From Oscillospiraceae bacterium (lineage in GTDB: Bacteria > Bacillota > Clostridia > Oscillospirales > CAG-272), in NCBI GenBank assembly GCA_015064395.1, contig SVSH01000006.1, positions 14,114-78,113 on the forward strand: a stretch of DNA of 64,000 nt, in the 5' to 3' direction. Below, piece after piece: positions 1-64,000 of this stretch (position 1 is the stretch's first letter; each line of letters begins with the position of its first letter). The notes beneath the pieces were generated by a model. That model was not told the DNA's origin, ran no database searches, and was given only the letters and a program-made list of their open reading frames with translations. Both the position numbers and the translations under genes were made by a program.

Positions 1-1398
1 TCCTTCCACCTTGGCGCTCAACGTGCCCCCCGGGAGCTCTCTGACACGAACGATAAAGTCCGCAAAGGCTTCTGTACTCACGTCGCCATAGCAAAGAGCG
101 CTGAGCTGATAATCCTTTGCCAGACTCGTAGCATCCACGCCCAGCAAAGCACCCAGCAAGTAGCACACCGTGCCGGTTCGGTCTTGACCGTAGGTACAGT
201 GCAGATAGATGGGATAGTTCTCAGGCTTTGCCAGATCCGAAAAGATTTGGCGCATCTTTTCAGCATTCTCTTGGCTGTTGAATATATTGCCATACATCGG
301 AGCGGAATAATACGTGTGCTTGACACCGGGACCCAAGGCATCCGTTCCGTACAGGTTGTCGGTGGGCAGTCGGAGATCCATATCCATCTTGACGCCCAAA
401 ACTGTCAGCATCGTGTTAAGCCCTTCCGCCGTAATACGATACGTCGGTTCGACTGCACCGTCGAGCTCCTGGCCACGGTAAAGCAGTCCCTGCGTGATCA
501 CACTTCCGTCTACCGTCGTCCAACCGCCAAAATCGCGGATATTACGCACACCGTCTACCATCAAAAGCCGCGGTCCCTTGCCCGTTTTGAAGCTGCCGCT
601 GACCGATGTAGTCGCACCACTGATAAAAACAAAATTGATGCGGTAGTAGTGTTGCGTGCCCGTCTTCAGATTGTAGAATTCCGCTGTCCCACGATAGCCA
701 TGTGTCAAAACGATCTGCGGACGCTCAAAGCCCGGGTTATCCGCCACGATAAATTCGGCCGATTGCACGTAATCGCCGCTTGGGATACCGGTCAGCTCAT
801 ATTCCAGTTCAAAGGGCAAGCTGATATCCAACCGAGTGTTCGCAGAGCTATGCTGATCGACAAAATCCTTGACCGGCGTACTCAGATCCAACTGCATATA
901 CGCCTGCACAACGGGAGCGATGACGTTCACGTCGCCCGAGAAGAGCGGCACGTGGATCTGCAGCTTGTCCGTTCCCTCTTCCGTCCCGGGGGTTTGTGAC
1001 CCGCCCGAGGGATCTCCCTGCGAATTTTGGTGCATCTGCTTGTCCAACTGACTGCCAAGCAGAGCCAGGCACACCACAAAGATGATGGTCATTGCGGCAT
1101 AAATCAGATAGTGCTTGTTGTATTTAATAAAGTTCTTGAAATTTTCCTTTCCTCGGCTCGCAGGCTTCTTCTTTCTCCGTCTGTGAGAGGAATGATGATG
1201 GTGGTGGCCATGCCCGCTGTGGTGGTGATGGTGACCGCTGTGATGATGGCTGTCATATGAATGGTAATCGACACCGTCCGAGTGAGAATGCTTTCCCGAA
1301 CGGTCACCCGATCTCGCTGGAAGATCACTATTAGGCGCTCCCCGGTTCAATGTGTCAAACATATCCTCCCGACTATCTGTCCAATCTTTCTCTGTCAT
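1..1398 (-). CDS. Membrane-anchored CX5R tyrosine-phosphatase-like protein (Y_phosphatase3/PF13350-like) with His-rich N-terminus; 3' end runs off the window
   Basis: Absent from the supplied ORF track because there is no stop inside the window. My own translation of the minus strand from ATG 1398..1396 stays open to base 1 (466 codons). It reads MTEKDWTDSRED...HSYDSHHHSGHHHHHSGHGHHHHHSSHRRRKKK, then one TM helix (YLIYAAMTIIFVVCLALLG). Downstream come VRNIRDFGG and the P-loop HCTYGQDRTG (HCxxGxxR[ST]) at nt ~172-201. Confidence 0.75.
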   Translation of the reverse strand, partial: MTEKDWTDSREDMFDTLNRGAPNSDLPARSGDRSGKHSHSDGVDYHSYDSHHHSGHHHHHSGHGHHHHHSSHRRRKKKPASRGKENFKNFIKYNKHYLIYAAMTIIFVVCLALLGSQLDKQMHQNSQGDPSGGSQTPGTEEGTDKLQIHVPLFSGDVNVIAPVVQAYMQLDLSTPVKDFVDQHSSANTRLDISLPFELEYELTGIPSGDYVQSAEFIVADNPGFERPQIVLTHGYRGTAEFYNLKTGTQHYYRINFVFISGATTSVSGSFKTGKGPRLLMVDGVRNIRDFGGWTTVDGSVITQGLLYRGQELDGAVEPTYRITAEGLNTMLTVLGVKMDMDLRLPTDNLYGTDALGPGVKHTYYSAPMYGNIFNSQENAEKMRQIFSDLAKPENYPIYLHCTYGQDRTGTVCYLLGALLGVDATSLAKDYQLSALCYGDVSTEAFADFIVRVRELPGGTLSAKVEG

Positions 1399-1520
1399 CT
1401 TGTACTCCTTACTTTATAGCTAATTGACTTTGAAAACCCATTTGCTAATTATCCGCGCCTCTATTTTTGACAACCCACATTTTTACACCGTTGATGATCG
1501 TCGCCGCACATTTCCAAATT

Positions 1521-2450
1521 TTATGATTCCATATTTTTGTCCAACATGTCTAAAATAACTTGATCAACATTCACGTCAAACTTACGAGCAAACAACATTT
1601 CCGAATGGATAAGTTGATCATAATGTTCTTTGGTCAGTATTATCGGATGCCCGCCATCAAAAACATGAAACCAGCGTCTTTCCAAATAATTGCCTTGTTC
1701 ATCAAGTTCAATACCACACTCTTCCTTATGCTTCATTATCGCGGTTTGGAAAAATGTCTCATCGCAACCAAATGCATCGCTTATAGCTCTGCAAAAAGGC
1801 TCATTCCTACGTTCCTGAAGCATCAGATCAATTATATTGTCAGGAAGCATCCACCACTGAGCGCCGCAACAATTAAGATATCCCATTTCTTTCAATCTTG
1901 CATTTGGCGACTTACAAAATAATTCTTTAATCGTAGAAATCAAAAACACAAATCCTCCCGGAATGTATCTCAAAACCCTGTACATTCTAAAAGAAAAATG
2001 CTTTTTGAGGAAAGCGTATGTTTTTAACTTGAAGCGCTTTAATATATATACATGTTGAAAAACCTTTTTGACATAATTGGTTTCGGTTGGCGCAATTATA
2101 TCAATAAACGGTTTGGGATAACTTTCCTCTAAAAAGTTGTGAATTTTCTCCATGTTCTGGAGAGGGTAACATTGTCCGCTAACCAAAACAAAATATTTAT
2201 ACGAATCCTGCTTTTTAGCAGCACGAATCAATTCGAATTCTGCTTCTACCAACGAAAATTCAAAAAGACACGCATCATGCCGTTTCGGCACAAAAAAGAC
2301 ATTTTCCGGAATGTCTAATTCATCCGGAGAAAAAGGAGCCTTCTTATCAACATGAATAAAAATATCAACGTTAGCGTGATTTAGCCTTCTAATCAGTCGT
2401 TCGACTTGTTCCTTATTTTTATGAACCAACAAAAGAATGGCAATTTTCAT
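1521..2450 (-). CDS. Glycosyltransferase family 14 (core-2/I-branching enzyme type)
   Basis: 309-aa ORF with an ATG start. N-terminus MKIAILLLVHKNKEQVERLIRRL...IFIHVDKK and overall layout are typical of the Branch/GT14 family. Sits in the EPS locus context. Confidence 0.75.
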   Translation of the reverse strand: MKIAILLLVHKNKEQVERLIRRLNHANVDIFIHVDKKAPFSPDELDIPENVFFVPKRHDACLFEFSLVEAEFELIRAAKKQDSYKYFVLVSGQCYPLQNMEKIHNFLEESYPKPFIDIIAPTETNYVKKVFQHVYILKRFKLKTYAFLKKHFSFRMYRVLRYIPGGFVFLISTIKELFCKSPNARLKEMGYLNCCGAQWWMLPDNIIDLMLQERRNEPFCRAISDAFGCDETFFQTAIMKHKEECGIELDEQGNYLERRWFHVFDGGHPIILTKEHYDQLIHSEMLFARKFDVNVDQVILDMLDKNMES

Positions 2451-2470
2451 ACTTTATTAAATAAAATTCA

Positions 2471-2992
2471 TTATCTCCTCGTTTTAATTGGCTTTGCCGG
2501 CACGCCTCCAACAATTGTGTATGGAGGTACATCACATGTTACTATCGCGCCCGCTGCAATGATGCTACCATCCCCTATGTGCACCCCAGGTAAAATAATG
2601 ACACGATCGCCGATCCACACGTCATTACCGATAACCACGGGCCTCTCCTCTTCAAAACCCTGATGCATCATAGGAATATCCGTTCGGTCAAACAAATGAT
2701 TGCGCGCTATGATAACCACATCGGTCCCCATCATAACGTAATTACCGATCGTACACGTCCCGTGAATACGTGCATTAATGCCAATGCCCGAATAGTCGCC
2801 CAGCGAAACTCTCGCGGAAAAAATCGCATTCTTTTCAATATTAACCTTCTTGCCGCAATGCTTTAGCATCAATTTTCCGCAAAAGGCGCGAATGGCTCTT
2901 TGACCGATTTGAACACTCGAATATGAGGGGGGTAAATGCTTGGCAATGGAGTAATATATCAACGCTCCTGCTTTTCTGAAAAATCTTTCCAT
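2471..2992 (-). CDS. Hexapeptide-repeat (left-handed beta-helix) O-acetyltransferase
   Basis: 173-aa ORF with repeated [LIV]G-x4 hexapeptides (IGINARIHGTCTIGNYVMMGTDVVI...IGNDVWIGDRVIILPGVHIGDGSIIAAGAIV). Confidence 0.8.
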   Translation of the reverse strand: MERFFRKAGALIYYSIAKHLPPSYSSVQIGQRAIRAFCGKLMLKHCGKKVNIEKNAIFSARVSLGDYSGIGINARIHGTCTIGNYVMMGTDVVIIARNHLFDRTDIPMMHQGFEEERPVVIGNDVWIGDRVIILPGVHIGDGSIIAAGAIVTCDVPPYTIVGGVPAKPIKTRR

Positions 2993-3006
2993 ATAATTCC
3001 CCGACC

Positions 3007-4518
3007 TTATTTGTTTTTGGACATTTTAGTCTTTAATCCTAAATATTTCTTGGCTATGTCAGGATAAAGCCCCATAGAAAGCAGCACAGAAATAAAGCCT
3101 ACTACGAATACCGTTACAAAGCCACCAACAACCCATCGCCAGTAGTTATATAATGGAGCCTGGTTTGCAATGCTTATACCAATAAACGAAATAATGCTAA
3201 ATCCTGCCATGGTGACAAAAAAACGAATTAACAGGGATTTCATCTTAACCTGTAGAATCTTTTTGGCGGAGAAAACCATATAATACAGCCCTTTATAAAT
3301 GGCTGACATCAATGTTCCAACTGCAACTCCAACAAGCGGATTCCAAAATATCAGGGCCAAGGAAACAACAATATTCACAGCTGTTTCTCCGTAAGCCCCT
3401 AGCTTACTCTCTTTCAGCTTATTAGCCGCGATAGTCAGATTAAAGCAGGGCCAGATTAAGCAGCTAATGGCTTCTGCCATAACCATCAAAAAAGCAAAGG
3501 TGGGCTGTACATAATTGGCATCGGTCGTACCGCTTGTATACAACTTCACAAAGGGAACAATAAGAATCGCAGCCGTTCCAAAGAAGGCAATTACAAGAAC
3601 TGTCAATATCAGCTTGTATTTTTCATAGGTCGCTTTGAGTTCTTCATTCTCTCCCTTAGCGATCATATCACCAAATACAGCTTCCATTCCTCCCGTAAAG
3701 GACGTCACGATGCTTCTCAAGCTAAACGTGATCAAGTGGTATACCGAATAAACCGCAACAAATTTCAGATCTGCGAATACCGTCAAGATAAGAACATCCG
3801 TACTGTTTTGCACCACGTAAGCCACGTGTTGAGCGATCCCCGTTACCTTATTTTCGAGCACTGCCCTAGTTTTGGATTTTTTGATTTTATAGTGCCCTTT
3901 AATATAAATCGTAAAAACAAGCGGCTTGATCAAAAAGACAATGCTACTTGCCAATTTTACCCAAAGAATGCCGGAGCCGGCAGATACGAGAAGAGTGATT
4001 GCTGCCAAATTCAAGAGATTCGACAGCATTGATACCGAATTGACAATGTACTGACGCTGGTGGGCATTAAGAAGCGTGATATTCGATATGCCCCACATAT
4101 ACTCCGCAAACTTGCTCAACGCGATCGCCAAAACAAGTGCAAATACATACTTGCGGTCAAACACCGTCACATCCGCGATATCATAATATACAGTTGCCAA
4201 GACAAGCGTATATCCCACAAATGCCACACCAATGATGGTGAAAAAGCGTTTAATCGCCAAGTAAATACGGCTGATCTGCTCCTCGTCTCCGGCGGCCAGC
4301 GGCCCGTACAAAGCACCTCTTGCCACGCGCCCAATGCCACCCTCGAACAGAGAGATGTAGGCCAAAAATTGGGCAATAGATGTCGTAGCACCATAAGCCT
4401 CCGAGCCAAAGTGATCAATCATGATCCAAGGGATCACGATCCCAACTGCGGTGGAAACAAGTTGTGCCAGCAAAGAAGACAGTGCATTGACTTTCGCCCG
4501 ACGCATGCGTTTATCCAT
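3007..4518 (-). CDS. wzx: Polysaccharide flippase, Wzx / MOP (PST) superfamily
   Basis: Polytopic membrane ORF with about 12-14 hydrophobic segments. I prefer ATG 4518 (GTGAGGA lies 8 nt upstream) over the GTG at 4533. It overlaps the upstream gene's stop by 8 nt. Confidence 0.8.
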   Translation of the reverse strand: MDKRMRRAKVNALSSLLAQLVSTAVGIVIPWIMIDHFGSEAYGATTSIAQFLAYISLFEGGIGRVARGALYGPLAAGDEEQISRIYLAIKRFFTIIGVAFVGYTLVLATVYYDIADVTVFDRKYVFALVLAIALSKFAEYMWGISNITLLNAHQRQYIVNSVSMLSNLLNLAAITLLVSAGSGILWVKLASSIVFLIKPLVFTIYIKGHYKIKKSKTRAVLENKVTGIAQHVAYVVQNSTDVLILTVFADLKFVAVYSVYHLITFSLRSIVTSFTGGMEAVFGDMIAKGENEELKATYEKYKLILTVLVIAFFGTAAILIVPFVKLYTSGTTDANYVQPTFAFLMVMAEAISCLIWPCFNLTIAANKLKESKLGAYGETAVNIVVSLALIFWNPLVGVAVGTLMSAIYKGLYYMVFSAKKILQVKMKSLLIRFFVTMAGFSIISFIGISIANQAPLYNYWRWVVGGFVTVFVVGFISVLLSMGLYPDIAKKYLGLKTKMSKNK

Positions 4519-5623
4519 GAATAGCATCCTCACTTAATGCATCCTTCAAATAATTCAGAGAAGCTTTCCTTAAAGCGGCTAACCGCTCTGACATAATCGA
4601 AAAATTCGCAGGTACAGGAGTGATGTTCTCCTCCAGTGGGACAACCCGATCTCGCAACGCAAGTGCACTTACAATATTATTTAAACGAGAGTTTGTCAAC
4701 GACGAGAGCTCCAAATAAAAATCTTTTTCAAAAATGACCGAAAAAGCCGTCCCATGGAAGGAATTGGTTACCACATAGCGCGCATGGTGAATTAACCATA
4801 GCCAAGTCGCTGGAGATATATCTACCGCATAGCGGACTACGGAATCCTTACTTTGGTTCCTATTTGCCCACTGTCCCCCAACAACGATCATCTTGAGCCC
4901 TTGCTGTTGTGCAAAAGAGCGGCACTTGGCAAACAGTCGAGGAGAAGACTTAACCGTATAATACAGAACAAACTCTTCGCCCACAGAAAAACCGGTGTCC
5001 TCCAGGGCTTGCCACTGCGACGCCTCCAATAACAGAGTAGGGTCTAGCACAATCGGCACTTCCCTGCCGATCATATCAGCAATGATGGCTTGTCCCTGCG
5101 CCTCACGCACCGAAAGTGAAGAAAATTTAGTTAATTCCCTCTTGGCTCCTGCAACAAAATCTTCCGGGAGCGTATCAAGTCCAAAGCTGGGAGCATAGGA
5201 AATGCGCCGTGTAGAATCACTGCAAAAGTCGAGAAAATAACTCAGATCCCCGCCGGTTATATTGGGGTTCCACACCTGATCACTACCACAGATGACCGCA
5301 TCGTATCTCAGCCCCACTGTTGGGAGCATGTTCCTACCCGAAAAGAAATTTCTAGGATATAAAGGTATGTTCTTCTTTTCGAACGCAGAAGAACGGGCAT
5401 ACAAAGACGCGTGCAGTATTCTTCTTGCCGTTCGCTTCATAGCGTGCGCAAATGCCGATGACTGTCCAGCCCGACAATGATTTTCCTTTTTCATAAAAGA
5501 ACTATAATAATTGATCGCCTCCACCTCGTGACCGAGTGCACCAACGGCATAACATAACGCATACATCTGCAACGTTGCGCCATAACTTGCCGAATTAGGA
5601 AATGTAAAAATACCGACCTTCAT
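4511..5623 (-). CDS. Polysaccharide pyruvyl transferase family protein
   Basis: MKVGIFTFPNSASYGATLQMYAL N-terminus plus a C-terminal NSFHGTAFSVIF motif are typical of PS_pyruv_trans. ATG 5623 is preceded by GGAGAA. Confidence 0.8.
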   Translation of the reverse strand: MKVGIFTFPNSASYGATLQMYALCYAVGALGHEVEAINYYSSFMKKENHCRAGQSSAFAHAMKRTARRILHASLYARSSAFEKKNIPLYPRNFFSGRNMLPTVGLRYDAVICGSDQVWNPNITGGDLSYFLDFCSDSTRRISYAPSFGLDTLPEDFVAGAKRELTKFSSLSVREAQGQAIIADMIGREVPIVLDPTLLLEASQWQALEDTGFSVGEEFVLYYTVKSSPRLFAKCRSFAQQQGLKMIVVGGQWANRNQSKDSVVRYAVDISPATWLWLIHHARYVVTNSFHGTAFSVIFEKDFYLELSSLTNSRLNNIVSALALRDRVVPLEENITPVPANFSIMSERLAALRKASLNYLKDALSEDAIHG

Positions 5624-5711
5624 ATTGTTCTCCTGTCCGTAAATAACTGAAATGCAATAGAAAACAGCCGACAAGTTCGCCTACTTTCTATTGGACTCCA
5701 ACATATGAGTT

Positions 5712-5750
5712 TCACCAAATTGCTGCCAAGCCTTTTGGCTTGGCAGCAAT
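5712..5750 (-). terminator. Hairpin terminator downstream of the 1072-aa surface-protein gene
   Basis: Perfect 14-bp stem ATTGCTGCCAAGCC/GGCTTGGCAGCAAT (5719-5750) with a 4-nt loop. On the minus strand it is followed only by TTTGGTG, a weak U tract. Confidence 0.5.
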
Positions 5751-5764
5751 ATTTGAGTTATAAC

Positions 5765-8700
5765 TTATTTAGCGGGATAGTACTTACCGTCCGTACCCCA
5801 ATCGTATTCGCCTCTCTCAAGGTAATCGTTGCGAGTAGTGGGCCAGTATTTACCGGTTGCGAGTTGACCGTTGGAGCGGACGTAGATGTAGAAAGTTTCG
5901 CCTTCCTCATCAATCAGTTCAACAACACCCAAACCGATCTGCTTCTTTCCATTGACGTAGTAGTAGAAATTTCCACCGTCTGCTACGATGCCGTCCAGAA
6001 CCTCTGTGGAAGGATAGTACTTACCATCCGTACCCCAATCGTATTCACCTCTCTCAAGGTAACCGTTGCGAGTGGTAGGCCAGTACTTGCCCGTTGCGAG
6101 CTGGCCGTTGGAACGAACGTAAATGTAGAAGGTGCCATCCTTATCGGTCATCTTAACTACACCCTTGCCCTTTGCCAGAACGCCGTTCTCATAGTAGAAG
6201 TAGTCATTTCCGATCTTCTGAATGCCGTTCTCAACGATCAGCTTGCCGTTATCGCCGAAGTAGTAAACAGTGCCATTCATTGTCAAACCGGAGTTGAAAT
6301 CTCTTGTAGCGTAAACCTTATCGGTAGCCATCACGTTGCCGCCGTTGACCTTATCGCCCGCGAAGTAGTAGTAGTCGTTGCCAACCTTTACCATACCAAC
6401 GTGCCAAGGAGCCATACCATCGATAAAGTAGGACTTGCCCGCAATACCGTCGTACTGCACGAACTTACCGTCTTCATCGAAGTAGAATACGGCAGTGGTA
6501 GCATCGGAATACTTGGAGGTATCCTTGTGAGCTTCCCAGTAAGCCTTGTCGGAGGCGTTGGGAGCATAAGTTACGCCGTTGATGGCAACCTCGGGATAAG
6601 GAACGCGGGTGATACCCTCTGCGCGGACGCCGGTTGTGGTATTGAAGTAATACCACGCATTGTCAATCACATGCCAGCCGGTTACCATTGCAGCATTCTC
6701 GTAGTACGTCTTGCCTTCCCAGCCGGTGAAGGTAGCACCGCAAGTGCAGGTGTAGTCAGCGTCGCCGGTGTTGTAGTCGTGAGCCTCATCGGTCACATAA
6801 GCACCATCGCAGCAATCATAGGTTGCGGAGTGGGTGTCACCGTTGTTGGTGTAGACAGGCTTGCCGGTGTGGTTCTTGGTTTCCGTAAAGGTCGCATGAA
6901 TTTCCACGTTACCGGCAGGCATCGTTTCAGGAATTTCCTTGTCCCATCCGGCAAAAGTGTAGACGCTACAACCAACCTGATCCTTGTGCGGGATTCTCGT
7001 TTCAGGTGTAATTGCGGCACCGTATTCATAAGCCTCCGACGCATAAATTCTTCCATCAACCCAATAAGAGATATAATACTGCAGGGGAGCAATGACAACG
7101 TAAAGTTTTACAGTGTATACGCCCCTTTCAGCATCATATACCGCATTGTCGGTAATCACGGAAATTCTATGAATGATCGTGGAGCAGACCTTTTCACCGT
7201 TGGGCTCCAACGAAAAACCAACGAATCCGTGTCCCTCCAAAGAGGTTCCGGTTCCGGGAATACCGTTAAAGTTAGTAACGTTCGTGGAAATCCAAGTTGT
7301 ATATTTATGTTGTCTTCTTTCCAAAAGCGTGTTACCATTGGCAGAGTAAACCTCCACGCGGTAGGTGTTTTCAGTAAACACCATAGTAATGGTGGTATCC
7401 TCTGTGATTCCCTTGCCGTTATGACTCCAGGAAGCGGTGTATCCGGGCTTGCCATAGGGCACTTCCGGAACACTTTGCGCATCCTTGCCGTATTCCACTG
7501 TTTCCGCGTAAACGACGTCACCATTTTCCTTGATCCAGGTAAACGTAAAGGTTTCAACCTTGCCACAATCGCACTTGTGTGCAGCGTTGTTGTAGTTATG
7601 AGGAACATTTGCCGTCTTCAGAGTACCGCAGCACTTGTGATACTCGTCGTGGGTGGTAGCGGTAACGTTCTCATAGGTGACCTCGTCGGAGGCGTGGTTG
7701 GTGGAATCCTTGTCGCCGTGGGGCTGGCCGCACTCGTCACAGACAGCCTTTTGCGTGCAGTATGCAGTGCCGCCGATGTGATCTGTTACGCTCGTATTGC
7801 CGCAGTTAGCATCGCAAGCGTGGTTGCCGTCGCCGGTCTTGTCAGCGCAAGCTACGTTCTTTTCGCCCTCGATCGCCTGATCGCAATCGTTACAATACTT
7901 AGTGTGAGTATTAGTACCAACACCGTCGCTAGTATAACGAAACCCAAGCGTATGGCCGTGACCTTTCGCTTCGCCGACCTCAACGGTCAGGGTGTCGCTT
8001 ACTGCATCACAGTTGTCGCACTGTACGTAGTAGGTTGCCGCATTTGTACAATCAGCTTCAGATGCCAGTTCGCCGGAAGCCTTGCTGTTGAAAGTATGGC
8101 CTGCGGGGATCAGCAGATAGCCCTCGTTTGTCAGAGAGAAGGAGGGATCCTTGCCGATGTTGTAGTAGCCACCATTATCACTGTCTCTGAAATAGTTGCC
8201 GCAGGGGCACATATAGTACTGCTTATGACCGTTCTCGGTGCAGGTTGCGGGTTTTTCCTCAATTGTTTCCCAAGCGGATACATCGTCTTTGCACCCTACA
8301 TTCTCACTAACAGTCTCATCGCAATCAGCACAAACTACCTTGTGGGAGGAGGGATCACTAGCGATCGCCTCAATCTTGGTGTTGGTGTGCTCGCAAGCGA
8401 GAGCGGAAGAGCCGATGGTGATGGTAGCGCCCTCGATGGCGAAATCGGTAGCCAGGTTGCCATGACGAAGAAAATTATTGGGATTATACTTCTCAGCATT
8501 CATAGTGAGGGAGTATTCTCCGGAAGCGGCATCATCCTTGACCTTGAAGGTAGCAGTGAAGAAGTGCTCTTCATAGCGGACCTGAGTCGCACTGGCGGTA
8601 GCACGCAGATACTGCACGTTGCAGTTCTTGGCTACTCCATTTTCGTCGATGGGGCCAAACATAATGTACCTGTTGCTGGAGGCATTGTACTTGGAACCCA

Positions 8701-8983
8701 CCTCAATCTGGGGGAGCCAAGCCTCCTCGTCTTCATCGTAATAAGTGACCAGCTCAAAAACATCGTGATCATAAGCGATATCAACTAGAGCACCGATCAA
8801 TCCGGGCTCGGGGATGTTCAGCAGGTTCACGGTGACCTCAAACTCGTCGCCAGCGTTCAGCTCAGTTTCTTCCACATAGATCTGAATAGTGGGCTTATCA
8901 GCCTCAGCAGCAGAAACGGTGGCGAAAGGAATTAAGGTACACAGCATCAAAGCAAACAAGAAAATTGCTAACAGTTTTTTCAT
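5765..8983 (-). CDS. Secreted anchor-type surface protein with signal peptide, cohesin-like module, Cys/His-rich units, Listeria-Bacteroides-type (Flg_new) repeats and C-terminal choline-binding-type cell-wall repeats
   Basis: The track ORF starts at GTG 8995; I prefer ATG 8983 (MKKLLAIFLFALMLCTLIPFATVSA/AEA). Flg_new-like segments include YTASWSHNGKGITEDTTITMVF and YTFAGWDKEIPETMPAGNVEIHATF. The C-terminus carries repeats such as GWHVIDNAWYYFN, YYFDEDGKF, VYYFGDNGKL and YFYYENGVLAKG. Confidence 0.85.
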   Translation of the reverse strand: MKKLLAIFLFALMLCTLIPFATVSAAEADKPTIQIYVEETELNAGDEFEVTVNLLNIPEPGLIGALVDIAYDHDVFELVTYYDEDEEAWLPQIEVGSKYNASSNRYIMFGPIDENGVAKNCNVQYLRATASATQVRYEEHFFTATFKVKDDAASGEYSLTMNAEKYNPNNFLRHGNLATDFAIEGATITIGSSALACEHTNTKIEAIASDPSSHKVVCADCDETVSENVGCKDDVSAWETIEEKPATCTENGHKQYYMCPCGNYFRDSDNGGYYNIGKDPSFSLTNEGYLLIPAGHTFNSKASGELASEADCTNAATYYVQCDNCDAVSDTLTVEVGEAKGHGHTLGFRYTSDGVGTNTHTKYCNDCDQAIEGEKNVACADKTGDGNHACDANCGNTSVTDHIGGTAYCTQKAVCDECGQPHGDKDSTNHASDEVTYENVTATTHDEYHKCCGTLKTANVPHNYNNAAHKCDCGKVETFTFTWIKENGDVVYAETVEYGKDAQSVPEVPYGKPGYTASWSHNGKGITEDTTITMVFTENTYRVEVYSANGNTLLERRQHKYTTWISTNVTNFNGIPGTGTSLEGHGFVGFSLEPNGEKVCSTIIHRISVITDNAVYDAERGVYTVKLYVVIAPLQYYISYWVDGRIYASEAYEYGAAITPETRIPHKDQVGCSVYTFAGWDKEIPETMPAGNVEIHATFTETKNHTGKPVYTNNGDTHSATYDCCDGAYVTDEAHDYNTGDADYTCTCGATFTGWEGKTYYENAAMVTGWHVIDNAWYYFNTTTGVRAEGITRVPYPEVAINGVTYAPNASDKAYWEAHKDTSKYSDATTAVFYFDEDGKFVQYDGIAGKSYFIDGMAPWHVGMVKVGNDYYYFAGDKVNGGNVMATDKVYATRDFNSGLTMNGTVYYFGDNGKLIVENGIQKIGNDYFYYENGVLAKGKGVVKMTDKDGTFYIYVRSNGQLATGKYWPTTRNGYLERGEYDWGTDGKYYPSTEVLDGIVADGGNFYYYVNGKKQIGLGVVELIDEEGETFYIYVRSNGQLATGKYWPTTRNDYLERGEYDWGTDGKYYPAK
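5768..6735 (-). repeat. Array of CW_binding_1-type (choline/glucan-binding) aromatic repeats, including a near-identical 79-aa tandem pair
   Basis: About 10 repeats of the GW/YYF-x-x-x-G type. The last two units (FYIYVRSNGQLATGKYWPTTRN[GD]YLERGEYDWGTDGKYYP) repeat at a 237-nt offset (5775 vs 6012). Confidence 0.7.
8411..8899 (-). other. Cohesin-like module (aa ~33-195 of the anchor protein)
   Basis: The pattern IQIYVEETELNAGDEFEVTVNLLNIPEPGLIGALVDIAYDHDVFELV...FFTATFKVKDDAASGEYSLTM...AIEGATITI mirrors the cohesin beta-sandwich signature (GxxVxVxVxLxNxP..G....D..L.YD..V.E.V ... F..I.FKVK....G.Y.L). Judged by eye only. Confidence 0.5.
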
Positions 8984-9019
8984 TTGTGTATACACACCTT
9001 TCTAAATTTTTCGTACAAA

Positions 9020-9171
9020 GCAGAGTGTCGCACTCTGCGCGGAGCAAATCATACCGCAACAGGGGAGCGTTACCGATATATTTTACTCATTTCCCGTATA
9101 GGTACGGGAAAGTTTTGTAAATGGTTTGTCAGATGACATACGCCCTCGGTGGTTGGGGATTACCAACCACC
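9020..9171 (-). promoter_or_regulatory. Hairpin-rich 197-nt spacer between adaptor and anchor genes, possibly an attenuator or partial terminator
   Basis: Three stems. First, GGTGGTTGG/CCAACCACC (9148-9171). Second, TTCCCGTA/TACGGGAA (9091-9110). Third, GCAGAGTG/CACTCTGC (9020-9038), followed on the minus strand by TTTGTACGAAAAATTT just before the RBS. Confidence 0.35.
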
Positions 9172-9192
9172 CGGCACGCAGTCATTGTATAG

Positions 9193-10302
9193 TCAGTCCT
9201 TAGGACCCAGTGTCACGTCGTAATCACCAAGATACTGCTGAATCAGAGCAGCATCCTTGATGGTGATGTCGCCGTCGCCGTCAGCATCAGCAGAATCCTT
9301 GATAGTCACATCGTAATCACCGAGATACTGCTGAATCAGAGCAGCATCCTTGATGGTGATGTCGCCGTCGCCGTCAGCATCGCCGTAGATGATCTCATCA
9401 TCCGCCGCAGGCTTCTCTGCCCCACAAACGCACTTGTCACCTTCCTGGTTGTAAGTGTGCTCGACGGGAGCATCGGACTTCGTGTGGTTCTTATCATTAC
9501 CGCAAACGTAGTTCGCGGTGTGCGTGCCGTCGCCGTTGTCGGTGTAATTGCTGGGTTCGCCCCACGCGTGGTCAAGCGCAGCCACGTTCGCCTCCGTCTC
9601 GGTTTGGGTCTCCGCCCAAGCCTCGGTAAAGGTTGCCGTGTAGGTAGTTTCACCCTTGTCCTCACAGGTAGGATCCTTGGTCTGCTCGGACGTCACGCCC
9701 GTAGACTTTGCCGTGGCGGTCTTGCCACAAGCGCACTTACCGCTTGCCGTGCACTCGGTGTTGTCCGCATTCCATGTGTAACCGGTAGCCGTGTACTCGT
9801 GATCCTTGATGGTCACCATCTCGGTCACCTCGGTTTTCTCCGTAAGAACCTCCAAGTTGTAACCGTCCTTCATGGTGGCCAACTCAAGATCCGTCACACC
9901 AAGGTTGAACGAACCCGTAACTCCGGCGGGAACATCATAGATGATGGTCAGCAGATCTGTTGTTGTTTTGTTCCCTGCCTCCGATTCATACCAAACGATG
10001 AGATCTTTTCCCGTGTCCGTATTGTAGTTGTTTTCATCGATCAATACCGTCTCACTACCCATAACGGTGTTGATACTCCAACCATCAGGAATGATCACTT
10101 CAAGATACATCGAGGTGATTGCGATTTCTTCGCTCGCCTTCAGCGTCACGGTCACCCTCTGCATGTCTTCGCTGACGCACACCGTGGCCTGTTCCGGCAC
10201 AACTGAATAGCTGACACTGTTCGCAGCCCATCCTGTCACCCCAAGCATCACGCACATAGCCAGAGCGACGAGCACGATGCCGAGTTTTTTGATCTTGTTC
10301 AT
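9193..10302 (-). CDS. Secreted adaptor-type protein with signal peptide, cohesin-like module, Cys/His-rich units and tandem dockerin segments
   Basis: 369-aa ORF with ATG preceded by GAAAGGA. Signal peptide is MNKIKKLGIVLVALAMCVMLGVTGWA/AN. The C-terminus contains GDADGDGDITIKDAALIQQYLGDYDV twice. Confidence 0.85.
   Translation of the reverse strand: MNKIKKLGIVLVALAMCVMLGVTGWAANSVSYSVVPEQATVCVSEDMQRVTVTLKASEEIAITSMYLEVIIPDGWSINTVMGSETVLIDENNYNTDTGKDLIVWYESEAGNKTTTDLLTIIYDVPAGVTGSFNLGVTDLELATMKDGYNLEVLTEKTEVTEMVTIKDHEYTATGYTWNADNTECTASGKCACGKTATAKSTGVTSEQTKDPTCEDKGETTYTATFTEAWAETQTETEANVAALDHAWGEPSNYTDNGDGTHTANYVCGNDKNHTKSDAPVEHTYNQEGDKCVCGAEKPAADDEIIYGDADGDGDITIKDAALIQQYLGDYDVTIKDSADADGDGDITIKDAALIQQYLGDYDVTLGPKD
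9214..9384 (-). other. Dockerin (two EF-hand-like Ca loops plus helices), nearly perfect internal duplicate
   Basis: D-A-D-G-D-G-D-I-T-I-K-D loops occur twice. The DNA copies sit at a 93-nt offset (9214 vs 9307) and are almost identical. Confidence 0.8.
9805..10215 (-). other. Second cohesin-like module (adaptor protein aa ~30-166)
   Basis: VTVTLKASEEIAITSMYLEVIIPDGWSI...LLTIIYDVPAGVTGSFNLGVTDLELA has the same layout as the module at 8411-8899. It is weaker than that one. Confidence 0.4.
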
Positions 10303-10350
10303 CTCTTTTTCCTTTCTAAATATTTATTTTCAAAAAAGTTTGAAACTGAA

Positions 10351-13300
10351 TCAAGTGCCCTCTTGACCTGAGGTATCCCAGGTCAAGTTGGCATTTTTAC
10401 GCTGAGCTGCGTTAATCAGCGCCAGGTCGATTGCCGTGATCCTGCCGTCGCCATTGACGTCATACACGGCCGTTGCTGTTTCGTTGTACTCTTGCTTGCC
10501 AAGCACAGCCGCTTGCAAGTCTTTCACGTCATCTTCGGACAACTGACCGTCGCCGTCGTAGTCGCCCTTGACAGCCACGATGACCTCAGTCGCATTCTCC
10601 GGTGCTTCGTAAGTGTAACTACCATCTTCGTTCTTGGTGGCTTGCAGTGCAACGTATTCGTTCGTTGCACTATCCTTATACACAACCACGCAAGCTTGCT
10701 CGTTCTTTACTGTTACGGTCTGCTCGAAGACAGTGTGCTCGATCTTATCTTCCTCGTGATCATTAACGTTTACCTTAACGTTCACCAGGCCGCATGCGCA
10801 CTTGTTGTCCTGAATGCTATGGCCCTCATGTCCGTAAGAATCGCCGCATTCGGAGCAGATGTTCCAGTGGCCGTCCTTATCGTAGGCGTCGTGAGAGTGA
10901 CCGTTTGCTGTGCTACGGTTATGGCCCTTCGCAGGAACAACTTCCTGTGCAACCGTGGTTTCGCCGCATACCGAGCAGTGCTTGCCTTCGGTAAGACCGG
11001 TGTTTTCACAGTCGGGAGTGACTGCCGCGTCAACCACTTCGGTGTGGCCGAGAGCAGCAACAGTTTCCTGCGCTACCAAAACCTTATCACATACCGAGCA
11101 GTGCTTACCTTCGGTAAGACCGGTGTTGGTGCAGTCGGGAGTGACTGCCGCGTCGACTACTTCGGTATGACCGAGTGCGTCAACCGTAATCGTTTCGCGG
11201 CTGATTTCCGCATCGCAAACCGTACAGTATACTACGTTATCGTAGCTACCCGTGTTTTCACAATCAGGATCAACATTGTTTTCTACAACAACTTCACCTT
11301 CGGCGTGGCCAAGAGCATCAACCGTAACAGTCTCTCGGCTGAGTTCCGCATCGCAAACCGTACAGTATACTACGTTGTCGTAGCTACCGTCTGCCGTGCA
11401 GGTGGGAGCCTTGTTGTTTTCTACCACAGCCTCGCCTGCAGTGTGTCCCTTCGCAGGAACTTCCTGCTGCGCTAGCAAAACTTCGTCACATACCGAGCAG
11501 TGCTTGCCTTCGGTAAGACCGGTGTTTTCACAGTCGGGAGCGACTGCCTCGTCAACCACTTCGGTGTGGCCGAGAGCAGCATTCAATGTCGTTCCGCACA
11601 CCGTACAGGTCTGTGCAGTAGTACAAGTTGCGTCTGCGCCAGGGGTGTGACCCTTTGCAACAACTACTTCCTGCGCTAGCAAAACTTCACCACATACCGA
11701 GCAGTGCTTACCTTCGGTAAGACCGGTCTCGGTACAGGTCGGAGCGACTGCCGCGTCGACTACTTCGGTATGACCGAGTGCGTCAACCGTAATCGTTTCG
11801 CGGCTGATTTCCGCATCGCAAACCGTACAGTATACTACGTTATCGTAGCTACCCGTGTTTTCACAATCAGGATCAACATTGTTTTCTACAACAACTTCAC
11901 CTTCGGCGTGGCCAAGAGCATCAACCGTAACAGTCTCTCGGCTGAGTTCCGCATCGCAAACCGTACAGTATACTACGTTGTCGTAGCTACCGTCTGTCGT
12001 ACAAGTGGCGTCAACGTTGTTTTCAACCACTACTTCACCGTGGGTGTGTTCGTGGTTATACGCCGTGTACTCTACACCGTTGTAAGTAATATCCTCGACG
12101 CACTTGAAATTGTCCGTAATGTAGGAACCAACTTCAGTGATGTCCTTGGCGATTGCTACAGTATTCGCATGATAACACAGTTGCCCGCATGACAGAGCTG
12201 TTGTCATTTGAGATGCAATCGTGGGAGATTGGATATATACAGAAGACAAATTAAAGCAGTTATAGAAAGCAGCCGTCCCAATACTCGTCACACTTTTAGG
12301 AATATTATTGATGTTTGCGAGCGAGATGCACTCGGCAAATGCCCGGTCGCCTATGTTCATGATTGCATCACCAAATGTTACATTAGCCAACAAATCACAT
12401 CCATAGAAAGCATACATATCAATGTTCTTCACATTGTTGGGCAGAGATATACTTGTTATCGAAACGCACTCAGAAAAAGCATACCCGCCAATAGTCTCGA
12501 GGCTGTTGGGGAAGGTTATACTTGTTAGTGAACTACAATTATAGAATGCCATTCGGCTTATATTTGTCACACCTTCAGGTATTACCAAATTTGTCAAAAG
12601 TTGATTGTTTAGGTAGAGCTTTGCTGAAGATGACTCATATAGTGGGCTACTATCAAACGTTATTTGACACCACACTGCAATATCCGTAATATACACATTT
12701 TTTAGTGCGCCACAATTCTGGAACGCAGTATCTTTTATATGCGTTACGCCTTTTCCAATGGTAATACTTTCCAAAGCACTACACCGAGCGAACAGCCCTC
12801 TTTCAATGCGTGTTATACCATCAGGAATAGCAATATTTGTTAATGCACTACATCCATTAAATGCGCCTTCTTCCATATACACCAAGGAACGGGGAAGAAT
12901 AATGTCATTCAACGAGATACATTCAATAAACGCTTGTTCTCCTATCCCTACTAGATTTTCACCTAGTGTTACATTCGTTAGTGAAGCACAACCACGGAAT
13001 GCAAAGCCTTGTATATTCAACACGCTATCGCCAATCTCAACGCTTATTAACGAGTCACAGTTATCGAATGCATATGCTCCAATATTAACCACATCGCCTC
13101 GGATAATTGCCTTAGAAATCTCATACTCGCTCCACGGAGCCTTGAGATAGGAATCCCAATTCTTCTTCATTTCTCCGTGACCGCAAATCACCAATGCATA
13201 GTTCCCCGTTTCTCCTAACAGATGAAGATAAGCAATAACTCGGTCCGTGGGGTAATTGGAAACATCCCACCAAATATCCGACGGCTGATCTGCACCACAG

Positions 13301-16300
13301 ATGGAGCAGGCCCATTCGTCATTATACTCGTGACGAACAGGTTTTTCCTCATAGGTCGTATAGTCGCAACGTGAACACGTCTCGTATGCATCCCAACCGA
13401 CTTCGGTACAGTTGGGTTCCTTGGCGTCGTGATGAATCTCATCGTGGCCAAGCGCATCCACATAGCTGTCTTTGTAACTGTCACCGCAGCGGCATGTATG
13501 AGTTGTGTAACCCTGTGCTGTACACGTAGGAGCGGTTACTACTTCGGTGTGGTTGTGGCCCAAAGCCGCTACAGGCAGATGGGAAACTGCTCCGCAATCG
13601 TTACATCTTACCTTATTAGTGCCGCCTTCTGTACAGGTGGGAGGTGTCACAACGATGATCTCGCCCCAGTTGTGGTTCTTGACCGTGCCCTCGGTCAGTC
13701 CACAATTACTACAGGTCTTGGGAGCACTACAGGTCGCATCGACCCAGTTGTGCCCGATTGCAGGAACCTCGTCCGTCACGCTGTGATCGCAACGAGTACA
13801 CTCGTGCTTCTTATAGCCAGGTTCGGTACAAGTGGGCGCCTTGTTGTCGCCGCCCGTCATATCGTGGCCGAGAGCCGCAACTTTGTCAGCAACGTAGCTG
13901 TCGCCGCACGCACAAGTATATGTCGTGTAACCTGCTGCCGTACAAGTAGGAGCGGTTACGACTGAGTTGTAGCTGTGGCCGGTGGCTGCAACTTCTTCTG
14001 TATAAGTATGAGTTGCGTCATTTTTACACGTATAGGTCTTAACGCCCTTCTCCGTACAAGTAGGATTGGTCGTTACGACACCGTCATTGTAGTCGTGGCC
14101 AGTAGCCGCAACTTCTTTATATGTCGTGTATTCACATACCGAGCAGTACTCGTATGCTTCGTGACCCTTCTCGGTACAAGTCGGGGCTTTTGCCTCTACC
14201 TGCGTCAATGCGTGACCCGTTGCTTTAATTTCCTCGGTGTAAGTGTCACCGCAAGAGCAGGTAAAAGCTTTAATACCAACTTCGGTACAAGTGGGGTTCT
14301 TTGTTACCGATTCGGTGTAGCTATGTCCGAGTGCTTCACCTTCGGTTTCGCCACAGGTCTTACAGGTCTTGGGATCTGTGCAGGTTGCATCGATCCAATC
14401 GTGACCTAATGCTTCACCTTCGGTTGCACCACAGACTGAGCAGGTCTTGGGTGTGTCACAATCAGCTTCGGTCCACTTGTGTCCGAGTGCTTCACCTTCG
14501 GTTTCACCGCAGACGGAGCAGGTCTTGGGGGTGTCGCAATCTGCGTCAGTCCAACTGTGGCCGATAGCAGCATTCAATGTCGTTCCGCACACCGTACAGG
14601 TCTGTGCGTTTTCGCAATCTGCTTCTGCGCCGGGAGTGTGGCCATTAGCAGCAACTACTTCCTGTGCTACCAAAACTTCTTTACATACCGAGCAGTGCTT
14701 ACCTTCGGTAAGACCCGTTGCGGTACAGGTGGGAGCGACTGCTTCGTCGATCACCTCGGTGTGGCCGAGGGCGTCAACTACTTCCTGCGCCACCAAAACT
14801 TCGCCACATACCGAGCAGTGCTTACCTTCGGTCAGACCCGTTTCGGTACAGGTGGGAGCCTTGGCCTCGTCGATTACTTCGGTGTGGCCGAGAACAGGAA
14901 TTTCTTCCTGTGCCACCAAAACTTCGCCACATACCGAGCAGTGCTTACCTTCGGTAAGACCCGTTGCGGTACAAGTAGCATTTACTGCCGCGTCAACCAC
15001 TTCGGTGTGGCCGAGAGCGTCAACTTCGTCAGAAGTGTAGGTGTCGCCACAGGAGCACGTGTATGTCGTGTATCCCTTCTCCGTACAAGTCGGAGCGGTT
15101 GCGACGGAGTTGTAGCTGTGGCCAGTGGCCGCAACTTCTTTATACGTCGTGTATTCACATACCGAGCAGTACTCGTATGCTTCATGACCCTTCTCGGTAC
15201 AGGTCGGGGCTTTTGCCTCCACCTGCGTCAGCGTATGGCCCGTCGCTTCAATTTCCTCGGTGTAAGTGTCACCGCAAGAGCAGGTAAAAGTTTTAATACC
15301 AACTTCTGTACAGGTGGGTTGTTTTGTGATCGATTCGGTGTAGACATGGTCCGCAGGAGTGCGGGTTGCGCCGCAGACGTTACATTCTGCGTCACAGGCG
15401 TTGTCCCATGAGTGATTACCCGTAGCTGAGATCGTTTTGTTTTCGGTTTTAATTACAGTGTTACATACAGAACAATATGTAACGAGATCATATGAACCGT
15501 CCTTACCACAAGTTGCTTCTACGCGATTTTCTTCACGAGTCGCTTCGGTGTGGCCACTATTTTCACATTTGGTCTTGTTACAACCGTTATCGCAAACATT
15601 GTCATCGCCATAGCTATGATTCAACTTGGGAACTTCCGTTTGCTTCACAGTTGCCGTGCCACATACCGAGCAGTGCTTACCTTCGGTAAGACCCGTTTCG
15701 GTACAAGTGGGAGCGACTGCCGCGTCGATTACTTCGGTGTGGCCGAGAGCAGCAACAGTTTCCTGCGCTACCAAAACCTTATCACATACCGAGCACTTCT
15801 TGCCTTCCGTCAAACCGGTCTCGGTGCAGGTTGCTGCCTTGCCGGCAATCGTTTCTTCGGTGTGGCCGAGGGCATTTACTACCGTCTGCGCTACCAAAAC
15901 TTCGCCACATACCGAGCAGTGCTTACCTTCGGTAAGACCCGTTTCGGTACAGGTAGGAGCAACTGCCTCGTCAATCACTTCGGTGTGGCCAAGAGCAGCA
16001 ACTTCTTCCTGCTCTACCAAAACTTCACCACATACCGAGCAGTGCTTGCCTTCCGTCAGACCGGTCTCGGTGCAAGTTGCATTCTTGCCGGGAATCGTTT
16101 CTTCAGTGTGGCCGAGAGCAGCAACTTCTTCGGTATAAGTATGGCTTGCATCGTTTTTACATGTGTAGGTCTTTACGCCCTTTTCAGTACAAGTCGGGGC
16201 CGTTGTGACTACACCTTCGTAGTCGTGGCCGGTTGCAGAAATGATAACAGTCTTTTCTGCAATTTTATCTTTGATCCAAAGGCTATCACAGTCAGCAAAA

Positions 16301-18981
16301 CTTGCTTTATAAACAATCTTACCATCTTGCGTACATGTAGGTGCCGTCTCCTCGCTGGAGATTGCCCCGTCTTCAAAAGTGACATGAGCCGCTTGTGTAT
16401 CAGTACAGCCAGCATTGGTGCACTTTCTTGTAGCTGTGCACCGCGTATAGTCGTCAGACCAGGCATAGGAAATTTCTCCCATGCTATGCCCCGTGGCGTT
16501 CACATAGGTGTCTTTGTAATTATCACCGCAAACTGTACAGGTGTGAGTTGTGAAACCCTGCTCCGTGCAAGTGGGGAGAGTTACGACAGACTCATAGCTG
16601 TGTTGAGCAGGATTTCCATAAGTACCACAGCCCTTTGTACACAGGTAAGAGTGTGTGCCATCTTCGTTATTCTTTGCCTTCCCGGTATAGTCATGGCCGT
16701 TGCAACACGTGTGTCCGGTATTCCACCAAACACCATGAACCGAGCAGTACTGATAAGTAGTACCTTTCACCGCGCCGGAGGTTTCCACATAGGAGCCATC
16801 GGCATTTTTAAGTACCGCCGAAACGACTTTTGTTGTACTTATTTCGGTATTCGCTCCATTCAAATGGTAAAATGTCGTTGCGTCACCTGCGCCATTATTA
16901 AATATTATTTTCCCAGTTCCTTCACTGGAGATAACGGCAGAAGTATTGGTGGTGCCATCAGTTGTTGTATAAACAAATCCATTGCAAATAATCGTTCCGT
17001 TTATATCAATTTCAACATCGGTCAAGTCTGCAGCTGTTCTTACCTTACGTCCGGACGAAGGAGAATACTGGGCCGCAAGTATAGTTTGATTTTGGAAAAT
17101 ATAAGCACCCCATTGTGCCTTATTAAACACATAAAGGTTATATCCACCTGTTCCGCTCGCGTTCAAGCGACCTGCGTTAGGATCCGAACTCAAATCAACC
17201 GTTGCCCCTTGAGCGACATAAATTTTTACTCCTGGCAATAACGTGACGTTCTGACCAATCGTCATAGTCCCGGAATTGACATTGACAGTAATATTGCCAT
17301 TAAGGCTCAAAATATAGTCAGCGGAGTCAATTACAGTTGACTTTATTATCAGTTGCAACGCCCATGCATACTCATGATCGCTCATATCTAACACGAGATT
17401 TTTTAATTGAGCATCACCGTTTATGTCGAAGATCAAACGGTCGGTTGTAGGATCATAAGTTTTGACGATAGTCGAATTGACCTCAGGCACAAACATACCA
17501 TTAGCACCTATGAATTCTATCGGCGTTCCTATATCCACAACCATGATTTTCGCATCAACTGTCATCGCTGTGTACACAAATTCTGTTGCACCATAATTGA
17601 TAGTCAAAGGAACTTCGATGTTTTGTATATAGTACTGAGAGAATGGGAATGATTTTTTCGCATTATTTCCTACAAAACCTGACAAATTAGTACCACCAAG
17701 ATAATCGGGCACCTGAATAATTTCATATACTTTAGTGCCGTTGGTAGCAACCACAGAACCGTTACCGTAGATGTATCCCCATGCATAAAGTGTAGCTCCG
17801 GCCTTTGACAGCGTAATATTACTTCCCTGAGACATGTATATTGCGCCATATGCATCACAGATCATACCGCTCTTTGGGAATCCGCCTTGCATGGTTTTGA
17901 ACTTTCCGGCAACTTCTATAGTACCCTCTACATTAATCTTAGCACCCTCTGCAAGCATTAATGTACGCCATGCATACGGGTCTGGTACATTGGAAGCGTT
18001 GCTAACCTGACTCAAAAATTCCGGTTCAACTCCATAAAGCTTATAATCCCCATTTCTAGGAATCAACAGCGTTACGCCGGCGGGAATCACGTATGGAACA
18101 ACATTACCGTCTTTTACATTCGGTTGCAGCGTACCATTGTCGAGTAGAACAACGGTTTTTGTTGACCCTGATGCCGCAGCATCACAAGCGGTCTGCAGAT
18201 TGTCATACTTTGCTGCACCAACACCAAACCATGCAACGCTACTTCCATCATTCGACATAAATGCTGCTTTCACGCTCGTATCGCCGCCAGGTTTCAATGT
18301 GTATGTAGTAGCGGTTGATAATACAACTCCCGTGTGCGTATCAATCCAGCCAAGGAAAGACACTTCGCTGTTAGGTGATGCCACCAAAGCCACACCTTCC
18401 TCCAAGGTAACGTCCGGAATCGTATCACCGTCGGAAACCCCAGTACCGTCAGCCGTTACACTACCCAAAGTACTGTCATAGTTGATGGTAACATCGAAGG
18501 ATGCGTTCGGAGAAGTCAAACTAATATTAGCAATACTATACTCCGTCTTATCTCCCCCGTCCCCCGCGCTGTTTACCTTGATCGTTACGGTCTCTCCGGG
18601 GGCAAGTTGGGCACTGTACGAGTTCCCGTTGCCTCCATTGGGATCAAAACTCACCGAGCCTGAGCCTGAAGTTTTGCTATAAGAAAAGCTCAATATAGCT
18701 GTTGCCCCCGAGTTGTTTGTCAAGGTTACTTCAACTTCAGTTTGTGCAGTGGCACAGCCGTCGCGAACAGCTTGGGCATAAATAGTTAGGTTTTTTTTGT
18801 CAGAATCAGAGTTCGCGCTGCCACTAGAGCCCTTAACCCGATTCCATTCTATACCTAATCCGTTGATACCTAGATCCAAAGAAGCCGCTTTTACTTCAAC
18901 CGTCCACCACGGCAACAGTGAAAAAATCATCATCAAGGCCAACAGCAGTGTTAAAAACCTTTTTTCAACGCTTAAATTCAT
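10351..18981 (-). CDS. Giant (2876 aa) secreted surface protein with signal peptide, Flg_new-like repeat, putative beta-solenoid region, ~40 Cys/His mini-repeats, BspA-type LRR module and C-terminal dockerin
   Basis: Single uninterrupted ORF. GGAGG lies 8 nt upstream of ATG 18981, and that ATG directly abuts the stop of the upstream Lgt-like gene. Signal peptide is [34 protein letters not shown]. Confidence 0.9.
10396..10566 (-). other. Dockerin of the giant protein
   Basis: [24 protein letters not shown]...[23 protein letters not shown]. Confidence 0.8.
10790..12060 (-). repeat. Cys/His mini-repeat array, block 2 (about 10 units)
   Basis: Units of the form ALGH[TA]E..V[DE].AV.P[TD]C[TE].TG..(4-5)..C[ST]VC[GD]..L, about 38 aa (114 nt) each. 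Examples are [19 protein letters not shown] and [18 protein letters not shown]. Confidence 0.8.
11143..11996 (-). repeat. Recent in-frame direct duplication (603-nt period) inside the giant gene
   Basis: By eye, 11143-11393 and 11746-11996 are identical base for base (~250 nt). The offset of 603 nt equals 201 codons. The protein segment [59 protein letters not shown] occurs twice. Confidence 0.85.
12200..13100 (-). other. BspA-type leucine-rich repeat module (LRR_5-like) within the giant gene
   Basis: About 12 units of roughly 23 aa, for example [64 protein letters not shown]. The DNA is visibly more AT-rich than the flanking Cys-repeat DNA. Confidence 0.75.
13290..16740 (-). repeat. Cys/His mini-repeat array, block 1 (about 32 units)
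   Basis: There is a long form (C-x10-C-x2-C, e.g. [18 protein letters not shown]) and a short form (C-x5-C-x2-C, e.g. [13 protein letters not shown]). Nearly every unit is preceded by a conserved GH. A ~230-nt segment around 14104 recurs around 15127 (offset 1023 nt) with a few mismatches. Confidence 0.8.
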
Positions 18982-19686
18982 TCAATTAACCTCCTTCTTT
19001 ACATACTTTTTATGTTTAGAATGTGGTTTGTTTTCTTTTTTATTATGCTTGTCAATCAAATAGATTGCTGTTACTCCAACGACAATCGCGAGGATTGACC
19101 AGAAATGAGATATATGGAAAACCCCGGCAACCTCATTGCCTTCCCGGAACCATTCAATCACAAATCGGAATGTTCCGTAGGAAATCATATAAACAGGATA
19201 TAGCTTGCCCTTGAATTTAGGTTTTCCTGTCTTGTTCCGCAATACAATATACAACGCAACATACAGAGCCAACTCAAGCTCTCTTGTAGGCCAGCGCAAA
19301 CCCTCTGTGCCCGGTATGACCGTACCAAGGCAGCAGCCCGAAAATATGCAATTTAGACGAGCGCAGAAAACAGTAACAATATTCGGAATTGTAAACACGT
19401 CGCATGTATCCGCAATATCGCGCTTTGAAATCCATGCCACTAAACAAAACAGTAGCGGAAGGAAAAACAACCCTCCATACAGGCTCATTCCCCCAGGCAC
19501 GCCTTCCATAAATGCAAACACTTTTGCGCATAGCACTGCAGCAATCATATGGATCACGCTCAACAAAACAGCAATCCATTTATTGATGCGAATTTTTTTG
19601 CCGTATTGAATAATCCAGTAACTATTGAACGTTGCACCAAATCCTAAAATCAGCCACAACTTATTGCTGACTATCCAAGAAATCAT
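18982..19686 (-). CDS. Prolipoprotein diacylglyceryl transferase (Lgt) family paralogue, short form
   Basis: 234-aa polytopic membrane ORF. RWPTRELELALY resembles the Lgt R-x-P-x-Q-L-Y-E motif, and YMISYGTFRFVIEWFRE resembles the Lgt Y-G-x-x-R-F-x-x-E-x-x-R motif. ATG is preceded by AAAGAGGA. Confidence 0.65.
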   Translation of the reverse strand: MISWIVSNKLWLILGFGATFNSYWIIQYGKKIRINKWIAVLLSVIHMIAAVLCAKVFAFMEGVPGGMSLYGGLFFLPLLFCLVAWISKRDIADTCDVFTIPNIVTVFCARLNCIFSGCCLGTVIPGTEGLRWPTRELELALYVALYIVLRNKTGKPKFKGKLYPVYMISYGTFRFVIEWFREGNEVAGVFHISHFWSILAIVVGVTAIYLIDKHNKKENKPHSKHKKYVKKEVN

Positions 19687-19806
19687 AACATATATCCTCT
19701 TTACTCAAACACCCCGCAGTCTCCGACGTTGTGTTCCATCTCGGCACCCTACCACCCGGGGCTACCGGGCGGTAAGATGCAATTTTGTTTGTGTTTGTTG
19801 GTAAAA

Positions 19807-22800
19807 TTACCAGTCGAGCTTCTTCTTGCCCAGTCTTGCGGCGTTGATCAGGGCCAAGTCTACCGCGGTAAACTTGCCGTCGCCGTTAACGTCGCAAGCA
19901 ATCTCCTGTTCTTTGGTGAGCGCTTCGCTCTTGCCCAAAATAAACTGTTGCAGTTTCGTGACGTCGTCGGCTTCAATCTTACCGTTGCCATCCAGGTCTC
20001 CGGCCATGATGATCTTGACCTCGGTGGCTCCTTTAGGAATCGCGAAGATATACTCACTTTCCGCCTCGGTCGCGAAAGTAGAAACAGCGTAGGGGTTTAC
20101 CTTGGCTTCAATCACATGATACTTGCCATCCTTCAAGTAGGCAACCTTACAGGTGACGGCGGCCTTGACAGACAGCACACGACCTATGATCTCGGTCACA
20201 ACCTCCGTCTTGGTTTCATTTTTAATGATCTCTTCAGATACCAACGGATTTTTCAGGCGGCCGAATTCGTCGAACGTGTAGGTTCCGGCGTCAACATATG
20301 TATGGGCTTTAGTGTCATTTACAAACGTAGTTACATTCTTCTCAATGGTTCCGTTGCTACCGTTAATCAGGTAAATATGTCCGTCATCGGCCTGTGCCAA
20401 ACCACCAACGTTACAGTACACACCATTCTGCAAAAAGTAACTATTATCTCCTACATGCCACACATTGGTATAGTCTTCCTGAAGAGCTCCTTTGTCATCA
20501 AAAAGATGGTATCTATATACGCTAGACTCCCTCAAGGGAACACTGGCATATCCAGTAGCAACAAAGAAGGGGTGATGCTTTTCTGCCCAATATGCCTTTC
20601 CATCCACCTCATACCAGCCATTTAGCCATTGACCTGCCCATCTATACCGATATCCGCTTCTTTTAGCAACGGCATCATACTCACTAACCAATGCGCCTCG
20701 CACAAGAATATGGTCCACAAAAGTGTAGGTATAGTCGTTAGTCTGCATAGAGTTGGCGTTTTCCCGGAGCGTAACAATGCCATCTGCAGCTTTACCAGAA
20801 CCGGGCAGGAAATAATAGTTGTTCCCACCAAATTCCCGCCAACCAGTCTGGGCTACGCCAAGAGTAGCATAAAAAAGATCTTCACCCAGTTCAATCAGAC
20901 CGGTGACGCCCCGCTCGTCGACCAGCTTTCCATTCTCATCAAATTCATAGAAGCGAAGTTTAGTGGAATCGTGGCGGTCAGTGACCAGTTGCGTGCCGGT
21001 AAGTGCTACATTATCCTTATAGAAGTAGTACTCACCATCCTCTTCCTGCCATCCCTGACGAATCTCAAGGTCAACAACGTAGCTATCCGCGAAGTCTAAA
21101 TATTGGCTGGAAAAATGTCCGCCATGGTCATGGTCATCCTTACGGCAACCATTAGGATATTTCTCATCACTATGCTCAAAAGGATAGAGACCAAATTGAG
21201 CTTGATTTGCGGGATCGGAAGCAAAGCTGTGCAATGCGGTGGTTGCAAGATAGATGTCATAAGACACCGTTCCGTTATTGGTAATAACAACCTCGTTGTT
21301 GAAATAGCTTGCCGTATCCTTTACCGTAGCAGTAATGCCAGCCAAGATACACAAAGGATTGGCTGTGGCGGGGTCAATGCTCTGCGTCTGGTCTTTCCAA
21401 TTGCACACCACTGTCAACACGTTGTTTTCATCAAGATTTGCTCGGGTTATTTCAAAGTAATCGGTAATCACCTTAAGGCCCGAAATATCCACATCAAGCT
21501 CGGGACTGAATTCTGCTCGAATGGTAACGTTGGTTTGGACACATATACGTTCCGCGAAGCCAAGCAACATATCCCAAGCAGTAGCGTTCGGATTGGTGTA
21601 GTTTTCCAACATGCCCTTCAAGCCTTCCAGTTGCTCGGGCATTGCAATCGCTGTCATATCCAAAGCGAAGGTATACTTAATCTCAACCGGCTTTGTGGGA
21701 TCCGTGATACGATACAGCTGATTGTCCGTGGAACGCGCATTTTCGATCTCTCGCAGCCAAGCCAAATTACGATTGCCCAACGTCGCGTTATCAAAATCGA
21801 AGGTTGCCTCATCCTTGTGGTACAAATTAACAGTTGCCATTGCACCTTTAAAATCATTTCCGATCCGCAAGCCAGCCATCACATTTGTCACACGAACGCC
21901 CTTGTCTTGTTTGCCCGTAAAAGTAAATCCGTTGATGACACCCGCATCCGAAGTGAGTTTGAGTTGAGGCTGTCCGTTTTCATCAAAACTGTAATCAAAA
22001 AACACGAACGCATCTCTCATCGGCGTAAACGCTACGGGAGAACCTTGATACCAAACGGTAACCTCGATTTCCTTGGGCTGACCATAGATAGCAGTAATTC
22101 TATCTTCTACGAAGGTAATATCATCAGGAGTGACGACGTTGATCTTTTTGGTACCAACAACCTCGCCATCTACAATAAATTGAACGGTTACTTCACCATT
22201 AGCTCGTGCAGTAAAAACGCCCTTATCTTTGTCAATCGTACCAACGGTTTCATCCGATACACTCCAATATGATCCGTCAGGAATCACTGCCGCGTTACCC
22301 GTATTACTAACACCAATAACATTCATCGGCATCGAGGTTCCTACCGTAATATATTCATATTGGGAAGAAATCACCGCCTCGCTTAATTTGGTTGAGGGTT
22401 CCGCTGTGGAGACAGCCACAAGAGATACTGCAACCAAGCGCTGATAGCCGTCAGAAGGACGGTTGATCAACTGGATGTTGTCACTACCTGCGGGCTTTGA
22501 CAGATAAGTCGTAGAGCCACCGCCATCGAGGTTGATAGCATGAACACAGCCAGCCTCCAGCATAACCTGGGCAATCTCTTCCATGGACCCGCCGGCGGAG
22601 AAAGGCTGCTGACGGCCGTCCATGACCATCATAACAACCTTGCCATCTCCCGTAATACCGACAGCAGTACGGCTTGCTCTAGCTGCAGTATAATTAGGAT
22701 TCGCAGTAACGTTAATTACGCCATCTTTCACCAAAACTGCGCCAAAACCGCCAATTGCTTCCTTAATACGGCTCTTATAAGTATCATACTCAGCTTTTGT

Positions 22801-24174
22801 TCCAATTACAGCACTACCGTCATCCAAAATGGCAAAGAAACCATCGTGGTCAACGCCATACCATTCTTTTCCATCCATAACCAGTAGCCCGCCAGGGGTA
22901 CCGTTATAGATGTTATAACCATCTCCGTTGGTAGCGACAACGGGCGTAAAATATTCATACAACGGCTGGCCATTTTCATCCTTTTTATTTTTGTAATTCT
23001 CAACCAGTGCGTTGGTCTGATCCATAACCGTCTGCAAGCCCCAACCCTTGGAAGGATCGTTGTCCCTATAGTTGGCCATGATCATAACGTCCTTGCGGGT
23101 CACATCCACAGTTGCAACATAATATACGATTTGCTTACCGTCTACGGTTTGAGCATATTTAATATTCTGTGTAATACCGGGGGCAAGAGTGGTAACTGTA
23201 TCAGAAAACACAGAATAGTAACCATTACCCTCGGTTTCATCCTCGTTTCGCTCAACCAGTTTGCCTTGCGCCTTTTCATAAATATAATCAGCAACTGCAT
23301 AGCAGCACGCCTCGCGGAGTGCATTATAAGAGCTTAATCCGCGCTTCGCTTCCAGCAATTTGATACCTACGTCGGCAGAATATGCCTCATAAATTGCTTT
23401 GCGAACAGCTGCTTTACTGTCTTCCACGCCAAAACGATTGTTCATGAAGTATACCGTACGAACAGTATCATCCAACTGCGTTGTCTCAGGAGTTTTGTAA
23501 TAACTCTCCATGATCTCGCTGAACTTCTTTTCACCATTAGCATTTCGATACTCCGAAATCAGGTAATAGGCGTCCATATCGCCCCAGAAATCATCCCAAC
23601 CAAACGCTTCGGATGCGTCTACGCCTAAACAGTTCTTACGAATATAAGCTGCCATGTCCTCCACAGAGCCCGTGATCGTGCCAAGTTCCTTGCAATAGCG
23701 CAGCAAGTCACACAAATCCCCCGCCCAACCGGAAAGATCTGCTGATTTGGGGGCATAGTAAGAGATATTCATGCAACCAAACATGTGCCCGAAATCCACC
23801 TTGTTCCCGTTAGGAAGCTTAAAGTCCTTGGTTACAATATCACGAAGATCCATAACAGACGTTCCCATTTCGGTGTCCCTCGTCTCCACATAGCTTGTAA
23901 AGCCTACAATTTCAGCACCCGCCAGTTTCGTCCATTCTTCGTCCAAGTATCGCTCGACACCCGTACGAACAAAGTTGAGAACTAGCTCGCCCGCATCTCT
24001 AAGAGAAGCTTTAGCATACTCATCCGCATAGACCTCGAGCTGCTTGAATTTGGTCATAAAATCCTCATAGGTAGTTACGCTGCCTGCTGCAAAAACCTGC
24101 ATAGGAGCCACTGCCACGACCATCAAAACAGCCAGGATAAATGTTACCAATCTTTTTGAAATTTTCTTAAGCAT
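19807..24174 (-). CDS. Secreted phosphodiester glycosidase (NAGPA/PF09992-like) with Big_2 Ig-like domain, cell-wall-binding repeats and C-terminal dockerin
   Basis: I prefer ATG 24174 (AAGAGG upstream; MLKKISKRLVTFILAVLMVVAVAPMQVFA/AGS). The NAGPA-like core (~22490-23100) reads GFGAVLVKDGVIN...RTAVGITGDGKVVMMVMDGRQ...GCVHAINLDGGGSTTY. The Big_2-like segment reads VSDETVGTIDKDKGVFTARANGEVTVQ. YYFYKDNVALTG- and YYFLPGSGKAADG-type repeats lie at ~20250-21060. Confidence 0.85.
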   Translation of the reverse strand: MLKKISKRLVTFILAVLMVVAVAPMQVFAAGSVTTYEDFMTKFKQLEVYADEYAKASLRDAGELVLNFVRTGVERYLDEEWTKLAGAEIVGFTSYVETRDTEMGTSVMDLRDIVTKDFKLPNGNKVDFGHMFGCMNISYYAPKSADLSGWAGDLCDLLRYCKELGTITGSVEDMAAYIRKNCLGVDASEAFGWDDFWGDMDAYYLISEYRNANGEKKFSEIMESYYKTPETTQLDDTVRTVYFMNNRFGVEDSKAAVRKAIYEAYSADVGIKLLEAKRGLSSYNALREACCYAVADYIYEKAQGKLVERNEDETEGNGYYSVFSDTVTTLAPGITQNIKYAQTVDGKQIVYYVATVDVTRKDVMIMANYRDNDPSKGWGLQTVMDQTNALVENYKNKKDENGQPLYEYFTPVVATNGDGYNIYNGTPGGLLVMDGKEWYGVDHDGFFAILDDGSAVIGTKAEYDTYKSRIKEAIGGFGAVLVKDGVINVTANPNYTAARASRTAVGITGDGKVVMMVMDGRQQPFSAGGSMEEIAQVMLEAGCVHAINLDGGGSTTYLSKPAGSDNIQLINRPSDGYQRLVAVSLVAVSTAEPSTKLSEAVISSQYEYITVGTSMPMNVIGVSNTGNAAVIPDGSYWSVSDETVGTIDKDKGVFTARANGEVTVQFIVDGEVVGTKKINVVTPDDITFVEDRITAIYGQPKEIEVTVWYQGSPVAFTPMRDAFVFFDYSFDENGQPQLKLTSDAGVINGFTFTGKQDKGVRVTNVMAGLRIGNDFKGAMATVNLYHKDEATFDFDNATLGNRNLAWLREIENARSTDNQLYRITDPTKPVEIKYTFALDMTAIAMPEQLEGLKGMLENYTNPNATAWDMLLGFAERICVQTNVTIRAEFSPELDVDISGLKVITDYFEITRANLDENNVLTVVCNWKDQTQSIDPATANPLCILAGITATVKDTASYFNNEVVITNNGTVSYDIYLATTALHSFASDPANQAQFGLYPFEHSDEKYPNGCRKDDHDHGGHFSSQYLDFADSYVVDLEIRQGWQEEDGEYYFYKDNVALTGTQLVTDRHDSTKLRFYEFDENGKLVDERGVTGLIELGEDLFYATLGVAQTGWREFGGNNYYFLPGSGKAADGIVTLRENANSMQTNDYTYTFVDHILVRGALVSEYDAVAKRSGYRYRWAGQWLNGWYEVDGKAYWAEKHHPFFVATGYASVPLRESSVYRYHLFDDKGALQEDYTNVWHVGDNSYFLQNGVYCNVGGLAQADDGHIYLINGSNGTIEKNVTTFVNDTKAHTYVDAGTYTFDEFGRLKNPLVSEEIIKNETKTEVVTEIIGRVLSVKAAVTCKVAYLKDGKYHVIEAKVNPYAVSTFATEAESEYIFAIPKGATEVKIIMAGDLDGNGKIEADDVTKLQQFILGKSEALTKEQEIACDVNGDGKFTAVDLALINAARLGKKKLDW
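19831..20001 (-). other. Dockerin of the NAGPA-like protein
   Basis: GDLDGNGKIEADDVTKLQQFILGK...[22 protein letters not shown]. Confidence 0.8.
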
Positions 24175-24266
24175 AATTTCAAACCTCTTTCTTATAAAAT
24201 GGGGTTTATCTAACACAAGAATGCCTGTCATTCTTGAGAATATTGGGGTTTATTGAGAAATCTATT

Positions 24267-25436
24267 TTACAGACCCAGCGCTGCTTCCCATTGGGAAAAA
24301 GCCAGATCGTTATTCTCTCTTATTTGTTCTATATCGTTCGGTTTTCCGCGTGAAACAGCCAACTCGGCAACAATCCTATGTAGAGCCACGTTGATCGCCT
24401 CTTGCGTGTTTTCACACACCCAACCGCACTGCCGCTCTGTGACCATATCGTGGGCCGAGGTGGTTTTCGTCGTCAAGATCGGAAGTCCCAGCGCACGCGC
24501 CTCGTCGATGACCATCGGGGCAGCTTCGTGGTACGACGTCATGAGCAAAAGGTCGGCGTTTTTCATATATCGGTAGGGGTTGCCCTGCTCTCCGTGGAAA
24601 ATCACCCGATCGGACACGTCAAGATCTTCAGCCAGCAAGCGGAGCCGTTCGTGTTCTCCACCCTCTCCAACAAGGTGAAGGCAGGCGCGTGCACCCTGTG
24701 CATTCACGTGGGCCAGTGCGCGGATCGCGCGATCAATTCCCTTCTCGCCCGACAGCCTTGAAACCATCAACAGATGAACGAACTCTACATTATTGTATAT
24801 AACGCTGTTCTCGTCTGCCATGGCGTATATCTCATCGAACCTATGAAAATTGCGAACAGTCACGCATTTGCCTTCAAGCTGTGGGAGCACCGACAACAAG
24901 GCGCGGCGGCAACCGTCAGAGCAGGCTACGATCCGATCAAACTGTTCAATCTGCCGATTGTTCTCCGGATTGTCGGCACCGCAATTCCGATAATCACCGT
25001 GAAGGAACGCAATTTTTTGCTTCGCTTTTACACAGCGCAGGACAAAATCCTGAACGCCGCCATAAAACGACTTTGCTCTTCCGTTGTGTAAATATGAAAT
25101 CGCGCAATCGTAAGTTTCCTCGAGTTCCAGTTGATGACAAGTCATTCTAGCCAGGACTTTTGCTCTTCCAAATACCCGGCTAAGCAAAGCCAGCATTCCT
25201 CTTTTTAGGAAATCCACGCCCCGACATTCGCCCTGGCTCATGCCAAGATAACGGAAGGGACCGCAAACCTCTACGATCTTTACAGAAGGCGGCAGACGGT
25301 CTACGTATGTCCCACGCTTTTGGAATAAACAAAGAGTCACGTCGTATTTCCCGTCAATTCCCCAAAGAAGATTGTACAGGCTTTTTTGCACGCCCCCAAC
25401 CTTCATGTTGTTGTTGACAATAATAATTTTTTTCAT
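24267..25436 (-). CDS. Glycosyltransferase family 4 (GT-B, GT1/GT4 type)
   Basis: 389 aa. MKKIIIVNNNMKVGGVQKS N-terminus and a C-terminal EAAPMVIDEARALGLPILTT (E-x7-E region). ATGA overlap with the upstream gene. Confidence 0.85.
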   Translation of the reverse strand: MKKIIIVNNNMKVGGVQKSLYNLLWGIDGKYDVTLCLFQKRGTYVDRLPPSVKIVEVCGPFRYLGMSQGECRGVDFLKRGMLALLSRVFGRAKVLARMTCHQLELEETYDCAISYLHNGRAKSFYGGVQDFVLRCVKAKQKIAFLHGDYRNCGADNPENNRQIEQFDRIVACSDGCRRALLSVLPQLEGKCVTVRNFHRFDEIYAMADENSVIYNNVEFVHLLMVSRLSGEKGIDRAIRALAHVNAQGARACLHLVGEGGEHERLRLLAEDLDVSDRVIFHGEQGNPYRYMKNADLLLMTSYHEAAPMVIDEARALGLPILTTKTTSAHDMVTERQCGWVCENTQEAINVALHRIVAELAVSRGKPNDIEQIRENNDLAFSQWEAALGL

Positions 25437-26230
25437 ACGCCACTCGAATAGGGCTTCATGGTTTTGCCGGCGCGCACACCCGCATATACCAACTGCAAGC
25501 GCTTGAGGGGACCGATCTTCGTTTCTCGTTTGAAATGCAAGCCAAAATACAGAGCCATCAAATATGCGGTTTTAGGAAATAATTTGCGGACTAGCACTCC
25601 CTTATCATAGAAATACTTTTCGTTATATCCCGCAAACCAGGATGAGGTGTCCTTGCAGCAAGAACCCAAAACGTAATTGTGAGAGTAAACCTTCAGTCCG
25701 GCATCAAAGCAAGCCTTCAGGAAAAGGCTATCCTCGCCCGCGCTAAAGGGGCATCCGCCACCAAAGCGCTGGTGAAACGTAATGTTGTGGTCGAGCAAAG
25801 CCTTTCTTCTTACAGCAATCCGAACTGTGCCATATTTCATGGCATTCCATCGACGCAACCGATGAATTGGGCCTCTCCTCTTTTCCGTTATCATTCCATT
25901 CTTCAAAATGTCAATGCCGAATACTATAACATCAGCCGAGGGAAGAAGCGCGAAGGCATCCTCCACGGCCTGTGGCATATCGTCATAATATACCATATCG
26001 TCATCGGAAAAAAGAAGAATTTCCTCTGTAGCGGCAAGTAATGCAATATTACGGTTCAGCCCTACGCCGCGGGTCTTGGTTATGATCATCTTACACTCAC
26101 CAAAGGCGGTCTTTTGCGTAATGATCTCCTCGCGGTCGGCTTGATTGGCAACAACGGCAGAGCAGCGTATATTCATTTTTTGAATGATCGATGCATCAGT
26201 CTGATGCATAGTAGCAACCAGGACTTGCAT
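25433..26230 (-). CDS. Glycosyltransferase family 2-like
   Basis: 265 aa. MQVLVATMHQTD...NRNIALLAATEEILLFSDDDMVY contains a DxD-type motif. Confidence 0.75.
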   Translation of the reverse strand: MQVLVATMHQTDASIIQKMNIRCSAVVANQADREEIITQKTAFGECKMIITKTRGVGLNRNIALLAATEEILLFSDDDMVYYDDMPQAVEDAFALLPSADVIVFGIDILKNGMITEKRRGPIHRLRRWNAMKYGTVRIAVRRKALLDHNITFHQRFGGGCPFSAGEDSLFLKACFDAGLKVYSHNYVLGSCCKDTSSWFAGYNEKYFYDKGVLVRKLFPKTAYLMALYFGLHFKRETKIGPLKRLQLVYAGVRAGKTMKPYSSGV

Positions 26231-26270
26231 AATCGCCGCAGAGCCTCCCTTCGCATATCCGTAGAGTATC

Positions 26271-27164
26271 TTAACGAATACTTCTCGTTAAAACCTCAAA
26301 CTTTAACTCTTTTTGATACTCCCGATACTCCTCATAGGAATGGTCAAGGTCAATGAGCACCGCGTGCTGCTTGATCCTACGCTCCTCGGGAGGGGGGAGC
26401 TGCATATAATCACCGTAAAGGATCGTCAATAGTTCATGCGAGTGAACGGGAACAGGAAATTCGCCATCCTCAAATGTCCTTGCAATCACCTCACGAAAAT
26501 ATTCTCTGGGATAAACGTTTTTGGAATAACTGGATGCCGCTCCGAAGAACGTATGTACATACTTACTCTTGGCGGATCCGCTGCGTGCGATCGCCCGAAA
26601 CGGTGCCATCGGTAACAGCCGGCACATTCCCATAAACAGCTTTTTCTTTTTATCTTGGGTCTCATATCCACGCCGCCAAAGGGATTTGGCAATCACCACC
26701 TTGGAGGCAAGGAACTGAATCTTTCTTCCCAATGCCGTGTTGTAAGCACGATCACAAGGGAAAATATCCATGTACACCCCCTGATGCGTCAGGGGATCCT
26801 TGGGATGATACGTCTCCAAGCAGGTCGTGTTGTTCAGGCGCAATTTGGAAAAGAACATCGGCCAATGCTCGGAAAATTCCTTTTGCAGGAAGAAGGTCTT
26901 CTTATCCAGCACCGCAGGCGCCTCTCGGAGAAATCTTTCGTAATCCTCCCGCATCATCACCACATCAACGTCGTCATCCCAGGGAATGAAGCCCCCGTGG
27001 CGAATCGCCCCCAGCATCGTGCCGGAAAACAACAGATAGGGGATATTCAGATGACGACATACGCGGTCAAATTCGCGCAAAAGCAAACATAATGCTTGTA
27101 AGTGTGCATGGTGAAGGTCCTTCTGCTTTGGGGCGTGCAATTGAAGTTCATCGTTTTTCATCAT
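26271..27164 (-). CDS. licD: LicD-family phosphotransferase (phosphocholine / phospho-alcohol transfer to glycan)
   Basis: LFSGTMLGAIRHGGFIPWDDDVDVVMMREDYERF is the LicD signature. I prefer the start at MMKND (ATG 27164), which overlaps the upstream stop, over the longer track ORF. Confidence 0.85.
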   Translation of the reverse strand: MMKNDELQLHAPKQKDLHHAHLQALCLLLREFDRVCRHLNIPYLLFSGTMLGAIRHGGFIPWDDDVDVVMMREDYERFLREAPAVLDKKTFFLQKEFSEHWPMFFSKLRLNNTTCLETYHPKDPLTHQGVYMDIFPCDRAYNTALGRKIQFLASKVVIAKSLWRRGYETQDKKKKLFMGMCRLLPMAPFRAIARSGSAKSKYVHTFFGAASSYSKNVYPREYFREVIARTFEDGEFPVPVHSHELLTILYGDYMQLPPPEERRIKQHAVLIDLDHSYEEYREYQKELKFEVLTRSIR

Positions 27165-27940
27165 ATCTTTTTGTATTTGTCCATTGCTAAAAGCGCATAT
27201 CGCACAATTAATTTTATGCTCTTGACAAATGGTTCCTTCATATATTGACGATAGATCTTCCACCTTTCCACTGCGCTTCGCCATTTGTTAAAAGAACGAG
27301 ATCCAGGTAAAATTCTATATTCTGCCAAAACCTCAGGCACACCACACGCGGACTTTTGATCACGCATAAGTTCCAACCACAGCAGCAAATCTTCATGATA
27401 ATAGTCTGTACGAAAGGAATAATTATCAACAATGCTTTTTGACAACAATGCTGTTGAGCAACTCACAACACTTCTGACCAACATGCCATCATAATCAATC
27501 CTGTCCGGGACAATAAAGTCATTGCATGTCTTTCGACCATTTTCATCAATGATCGCATACGAGCAATAGATGATCTCCGCTCCTGTATTTTGGGCCAGTG
27601 ATATTTGCTTTTCCAACTTATTGGGCAACCAAACATCATCGCTATCCAAAAGAGCGACAAATTGTCCTCGACTCAATTCAAAACCACGATTTCTTGTTTT
27701 AGCAACTCCCATGTTCATGGGATTTCTGATCAACTCAATTCGAGCATCCTCATGAGACAAAGCTTCAACAACTCCAGGTGTTGAATCTGTTGATCCATCA
27801 TCTATGACGAGTAGTTCCCAATTTTGATATGTCTGGGCCATTACCGAACGAATCGCCGTTTCTATATATCGTTCGCAATTATACGCGGGCATAATAACAG
27901 AGACCAACAATTGTTCTCCATTTACCATCTCCTGCTTCAT
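27161..27940 (-). CDS. Glycosyltransferase family 2
   Basis: VSVIMPAYNCERYIETAIRSVMAQTYQNWELLVIDDGSTDST...ALLDSDDVW. Confidence 0.9.
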   Translation of the reverse strand: MKQEMVNGEQLLVSVIMPAYNCERYIETAIRSVMAQTYQNWELLVIDDGSTDSTPGVVEALSHEDARIELIRNPMNMGVAKTRNRGFELSRGQFVALLDSDDVWLPNKLEKQISLAQNTGAEIIYCSYAIIDENGRKTCNDFIVPDRIDYDGMLVRSVVSCSTALLSKSIVDNYSFRTDYYHEDLLLWLELMRDQKSACGVPEVLAEYRILPGSRSFNKWRSAVERWKIYRQYMKEPFVKSIKLIVRYALLAMDKYKKI

Positions 27941-29286
27941 TGTTTGACCTCCGCTTGATTTGACTGCACAGATTCCATCTTCTCGTCTTGTCGCGACAGA
28001 AAGATCACACCAACACAGACATACATCGGCATCAGGAAAAATTCATCAGAGAATAACATATCCAAGCCTAACCACGGGCCCAAGGTACCGATCATCAGAA
28101 CCGCAATCTGTGCGAAATGCTTCCATCCGATTGAGATGTCACGCAAAAGGGTACGGACATGACAAACAAACCATGCAGCCAAAAGCGATAACCCAAGCAA
28201 TCCAAACTGATATACGCATTGAATCAAAACATTATGTGCGCCTCGACCATTGAGCAAAACATTAGAAAGACCTTTTCCAAAAAACAGCAATTTAGGATCA
28301 CCAAACAAAGAATTCAAATATTGGTTCCACAATCTTGTTCTGCCCGTAGTGAAATCAGCCAGGTTATTATCATAACTTAAACGAGCCAAAAACATCGCAA
28401 CCTGATCCGTAAAGATAGTCGAAGCCAACAAGAACGCAACACCAACCAACAATGTCATCAGGATTGTGATCTTAACTGTGAATTTTCCTCTTTCAAGCAT
28501 AAGAGCAAAAAACCAAAACAGAGTCAGGGCAACAGCAATCACTAAAAAGGATTTGGAAACACCAAGCGAACCACAATACACCAACATTACCGCCATGACC
28601 ATCAACCAGAAGATCCTACGTTTTTTGGCACTGTTAAGCATTAACACCAAAACGCCACCCAGAGCTGCTGTGATATGCGCCGAGTAGAAGTTGGGATCAC
28701 TGTAAAATCCTGAATACCTAATAATTCCGGAATGCTCAAGCTGCTGAATGTATTGTCTAATCGAGGGGAAGATAACCAGGTACTGCGCCGTAATTGCCGC
28801 TATGACAATTCCCAACGTAAAACATGTGGTCAAATAGTAGAAGTCATACTTCTCTCTCAGTTCTCTCGTGAAGAAAGGAACCAGCAGTATAGATGCAAAA
28901 AAGAGAATGAAACTATTGTCGATCGAATATCCGTACAGCGTTTTTACCACCAAAGCCAAAGCCGCCAGGGCAAGTCCCGGGACCATGTGGTTGATATTAA
29001 TATTCTTTATTCCCTTCACCGCATAGATAACATATACGATCAGTAGCGCCACGGTATAAAAGGAGATCATACCGGGACGGAATTTCAGCAAAGAAGCAAA
29101 GGGCATGAAGAACAGGAGTGTAGGCAACGCCATTCCCTGAAAAGCCGCCCAAACGATCAACACAAGGAAGCAAGCCAAGCAAGGCAGCAACAACAGCGTG
29201 CTACCCATGGTCTGTGCAATCAAAAGCCATATGACCTCTATGATACACATTCCAATTGAAATGATTCTTGATTGAACAGTTACCAT
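27937..29286 (-). CDS. wzy: Wzy-type polysaccharide polymerase / O-antigen-ligase-like membrane protein
   Basis: 449-aa AT-rich ORF with about 10-12 TM segments and one larger loop (SYDNNLADFTTGRTRLWNQYL). Positioned next to GT genes. Confidence 0.7.
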   Translation of the reverse strand: MVTVQSRIISIGMCIIEVIWLLIAQTMGSTLLLLPCLACFLVLIVWAAFQGMALPTLLFFMPFASLLKFRPGMISFYTVALLIVYVIYAVKGIKNININHMVPGLALAALALVVKTLYGYSIDNSFILFFASILLVPFFTRELREKYDFYYLTTCFTLGIVIAAITAQYLVIFPSIRQYIQQLEHSGIIRYSGFYSDPNFYSAHITAALGGVLVLMLNSAKKRRIFWLMVMAVMLVYCGSLGVSKSFLVIAVALTLFWFFALMLERGKFTVKITILMTLLVGVAFLLASTIFTDQVAMFLARLSYDNNLADFTTGRTRLWNQYLNSLFGDPKLLFFGKGLSNVLLNGRGAHNVLIQCVYQFGLLGLSLLAAWFVCHVRTLLRDISIGWKHFAQIAVLMIGTLGPWLGLDMLFSDEFFLMPMYVCVGVIFLSRQDEKMESVQSNQAEVKQ

Positions 29287-29299
29287 AACTCAGCAAACC

Positions 29300-29992
29300 T
29301 CATTTTGCGCCTTCACCACGGAATACCACTCTCACCGTTGCAAACATGATCTTGATATCCAGCCAAAGAGACCTTGTTTTTATGTATTGGACATCGTAAA
29401 CGATCTTTTCTTCCGGCTTGAGATGGTAGCCTCCACTCACCTGAGCCAACCCGGTCAACCCCGGCTTAACCTTCAGGCGTTGACGGAATCCGTGAATATA
29501 CTTTTCAAATTCATCGTAAAAAATCTCGCGTTCCGGTCTGGGCCCAACCAAGCTCATGTCTCCTTTTAGGATACACCATAGCTGTGGCAGCTCATCCAGG
29601 CGCGTTCTGCGCAAAAACCGACCAAGTCGGGTGATACGCGTATCGTTGTCTCCAGCGGACCACTGCGCACCGTTTTTCTCAGCGTCAGCGCACATGGTGC
29701 GAAATTTAACAACTTTAATTTTCTTGCCGTCGAGGCCAAGACGCTCCTGACAGTAGAAGGCACCTCCTCGCGACGTACAAACAATCAAAAGAGCAATGAC
29801 CAGCATTGGCAACAAAGCGATCAACAAAGCAACCAACGAAAGGGTAATATCCATCACGCGCTTGAAAAATGCATACATCCGTCGTGGCTTCAGCTCGCCA
29901 AGAGCTTCGACTTGGTGTTCTTCACACACGTCAAAGGGTAATATCACATCCGTCTTGACTTCCGGATCCATTTGCGTTGTCGTCAATGCCAT
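29300..29992 (-). CDS. Priming undecaprenyl-phosphate sugar-phosphate transferase (small bacterial sugar transferase, PF02397)
   Basis: KRVMDITLSLVALLIALLPMLVIALLI...KFRTM...RLDELPQLWCILKGDMSLVGPRPE. The start ATG 29992 is tentative; the track ORF begins at 30052. Confidence 0.85.
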   Translation of the reverse strand: MALTTTQMDPEVKTDVILPFDVCEEHQVEALGELKPRRMYAFFKRVMDITLSLVALLIALLPMLVIALLIVCTSRGGAFYCQERLGLDGKKIKVVKFRTMCADAEKNGAQWSAGDNDTRITRLGRFLRRTRLDELPQLWCILKGDMSLVGPRPEREIFYDEFEKYIHGFRQRLKVKPGLTGLAQVSGGYHLKPEEKIVYDVQYIKTRSLWLDIKIMFATVRVVFRGEGAK

Positions 29993-30027
29993 CCTCACAC
30001 CTTTCTTTGATTTTTGCAATATCGTGC

Positions 30028-30993
30028 TTATTTCTTCTCCCGGCAGAAGCACTCAATGACGACCTCCATCAGCGAGTTTTCATCCGGATAAAATTCCAAA
30101 TACTTCTGACCCATGGCCGACTCACCCTCGATCTCCAGGATGCCGCCAAGCTCGTGCTGAGCCAGGCGATCGAGCAAGCTCTCCAGCTTATTACCCGAAC
30201 AATCCGAGACCATATAATTGGAAATCTTCAACGCAGCGCGAGAAAGAAAATCCTCATCGTCCGCGGCCACAGCACGCGTCTGGGCATGAAGTGCTTCCAT
30301 ATATTGCTTCTGACGCTTCATACGAGCGCTATTGGTGGGATCCTCCATACCGTGTCTGGCACGGATGTAGGTCAGAGCCTGCTCTCCCTTCAGGGTGACA
30401 GTCTCGCCCTTGACCAGCGTCGCATCCACGTGGGTGAAGTCATCCAGCACCTCAAGCGTCACACCGCCCAACGTATCGTTATAGATCGAAACTGCCTCCA
30501 TGGTCACGGAAACGTAATGATCGATCTTAACGCCCTTGAGCAGTCCCGATACCGCATTTGCCACGTTTCGGCAGCTGACCTCGCGGCCGTTTCCGTACGT
30601 GTGTGCCAGGGCAAGCTGCTGCGTAATCGTGCCCACCTTATCACCCGCTACGCCAAGCACGTTCATCTCCGCCATCGTGTCGCGATTGATCGGAATGGCT
30701 CGGCAGGTTTCATTGGTACGGTCGATCACTACGAGCAACAGAAAATCCGCTTGCTTGTCGTTGTTGTAGGAAGCGTCCTCGTCGCTCTTGAAGGCGTCAA
30801 GGCCCAGGATCAAGATCGTCTCGATGTCCTCTCGGAATTCATATTCCTTGCCTTGGTACGTCAGCGTATTCTGCGTCGTGCCGTCCTGGCCGGAGAATTG
30901 ATTGTTCCGTTTTTCCCAGAGCGCCACGCCAAGAATAATCGCCAAAACCAGCACGGCGGCGATGACCACAACGATGATCTTTTTTCGATTCAT
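30028..30993 (-). CDS. LytR-CpsA-Psr (LCP) family glycopolymer ligase
   Basis: Start at MNRKKIIVVVIAAVLVLAI (ATG 30993), with one TM helix. Followed by ILILGLDAF...ADFLLLVVIDRTNETCRAIPINRDT. Confidence 0.85.
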   Translation of the reverse strand: MNRKKIIVVVIAAVLVLAIILGVALWEKRNNQFSGQDGTTQNTLTYQGKEYEFREDIETILILGLDAFKSDEDASYNNDKQADFLLLVVIDRTNETCRAIPINRDTMAEMNVLGVAGDKVGTITQQLALAHTYGNGREVSCRNVANAVSGLLKGVKIDHYVSVTMEAVSIYNDTLGGVTLEVLDDFTHVDATLVKGETVTLKGEQALTYIRARHGMEDPTNSARMKRQKQYMEALHAQTRAVAADDEDFLSRAALKISNYMVSDCSGNKLESLLDRLAQHELGGILEIEGESAMGQKYLEFYPDENSLMEVVIECFCREKK

Positions 30994-31025
30994 TGCGATC
31001 CCTTCGTGTTTGCCGTTCGGGCCGG

Positions 31026-31730
31026 TCATGCAGCAGCGACTTCCTTCTTGTTCTTCTTGTAGATCACGTAAGCGACCACAGCGCCTGCGATAAGAACAAC
31101 CAGAACGATGATCAGGACGATCCACCAGGTATTGTTGGGAGCAGGATCGTCATTGCCACCAAGGATGGGGGCGCCGGTTCCGTTGTCAACAACGAGTGCA
31201 AAGGGAGAGAAGTCGGTGGCATGGAAGGTAACCGTGTTCTTCTCTTCATCCACGCTCTGCATATCAGCGATCTCCCATGCGGTGCCGTTAAAGTGGAGAA
31301 TGCCAACCAGCTGAGCGGCGTTAGAGACCTTCAGCGTGATGGTAAAGCCGCCGTGATCGTCGTGCGTTGCACAATGGGTCGTGTCGATGTCAAACAGATC
31401 GCTGACAGAGAGCTGCGTCGTATTGCAGTTGAGCTTCTGTGCCAGCTGAGAAAGAATCGTCTTGAAGGGATTGTCCGAGGTGTGATGTACGATCTCGTTG
31501 TATGCCTCCTCAAGGGCTACGCAATCTTCTTCGCTGAGGTTTGCTCTGTTAGCATAAGCGGTGATAATAACCTCTGCCGTGCAGTCTTCGGAATCGGGAA
31601 CTGCACTGTCCAGTTCAGGAGCAGGGTTCGTGGAAGGACTGGAGACGAAAGCGCCTTGAGCTGCCAGGGCAGGAACCGCCAGGACAACCACCATCAACAG
31701 TGCAACACAGAGAGCCAATACTTTTTTCAT
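31026..31730 (-). CDS. Hypothetical secreted protein with C-terminal TM anchor
   Basis: Signal peptide MKKVLALCVALLMVVVLAVPALA/AQG. The C-terminus reads FSPFALVV...WWIVLIIVLVVLIAGAVVAYVIYKKNKK. I recognise no family. Confidence 0.6.
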   Translation of the reverse strand: MKKVLALCVALLMVVVLAVPALAAQGAFVSSPSTNPAPELDSAVPDSEDCTAEVIITAYANRANLSEEDCVALEEAYNEIVHHTSDNPFKTILSQLAQKLNCNTTQLSVSDLFDIDTTHCATHDDHGGFTITLKVSNAAQLVGILHFNGTAWEIADMQSVDEEKNTVTFHATDFSPFALVVDNGTGAPILGGNDDPAPNNTWWIVLIIVLVVLIAGAVVAYVIYKKNKKEVAAA

Positions 31731-31771
31731 GATAAATACTTCCTTTCGGTGATAAAAATAGAATATTATAA

Positions 31772-32473
31772 TTAATTTTCTTTACTGTGTAGAAGCAACT
31801 CGCGCTCATACTCGATCATCGCGGTTGCAAAGGGCTTGCCAAGCTTTTTTTCTATGAGTGAAAAAGCCTCGGCGGCGTTAGGGGGACGGTCGGTCAGATT
31901 GTGGCAATCCGAGCCGATGAAGTGGATCTGACCCTTGCGGATCATGTTCATCGCTTGGCGCCGCCCGCGCCATCCGGTCAAAAAGCTAGAATTTGCCTGA
32001 AAGAGAACGCCACTCTCCAGCAGTCTTGCTGCAACTCCCTTCTTTTGAAGGAACAAATACCGTTCCACGTGAGCAAGCACGGGAGTGATCCGGCCTTGGC
32101 AAGCAATATCGATCACTTCCTTGACCGCATATTCCGTCCATGGACGGAACGGCATCTCAAGCAGCAACAGCCGACTGTTCCGAATGCGTAGCTTGTTCAG
32201 ATCCGGCATCCGGCTGATGCCCTCGTAATATCTTACCTCTGCGCCAAGGACAATGTCCGGTCCGCCCTCGGGACGCTCCTCCAAGGATCGTAGGGCGGCT
32301 TCTCGCCGAGCGAGAAAGTCATCCACCGACTCGTCGTTGGCGTAAAAGTGCGGGGTGGCCACAACCGTTTCAATGCCCTGCCCCTGCATGCGCTCCAGCA
32401 TTTGCATGCTTTCGTCCACGCCCTGGCTACCATCATCGACGCCGGGTAAGATGTGGGTATGAAAATCAAGCAT
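31772..32473 (-). CDS. cpsB: PHP-family capsular tyrosine-protein phosphatase (CpsB/Wzh/YwqE type)
   Basis: MLDFHTHILPGVDDGSQGVDESMQML...VVATPHFY...IGSDCH. Confidence 0.9.
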   Translation of the reverse strand: MLDFHTHILPGVDDGSQGVDESMQMLERMQGQGIETVVATPHFYANDESVDDFLARREAALRSLEERPEGGPDIVLGAEVRYYEGISRMPDLNKLRIRNSRLLLLEMPFRPWTEYAVKEVIDIACQGRITPVLAHVERYLFLQKKGVAARLLESGVLFQANSSFLTGWRGRRQAMNMIRKGQIHFIGSDCHNLTDRPPNAAEAFSLIEKKLGKPFATAMIEYERELLLHSKEN

Positions 32474-32487
32474 TCATACGTCCCCCC

Positions 32488-33261
32488 TTACTTTTTTTCA
32501 GGAGTTTCGTAGGTGCTGTAGTGCTTGTAGTAGCGGTAATATCTCTTGTACTTGTATCTGCTGTAATAGCCCCTGTCGCTCGTCGTCTCGTTCATGACAC
32601 AGCCAAGGACGTTGACGTTGGATAGACGCAACTGTCTGAAGCAGGTTGCAAGCTCCTTCTTTTCAGTATATTCCTGGCGAATGACCACGATCATACCCGT
32701 GATATATTTGGACACGGCCAAGGCATCCGAAACCAGGTTAACGGGCGGCAAGTCGATTATGATATAATCAAAATGGGCCGAAAGTTCCCTGAGAGCATCT
32801 CCCATGCGCTTGGAGCCCAACAGCTCCGAGGGGTTGGGCGGTAACATACCCGAAGGCATGATATACCATTTATCGTGGTAGGGAGATTTCAGCGACTCCA
32901 GATTCAGCGGCGCTTCTCTGCGAAGCAGGTCGGTCAGTCCGTAGGGGCTTTCGATCAGCATCTTTTTCGCGACCGTCGGGATACGAAGGTCACCGTCCAC
33001 CAGCAGCACCTTTTTGCCGCTTTCTGCCAGCACGTAGGACAGGTTGATGGCCGTCGTACTCTTACCCTCACCTCGCATCGAGCTCGTCACGCCGATGATG
33101 TTGCAGCCCTCGTTCTCGGGGAGTGCAAAGGAAAGGTTGGTACGAAGCAGCTTGTACTGCTCGGTCGCGGTAAACTCCAAATTCTTGTGCAGCGTTTTCT
33201 GGCTGTCCGTTACAGAGAAGAGACCGTGTTTTTCATGTTTCTTTTTCGTGTTCAAAGCCAT
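32488..33261 (-). CDS. cpsD: BY-kinase cytoplasmic ATPase (CpsD/Wze type)
   Basis: Walker A VTSSMRGEGKSTT, Walker A' VLLVDGDLRIP, and a C-terminal Tyr cluster YYSRYKYKRYYRYYKHYSTY. Confidence 0.9.
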   Translation of the reverse strand: MALNTKKKHEKHGLFSVTDSQKTLHKNLEFTATEQYKLLRTNLSFALPENEGCNIIGVTSSMRGEGKSTTAINLSYVLAESGKKVLLVDGDLRIPTVAKKMLIESPYGLTDLLRREAPLNLESLKSPYHDKWYIMPSGMLPPNPSELLGSKRMGDALRELSAHFDYIIIDLPPVNLVSDALAVSKYITGMIVVIRQEYTEKKELATCFRQLRLSNVNVLGCVMNETTSDRGYYSRYKYKRYYRYYKHYSTYETPEKK

Positions 33262-33276
33262 TGCTATCCCTCCCCC

Positions 33277-34038
33277 TTATTTATTATGCTTTTTGTAGCT
33301 GTAGTAGTATCCGTACTTCTTGGTTCCGCCATCCAACAGGTTAGGAACCTTGGCAAGGATGGGATAGTTATACGTTTTGATGACGTATTCCTCATCGTGT
33401 ACCGTGTTATCCATCAGAGCCGAGATGACAATAATCATCGCCGCCAGGATCGCACCTACGATAAACCCGACGATGGTATAGGCCGTGATACTGGGCGCTA
33501 CCTTCTCGGTGTTCACGATCGCCGAATCAACGACCTCCATCGAGGAGCCCTCGATGATCTCCGCGATACGCTGAGGCAGGACCTTCGCGATACCGTTGGC
33601 GATCTTCTCGGCCTCGTACGGATCCGTGCAGGTGACGGTCACCTGCATGACCTCCGTCTCGTTGACGGGCGAGGACTCGATCATATCGTATATGTCTTCC
33701 CAGGTATAATCAACTCCGGTCTCATCAATGATACGCTCCAGTGTCGTTCGGTTCTTCAGGAGCACCGTATAGGTCTTGGCCAGGTTCTGCGCCGCCGTCA
33801 GTTCCGACGAGCTGATGCTGAATCCCAGGTCTCCTACGTTGAACGAGCTGTTGTTTACGTACAGCATGATGGAGGAGGAATAGGTCGGGGCGATCATGAA
33901 AGCTGCCAGGGAGAACCCAAGCGCTGCCACAATAATGCTGACCAGGGCGACCACCCAAACGTTTCTCCAGACGACTTTGATCACATGGGATAGGTCGACC
34001 ACATAATAGTCATTCGCATTTCTTTCTGTCTTGTCCAT
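33277..34038 (-). CDS. cpsC: Chain-length determinant / BY-kinase transmembrane adaptor (CpsC/Wzd, Wzz family)
   Basis: Start at MDKTERNANDYYVVDLSHVIKVVWRN (ATG 34038). Two TM helices flank a periplasm-like loop. The C-terminal tail is KKYGYYYSYKKHNK. Confidence 0.85.
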   Translation of the reverse strand: MDKTERNANDYYVVDLSHVIKVVWRNVWVVALVSIIVAALGFSLAAFMIAPTYSSSIMLYVNNSSFNVGDLGFSISSSELTAAQNLAKTYTVLLKNRTTLERIIDETGVDYTWEDIYDMIESSPVNETEVMQVTVTCTDPYEAEKIANGIAKVLPQRIAEIIEGSSMEVVDSAIVNTEKVAPSITAYTIVGFIVGAILAAMIIVISALMDNTVHDEEYVIKTYNYPILAKVPNLLDGGTKKYGYYYSYKKHNK

Positions 34039-34243
34039 GAATACTCTTTTCACTCGGTTGGAGGGGAGAAAGATAACCAAATGCCCAACCGTCCGCATCT
34101 GTCATCCTGTGTGATGTTTCATCTCGGCTCATTTGCGTTCACACACCCACACACGAGCCATTTCTTTCCATAAATGGAGCCCTTTAGGAGATATTCAACC
34201 TTCAACAAGGCATAGCTAGCCCATAGTACTCCATGCTAGTTTC

Positions 34244-34272
34244 ATTATAGCACATCAAGCCCGATTATGCAA
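34244..34272 (-). promoter_or_regulatory. Sigma-A-type promoter for the EPS locus
   Basis: Minus strand reads TTGCAT-17 nt-TATAAT with an upstream TGc (extended -10). It lies ~200 nt upstream of cpsC. Confidence 0.55.
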
Positions 34273-34460
34273 GTATTTGAGGAAAATTTATTAAAAAAAT
34301 TGTCGTTTTTTATCACTCAAAAAATAACCAAAAAAACCTATATTTTGCAAGGGCTTTTGTCACTTTTTTATATTTGCATTCACCCCCCCCCGACCACCCA
34401 ATCAGGTGATTTTATTTTGTCCTTTTTCAACCCCGTTTTTCTTGCTCGATATTGCCCCGG

Positions 34461-34484
34461 AAAAGAAAAGCGAGCCCCCTCGCC
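34461..34484 (-). terminator. Short intrinsic terminator after atpC
   Basis: Minus strand reads GCGAG-GGGG-CTCGC followed by TTTTCTTTT. Confidence 0.45.
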
Positions 34485-34517
34485 AAAGCAGCGAGAGAGC
34501 TCGTCATTTTTATGGGA

Positions 34518-36214
<1,697 letters not shown>

Positions 36215-36223
36215 CTACCTCCT

Positions 36224-37030
36224 TTACTGCCCGCTACCCGCGACGATCTCGGTGATCTCCTGGGTGATCGCACTCTGTCTTGCGCGGTTGTACTCCAATT
36301 GCAAGCGGTCGATCATTTCCTGGGCATTCTTGCCCGCGCTGTCCATTGCAGTACGGCGGGCGGCGACCTCGCAAGCAAAGCTCTCGCGTGCCGCGCTGAT
36401 CAAAAGTCCTGCCACGTATTCGGGAACTGCCGCGTCGAGCACCGTCAATTCGTCCGGCTCATAGACCATGCCGCTCACCGCCGCCACGCTCTCGTCGGGC
36501 GCAAGGGGCAGCACCTGCTTCAATTCCACCTGTTGGGACATCATCGAATGATAGTGCGTGCCAAGAATGGCAATGCGGCTATACTTCCCCTCTCGGAAAT
36601 CGCGGCAAAGCTCGATGGAAAGCCCCAGAGCCTGGGAATAATCAAACCCCTCAGCCCGGCATAGCTCACCGCGATAGCGATCGCAGGCCCGCTTGCCGAT
36701 GGGAATCATATCCACGTCGGGATACTCCCTCATGGCGCGGAAAATATTGGCGTTATAGCCGCCGGCGAGTCCTCGGTCACCCGCGATCACGATCATGCAG
36801 GTCCGACCGCCCTCCGCGGACTTCATATAGGGACTATTCTGACATTCGGGGCTGGCAATCAAGGGCTCGATCGCTCCTCTTACGGCCGCCTCGTACTGTC
36901 TGCCCCGATACATCCCCTCCATGGCGCGGCGCATTTTGGAGGAGGCGACCAGTCCCATCGCACGGGTCAGATGCAGGGTGGAATCCACACTTTTGATGCG
37001 GTTTCTCAACCGTTTGGTATCCGCACCCAT
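36224..37030 (-). CDS. atpG: F1 ATP synthase gamma subunit
   Basis: LRNRIKSVDSTLHLTRAM N-terminus, C-terminal ITQEITEIVAGS, and operon position. Confidence 0.92.
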   Translation of the reverse strand: MGADTKRLRNRIKSVDSTLHLTRAMGLVASSKMRRAMEGMYRGRQYEAAVRGAIEPLIASPECQNSPYMKSAEGGRTCMIVIAGDRGLAGGYNANIFRAMREYPDVDMIPIGKRACDRYRGELCRAEGFDYSQALGLSIELCRDFREGKYSRIAILGTHYHSMMSQQVELKQVLPLAPDESVAAVSGMVYEPDELTVLDAAVPEYVAGLLISAARESFACEVAARRTAMDSAGKNAQEMIDRLQLEYNRARQSAITQEITEIVAGSGQ

Positions 37031-37033
37031 GCC

Positions 37034-38535
<1,502 letters not shown>

Positions 38536-38539
<4 letters not shown>

Positions 38540-39066
38540 TGGCTCATCACTTCCTTTACGTCACGCAAGCGGTAGCGCAGTGAGCCGTCCATGATCTTGC
38601 CGTCCATTTCGACGATCATGCCGCCCAAAAGCGAGGGGTCTACCCGACAGGACAGCTGTACCTGTCTTGCGCTCATTTTTTCCAGCTTTTGTATCAGTGC
38701 ACTCTTTTGGTCCTTCGTCAGCTCCACCGCGCTCGTCACGTCAGCAGTTACGACCGCTTGCCGAAGATGCAGCAGCGTCTTGTACTCCTCGACGCAGGAC
38801 GAAAAAGCGCCAATACGCCCCTTTTCGCACATCAGCTGCACAAGGGACAGGACGTGCTCGCAAACACGCGCGGCAAAAACACCGCCAAGGGAGGCCACGC
38901 GCTCATCGCGCGGGACGCTCGGCGAGACCAGAAAGTCCATGTATTCGGGATTGTCGGTAAATGCCTTTTGCACAAGCTCCAAGTCATGCATGACAGGCTC
39001 TTCCCTGCCGCACTCGCAGGCCAGCGCAAAGACGGCCTCGGCGTACTGCTTACTGATCTCTTTCAT
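38536..39066 (-). CDS. atpH: F1 ATP synthase delta (OSCP) subunit
   Basis: [14 protein letters not shown]-terminus and operon position. ATG 39066 (AGGTGA upstream) is preferred over GTG 39075. Confidence 0.85.
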
Positions 39067-39565
39067 CGCCGTCACCTATCTTGTCGATAAACGAATCGAT
39101 CAGGGCGCGGTGATCGTTCTCGTTGACCTCGCGCTCCAGCATTTTTTCCGCAATGGCAGAGGACACGTCAACGATCTCGCGCTTGATGCCCTCAGTCGCC
39201 TTTTTGCGTTCCAATTTTGCTTCGGTCTCGGCGCGCTCCACGATGCCCTGTGCACGGGTGTTGGCGTCCGTCAGGATCTGATCGGCACGGTATTTTGCCG
39301 TGTCAGTGGCCTCGGTGATGATGCGCTTGGCCTCATCGTCAGCCCCCCGCACCTTTCCCTCCCAGGTCGCACGATTCTCATCAGCCACGCGCTGAGCCTC
39401 GTCCGCCGCGGCATAGCGATGCGCGATCTCATTCTCGCGCTTTTCAAACACGACGCGAATGGGACCGAACAAAAACTTTTTAGCGAACCAGAAAATCAGC
39501 GCCAGATTGGCCAGAGAGATCAGAATATGCCAAATATTGACCGAAATAATGTCTAACGTTTGCAT
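39050..39565 (-). CDS. atpF: Fo ATP synthase b subunit
   Basis: One N-terminal TM helix followed by a long charged helix; operon position. Confidence 0.85.
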   Translation of the reverse strand: MQTLDIISVNIWHILISLANLALIFWFAKKFLFGPIRVVFEKRENEIAHRYAAADEAQRVADENRATWEGKVRGADDEAKRIITEATDTAKYRADQILTDANTRAQGIVERAETEAKLERKKATEGIKREIVDVSSAIAEKMLEREVNENDHRALIDSFIDKIGDGDERDQ

Positions 39566-39589
39566 ACGTTTCTCCGATTACGGCCGGTC

Positions 39590-39877
39590 TTACAGGCCGA
39601 TCGCGTTTTTCAGTGCGTTGACCATGGTAATGGGAGCAACAAAAATAAGCAAAATGGCGATGACCAATGCATAAATACCGGTCGTCTCGGAAATGGCACA
39701 ACCCATGATCATGGTAGAGGTGACAGCGCCCTTGCTCTCGGGCTGACGGCCGATGGCTTCGCACGCCTTGGAAACGGCATTACCTTCACCGATACCGGGG
39801 CCGATAGCACCAATACCCATACAAATGCCGGCACCCAGTGCACAGCAGCCCAGAATGATACCAATTGCGAGTTCCAT
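39590..39877 (-). CDS. atpE: Fo ATP synthase c subunit (proteolipid) with Na+-type ion-site residues
   Basis: GPGIGEG...GRQPE...[17 protein letters not shown] hairpin. GGAGG RBS. Confidence 0.93.
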
Positions 39878-40115
39878 AATAAAATTCCTCCTGAAAATGT
39901 TGTATATTTTAATTTTTTATTTTCACACATAGAAGTTTTGGTCAAGCTTTTTCAAAAGCTTGCGCGGTGGAGGGCGCGTAGCCCTCCTCGCACTCCGCAG
40001 AGCGCGAAATTCTCCTCGGCGTTTTCTTTTTGTGACTGAGCTTGCGAAGTCGGTTTTCTTTTGCGCCTCTTGTGCCAAAAGAAAAAGTGGGCAAATCTTT
40101 TTGCGATTGCTCGGA

Positions 40116-41027
40116 TCAAACCTCTTGCGCCGCCTTTTGTGCCTTCTTTTCCATCTTTCTGCGCTTTCTTTCCTCGAACAGATCCCGCGGGAAGGCGCCC
40201 GAAATGTTGAGCATGGTCAGCATGGCAAAGATATACGCCTGCATGCAACCGCTGAAAATGTCAAAATACATGGACAGCACCGCGGGAATACCAATGCGGA
40301 GCAAGGGGAAATCTCCCAGAACGCCGGGCAACCAGCCGAGCACCAGATTGGACAGCCCCGCCAGCGCACTGGCGATCAGCACGGCAATGACCGAGCCTGA
40401 CAGCACGTTTCCGTAGTGACGGAAGGCCATCGAAACAGGGGTCGCCACCTCGCCGAGAATGTTCAAGGGAAGCATGACGGCAATGGGCTCGGTAAAGCTC
40501 TTGGCGTAGTTGAGAAAACCGCCCTTGAGCTTATAGTACGTGATCAGGATAAACACCAAAACAGCCCATCCGGCCACGATATTAACGTCTGACGTGGGCG
40601 CAAACAGGCCCAACAGCGAAAGCAAGCTCGACAAAGCAGACAGCGCCAAAATGGCGGCAATAAAGGGTGGGAAGGCGGTAAAATAGTCGCCCATGCTCTC
40701 CTTGACCATGCCGTCCAGCTTTTCCACGATCCACTCTGCCAGTTGCTGTCGACGGGTAGTCACCCCTGCTCTCACGCCATGCGTCAGATACAGGCAAATG
40801 CCCAAAATGGTAAGCACCACCAAGGCGGAATTGACCTGTGCCTCCGAAATGGGGAGGTTCTGCAGAGGCATCGGGATGGTAAAGTAGACCTGCGCACCCG
40901 TGATGGAAATGCCCTCGCTCGGGGGCGTGAACAGGATCTTGAGCACCATTCCTGCCACCAAGGGAAGCACCATCAAAAGGATCAACAGTACGTCCACCGC
41001 GACGAAACGCCGCGTTTTATTGTTCAT
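40116..41027 (-). CDS. atpB: Fo ATP synthase a subunit with basic C-terminal tail
   Basis: Polytopic. MAFRHYGNVLSGSVI carries the essential Arg. ATG 41027 (GGAGG 6 nt upstream) is preferred over TTG 41063. Confidence 0.88.
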   Translation of the reverse strand: MNNKTRRFVAVDVLLILLMVLPLVAGMVLKILFTPPSEGISITGAQVYFTIPMPLQNLPISEAQVNSALVVLTILGICLYLTHGVRAGVTTRRQQLAEWIVEKLDGMVKESMGDYFTAFPPFIAAILALSALSSLLSLLGLFAPTSDVNIVAGWAVLVFILITYYKLKGGFLNYAKSFTEPIAVMLPLNILGEVATPVSMAFRHYGNVLSGSVIAVLIASALAGLSNLVLGWLPGVLGDFPLLRIGIPAVLSMYFDIFSGCMQAYIFAMLTMLNISGAFPRDLFEERKRRKMEKKAQKAAQEV

Positions 41028-41427
41028 GCTCTCCCTCCTCTGTCTGATCTTTTTTGTTGCCAATCATACGAAGCGCGATGGCGATGCGGGGAAACAACAG
41101 CGGAACCAGCGCCGCCACCATATGGAAGACGGGTACCGTCACGCCGATCACAGCCACGCAAAACAAAAACAGCATGCGAACCGTATTCGACAGCTTCATG
41201 GTCTGCTTGGCGTCCTTTTCTTCCTTTTCCAGCGCCTTTTGCACCGTAAGGCCTATGCCAAAGTAGTTGAGAACAATGGCCGCATATCCGAGCAGATTGC
41301 CCAGGATCACGGTATAGTCCCACCTGCCGATCACCAGGAACACCGCCTGCATGATAGCGCTGAACACGAGCGACCACAGCGCAATATATTTGGTTTCCTT
41401 AAGCACAACCGGATCGATCGCTTGCAT
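41017..41427 (-). CDS. atpI: ATP synthase protein I (AtpI/AtpZ-like small membrane protein)
   Basis: 136 aa with four hydrophobic segments; first gene of the operon. Confidence 0.7.
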   Translation of the reverse strand: MQAIDPVVLKETKYIALWSLVFSAIMQAVFLVIGRWDYTVILGNLLGYAAIVLNYFGIGLTVQKALEKEEKDAKQTMKLSNTVRMLFLFCVAVIGVTVPVFHMVAALVPLLFPRIAIALRMIGNKKDQTEEGEHEQ

Positions 41428-41467
41428 CTTGTCACCTCGTAAGACTTATAAAATCACTATCCTGTTT

Positions 41468-41496
41468 ATTGTACCATATCTCGTCCTTTTTTTCAA
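41468..41496 (-). promoter_or_regulatory. Sigma-A-type promoter of the atp operon
   Basis: Minus strand reads TTGAAA-17 nt-TACAAT with TGg (extended -10). Confidence 0.55.
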
Positions 41497-41616
41497 GGCT
41501 TTTTTACCAAAATAATCTATTTTTTAGAATTCGTTTTTGTGAAAAAAATAACTATATACTATCTTGTGCTCCGGCCGACGCTTCATACCCGTGAAAAATC
41601 GGTAATCAAAATCAGC

Positions 41617-41658
41617 ATAAAAATGCCTCTTTTCGCATTTGAAAAGAGGCATTTTTGC
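41617..41658 (-). terminator. Intrinsic terminator after pgsA
   Basis: 13-bp stem AATGCCTCTTTTC/GAAAAGAGGCATT (41622-41653) flanked by T/A runs on both sides. Confidence 0.7.
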
Positions 41659-41662
41659 GTCG

Positions 41663-42271
41663 TTATTTTTCGGGGTCCATATACTTCCAGTAGGTCACGA
41701 TATAGTTGATGCCCGACCAGATGGTAAAGAGGATCGCCAGCGCCGCCGTTACCAGCGTCAGCACGTAAAAGCCACCAAAGAAATAGGTAGGATCGATGCG
41801 GGCAAGGATATTGTCATAGACGACAGGCTCAAGCAAAGCCAGCTCGATGCAGGCGATCTGCACCACCGTTTTGATCTTGCCCAGCTTATCCGCCGCCACG
41901 ACGACGCCCGACTTTTTGGCGGTGATCAAGCGAATGGAGGCGACCGCCAGCTCGCGGAAAACGGTGATCATCAGCATGATCATAAACACCCAAAACATGA
42001 TATCGTTGTCAGCGCGATAGCGGCAAACAACGCCGAAAATAGCCGCGATGACCATAAATTTATCGGCCAAGGGATCCAGGAACTTACCGAAATCGGTCAC
42101 AAGGCCGCGCTTACGCGCGATCTTGCCGTCCAGCATATCGGTAAAGGAGGCCGCGCCGAAGATAAAGGCGGCGATCAGATTATTATACCAGGTGTAGGGC
42201 AGAAGCATCACGACCAGAATAAAGGGCACCAGAATCAGACGAAGAACCGTCAGCTTATTAGGTAAATTCAT
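41663..42271 (-). CDS. pgsA: CDP-diacylglycerol--glycerol-3-phosphate 3-phosphatidyltransferase
   Basis: DMLDGKIARKRGLVTDFGKFLDPLADK, the CDP-alcohol transferase motif. Confidence 0.92.
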   Translation of the reverse strand: MNLPNKLTVLRLILVPFILVVMLLPYTWYNNLIAAFIFGAASFTDMLDGKIARKRGLVTDFGKFLDPLADKFMVIAAIFGVVCRYRADNDIMFWVFMIMLMITVFRELAVASIRLITAKKSGVVVAADKLGKIKTVVQIACIELALLEPVVYDNILARIDPTYFFGGFYVLTLVTAALAILFTIWSGINYIVTYWKYMDPEK

Positions 42272-42284
42272 ATTCGTATCTCCT

Positions 42285-43622
42285 TTACTTATTCAAAACA
42301 GCACGGCCAAACACGTCGTAATCCACGACCTCATCGATCACAACGTCCACAAACGAGCCGGGCAGAATGCGGCGGGGGCTCTTGAAATAGACCTTGCCGT
42401 CAATCTCGGGGGCATCGGCCTCGCTCCGTCCGAAATGGACCTCGCTGACCGCATCAAAATCCTCGCACAGCACGCGGATGGTCTTACCGATCTTTTTCTC
42501 GTTTTGCGTCTCGTTGATGTGCATCTGCATACGCATGAGGATATCCATTCTCTCCTGCTTGATCTGCTCGTCGATCTGATCGGGCAGATCGTATGCTACC
42601 GTTCCCTCCTCGCGGGAATAGGTAAACACGCCGGCGTGCTCAAATTGCGACTCCTTGACGAACTCACACAACTCAAGGAAATCCTCCTGTGTCTCGCCCG
42701 GGAAGCCAACGATAAAGGTGGTACGGAGCGTCAGATCGGGGATCTCGCGGCGCATCTTGGCTACGACCTCGCGCACTGTTTTTCCGTCTCCGTGGCGGTT
42801 CATGGCCGCAAGCATCCGGTCGGACACGTGCTGAAGGGGCATATCCACATACTTTAAGATTCGGTCGTTATCACGGATCTCGGCGATCAGCTCGTCCGTC
42901 ATCTTGTCGGGGTAGCAGTACAAAAGACGAATCCAGGGAATGCTCGTCTCCTCTGTGATCGCACGAAGCAGCTTGGCCAGCGAGTATTCGCCGTACAGAT
43001 CAAGGCCATAGCGGGTGGTGTCCTGCGCAACGACGGTCAGCTCCTTGATGCCCAGCGCCTCCAGGTTCTTGGCCTCGGCCACGACGTCCTCGATCGGGCG
43101 CGAACGGAAGCGGCCGCGGATGGAGGGGATAGCGCAATAGGCGCAACGGTTGTCACAGCCCTCGGCGATCTTAATATATGCCATATATTCAGGGGTAGTC
43201 AGCACACGGTCACCGCCGAGTCTCACGCAGTTGTGATCCTCGATGGACACGTACTTTTCTTTTCTTGTCTGATCACTGACAGCCTCGAGTGCCTCGACGA
43301 CGTTATGGATCGAGCCAACACCCAAAATGGCATCCACCTCGGGCAATTCTTCAATCACCTGCTCGCGGTAGCGTTCAATCAGACAGCCCGTAACGATGAT
43401 AGCCTTAAGCGAGCGATTTTCCTTGAGCCAGGCGATATCCAGGATATTCTCAATGGCCTCTTTTTTGGCGCTTTCGATGAAGGCACAGGTATTGATGATG
43501 ACCACGTCGGCCTCGGTCTCGTCGGGCGTGATCTCATAGCCGGCGGCGATGACCTCGTGGAGCATGACCTCGGTGTCGAGCTGATTTTTGGGACAGCCGA
43601 GAGAGACAAATCCTACTTTCAT
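42285..43622 (-). CDS. rimO: Ribosomal protein S12 methylthiotransferase (radical SAM MTTase)
   Basis: Start at MKVGFVSLGCPKNQLDTEVM (ATG 43622). Contains CDNRCAYC (radical-SAM CxxxCxxC) and a C-terminal TRAM-like region. Confidence 0.9.
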   Translation of the reverse strand: MKVGFVSLGCPKNQLDTEVMLHEVIAAGYEITPDETEADVVIINTCAFIESAKKEAIENILDIAWLKENRSLKAIIVTGCLIERYREQVIEELPEVDAILGVGSIHNVVEALEAVSDQTRKEKYVSIEDHNCVRLGGDRVLTTPEYMAYIKIAEGCDNRCAYCAIPSIRGRFRSRPIEDVVAEAKNLEALGIKELTVVAQDTTRYGLDLYGEYSLAKLLRAITEETSIPWIRLLYCYPDKMTDELIAEIRDNDRILKYVDMPLQHVSDRMLAAMNRHGDGKTVREVVAKMRREIPDLTLRTTFIVGFPGETQEDFLELCEFVKESQFEHAGVFTYSREEGTVAYDLPDQIDEQIKQERMDILMRMQMHINETQNEKKIGKTIRVLCEDFDAVSEVHFGRSEADAPEIDGKVYFKSPRRILPGSFVDVVIDEVVDYDVFGRAVLNK

Positions 43623-43740
43623 GTTATGTGTTCCTTTCGGGGAAATTAGCATGCATAAAAATACAGTTTGATTATAGCATGGGGGAGGAAAATTGTCAAG
43701 GTTAGATGGTTGAAATTTCGAACAACTGCTTCTGCCCACG

Positions 43741-44643
43741 CTCACACTGTGCTTCGCACGCGTTCGCTGTACCGGCTTTTGATGTTACTTCTTTCTCATT
43801 CAAGAAAGAAGTAACCAAGAAAGTGAACCAAAACGTTCCCTCTTGGAACTCCCTTTCCGTGCCACTCTACAAAGATGATCAAGAGATAGACATAAAAATC
43901 TTTTGTATAGTGCTTCAAGTTTTGCTACCACGAGCGGCAGGCGGGGAAAGCATGGGCTTTTGCCAAGGTAAACCCATCTTGGGCGTGCGCTCATGCGCCC
44001 AAGATGGAGGAGGCTTGACGAGACAAAAAGCCCCGGCGGCTCTCGAAAAGCCGTCGGGCGGTGGGGTCCCAAGGGGTATCCCCTTGGTTCCCTTCTTGGC
44101 TACTTCTTGGGGAATGCCAAGAAGTAGCATAGGCTCTCCCGCCGCGCGTTGTGCGGCGGGCAAAGGAAAGAAAACTGAATTTCAAACAACTTTTCCTACA
44201 GACGCGCACACAGCTGCGCGCGTGCGCTGCACAGGCATGGATGCCATTTCTTTGTCATTCCACAAAGAAATGGCAAAAGAAAAGGAACCAAAGGCTGCCG
44301 CCTTTGGAAACTGCTCCTTTGCCGCTCTGCAAAGAGGAAGAAGAGAGATCACATAAACGCTTTTAATGCTGTGCCTTAACTTAAGACAGCACGAGCGGCA
44401 GGTGAGGAAAGCAAAAGCTTTTACCAAGTCAAACCCATCTTGGGCGTGCGCTTATGCTCCCAAGATGGAGGAGGCTTGACGAGACAAAAAGCCCCGGCGG
44501 CTCTCGAAAAGCCGTCGGGCGGTGGGATCCCAAGGGGTATTAGACCCCTTGGCTGATTTTCTTTCGCCCTTTCTTTGTTCAGCGACAAAGAAAGGGCATA
44601 ACTCCCCCGCCGCGCGTTGTGTGGCGGGCAAAGAAAAGAACGC
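43741..44643 (+). repeat. Hairpin-mosaic intergenic repeat region A (two diverged tandem ~460-nt units)
   Basis: A ~115-nt core (AAACCCATCTTGGGCG...CCCAAGATGGAGGAGGCTTG...GCCCCGGCGGCTCT..AAAAGCCGTCGGGCGG...CCAAGGGG...CCCCTTGG) occurs at 43970-44087 and 44431-44552. There are several 12-bp hairpins of the xxxxTTCTTTG...CAAAGAAxxxx type. Confidence 0.75.
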
Positions 44644-44677
44644 TAAAAATCAAGGGAAGCTCCCTTGAAGCTTCCCT
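44644..44677 (-). terminator. Intrinsic terminator after typA
   Basis: Minus strand reads GGGAAGCT-TCAAGGG-AGCTTCCC followed by TTGATTTTT. Confidence 0.65.
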
Positions 44678-44689
44678 CGCATATATTCC

Positions 44690-46534
44690 TCACTTATTCG
44701 CCTGCAACGCACGACGGATTCTCATCATTTCCTTCATACGCAACTCCGTATTCAAAATCTTCTTGCGCAAACGAATGTTCTTGGGCGTGACCTCGATGAG
44801 CTCATCGTCCTTGATAAACTCGATCGCCTCCTCCAGGGAGAAGATCACAGGCGGGGTCAGGAGCAGCTTTTCATCCGCACCCGCAGAACGAATGGCGGTG
44901 AGCTGCTTGGTCTTGCAGGGGTTGACGGCGATGTCGTCGTTCTTGGGATTCTCACCGACGATCATACCCTCGTAGACCTGCGTCTGGGGACCGATGAACA
45001 TTCTGCCACGCTCCTGCGTATTAAACAGACCGTAGCGAGTTGTCTCTCCCGCCTCACTCGCCACAAGGCAACCCGTCAGGCGCATCGAGATCTCACCACG
45101 CCAAGGCTGATAGCTGTCGTAAATAGAGTTCATAACGCCCTCGCCGTGGGTGGCAGTCAAAAATTCGGAACGGTAGCCAAACAGGCAACGGGAAGGAATG
45201 ATATACTCCACGCGGGTACGGTTGCCCACGGGGGTCATTTCGATCAGATCACCCTTGCGCTGGCTCAGCTTTTCCACCACCGCGCCGACGTATTCCATGG
45301 GAACGTCGATGGTCACGCGCTCCATCGGCTCGCACTTGACGCCGTCAATATCCTTGTACAGCACACGGGGGTTGGAGCAGGTCAGCTCAAAGCCCTCGCG
45401 GCGCATATTTTCAATCAGAATGGACAGGTGCATTTCACCTCTGCCCGCCACACGGAACTCGTCCGTTGTGTCGCCGTCGCTCACACGCAACGAAACGTCC
45501 TTGAGCAGCTCGCGATACAGTCTCTCGCGCAACTGACGGGAGGTGACAAACTTACCCTCCTTGCCCGCCAAGGGGCTGTCGTTGACCGAGAAGGTCATCT
45601 CCATCGTAGGCTCGCTGACTTTGACAAACTCCAGCGGTTCGGGATTGAGGGGCGAGGTGATGGTATCACCAATGGTAATATTTTCCGCGCCCGAGAAGCA
45701 GACGATGTCACCCATCTGTGCCGTTTCCACAGGGCTGCGTCCCAGACCGTCAATCTGATAGAGCGACACGATCTTGGAACGGCGGGGCTTTTCGTCGGGG
45801 CTGTGGTAGTTGCAGATCATCGCCTCCTGACCGACCTTGAGCGAGCCGCGATCAATGCGACCGATACCGATACGACCGACGTAGTCGTTGTAGTCGATGG
45901 AGGAAACGAGCAGCTGCAGGTCACCGTCAGGGTCACCCTCGGGACCTTGAATGTAATCGAGAATGGTATCGAACAAAGGCGTCAGATCGGTGCCCTCGAC
46001 CGAAGGATCGGTCGTTGCCGTGCCGGCACGGCCCGAGCAATACAGCATGGGGCTGTCGAGCTGCTCGTCGGTGGCGTTCAGATCCATGAGAAGCTCCAGG
46101 ATCTCGTCCTCGACCTCGCCAAGGCGTGCGTCGGGCTTGTCGATCTTGTTGATGCAGACGATGACACGGTGATTGAGCTCCAGCGCGCGCTGAAGGACGA
46201 AGCGGGTCTGGGGCATAGGGCCCTCGGCCGCATCGACCAAAAGGAGGACACCGTTGACCATCTTCAGAATGCGCTCGACCTCACCGCCGAAGTCCGCGTG
46301 TCCGGGGGTATCGACGATGTTGATCTTGACGTCCTTATACACGACAGACGTATTTTTGGCAAGAATGGTAATACCGCGCTCACGCTCCAGCGTATTGGAG
46401 TCCATGACGCGCTCGGTGGTTGCCTGGTTCTCGCGGTAAGCGCCGCCCTGCTTGAGCAGTCCGTCAACAAGGGTCGTCTTACCATGGTCAACGTGGGCGA
46501 TGATAGCGATATTGCGCAGATCCTGTCTAATCAT
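44690..46534 (-). CDS. typA: Translational GTPase TypA/BipA
   Basis: [22 protein letters not shown]...[14 protein letters not shown], 614 aa. Confidence 0.96.
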
Positions 46535-46671
46535 TGATTTGCCTCTCTTTATTTTATCAAAATTTTGACTTCACAATACTTAACAGTTTATTATATCACA
46601 TTTTTCGCATAATATAAAGCAGGAAAAGAACGATTTTTGAAAAAATTGAGAAGATTTTTTTGTCGCTTTTG

Positions 46672-47346
46672 CTATGATTCCATATTCCACAGTGCCAGGA
46701 GCTCCCTCACTTCATCGACTACAATGTCAGCCCCTGCGTCAATCAATGCCTCTCTTCCCCGATAGCCCCAGGAACAACCGATAGCCAGCATACCTGCGTT
46801 TTGGGCCGTCTGGATATCCACCTCGCTGTCGCCGATCATGGCGCATTCTTGGGGCTCAAGACCCAAATTTTGCGCGATCAGACAAGACACGGTCGGGTCA
46901 GGCTTGGTGGGAAGCGCGGTCTGTCCCATGACGACCGCCATCGTATCGGGAGGCAACAGCTGCTCGATCAGTCCCTTGGTATATTTGTCCTGCTTGTTGG
47001 ACAGCACCGCCATGCGAAAGCCTCTTTTTTTCAATATAGCAATCGTCTCGGGGATGCCGTCGTAGCACTCGCGGGTATGCAGATAGGTACGAGCATACGC
47101 CTCGTGATAATAGGCAAAAACCTCCTCCGCAAGGGCTTTGTCTTGGGCCTTATCCTCGGGCATACAACGCTTGACCAACAGGCGCGCGCCGTTGCCGATG
47201 GCACGCCTTACGTCCTCGTACGACCGCTCGGGATAACCATAGTGCACCATCGTCTCGTTGATGCCATCCCGGATGGCCGCGATGGTGTCGGCAATGGTTC
47301 CGTCCAGGTCAAAAATAAGCCCTTTTATCTGTTCGGTTTTGTTCAT
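46672..47346 (-). CDS. HAD-superfamily phosphatase (phosphoglycolate phosphatase-like)
   Basis: Start at MNKTEQIKGLIFDLDGTIADT (DxDGT motif I). Also LSNK and GDSEVDIQTA motifs. Confidence 0.85.
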   Translation of the reverse strand: MNKTEQIKGLIFDLDGTIADTIAAIRDGINETMVHYGYPERSYEDVRRAIGNGARLLVKRCMPEDKAQDKALAEEVFAYYHEAYARTYLHTRECYDGIPETIAILKKRGFRMAVLSNKQDKYTKGLIEQLLPPDTMAVVMGQTALPTKPDPTVSCLIAQNLGLEPQECAMIGDSEVDIQTAQNAGMLAIGCSWGYRGREALIDAGADIVVDEVRELLALWNMES

Positions 47347-47597
47347 ACCGGTCAATTTCCTCTCCAAAATATAGGATAAAAAAAGTATATCACACGAAAA
47401 AACGCTTGTCAATATTGCAAGGTAGACTCTTGTCCCTCCGGCCGACAAAAACCGCTAAAAAAAGGGGGAAACAATAATAATTGTAACACATACACCGAGC
47501 AAGAACGGCACACATTAGATAGAGCACAAGCGCCCCCGCGTTTTGCAGTCGGATAGCCGACCTCCTCCCACACAAATCAAAAAAAGGAAGTACCACC

Positions 47598-48659
47598 ATG
47601 AAAAAAAGCATTCGTTCCACCTTTGCCCCATGGTTGCTCTGCCTGTGCCTTGTCTTCTCGCTGATCCCCTCCGTCAGCGCCAAGGAGCATCCCGGCAATC
47701 AGCAATCCCCCGGGGACTTTTCCCGCACCGAGCTCATCCCGGGCGGCATTCCCTTCGGGGTCAAATTCACGACAGACGGCGTTCTGATCGTGGGATTTTG
47801 TGACATAGAGATCAATGGCGACAGCCACAATCCCGCGCGGCAGGCGGGGCTGAAGATCAAGGACGTTCTGACCCACGTGGGCGATCAGCCCATCACCTCG
47901 GCCGAGGATCTGACGGCCAAGATCACCGCCTCCGGGGGCAACGCCCTGACCATCCGCTACACCCGCGGCGGCAAAGAGGCAACCACCACGCTCACTCCCC
48001 TGCCCGACGGCCAGGGCGGCTTTAAAACAGGCCTTTACGTCCGTGACAGCGGCGCCGGCATTGGCACCGTCACCTTTTTCGTGCCGGGCAACGGAGCATT
48101 TGCCGGTCTTGGCCACGGCATCTGCGACGTGGACACGGGCGAGCTGATGCCCTTGCACCGAGGCAACGTCAGCGAGGTGACCATCAGCGGCGTCAATCGG
48201 GGCGTGGCCGGTACGCCGGGCGAGCTGCGCGGCTATTTCGGCACGGGCAAGTGCGGCACGCTGCTGGGTAACACCGCCTGCGGCGTATACGGGCTGTACC
48301 GCTCCCTCCCCGAGGGTCTCCCCCGCGACGCCTATCCCATCGCCACCCGCCAGGACCTCAAGGAAGGCCCTGCCCAAGTCCTCTGCACGCTTTCCTCCAA
48401 CGAGCGCAAAAGCTACGACATTCGCATCTCCGCTATTGACCGCGACGCTAGGGGCTCCAAATGCTTCACCGTCCAGATCACCGACCCCACACTCCTGGAG
48501 GAGACGGGCGGCATCGTGCAGGGCATGTCCGGTTCCCCCATCCTGCAGGACGGCAAGCTCGTGGGCGCCGTGACCCACGTGCTCATCAACAACCCCGCCG
48601 TGGGCTATGGCATCTTCGTCGAGAATATGCTGGCACAGATGGGGGATCTGGCATCGTAA
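47598..48659 (+). CDS. spoIVB: SpoIVB peptidase (S55) with PDZ domain
   Basis: Signal/TM N-terminus. PDZ-like GLKIKDVLTHVGDQPITSAEDL, then GLGHGICD and QGMSGSPILQDGKLVGAVTHV (catalytic Ser region). AAGGAAG RBS. Confidence 0.88.
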   Translation: MKKSIRSTFAPWLLCLCLVFSLIPSVSAKEHPGNQQSPGDFSRTELIPGGIPFGVKFTTDGVLIVGFCDIEINGDSHNPARQAGLKIKDVLTHVGDQPITSAEDLTAKITASGGNALTIRYTRGGKEATTTLTPLPDGQGGFKTGLYVRDSGAGIGTVTFFVPGNGAFAGLGHGICDVDTGELMPLHRGNVSEVTISGVNRGVAGTPGELRGYFGTGKCGTLLGNTACGVYGLYRSLPEGLPRDAYPIATRQDLKEGPAQVLCTLSSNERKSYDIRISAIDRDARGSKCFTVQITDPTLLEETGGIVQGMSGSPILQDGKLVGAVTHVLINNPAVGYGIFVENMLAQMGDLAS

Positions 48660-48820
48660 AACGGGAGGAGCAAGCCCCTCCCCTACCGACACAACCCTAA
48701 ATTTGTAGGGACCGGCGTCCTCGACGGTCCGTAATCATAAAAAGTTGTCCCTGATATAGCACACCGCGCGTGAGCTATACAAGGGACAACCATATATGAA
48801 TGCAGTTACATATACGTCAA

Positions 48821-49117
48821 CTATTCAATAGAGTTTATCGTGATGCGACTCCACATCTGTTTTAGCGTAAAGCTTCCCTTGCCTTTGATATAAAAAAGCT
48901 TGGCTTTCTCGTCAATGTCATCCACAAAACCTCTTATTTCGGAACCATCCGGTGTCAGACGAAAGGAAATAATTTTCCCAATATATGCCCCGCTCGGATT
49001 GGTCATAATCTCTGATTCAACCCTGCAGTTTCTGTAATGGGCATAGCCGGTTACAGAAAAAGTGGCTTTTTGAATCACACCACTGTTAATGCCATCAACA
49101 AACTCTTGATACTCCAT
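48821..49117 (-). CDS. Hypothetical 98-aa protein, third gene of the phd-doc cassette
   Basis: ATG 49117 with AGGGA 7 nt upstream, 20 nt after the doc stop. AT-rich. No family recognised. Confidence 0.45.
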   Translation of the reverse strand: MEYQEFVDGINSGVIQKATFSVTGYAHYRNCRVESEIMTNPSGAYIGKIISFRLTPDGSEIRGFVDDIDEKAKLFYIKGKGSFTLKQMWSRITINSIE

Positions 49118-49137
49118 CAACATATCCCTCACTCAAA

Positions 49138-49515
49138 CTATGCTTGATTCTCCAAAATCCATTCGAGCAACTCCTGATACTTCATCTCTCCCGCCGCAAC
49201 GGCAAGACCGACGCGGGCAACCTCCTCGTTTGTAGGACGAAGCTTGATCCCGTTTGTTTCAAGAAAGGTGAGCAGAACATACATTCCGATCCGTTTGTTC
49301 CCGTCCACAAAAGCGTGGTTTGAGATCAGGGCAAAGCCAAGGCGCGCGCCCTTTTCTTGCTTGGTGGGATAAAGCTCCCGGCCATCAAAGGTAGCGAAGG
49401 CAGATTCCAGTGCGCTATTAAGCAGCGCAATATCGCGCACGCTCGGATCGCCCCCCGTTTCCTCGGTAATCAACTTGTGCAACAAAAGTACTTTTTCTTC
49501 GCTAAATTTAATCAT
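49138..49515 (-). CDS. doc: Doc (death-on-curing) Fic-fold toxin
   Basis: HAFVDGNKRIG, the Doc variant of the Fic motif HxFx[DE]GNKR. ATGA overlap with phd. Confidence 0.88.
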   Translation of the reverse strand: MIKFSEEKVLLLHKLITEETGGDPSVRDIALLNSALESAFATFDGRELYPTKQEKGARLGFALISNHAFVDGNKRIGMYVLLTFLETNGIKLRPTNEEVARVGLAVAAGEMKYQELLEWILENQA

Positions 49516-49754
49516 TTCGCAAGCTCCTCAAAGGCCGGACGGTAAAGCTTCAGAATACGAGCCGCCACAAAGTCGATCTTTTCATCGTCAGTCATTTCTA
49601 TCGTGGTATCCTTATCAATATCCACCAGTTTGTATTTCGGTTTGTTGTTCTTGAAAATATAAAGCTCTCCGTGCTTATCGGTCATTCTGGCCACACGAGA
49701 AAAGTTCTGGTTAGCCTCGGAGATCGAAACAATCTGCTTGGTGTTAATATTCAT
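49512..49754 (-). CDS. phd: Phd/YefM-family antitoxin
   Basis: 80 aa, MNINTKQIVSISEANQNFSRVARM...YIFKNNKPKYKLV. GGAGGAGG RBS. Confidence 0.8.
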   Translation of the reverse strand: MNINTKQIVSISEANQNFSRVARMTDKHGELYIFKNNKPKYKLVDIDKDTTIEMTDDEKIDFVAARILKLYRPAFEELAK

Positions 49755-49785
49755 TTTTCCTCCTCCTTATTCAAGTCACACTATT

Positions 49786-49821
49786 ATTATACACATATTT
49801 TAGGATATTGTCAACCTAAAA
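49786..49821 (-). promoter_or_regulatory. Consensus sigma-A promoter with overlapping palindromic operator for phd-doc
   Basis: Minus strand reads TTGACA-17 nt-TATAAT, with both hexamers perfect. The inverted repeat TTTTAGG-n10-CCTAAAA (49798-49821) spans the -35 box. Confidence 0.65.
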
Positions 49822-49853
49822 TTTAATATTTACATGCTTTGTCAAATACCCTT

Positions 49854-49890
49854 GGAAAAAAGCAACGCTTCCATAAGAAAGCGTTGCTTT
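49854..49890 (-). terminator. Intrinsic terminator after the CDF transporter gene
   Basis: Minus strand reads AGCAACGCTT-tcttatgg-AAGCGTTGCT followed by TTTTTT. Confidence 0.8.
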
Positions 49891-49897
49891 TTCTATT

Positions 49898-51058
49898 TCA
49901 CTCCCGGTCAAAGGTGATCACCGTGCAGAAGGCAGGGTCGATCTCCCGGACGCGGTCGTCGATCTGTCGCTTCAATTCGGCCTGGTCGATCTTCATTTCA
50001 AAGGGGACGACCACGTCAAAGATCAGGTTGGAATGGGTCGAGCCGGGTACCATGCGGAAATCGTGCATATGTAGCCGTTCGTCCATATCCTTGAGAATAT
50101 CCCTCACGCGCTCCCGCAGCTCAGTGACCACGGGATCGCGCGTTTCGATGGGATCCAAGTGGATGGTCGCGTGGATGCCTGCGTCGGTGTACAGCTGCTT
50201 TTCCATACGGTCGATGGCGTCGTGGGTGTCAAAGACGTTGGCCGCGCCGTCCACCTCGACGTGAATGGAGGCCATGGTCGTACCGGGGCCGTAGCTGTGC
50301 ACCGTCATATCGTGGATGCCCAGCGCCTCGGGGTAGGATTCGATGATGCGAACGATGGTCTCAACCGTCTCGGGCTCGGGAGCGCCGCCGAGGATGGAAT
50401 TTTTGGTGTCATTCAAAATGCGGATGCCCGCGATCAGGATCAGAAGCGCTACGACAATACCCATATAGGCGTCGGGATCAAAGCCGCTCCAATGGAAAAC
50501 AAGGGTAGAGACGAGGACCGCAAGGGTAGCGCCGGCGTCGGACAGGCTGTCCGTCATGGTCGCACGGAGCACCTCCGAGTCGATCTTCTTGCCGATGCGG
50601 CGATTGAACAGCCCGAGCCACAGCTTGACAAGAATGGAAATAGCCAGTACAACCACCGTCACCCAACGGAACACGATCGCTTCGGGGTGAAGCAGCTTTT
50701 CGATGGAATCCCGCATGAGCTGATAGCCAATGATCAAAATCAGCATAGACACGATCATGGACGCCACGTACTCAATGCGGGCATGGCCAAAGGGATGGTC
50801 GCGGTCGGCCGGCTTGGCCGCGATGCGGAAGCTGATGAGCGACACGATCTGCGAGGCGGCGTCGGTTAAGTTGTTGATCGCATCGGCCCGGATAGAGATG
50901 GAGCCGCTGATCGTTCCGATCAGAAATTTCCCAACGAACAGCAATAGATTTAAGACAATGCCCACAATTGAGGACAGCGTCCCGTAGGCACTGCGCACCA
51001 CGGGATTTTTCACGTCCTGCGCGTTTTTCACGAAAAGCTTACACAACAAATCAGTCAT
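49898..51058 (-). CDS. Cation diffusion facilitator (CDF) family divalent-metal efflux transporter
   Basis: Six TM segments. Contains AINNLTDAASQ, DSLSDAG and HxxxD-type motifs, plus a C-terminal cytoplasmic domain. ATG 51058 (AAAGGA 8 nt upstream) is preferred over TTG 51079. Confidence 0.88.
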   Translation of the reverse strand: MTDLLCKLFVKNAQDVKNPVVRSAYGTLSSIVGIVLNLLLFVGKFLIGTISGSISIRADAINNLTDAASQIVSLISFRIAAKPADRDHPFGHARIEYVASMIVSMLILIIGYQLMRDSIEKLLHPEAIVFRWVTVVVLAISILVKLWLGLFNRRIGKKIDSEVLRATMTDSLSDAGATLAVLVSTLVFHWSGFDPDAYMGIVVALLILIAGIRILNDTKNSILGGAPEPETVETIVRIIESYPEALGIHDMTVHSYGPGTTMASIHVEVDGAANVFDTHDAIDRMEKQLYTDAGIHATIHLDPIETRDPVVTELRERVRDILKDMDERLHMHDFRMVPGSTHSNLIFDVVVPFEMKIDQAELKRQIDDRVREIDPAFCTVITFDRE

Positions 51059-51075
51059 TACAGCGTTCCTTTCAC

Positions 51076-52497
51076 TCAAAAACGAAAATATAAAAAGGGA
51101 TTATACGACGAGTCAACCAAATAAGCGGTAGACAAGAGAAGTCCTGCCACGCAAAGGGCAAGCGTGACCCAATCCATCGCGCGCGTCTTCTCATACAGCC
51201 GCCAGAACAGCCGCTTGGGAAGGGGCGTCATGCCCAGGACACACAGAGACAGCAGCGGGAGATTTCGAAGGATCTCATACCCCACGTCACCGCCAAACAG
51301 CCCCGCGCCTCGCCGGCCGAGCAGGACGGCAAGATAGGCCCGCGCCGCCGAGAGAGACAGCGTTGGCAAGGAGGCATCAAACACGAAAATATAAAAGCTG
51401 AACACCACGCAAAGGAGCGTCCAGGCGTGCCCGACCGCGGTAGGAAGCCGCTCCAAAAGGCGTCCGAGAAACAGACGTTCCATGGACAAAAGCAAAAAGA
51501 AATACAGCCCCCACAAGACAAAATTCCAGCTGGCACCGTGCCAAAGCCCCGTCAGCGCCCAGACGGCGAGCAGGTTGAGATAGGTGCGCCCCTTTGAACG
51601 CCGGTTGCCGCCCAAGGGAATATACACGTATTCCCGAAACCAGGTCGACAGCGTGATATGCCACCGCCGCCAAAATTCCGAGACCGATCGAGCCGTCATG
51701 GGATAGTAAAAATTCTCGGGAAAGCGAAAGCCCAGGATGCGCCCAAGGCCAATGGCCATATCACTATAACCGGAAAAGTCAAAATAGATCTGTATGGTGA
51801 AGCAAACAATACCAAACCACGCCCCGACCGTCGTCTGCCGCTCGGTGGGCAGATCGCGCACAAGGGCAAACAGCTCGCCCGCCGGATTGGCCAGGAGTAC
51901 CTTTTTGCAAAGGCCGCAGATAAACGTCCGCGCGCCGCTCGCCGCCATCAGAACGGAATGAGACCGCCCCGTCAGCTGCGCGTCCACGTCGCTGTATCGC
52001 ACAATCGGGCCTGCGATCAGCTGGGGAAACAGCGTCACGTAGGTGCCAAAGGCAATGGGGTCGCGTTGAGCACACACCTGGCCACGGTAGACGTCGATCA
52101 CGTAGGACAGCGCCTGAAAGGTGTAGAAGGAAATACCGATGGGCAGGGCGACAGACAGCCTTGGTAAGAAGGCGAGTGCGGGGATAAGGCGCAAGGTGTC
52201 CAACATCCATCCGCTGTATTTGAAAAAGCCCAAAAGGCCGAGATTGAGAACGATCGCGGCGATCAGCCACCCCCGGCGTGCGCGCGGTGTCCGGGCCTTT
52301 TGAATCAGGAGACCCGCCGCGTAGTCAACAAGGATGGTAAGCACCATCAAAAAAAGATAGACGGGCTCACTCCAGCCATAAAACACAAGGCTGACAAGGA
52401 GCAGGACAAGATTGCGATAGCGAAGTGGAGTGATAAAATAGAGCAGTAGCGTCACCGGAAGATACAAGTATAAAAATTCCAGCGACGAAAACAGCAT
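51076..52497 (-). CDS. MBOAT-family membrane O-acyltransferase (AlgI/DltB-like)
   Basis: MLFSSLEFLYLYLP N-terminus. Contains FWRRWHITLSTWFREYVYIPLGG (MBOAT His region). 473 aa, polytopic. Confidence 0.9.
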   Translation of the reverse strand: MLFSSLEFLYLYLPVTLLLYFITPLRYRNLVLLLVSLVFYGWSEPVYLFLMVLTILVDYAAGLLIQKARTPRARRGWLIAAIVLNLGLLGFFKYSGWMLDTLRLIPALAFLPRLSVALPIGISFYTFQALSYVIDVYRGQVCAQRDPIAFGTYVTLFPQLIAGPIVRYSDVDAQLTGRSHSVLMAASGARTFICGLCKKVLLANPAGELFALVRDLPTERQTTVGAWFGIVCFTIQIYFDFSGYSDMAIGLGRILGFRFPENFYYPMTARSVSEFWRRWHITLSTWFREYVYIPLGGNRRSKGRTYLNLLAVWALTGLWHGASWNFVLWGLYFFLLLSMERLFLGRLLERLPTAVGHAWTLLCVVFSFYIFVFDASLPTLSLSAARAYLAVLLGRRGAGLFGGDVGYEILRNLPLLSLCVLGMTPLPKRLFWRLYEKTRAMDWVTLALCVAGLLLSTAYLVDSSYNPFLYFRF

Positions 52498-52538
52498 GCC
52501 CTACCCTCCTCTGCTTGCAGATTATGTATTAGGGTGGA

Positions 52539-54080
52539 TCAATGCCAATATTTTCGGTCCAGGCTGCGCAGCTGTACTGCCTGAGCGATGTGCTCCTCGC
52601 GAATGACCTCCGAGGCATCCAGGTCGGCGATGGTACGCGCCACCCGCAACACACGGTCATGGCCGCGGGCGCTGAGCCCCAGGCGCTCGTAAGCCTGCTT
52701 GAGCAAAGCCATCGCGCCCTCGGTCGTGCGGCAATAGCGGTGAATGCCGGCGGGATCGAGCTGGGCGTTGCATCGGGGCATCGCGCCGTCCGCCTCCATG
52801 CGCGCCTTGGCAAAGGCACGCGCCCCTATGACCCGCTGACGGATAGTCGCGGACGACTCGGCATGGGGGTCTTGGGTCGAGATCTCGTCAAAGCTGAGCG
52901 AGGGGAGCTCGATCTGAATATCCATACGGTCCAGCATAGGGCCGCTGACGCCCGACAGATAGCGGGACACGTCACCTGCGCGGCAGGTGCACTTGCGGGT
53001 GGGGTGTCCAAAATAGCCGCAACGGCAGGGGTTCATGGCCGCCACCAGCATAAACGCACTGGGAAAGGTCACCCGTCCCGAGGCACGAGTGATGGTCACC
53101 TGCAGGTCCTCCAGGGGCTGACGCAACGCGTCCGTCACCTGCTTGGGGAATTCGGGAAGCTCGTCCAAAAACAGGACGCCGTTGTGTGCCAGCGAGATCT
53201 CGCCGGGCGCAGGATTGGCGCCCCCGCCCACCAGGCTGACCGCACTCATGGTATGGTGGGGAGACCGGAAGGGGCGGCGCATGACGAGCGAATGTCCATC
53301 AGGCAAAATACCCGAGACGGAATGAATTTTGGTCGTCACCAGTGCCTCCTCAAAGGTCAGAGGCGGCAGAATCGAGGGCAGTCTTTTCGCCAGCATGGAT
53401 TTACCCGTGCCGGGAGGGCCGATGAGCAGCACGTTGTGCCCGCCTGCCGCGGCGATCTCAAGGGCCCGCTTGGCCATGGCCTGTCCCCGCACGTCGGCGA
53501 AGTCCAGACCGGCATACATCTCGTTGTCAATGACGGTCTCATTGGCGGGCATGGGAGAGAGGGGCTTGCGTCCGCTCAAATGATCGAGCAGAGCCGCCAT
53601 GCTTTCCACACCATACACCTCAACGCCTCGCACGGCGGCCGCTTCGGCGGCGTTTTCCAGAGGCACGTAGATCTTGCGAAATCCTGCGTCACGGGCGGCG
53701 GCGCACATACAAAGCACGCCTCTCACACCACGAAGCTTGCCCGACAGAGAAAGCTCTCCGATAAAACAGCTGTCGTCCAGCTTGGTGTCACGGTGGATGG
53801 CACCGACGGCGTGCAAAATGCCCGTCAGGATGGCCAGGTCAAAGCCCGAGCCCTCCTTGCGGCGATCGGCGGGGGCGAGATTGACCATCAGCGATGTCTC
53901 GGGAAAGCGCAATCCGCTGTTTTCGCAAGCGGTGCGTACCCGCTCCTTGGCCTCCTTGACCGCCATATCGGGCAGTCCCACGAGTTCAAAGCAAGGGAGA
54001 TTGGGACGCGCGTCGACCTCGACGGTCACGACAAAGCCGTCGATGCCAAACAGTCCTGCAGAATATACGGTAGATAACAT
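52539..54080 (-). CDS. comM: YifB/ComM-family Mg-chelatase-like AAA+ ATPase
   Basis: N-terminal Lon-like segment FDLAILTGIL. Walker A GPPGTGKSMLA, then GVLFLDELPEF and a C-terminal MgChl domain. Confidence 0.92.
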   Translation of the reverse strand: MLSTVYSAGLFGIDGFVVTVEVDARPNLPCFELVGLPDMAVKEAKERVRTACENSGLRFPETSLMVNLAPADRRKEGSGFDLAILTGILHAVGAIHRDTKLDDSCFIGELSLSGKLRGVRGVLCMCAAARDAGFRKIYVPLENAAEAAAVRGVEVYGVESMAALLDHLSGRKPLSPMPANETVIDNEMYAGLDFADVRGQAMAKRALEIAAAGGHNVLLIGPPGTGKSMLAKRLPSILPPLTFEEALVTTKIHSVSGILPDGHSLVMRRPFRSPHHTMSAVSLVGGGANPAPGEISLAHNGVLFLDELPEFPKQVTDALRQPLEDLQVTITRASGRVTFPSAFMLVAAMNPCRCGYFGHPTRKCTCRAGDVSRYLSGVSGPMLDRMDIQIELPSLSFDEISTQDPHAESSATIRQRVIGARAFAKARMEADGAMPRCNAQLDPAGIHRYCRTTEGAMALLKQAYERLGLSARGHDRVLRVARTIADLDASEVIREEHIAQAVQLRSLDRKYWH

Positions 54081-54179
54081 AAATAGCCCTCGCCTTCATG
54101 GTTACTTTCTTATTATTTTATCATAGGTGGGGGAATATTACAAGGGGAGATGGAATTTATTTTTGGATATGAGGAACGA

Positions 54180-54830
54180 ATGTTCAAACGGCTTCTCCTT
54201 TCCACGCGCATACAGCCCACCTCGACTCCGTCGAGCTGCGCGCTGCGCTGTACCGGCGTAGGTGCCATTTCTTTGTCGTTCCACAAAGAAATGGCGAAAG
54301 AAAAGGAACCAAGGGGCTTAATGCCCCTTGGAACCCCGCCGCCCGACGGCTTTTGGAGAGCCGCCGGGGCTTTTGCTTTCGCAAGCCTCCTCCATCTTGG
54401 GCGCATGAGCGCACGCCCAAGATGGGTTTGTTGTAGCAAAATTTCTTGTTTCCTCCGCCTGCCGCTCGTGTTGGCTTGAGTTGAGGCACAGCACAGGGAG
54501 CGTTTATGTGATCTCTCGTCTTTCTCCTTGCAGAGCGGCAAAGGAGCGGTTTCCAAAGGCGGCAGCCTTTGGCGCGCTTTCTTGGTTCGTTCTTTGCCGC
54601 GCGGCAAAGAATGAACACCCCCTGCCGGTACAGCGCGGCGCGAAGCAGTATGCGCGTCCGTAGAAGTAGTTACTTGAAATTCAGCTTTCTTCCCTTCGTC
54701 CGCCGCACAACGCGCGGCGGAACTGCCTATGCTACTTCTTGGCCAACGAGAAAGAATGAACATCAAAAACCGCACAGCGAGCGCGTGCAAAGCACCGTGT
54801 GAGCGTCCGGCTACGCAGACAGTTGAAAAT
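54180..54830 (-). repeat. Hairpin-mosaic intergenic repeat region B (inverted copy of region A modules)
   Basis: The reverse complement of 54309-54429 matches the 115-nt core of region A almost base for base. The reverse complement of 54309-54720 is collinear with 44139-44552. The reverse complement of 54759-54804 matches 43741-43786. Confidence 0.75.
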
Positions 54831-54881
54831 TCAACGAAAAACAACCCGAAGCCAAACGCTCCGGGTTGCATATCCATTCTT

Positions 54882-55289
54882 TTAGTGTCCGTTCAATTCA
54901 TCCAGCAATCGGTCAAAAGCACTGGCTTGCTCATACGTCATTCTACACCACGAACCGCCGCTGTTTCGAATAAACATATTGCCGAAATGATAAATCGTTT
55001 CCTTGCTCCCATCCTCGTATTCAAGAGCAATTACCCACGTCATACCACCATATTCATCCGGGTTTTCTTCAAAATCAGAAAGCAACTCTAAATTCGAAAG
55101 ATAATTCACAATGGCTTGGGCATCTTGCCCGGTATAGGAATAATCGTAACCTTCCGGCAAAGAAGAGACCGAAATGCGCGCGACTGTACCCTTCTTCAAA
55201 AGGACACTTCCCTTCGTGTAGGCCGGAGAACAACCCACAAGCGCCACGGCACACAGCAAGGCCAAAATAAATACCGCAATCTTTTTCAT
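54882..55289 (-). CDS. Lipoprotein, unknown function
   Basis: MKKIAVFILALLCAVALVGC/S carries the canonical lipobox LVGC. AGAGGG lies 6 nt upstream of ATG 55289. Confidence 0.7.
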   Translation of the reverse strand: MKKIAVFILALLCAVALVGCSPAYTKGSVLLKKGTVARISVSSLPEGYDYSYTGQDAQAIVNYLSNLELLSDFEENPDEYGGMTWVIALEYEDGSKETIYHFGNMFIRNSGGSWCRMTYEQASAFDRLLDELNGH

Positions 55290-55420
55290 AGTCATCCCTC
55301 TTTCTTTTTGTATTTTGGAAGTAGCTACTATAAAAGACGTAAAAAATGCAAAAATGTTCCCTGTTTTTCGGAAATTGTTCAAAAAATTTTGTTTATCCAG
55401 AGATGCTTTGAGGAGATCAT

Positions 55421-56536
55421 TTATCCCTCAAACTGCTCCGCCACCGCTTTGAGATGCTCCACAATGGGCAACTGCTGAGGACATACCCCCTCGCACTGCG
55501 CACATCCGATGCACTCTCCGGCGCGTCCAAAGGTTTCCGTCAAGCGCGCATAGGCATCCTTGACGGACTCGTCCCCCTCCGACACCTTGGCCGTATTGTA
55601 CAAAGCAAAATACTGCGGGATGGCGAGGTTCTGGGGGCACCCGTCCACACAATACGCACAGCCCGTGCAAGGAATGGCGATCTTGGAACGGATCAGCTCG
55701 GCCGCACGGTGCACCAGCATCTGTTCATCCGGCGTCAGCGGCTCAAACTCCTGCATATACGAGGTGTTATCGAGCAGCTGCTCCATATTGCTCATGCCCG
55801 ACAGTACCATCATAACGCCCGGCAAGCCCGCCGCAAAGCGGATCGCCCAGGACGGCACCGACATATCGGGATTGGTCGAACGGAACAGTCCCTGCACGGC
55901 AGGAGGGACGTTGGCAAGCGTGCCGCCCTTGACCGGCTCCATGACAATGATCGGAACCTTGTGCTTGCGCGCGACCTCGTAGCACTTGCGCGATTGCACG
56001 CTCTCACTCTCCCAGTCCAGATAGTTGATCTGCAGCTGCACGAACTCCATATCGGGCTGCTCGGTCAGGATCTGATCCAGCACCTCGGCCGTGTCGTGGA
56101 AGGAAAAGCCCATGTGCTTGACAAGGCCCCTTGCCTTCTTCTCGCGCAACCACTCGAAGCAGTGCAGATCCTTGTAGATCTGGTAGTGCGACACGCGCAG
56201 ATCGTGAAGCAGATAGTAGTCGAAATATCCTGCGCCCGTCTTGGCAAGCTGCTCGTTGAAGATGCGGTCGCGGTCGTCCTCGTTCTTGATGTACGCGGCA
56301 TGCAGCTTGGTCGCCAGGGTAAAGGAGTCGCGAGGGTGCCGCTCGACCAGCGCCACGCGCGTTGCGTTCTCACTCTCGTGTCCGCAATACATCCAGGCGG
56401 TATCAAAATAAGTAAAGCCCTTTTCAATGAAGGTATCGACCATTTGCTTGGTCTGCTCTATGTCGATGCTTTTTTGGTCGTTGGGATCGGTCAATGGCAG
56501 GCGCATCAGGCCAAAGCCGAGTTTTTTTGCATTCAT
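55421..56536 (-). CDS. Aldo/keto reductase fused to a C-terminal 2x[4Fe-4S] ferredoxin-like domain
   Basis: The AKR N-terminus reads LGFGLMRLP...YFDTAWMYCGHESE. The C-terminus contains CTGCAYCVDGCP and CIGCAQCEGVCP. Confidence 0.88.
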   Translation of the reverse strand: MNAKKLGFGLMRLPLTDPNDQKSIDIEQTKQMVDTFIEKGFTYFDTAWMYCGHESENATRVALVERHPRDSFTLATKLHAAYIKNEDDRDRIFNEQLAKTGAGYFDYYLLHDLRVSHYQIYKDLHCFEWLREKKARGLVKHMGFSFHDTAEVLDQILTEQPDMEFVQLQINYLDWESESVQSRKCYEVARKHKVPIIVMEPVKGGTLANVPPAVQGLFRSTNPDMSVPSWAIRFAAGLPGVMMVLSGMSNMEQLLDNTSYMQEFEPLTPDEQMLVHRAAELIRSKIAIPCTGCAYCVDGCPQNLAIPQYFALYNTAKVSEGDESVKDAYARLTETFGRAGECIGCAQCEGVCPQQLPIVEHLKAVAEQFEG

Positions 56537-56548
56537 AAGCGTTCTCCT

Positions 56549-57730
56549 TTATCTCCATTTTTTATCTTTTTTGGGGCCACGCGCATCGAACCTTGTCTGC
56601 CCCACGCCGACAGGCTTGAAAAATTGATACAGATAGCAAGGCAGCATACCGTTGTACAGCTTGCGCGTCTTATCCGCTCTTCGGCCGTACAGCCGCTCGA
56701 AGCTCTCGCAGGAGGTCAGCACGTAGATCTGCCAGGGCTCAAAGGTGGCAAACCGCCGTCCCATCGCCCGATACAACTCCGCCGCCTCCGCCTCGGTCAT
56801 CAGCCGCTCACCGTAAGGGGGATTGCACAGGATGGTGCCACGGCGATCGGGCTTTTCGATCGTCCGCGCGTCGGCCGCAAAAATATTCATCACATCCTCG
56901 ACGCCCGCTCGCACGGCGCAATCGTAGGTCATATCCGTCATATCCTCGTCGATGTCCGACGCCCAGACCTCGCACCCGTTGTCCGTTCTGATGGCGGCAC
57001 GGGCGGCTTCGCGAGCACTCTCCCACAGAGGGGCGGGCAGTCGGTCAAACTGCTCCCCCGCGAAGGTGCGGTTGAGTCCCGGCGCCCGGTTTTGCAGGAT
57101 CATGGCCGTCTCGATGGCGATGGTGCCCGATCCGCAAAAAGGATCCCAGAACAGCACGTCCGGGCGGGGGCGGGCGGTAAGCGCAATCGCCGCCGCCAGT
57201 GTTTCCCGCAAGGGCGCGACACCCGCATGAGGGCGGTAGCCGCGCTTGTGCAAAGCCATTCCCGAGGTATCGATGAGCAGCATCGCTTCGTCCTTAAGCA
57301 AAAAGAACTCGACCGAATAGGTCACGCCGCTGTTCTGCTCGAACCAGGTGATGCCGTATTGAGCCGACAGCGCGTCGACCACGGCGCGATTGACGATCTT
57401 CTGGCAGGCAGGGATGGAGGTCAGTCTGCTTTTGATGCTGTGTCCGCTGATGGGAAACGCATCCGTCTTGCCGATCCACGTGTCCCAGGCAAGGGCGCGT
57501 GTGCCCTCGTAGAGCTGGTCAAACGTCTCGGCGTGAAAGCGCCCCATGAGCACGAACACCCGCTCGGCGCAACGAAGCGCGATGTTGGCGCGGGGAATGT
57601 CCCCCTCCTCGCCCTCAAAGATCACGCGCCCGTCCATCGTCTCGACCCGCTTAAGTCCCAGCGCGTCGATCTCCTCGCCAAGCAAGCGCTCCAGTCCAAA
57701 CAGGCAGGTTGCTACCAGTTGTAATTTCAT
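56549..57730 (-). CDS. THUMP-domain class I SAM-dependent RNA methyltransferase (RlmL/YpsC-like)
   Basis: MKLQLVATCLFGLERLLGEEI (THUMP N-terminus), DPFCGSGTIAIE (SAM motif I) and NPPYGERL (motif IV). Confidence 0.88.
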   Translation of the reverse strand: MKLQLVATCLFGLERLLGEEIDALGLKRVETMDGRVIFEGEEGDIPRANIALRCAERVFVLMGRFHAETFDQLYEGTRALAWDTWIGKTDAFPISGHSIKSRLTSIPACQKIVNRAVVDALSAQYGITWFEQNSGVTYSVEFFLLKDEAMLLIDTSGMALHKRGYRPHAGVAPLRETLAAAIALTARPRPDVLFWDPFCGSGTIAIETAMILQNRAPGLNRTFAGEQFDRLPAPLWESAREAARAAIRTDNGCEVWASDIDEDMTDMTYDCAVRAGVEDVMNIFAADARTIEKPDRRGTILCNPPYGERLMTEAEAAELYRAMGRRFATFEPWQIYVLTSCESFERLYGRRADKTRKLYNGMLPCYLYQFFKPVGVGQTRFDARGPKKDKKWR

Positions 57731-57735
57731 GTATT

Positions 57736-60192
57736 TTACTCTTCCTTCGTTTCAAGATCCTGCAGGCTTCTACTGCTGTTGCAGGTCAGATACAGCACCT
57801 GATAGCGCTCGGCCACCGCCTCCAAAAGGTCAGCGGCACGCGCCATCGTCGCGTCATCCAGATTGGTAAAGGGGTCGTCCAAAATGAGGAAGGGACGCTC
57901 GCCCTCAAACATCGCATCGACCAAAGACAGGCGCTCGCAAAGCGAGATCAGATCTCGTAGCCCTGTATTGAAGGCGTCGCTGTCCCGTCCGACACCCGCC
58001 GCCCGTAGCTTGACGCGGAATTGGGCATCCATGGTAAACACGGGGGCATCCTCGCCCGTCAGAGCCTTCATATATCGGCCGAAGCCCTGTTGCATCGCGT
58101 TCAAATAGCGACCGGACAGCTGCTCGCGCGCCAATTTCAGATACTTTTCGGCCGATTGAATGGACATGAGCTGCTGGTTTTGCCGCTCGATCTGACAAGA
58201 CAGGCTCTCAAGCTCACTCTCCAGCTCGTCCAGCTCCTCCGTTTCCGAGGTCAAGCGGGCTTCGGTCTGCTCCTCACGCGCCAGTGCCTCGGACCACGCG
58301 GCAAGTGCCCCGGCAAGCTCTTTTTGTCTTGCCTCCAACGCCGCCACGTCGACGTGACCATCCTCCGCCTGTACCACAGGCTCGCCCTGTGTGCCGTACT
58401 GCGCCCGCAGAGCCGCGATCTCGGCCTGCTTGCGCTCGCTGCGCACAAGTGCCTCGCGGTAGCGGCCGGAAAGCTCGGTCAGCCAGCGCACAAGGAGCGT
58501 CGCGTCCTCGGGTGCGCCCTTCATATGTTTCATCAGCCCCGAAAGATGTGCCTGCGCCTCGTCCAGCGAACGGCGGCACTCACAATGAGCCGATTCTATT
58601 TGCTTTTTCTTTTCGAGCAATGTCACAAGGCGCTCTCCCTGCGCGGCCAAACGTTCAATGCACAAGGCTGCCTCGGTCGCACCGGGGCAGGGCTCGTGGA
58701 CAAACGTCGCTCGCCAAAGCCCCGCAAAGCGCAAGGCGCTCTCGGCCGCCTGCAGGCGCAGCTCGGCCTGCTTGATGTCGCCGTCCAGTTGCGTGATCTT
58801 TTGTCTGCCTTCTTGCGCCAACACCGCGGCCTTTACGTGCCGTTTGGCGTGAAGGGCGGCAAAGATCAAAGCGACAGCTAAACAAACAGCACTGACGATC
58901 CACAAGAGGGGGACCCACAACGCAACAATGATGAAGACCACCGACAAGGCAAGCATCACCGCAGAGATGGGATCGATCCTTCGGGTCTTTCCCTGCGTCT
59001 CGCTTTGCGCCAGTGCTTGCCGCTGGTCACGTAAGGACTGCAAGTGAGCCCGAGCTTGCAGAAACTGTTCCTCCGGATCTATAGGTTCCACGGAAACATG
59101 CTCATCCTCAAGATCCATCGCCAGCACAGATGCGCGGTTATACTCCTTTGCCGCATGGCGTAGCGCCTCCAGCTGCTCCTCGGTGGGTAATCCTCTGTCA
59201 AATCGACCGGACAAGGTCTCTATCTCGGCCAACTCCTCTTCATCCGGGTGGGCCCGATCAAGCCGCCGTTTGGCCTCCTCGCAGGTCGCAGCTGCTCCGG
59301 TTACCGTTTCGATCAGCTGCTCGGTCGGCTCTTGTCCACCCAGCACCTCGCGACAGTTGGCAAGGAAGGTGTTCAACTCTGCCTCCTCCGCCTCCAGCGC
59401 CGCCATTCGCGCACCGATCGCACGTCCCTCTCTCCGTTTCAACTCGGATGAGAGCTCTTGCTGTATCTGTTCGGTCTCGGCCCGTGCTCCGACCATATTT
59501 TCCTTTAGGTCATTGATGCGGTTGCGGCAAGCAGACAATACCGTCCGCTGTGCATAGCACCGCTCGATCTCCCGCGTCAATGCCGCGTGACGCGCCGTCG
59601 CCGCGGCGATCTCACCGCCGCCGCCCGTCAGATGATGCAATTCGCGTCGCCGCTTTTCCAGCAGCTCCATCGCGCGGTCATAGTTGGCCAGGTCGTCCGT
59701 CGCGTCCACCAGGCGGTTGAGCTTGGTGTGTATGCTGACGGTACCGTCCCGGGTCATATCGTCCGGACGTTGGGACAGGTAGGTCGACCGCTCGTAGGCC
59801 GCCGCATCCACCCCAAACAGCCCCTCGCCGGGGTTGCTTGCCCATTCCGTATCTGCCTCGGCACCCGTGCGAAGCGACAGGACATTCAACCTGTCCTCCG
59901 CCTCCTTGGCACCGAAAAATCGCTCGATGCGATACGCCTCACCCCCGACCTCAATATCCAGACTGCCGCCATAGGCGCCGCCATTCCAAGGAGAATAGCG
60001 CTTGCGCTCGTTTTCGATCAGCGACCGCTTGGTCGTGGCGGGCAAGCCGTACAGCATGGCCTTGATAAACACTGCCAGGGTGCTCTTGCCCCAGCCGTTG
60101 GGATGAAGACGAAGGTTCAACCCTTCCTCAAACGTCTCGGTGTGGTCACACAGCCCACCGAAATTTTGCACGTGCAAGCCGATGATCCTCAT
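57736..60192 (-). CDS. SbcC/Rad50-like AAA ATPase of the YhaN (SbcE) type, with a predicted TM hairpin in the coiled-coil region
   Basis: Start at MRIIGLHVQNFGG...GWGKSTL (Walker A), in ATGA overlap with the upstream gene. Long heptad-rich middle. Two hydrophobic helices (ISAVMLALSVVFIIVALWV, LLWIVSAVCLAVALIFAAL) at nt ~58800-58990. C-terminal FLILDDPFTNLD (Walker B). Confidence 0.8.
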   Translation of the reverse strand: MRIIGLHVQNFGGLCDHTETFEEGLNLRLHPNGWGKSTLAVFIKAMLYGLPATTKRSLIENERKRYSPWNGGAYGGSLDIEVGGEAYRIERFFGAKEAEDRLNVLSLRTGAEADTEWASNPGEGLFGVDAAAYERSTYLSQRPDDMTRDGTVSIHTKLNRLVDATDDLANYDRAMELLEKRRRELHHLTGGGGEIAAATARHAALTREIERCYAQRTVLSACRNRINDLKENMVGARAETEQIQQELSSELKRREGRAIGARMAALEAEEAELNTFLANCREVLGGQEPTEQLIETVTGAAATCEEAKRRLDRAHPDEEELAEIETLSGRFDRGLPTEEQLEALRHAAKEYNRASVLAMDLEDEHVSVEPIDPEEQFLQARAHLQSLRDQRQALAQSETQGKTRRIDPISAVMLALSVVFIIVALWVPLLWIVSAVCLAVALIFAALHAKRHVKAAVLAQEGRQKITQLDGDIKQAELRLQAAESALRFAGLWRATFVHEPCPGATEAALCIERLAAQGERLVTLLEKKKQIESAHCECRRSLDEAQAHLSGLMKHMKGAPEDATLLVRWLTELSGRYREALVRSERKQAEIAALRAQYGTQGEPVVQAEDGHVDVAALEARQKELAGALAAWSEALAREEQTEARLTSETEELDELESELESLSCQIERQNQQLMSIQSAEKYLKLAREQLSGRYLNAMQQGFGRYMKALTGEDAPVFTMDAQFRVKLRAAGVGRDSDAFNTGLRDLISLCERLSLVDAMFEGERPFLILDDPFTNLDDATMARAADLLEAVAERYQVLYLTCNSSRSLQDLETKEE

Positions 60193-61274
60193 ACGTCCAC
60201 CTCCTCGCCGCGCAACGCCCGCAGGCCGCAAAGAATGGTCCTTTGCTTTTGCTCCTCGGACAGGCGCGAGGCCATGACCGTTCGAATAAACTCGCCCTTG
60301 AGCGACACGTCGGTCGCATAGTCCTCGGGGCGAATGGCAAGTCGAGTCTCGTCCGAAAGGCGTGAGAAATAGAACCGTTCACTCAACAGTTTACTCAAAT
60401 ATACCGTGTCAAGGATCAAGTCAGGAGAGATGCCGCCCGTCAATACGACCTTGACCATGTCCTCAGAGGCAATCCCTTCCACCGCCTCCTGTATGCAAGC
60501 CTTGATTTCTCCCGCCGTCTCACAAATGCTGACGTCCACCTCCACGAGGTGAAGTGTGCGCTTGGCAACGGGACAGAACGTCACCCGCGCGTCGAGGGGG
60601 GCGTCGGTATCCAGCAGGATATATCCCTTCTGTCCGCACTCGTCAAAGCCGCGTCCCTCCGGACAGCCGGCGTACGCCCACTGCCCGCGGGCGTCAAGCG
60701 ACTCACAGCGATGCGCGTGCTCATGTCCCAGCGCCAGGTAATCAATACCGCGGTTTTGAAGGAGGCGCAGGGGGATGCGTTCGCCCCCGCCCGCTCCTGT
60801 ACGGACGATCTGTCCGTGCAGCATCACGATATGGAATTCGCCGGGGGCGGCGATGGGAAGCTCGTCGTAAATGCCGGGGCGGTCGATATCCGGCGTCGCG
60901 CTGATACGGATGCCGTCCATCACGACACTTCCCCACCCCTCGCCTCCGAAGGCGGTCCAGTTTGCCGGTGGGACGTCGCCCGGGAACAGCGGAGCGACCG
61001 AGGCGTCATGGTTGCCCGCTACGTAGAAAAAGTGCAAGGACGGATGCTCACAGATGACGTCGCCCACGCTTCGTCTTGTGCTCTCACTGACCCGGTCCGT
61101 GTCAAACAGATCGCCCGCGAGCAAAACCGCGACAGCACCCTGCTCTTTGCCTGCATCAATGGCGCGGCAAAAGGTGGTCAGCAGCTCGGCGCGGCGCTCT
61201 CTGGCCCGTGCGGCAGTCAGCCCTGTTTCCATCTTGGCGTCCAGATGCAAATCAGCCATGTGTATCAGCTTCAT
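60189..61274 (-). CDS. SbcD/Mre11-like metallophosphoesterase (YhaO type)
   Basis: MKLIHMADLHLD, GDLFD, GNHD and GHEH calcineurin-like motifs. Confidence 0.85.
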   Translation of the reverse strand: MKLIHMADLHLDAKMETGLTAARARERRAELLTTFCRAIDAGKEQGAVAVLLAGDLFDTDRVSESTRRSVGDVICEHPSLHFFYVAGNHDASVAPLFPGDVPPANWTAFGGEGWGSVVMDGIRISATPDIDRPGIYDELPIAAPGEFHIVMLHGQIVRTGAGGGERIPLRLLQNRGIDYLALGHEHAHRCESLDARGQWAYAGCPEGRGFDECGQKGYILLDTDAPLDARVTFCPVAKRTLHLVEVDVSICETAGEIKACIQEAVEGIASEDMVKVVLTGGISPDLILDTVYLSKLLSERFYFSRLSDETRLAIRPEDYATDVSLKGEFIRTVMASRLSEEQKQRTILCGLRALRGEEVDV

Positions 61275-61307
61275 ACCCGTCCTCCTTTTCGTTTATTTTG
61301 TGTCATT

Positions 61308-62177
61308 TTATTGCCCCTGCATCGCGTCGTACAGCGCGTCCGACAGCGCCACGAAATCGGCAATGCTCAGCTTCTCACCGCGAATATCGGCACGGTGACC
61401 GCAGGCGACGATGATGTCGGTCAGCTGTTCCTTGGTCAGCGATCCAAACGCGGCAGACAGCGCGTTGGACAGCGTCTTGCGGCGCTGCTCGAAGGCCGCC
61501 TTGATGGTGCGGAACATCAGCGCTTCATCCTTGGGGTGATAGGGGCGCTGCTTGTAGAGGCGAATACGCACGACGGTCGAATCGACCTTGGGTGCGGGAA
61601 CAAAGCGATCGGCAGGCACCTCAAACAGCGCCTCGGCCTCGCCATAATAGGCCAGCACCGCCGTAATGGCGCCGTACTCCGACTTGCCCGCGCGAGCGCA
61701 CAGGCGGTCTGCCACCTCGGACTGGATCATAATGGTGATAGTATCAAAGGGAAGACCGCTCTCGAGCAGCTTCATCAGGATGGGTGTGGTGATATAATAG
61801 GGGAGATTGGCGCAGACGGACACCCGTCCCTTGGCAAAATCCTCGGCAAGCAGTGCTGCAAGATCGGCCTTCATGACGTCCTCGTTGACCACCGAAAAAT
61901 TACGGTACTCGCCCATGGTAAAGGACAAAACGGGAATGAGGCCCTTGTCGATCTCAAGCGCTACGACCTTATCAAAGCGCTCGGCCAGTGCCCAGGACAA
62001 GGTGCCAATGCCGGGACCAATCTCAAGAATAGTAGAGTGCCGGTCATCGCAGCACCCATCGGCGATGTCCTCAACCACCCCCCGGTCAGTCAGAAAGTTC
62101 TGGCCCAGCTCCTTGCGGAAATTGAGGCGAAACATATTCATAATCTGCTTGATCTCGCGAATATCACAAAGGTTCAT
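61308..62177 (-). CDS. rsmA: 16S rRNA (adenine1518/1519-N6)-dimethyltransferase
   Basis: FRKELGQNFL, ILEIGPGIGTLS and CANLPYYITTPI motifs. Confidence 0.93.
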   Translation of the reverse strand: MNLCDIREIKQIMNMFRLNFRKELGQNFLTDRGVVEDIADGCCDDRHSTILEIGPGIGTLSWALAERFDKVVALEIDKGLIPVLSFTMGEYRNFSVVNEDVMKADLAALLAEDFAKGRVSVCANLPYYITTPILMKLLESGLPFDTITIMIQSEVADRLCARAGKSEYGAITAVLAYYGEAEALFEVPADRFVPAPKVDSTVVRIRLYKQRPYHPKDEALMFRTIKAAFEQRRKTLSNALSAAFGSLTKEQLTDIIVACGHRADIRGEKLSIADFVALSDALYDAMQGQ

Positions 62178-62213
62178 ATCGTATTCCCTTCTCGTGTGTA
62201 TATAATCATAGTC

Positions 62214-62242
62214 AGTATATCATAAAGCACACAAAAAATCAA
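62214..62242 (-). promoter_or_regulatory. Sigma-A-type promoter for rsmA and downstream genes
   Basis: Minus strand reads TTGATT-17 nt-TATACT with TGa (extended -10). Confidence 0.5.
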
Positions 62243-62312
62243 GCGTTCTGCTCGGAAAGAAGACGCGCCGGCAACTTTTTTATAAAAAACTTCATTTTTG
62301 CGAAAAAAAGGC

Positions 62313-62341
62313 TTGCAATTTGAAAAAGGTTGTGTTATAAT
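62313..62341 (+). promoter_or_regulatory. Sigma-A-type promoter for tRNA-Thr
   Basis: TTGCAA-17 nt-TATAAT with TGt (extended -10), ~25 nt upstream of the tRNA 5' end. Confidence 0.6.
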
Positions 62342-62365
62342 AGCATCCGTTGAGCAAACGCTCAC

Positions 62366-62441
62366 GCTGGTGTGGCTCAGTTGGTAGAGCAGCTGATTCG
62401 TAATCAGCAGGTCGCCGGTTCGAGTCCGGCCATCAGCTCCA
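62366..62441 (+). tRNA. tRNA-Thr (anticodon CGU), CCA encoded
   Basis: Hand-folded cloverleaf. Acceptor GCTGGTG/CATCAGC (one G-U pair), D arm GCTC-AGTTGGTA-GAGC, anticodon arm GCTGA-TTCGTAA-TCAGC, variable loop AGGTC, T arm GCCGG-TTCGAGT-CCGGC, discriminator T, then CCA. Confidence 0.93.
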
Positions 62442-62443
62442 AA

Positions 62444-62480
62444 CAAAAGAGCACTGCGAGAGCAGTGCTCTTTTGTTTGG
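62444..62480 (+). terminator. Intrinsic terminator after tRNA-Thr
   Basis: 14-bp stem CAAAAGAGCACTGC-gaga-GCAGTGCTCTTTTG followed by TTTGG. Confidence 0.8.
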
Positions 62481-62630
62481 AAATGAAGCGCGCTAACGCG
62501 CATGAAAAATGAAGCAGGGCTTCGCCCTGTGAAGCGAGCCTTCGGCTCACGGAGAGGTAACATCGCGCTTCGCTTCATACGAGCGCAGCGAGTGCTTCGT
62601 GGCGCCGTGCGCCGCTTCATATTCGCGAAG
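62481..62630. repeat. Composite palindromic element made of small GC hairpins flanked by ATGAAGC/GCTTCAT
   Basis: Small hairpins GCGCG-ctaa-CGCGC, CAGGGC-ttc-GCCCTG, GAGCC-ttc-GGCTC and GGCGC-cgt-GCGCC. ATGAAGC appears on the left side and GCTTCAT on the right. Confidence 0.4.
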
Positions 62631-62883
62631 AACAGTATAGTTCCCTTGAATCAAAGTGCAAATCATTAAGAGCGATGCTGGTCGCTTCCATCAATACAGC
62701 AAAGAATATCACTCATAGAAAGTAGAAAGAGAGAGTTTCACGGATTTTCACTTCCGTGTTACTCTCTCTTCTGTTTTTTCTATTCTTTTACTTTCTCATC
62801 AGCGCCGCACTAACGGCGATAGCCAACGCCACAAGCGACGACGCGCCGATGCTCAAAAGAGATGCACAACCCACAGACATGAC

Positions 62884-63879
62884 TCAATCCTCCTTCTTTC
62901 TCAGTACCACAGCACCTGCCAAGGCCAGCATGGCGATGCCGCCCAGAGCGATCGTTGCGCCACAGCCGCTCTTGGGCTCCTCTTGTCCTTCATCCTCTGA
63001 CGGAGGATTGGCGACAAACGCCTCGTACGCGGCCTCTGCCTGTTCCAGTTTGCTTACGATGTCCTCGGAGATGTACTTTTTGGAATCCTCCTTCATTTTG
63101 TTGTAGCGGCTTCTGAGGCTCGCCAGCTTGGTCTTAAGGGACTCATAGTTATCCGCTGTGATTTCAGGCAACTCCTCTACATCCTCGATGAACTTATCCG
63201 CCGTCTTCTTGGCAGCGGCTTCCTTCTCGGCGGCCTCCCTGGCGGCAATTCGGTCGGTCAGGCAGATGTTATCCAGCTTGACGGTGATATCGTGGTCCTC
63301 TGGCTCATTGACCATGAAGAAACGCAGATAGTTGATCTTGGAAATATCAAAGGGGCCGTTGATAGAGGGATCGTTACCGCCCGCTTCTCTTTCCACAGCA
63401 GTATTCAGAGGCAGGATGATGTGGTTCCAGCCCACGACCAGCTCTTCACCCTGGTGATGCTCCTTGATCTCGGCAAGCTTCCAGGAGATCTCCTGGTTGT
63501 CGCAGTTGCCCGAGGAGGTGATCTCGAAGCCCGAGTTCATACCCTGGCCGCCGAAGAGGTCGAACAGGGCAACGTCGGATACGTATAGATCAAATTCCAG
63601 TGTGTCATAGCCGGTACCGTCAATGGTGTCGTCGGGAAGCATGATGTGGACCGCGCCTTTGGCAGCGACAAAGGACAGGCATCCTGTGCCCTCTTGGGCG
63701 TTTTCTGTGTCAACCTCATATCCATTGCTTCCGCCGGGCTTTTCGTCACAGCTGAGCAGCTGGAGCGAGGTAATGCCCGTTTCTTCGTCCTTGGTTACCT
63801 TGGGATCGGCCGCCGATACGGACAGCACCATGGCCATCGTCAGCACTACGACCAAGAGTACACTTATCAGTTTTTTCAT
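62884..63879 (-). CDS. Secreted protein with jelly-roll/CBM-like N-domain, coiled-coil linker and C-terminal TM anchor
   Basis: Signal peptide MKKLISVLLVVVLTMAMVLSVSA/AD and a strong AGGAGG RBS. The C-terminus reads GCGATIALGGIAMLALAGAVVLRKKED. The domain call is by general appearance only. Confidence 0.65.
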   Translation of the reverse strand: MKKLISVLLVVVLTMAMVLSVSAADPKVTKDEETGITSLQLLSCDEKPGGSNGYEVDTENAQEGTGCLSFVAAKGAVHIMLPDDTIDGTGYDTLEFDLYVSDVALFDLFGGQGMNSGFEITSSGNCDNQEISWKLAEIKEHHQGEELVVGWNHIILPLNTAVEREAGGNDPSINGPFDISKINYLRFFMVNEPEDHDITVKLDNICLTDRIAAREAAEKEAAAKKTADKFIEDVEELPEITADNYESLKTKLASLRSRYNKMKEDSKKYISEDIVSKLEQAEAAYEAFVANPPSEDEGQEEPKSGCGATIALGGIAMLALAGAVVLRKKED

Positions 63880-63931
63880 GGGTATATCCTCCTAAAAAAA
63901 CAAAAATATGATATTGGATATCATTGGAAAC

Positions 63932-63960
63932 ATTATAGCACACTGCTTCGAATTTGACAA
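63932..63960 (-). promoter_or_regulatory. Sigma-A-type promoter for the 62884-63879 gene
   Basis: Minus strand reads TTGTCA-17 nt-TATAAT with TGc (extended -10). Confidence 0.55.
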
Positions 63961-64000
63961 GAGGGCGGCAAAAAAAGCTTGCTATTTTGTAGAATTTCAC

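Follow-up and report, generated by a model that had tools for sequence, protein, structure and literature searches.

The DNA analysed here is a 64-kb stretch of an Oscillospiraceae genome (the window), in which two intergenic gaps are filled by four copies of a structured repeat. The first gap separates rimO and typA, both on the minus strand and both confirmed by Pfam, and contains two elements arranged head-to-tail (476 and 480 nt; 43711–44654). The second, about 10 kb away, is flanked by the gene of a comM/yifB-type ATPase and that of a small lipoprotein (166 aa, 54882–55382, with a lipobox) and contains an inverted 508-nt copy together with a 162-nt copy that lacks the interior (54177–54834). 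Beyond these two gaps, no further copies were found within the 64-kb window. The elements, their immediate surroundings and the reading frames drawn through them are as follows.

43711–44186, plus strand: element A, 476 nt; left inverted end 43711–43846, centre 43847–44068, right inverted end 44069–44186
44175–44654, plus strand: element B, 480 nt; left inverted end 44175–44307, central region, right inverted end 44530–44654
44175–44186, no strand: near-palindromic junction CTGAATTTCAAA, 12 nt, shared as the terminus of A as well as B
54177–54684, minus strand: element C, 508 nt, inverted relative to A and B; inverted ends 54553–54684 and 54177–54331
54673–54834, minus strand: element D, 162 nt, internally deleted copy
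43671–43699, minus strand: rimO promoter TTGACA-17-TATAAT (12/12), outside the element, beginning 12 nt from the end of element A; orthologous in the related locus L017
44651–44679, minus strand: typA intrinsic terminator (context), abutting the end of element B
54115–54143, minus strand: comM/yifB promoter TTGTAA-17-TAAAAT (context), 33 nt outside the end of element C
43706–44356, plus strand: spurious ORF of 216 aa, GenBank MBE6620228.1 (E7625_02535, 'hypothetical protein')
54113–54877, minus strand: spurious ORF of 254 aa, deposited in a 252-aa version as GenBank MBE6620238.1 (E7625_02585)

Element limits were set with an nhmmer model of the ~130-nt end, converging pairs of which delimit the four elements of the window and 15 further copies in other sequences. 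For element A the pair lies at 43713–43846 (plus) and 44182–44069 (minus), and the termini were extrapolated. Self-BLASTN of the window aligned two tandem units (43714–44185 and 44178–44653) at 75% identity with a spacing of 461–468 nt, and a third, inverted copy (54263–54743) that is 82% identical to unit B across 485 nt; element B is thus 75% identical to A and 82% to C, and the copies differ by indels of 1, 2 and 4 nt. The core occurs at 43935–44087, at 44396–44560 and, inverted, at 54301–54464. Element C has an additional small hairpin inserted at ~54214–54233, and in element D the two inverted ends are joined via their H hairpins (described below) into a chimeric, imperfect hairpin at ~54735–54765. 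The shared junction of A and B is found again at 54673–54684 and in the tandem arrays of two other loci (L004 and L006). A sequence-only reading of this DNA had described two diverged tandem units that recur at the second gap, with a core in three copies, the third inverted; both descriptions held, with all that it listed lying within 1 nt of the positions given, and the unit sizes were refined to 476–508 nt. It had missed the ~130-nt terminal inverted repeats, of whose paired ends its hairpin 'versions' are part, and the fourth, internally deleted copy at 54673–54834.

Every unit is bounded by these terminal inverted repeats, which are two inverted copies of one composite end. Going inwards, an AT-rich terminus (CTRAAnTTT) is succeeded by the run CTTCTCCTAC, then by a GC-rich hairpin and by a hairpin that we call H; an AAGAAAG spacer separates H from a further hairpin, H2. 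H has a stem of 12–14 bp (30–32 nt in all) around an invariant TTCTT/AAGAA core, and in an alignment of 38 ends it is preceded by (T/G)ATG and followed by C/GAAGAA. In the ~470-nt sub-family the central region of ~220 nt comprises a long hairpin, closed by the 8-bp stem UGCCGCUC/GAGCGGCA, a hairpin C1 followed by AGGAGGCTTG, and a hairpin C2. In the window these hairpins are placed as follows.

43784–43815, no strand: H, GTTACTTCTTTCT/AGAAAGAAGTAAC, element A, left end; perfect
44099–44128, no strand: H, GCTACTTCTTGG/CCAAGAAGTAGC, element A, right end; perfect
44242–44275, no strand: H, (T)GCCATTTCTTTGT/ACAAAGAAATGGC(A), element B, left end; perfect
44566–44597, no strand: H, GCCCTTTCTTTGT/ACAAAGAAAGGGC, element B, right end; perfect
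54264–54295, no strand: H, GCCATTTCTTTGT/ACAAAGAAATGGC, element C; perfect
54585–54616, no strand: H, GTTCGTTCTTTGCC/GGCAAAGAATGAAC, element C; one G·T mispair (A·C on the other strand), conserved in a sub-class
44288–44307, no strand: H2, CCAAAGGC/GCCTTTGG, element B, left end
44069–44087 (A, right end), 44530–44552 (B, right end), 54309–54331 and 54553–54572 (C): other copies of H2
~43833–43849: degenerate H2, element A, left end
43974–44007, no strand: C1, CCATCTTGGGCG-N10-CGCCCAAGATGG, then AGGAGGCTTG; perfect stem
54392–54425 (perfect) and 44435–44468 (one mismatch): other copies of C1
44030–44059, plus strand: C2, GCCCCGGCGGCT/AGCCGTCGGGC; a bulge and a G·T pair on the plus strand of the unit
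44491–44520 and 54341–54370 (inverted): other copies of C2

All hairpins that the sequence-only reading had listed are present, including a palindrome given as ~54590–54615 that lies at 54585–54616, as are the three stems it had assigned to the core; the third of these, CCAAGGGG/CCCCTTGG, is H2 and belongs to the inverted ends. Across the whole 64-kb window, 7 of the 11 perfect hairpins (stem of at least 10 bp, loop of 3–10 nt) fall in these 1.6 kb, against 0–2 in shuffled windows, and a chance origin of the hairpins is excluded. The central hairpins behave differently from one another: C1 is nearly invariant across 12 copies, a case of sequence conservation rather than covariation that suggests a sequence-specific site, and of 10 C2 copies, 7 have a G·T pair on one strand, which alternates with A–T in other copies. 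A mini-ORF after C1, ATGGAGGAGGCTTGA, was rejected, as its frame is not conserved across copies.

The compensatory stem changes noticed in the first reading were upheld once more copies had been collected. Among 38 ends from 8 sequence sources, H occurs in 20 distinct versions. Scored on a 13-pair stem model, its arms pair at 98.0% of positions, compared with 76.7 ± 1.6% in shuffles and 44–58% when the partner column is slid, and the covariation score is 0.626 versus 0.217, the observed value being attained in none of 500 shuffles. Two-sided changes affect 9 of the 13 pairs and one-sided (G–U) changes none. H2 comes in at least nine versions and forms a perfect stem in all 38 ends; in the ~800 base pairs of H and H2 taken together there is no one-sided G–U change. 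Covariation is also seen in the right-end GC hairpin and in the 8-bp stem that closes the long central hairpin. Versions of H and H2 are freely combined, and the two ends of one element mostly carry different versions of H, so that what is kept is the local hairpin and not identity from end to end. One sub-class of H, GTTCATTC/GAACGAAC, has an A·C mispair (on the strand read outside-in; G·T on the complement) in 10 copies from 6 sources and with 4 inner-stem versions. The polarity of this mispair relative to the terminus is the same at left and right ends, and it is thus two-fold symmetric.

The two strands are close to equivalent in folding. For unit B, folding z-scores against dinucleotide shuffles were −8.6 for the plus-strand RNA, −7.8 for the minus-strand RNA and −8.2 for the DNA, and the consensus structures of the two strands have energies of −148.9 and −149.9 kcal/mol. 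Relative to the flanking genes, both orientations are seen for the asymmetric ~470-nt form. Equal folding of both strands, the lack of G–U changes in H and H2, the symmetric mispair and the mixed orientation lead us to favour a palindromic element that would act at the DNA level, or at least one in which both strands would have to be foldable.

The same hairpins might instead belong to a structured RNA, made by read-through or from a promoter of its own, that serves as a bidirectional terminator or insulator, as a 3′-exonuclease barrier that stabilizes mRNA, as an RNase III site or as a small RNA ending at H2. The strong covariation of these stems (H and H2, the GC hairpin of the right end, the 8-bp closing stem) is what such an RNA would be expected to display, and bcr1 and BOX, both MITE-like repeats, are transcribed and show compensatory changes (PMC3184786). 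Some copies of H2, read inside-out, are followed by a T-rich run (TTCCTTTTCTTT) that gives a terminator-like score, and terminator-like sites in the gap number 7 compared with 2.2 ± 1.5 in shuffles; many H2 versions, however, are followed by CGCG and not by T. The G·T pair of C2, present on one strand only and alternating with A–T elsewhere, speaks for RNA, and this pair and the sequence conservation of C1 are also compatible with a strand-specific RNA or with a protein site in the centre. Against an RNA stand the equal folding of the strands, the ~800 base pairs of H and H2 without a wobble change and the mixed orientation relative to flanking transcription. Moreover, the upstream genes in the window each already have their own terminator (that of the gene upstream of the second gap, read from the sequence, lies at 54840–54876), and the elements contain no promoter-like site; an internal promoter was looked for and none was found. 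At gathering threshold, Rfam reports in the whole window only a tRNA (62366–62438), and in a permissive scan of both gaps the best match was Pxr, whose 23.4 bits (E = 0.097) fall short of the threshold of 80, in line with the first reading, which could name no family. We consider an RNA-level function unlikely, and take up again the DNA-level palindromic element.

The family is confined to a few ruminant-gut Oscillospiraceae. A search of 185,579 species genomes (one genome per species) with the core pattern returned only three loci in two of them, the ruminant-gut MAGs Oscillospiraceae SIG644 and Clostridia RGIG5545, and the spurious ORF used as a protein probe matched only 20 clusters among 5.8 billion. 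Contigs encoding these pseudo-proteins yielded ~15 further elements of 158–641 nt, often in tandem arrays of two or three; the repeat is thus not restricted to the two loci of the window and amounts to ~20 copies spread over 13 intergenic gaps. Copies occupy many unrelated intergenic gaps, in both orientations, and none interrupts a gene; housekeeping neighbours of the other copies include infC/lon, marR, prmA, hrcA, tyrS/rpsR, lepA and tkt, and in the MAG SIG644 three element-bearing gaps fall within one 8-kb stretch. The modules occur in different orders in other genomes, which makes the family the mosaic that had been proposed from the window. Copies within one genome are 75–88% identical, indicating no recent burst. 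No transposase or autonomous parent was found in ~190 kb of related sequence, in which the neighbours are all housekeeping genes, and no parent insertion sequence with matching inverted ends in the window, in these ~190 kb or in viral, phage and plasmid collections. Searches of viral contigs (two patterns) and of phages and plasmids ('distant' mode) gave no match to the repeat itself.

Orthologous sites in close relatives contain zero, one or two elements. Among 80 metagenomic rimO loci, an element is present in just one, the closest (L017, RimO 92% identical): a single rearranged copy of 563 nt upstream of rimO, in the place of the window's two. The window and L017 have orthologous rimO promoters and an orthologous rimO-proximal element end, and within this end the H of the window (43784–43815) differs from that of L017 at ~5 compensated positions. 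Exchange of a cassette between copies would fit these differences better than serial compensatory mutation in place. Selection on structure, the earlier view, is thus one of at least two ways to read the covariation, and C1, the most conserved hairpin of all, shows conserved sequence instead. Upstream of comM, the window has 660 nt of repeat, L098 (ComM 87% identical) a mini-element of ~170 nt and L097 (91%) none; more divergent family members occur elsewhere in both relatives, and in one of the two the inner stem of C1 is compensated and H has decayed. A by-eye check of 25 outer ends revealed no recognizable target-site duplication at any solo copy; erosion, or a terminus ~20 nt further out, is possible. 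No exact empty site was obtained, the relatives being too diverged (~75% DNA identity), and mobility is accordingly deduced from distribution. One apparent empty site, L003 2607–4496, taken as typA beside rimO, was rejected because Pfam identifies the gene as lepA.

The element ends lie 10–60 nt upstream of near-perfect promoters that have C-runs in the −35/−10 spacer, and of the six perfect consensus promoters in the examined DNA, five are less than 60 nt away from an element end, a hint that the elements have come to serve the host. An element-borne comM promoter was rejected: the promoter hexamers are conserved in the window, L097 and L098, and L097 has no element there.

To place the family among known repeats, we took the definitions of miniature inverted-repeat transposable elements (MITEs) from a review, in which MITE ends are typically 15–40 nt and the upper size is ~400 bp (PMC3184786). 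Like the Correia/NEMIS elements of Neisseria, RUP of Streptococcus pneumoniae and bcr1, the elements occur between genes in multiple copies, code for nothing and fold into long stem-loops, their core being enclosed by terminal inverted repeats; the core is free of transposase, and the copies are dispersed, with presence and absence between relatives. In bcr1, of the Bacillus cereus group, compensatory changes likewise preserve a cruciform-like fold (PMC3184786). Unlike MITEs, however, they have ends of ~130 nt, each a chain of three hairpins, and units of 390–640 nt, at or above the quoted maximum; the two ends of one element are mostly unlike in hairpin version, no related insertion sequence is known, and the direct duplications expected of MITEs were not recognizable at the 25 outer ends. 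BOX of S. pneumoniae is similarly a modular intergenic mosaic (boxA-boxB(n)-boxC) with complementary ends and variable module numbers, but no sequence relationship is demonstrable, the palindromes here are perfect and exchanged as cassettes, and the array repeat is the whole 470-nt unit. Palindrome-associated elements derived from IS200/IS605 (PATE) were rejected as a match: they have different sub-terminal hairpins at left and right and no terminal inverted repeats, whereas the ends here are homologous inverted copies over ~130 nt. The literature on Oscillospiraceae and Clostridia offered no relevant named repeat family.

Parallels also exist with the REP/BIME sequences and REPINs of Proteobacteria, likewise diverged, vertically persisting populations of extragenic ~30-nt palindromes whose orientation alternates along arrays and which are spaced by two linker types; H, at 30–32 nt and with ends in plus and minus orientation, falls within the 20–40 nt of palindromes that alternate in clusters. 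The likeness to BIME or BOX elements drawn in the first reading is thus apt for the architecture. Taken further, it would mean, as in REPIN/RAYT systems, that a HUH/Y1 (IS200/IS605-like) transposase, encoded by a single-copy gene at another genomic site, recognizes the hairpins in single-stranded DNA. A palindrome with an invariant core and compensated variable flanks would suit an enzyme that reads structure, hairpin-bearing ends that alternate in orientation with two linker kinds are BIME-like, the missing target-site duplication is expected of this transposase class, and vertical persistence of diverged copies without recent bursts is a pattern known from the REPIN literature. But none of the related loci examined has a RAYT or Y1 gene, and no conserved GTAG or CGTC head stands beside the hairpins, GTAG occurring only inside one version of H. 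The composite end measures 130 nt against 35 nt for a REP, the unit is 5–10 times the size of a REPIN, its long, conserved and non-palindromic centre carries an invariant hairpin, and the host is a Firmicute. We give this explanation a low probability, similar to that of the RNA.

Our preferred reading, which we hold to be probably correct, is a lineage-restricted, non-coding family of interspersed repeats, MITE-like as single copies and BIME-like in arrays, that acts at the DNA level and is reshuffled by recombination. At least in the past, it most likely spread as a non-autonomous transposable element mobilized in trans, by an enzyme that would read the hairpin shape together with the TTCTT core. 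At present it would occupy dead space, with a terminator upstream and the following promoter on the other side, where elements would be inherited vertically, gained or lost, and internally deleted. Ongoing recombination between copies may swap whole perfect-palindrome cassettes.

Recombination of this kind could be the entire explanation, with neither selection nor transposition: the elements would be relics spread by recombination and local duplication, their stems perfected by intramolecular template switching and gene conversion. That template switching can correct quasi-palindromes is well established as a mode of mutation. Perfect Watson–Crick stems without wobble intermediates, the cassette-like exchange at the orthologous end, and the tandem arrays together with the internally deleted derivative all agree with such an origin. 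Efficient correction of the arms, however, would have erased the A·C/G·T mispair of the GTTCATTC/GAACGAAC sub-class, which survives in 10 copies from 6 sources, and copies dispersed at unrelated loci in both orientations require some transposition-like step; we regard this origin as distinctly improbable, below both of the alternatives above. That the 216-aa and 254-aa ORFs are genuine proteins, as in GenBank, is next to inconceivable, since although the frames are open, were called by the annotation pipeline and contain part of the core in the same frame, neither has a Pfam domain, 1-, 2- and 4-nt indels between copies break the frame, the database 'homologues' cover 15–50% of the query, are of unrelated lengths and are confined to places with the DNA repeat, and the DNA is equally palindromic on either strand. 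The first reading had called them low-complexity artefacts; artefacts they are, of the repeat and not of low complexity.

Returning to the interspersed family, it is unnamed yet of a known general class, the bacterial intergenic mosaic repeats, within which the length and hairpin-chain make-up of its inverted ends and its cassette-like perfect palindromes are unusual. At least two entries that GenBank lists as 'hypothetical proteins' (MBE6620228.1 and MBE6620238.1), along with ~20 metagenome protein clusters, are artefacts of the repeat, which, by occupying many intergenic gaps, is also likely to cause fragmentation of MAGs in this lineage. A more far-reaching role, to which we assign only a small chance, would be that of a Firmicute counterpart of REPIN/BIME, with vertically persisting cassettes read by structure and a domesticated single-copy transposase, or of an insulator that responds to cruciforms or supercoiling and sits directly upstream of the strongest housekeeping promoters; the association with strong promoters is a testable lead. 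Overall, this is one more bacterial intergenic repeat family, in which palindrome arms that change jointly and without wobble provide a clean case for separating a hairpin kept in both strands from an RNA structure.

Outward-facing, near-perfect sigma-70 promoters lie 10–60 nt beyond the ends of arrays of the hairpin-rich intergenic element, both in the window and at related element-bearing loci (L002, L003, L004 and L006):

Window 43671-43699, minus strand, rimO promoter
Window 54115-54143, minus strand, comM/yifB promoter
L002 5170-5198, promoter
L003 5697-5725, promoter
L004 9405-9433, promoter
L006 9819-9847, promoter

These promoters are characterized by C-rich sequence in the 10 nt immediately ahead of the −35 hexamer and by at least four consecutive C in the −35/−10 spacer. 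The C-run is found in 5 of 7 element-adjacent promoters versus 1 of the 41 remaining promoter-like matches (Fisher p = 7e-5), a control set confounded by false promoters. Five of the six perfect (12/12) promoter matches adjoin an element. The hexamers of the comM promoter are present also in L097 (GCA_965335455.1), a close relative lacking the element upstream of comM, and the spacer there has no C-run. Downstream of comM, L097 (17893-18527) carries TnpV-like, DUF6809, Schlafen/AlbA_2 ATPase and SNF2 helicase genes, a group suggestive of a mobile or defence island; gene content at the corresponding point of the window differs.

Two GenBank hypothetical proteins in the window are spurious ORFs, from which about 20 clusters of pseudo-proteins in metagenomic protein catalogues stem:

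Window 43706-44356, plus strand, MBE6620228.1
Window 54113-54877, minus strand, MBE6620238.1

None of the four remaining perfect hairpins of the window, with stems of 14–20 bp, is related to the repeat family; three are built like bidirectional terminators, with an A-run, a stem and a T-run:

Window 5719-5750, hairpin
Window 41619-41656, hairpin
Window 49857-49892, hairpin
Window 62438-62481, hairpin immediately after tRNA-Thr (62366-62441)

Long tandem repeats with periods of 78–246 nt occur within an apparent large coding region. TGC/GCA triplets, which read as cysteine codons on one strand, abound in the repeated units and suggest a repetitive surface protein:

Window 9212-9381, tandem repeat
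Window 11783-12039, tandem repeat
Window 14324-15025, tandem repeat
Window 15658-16131, tandem repeat

Last, the motif GGGGAGAT (other strand, ATCTCCCC) recurs 0–25 nt beyond many element termini, including in L007, a further related locus, and L017, the closest rimO relative:

L007 3390-3418 and 4003-4030, motif
L002 5141-5155, motif
L017 1-29, motif
Window 54144-54160, motif

Because GGGGAGAT flanks both ends of one L007 element in inverted orientation, the inverted ends of the element may extend ~20 nt past the nhmmer model of those ends.
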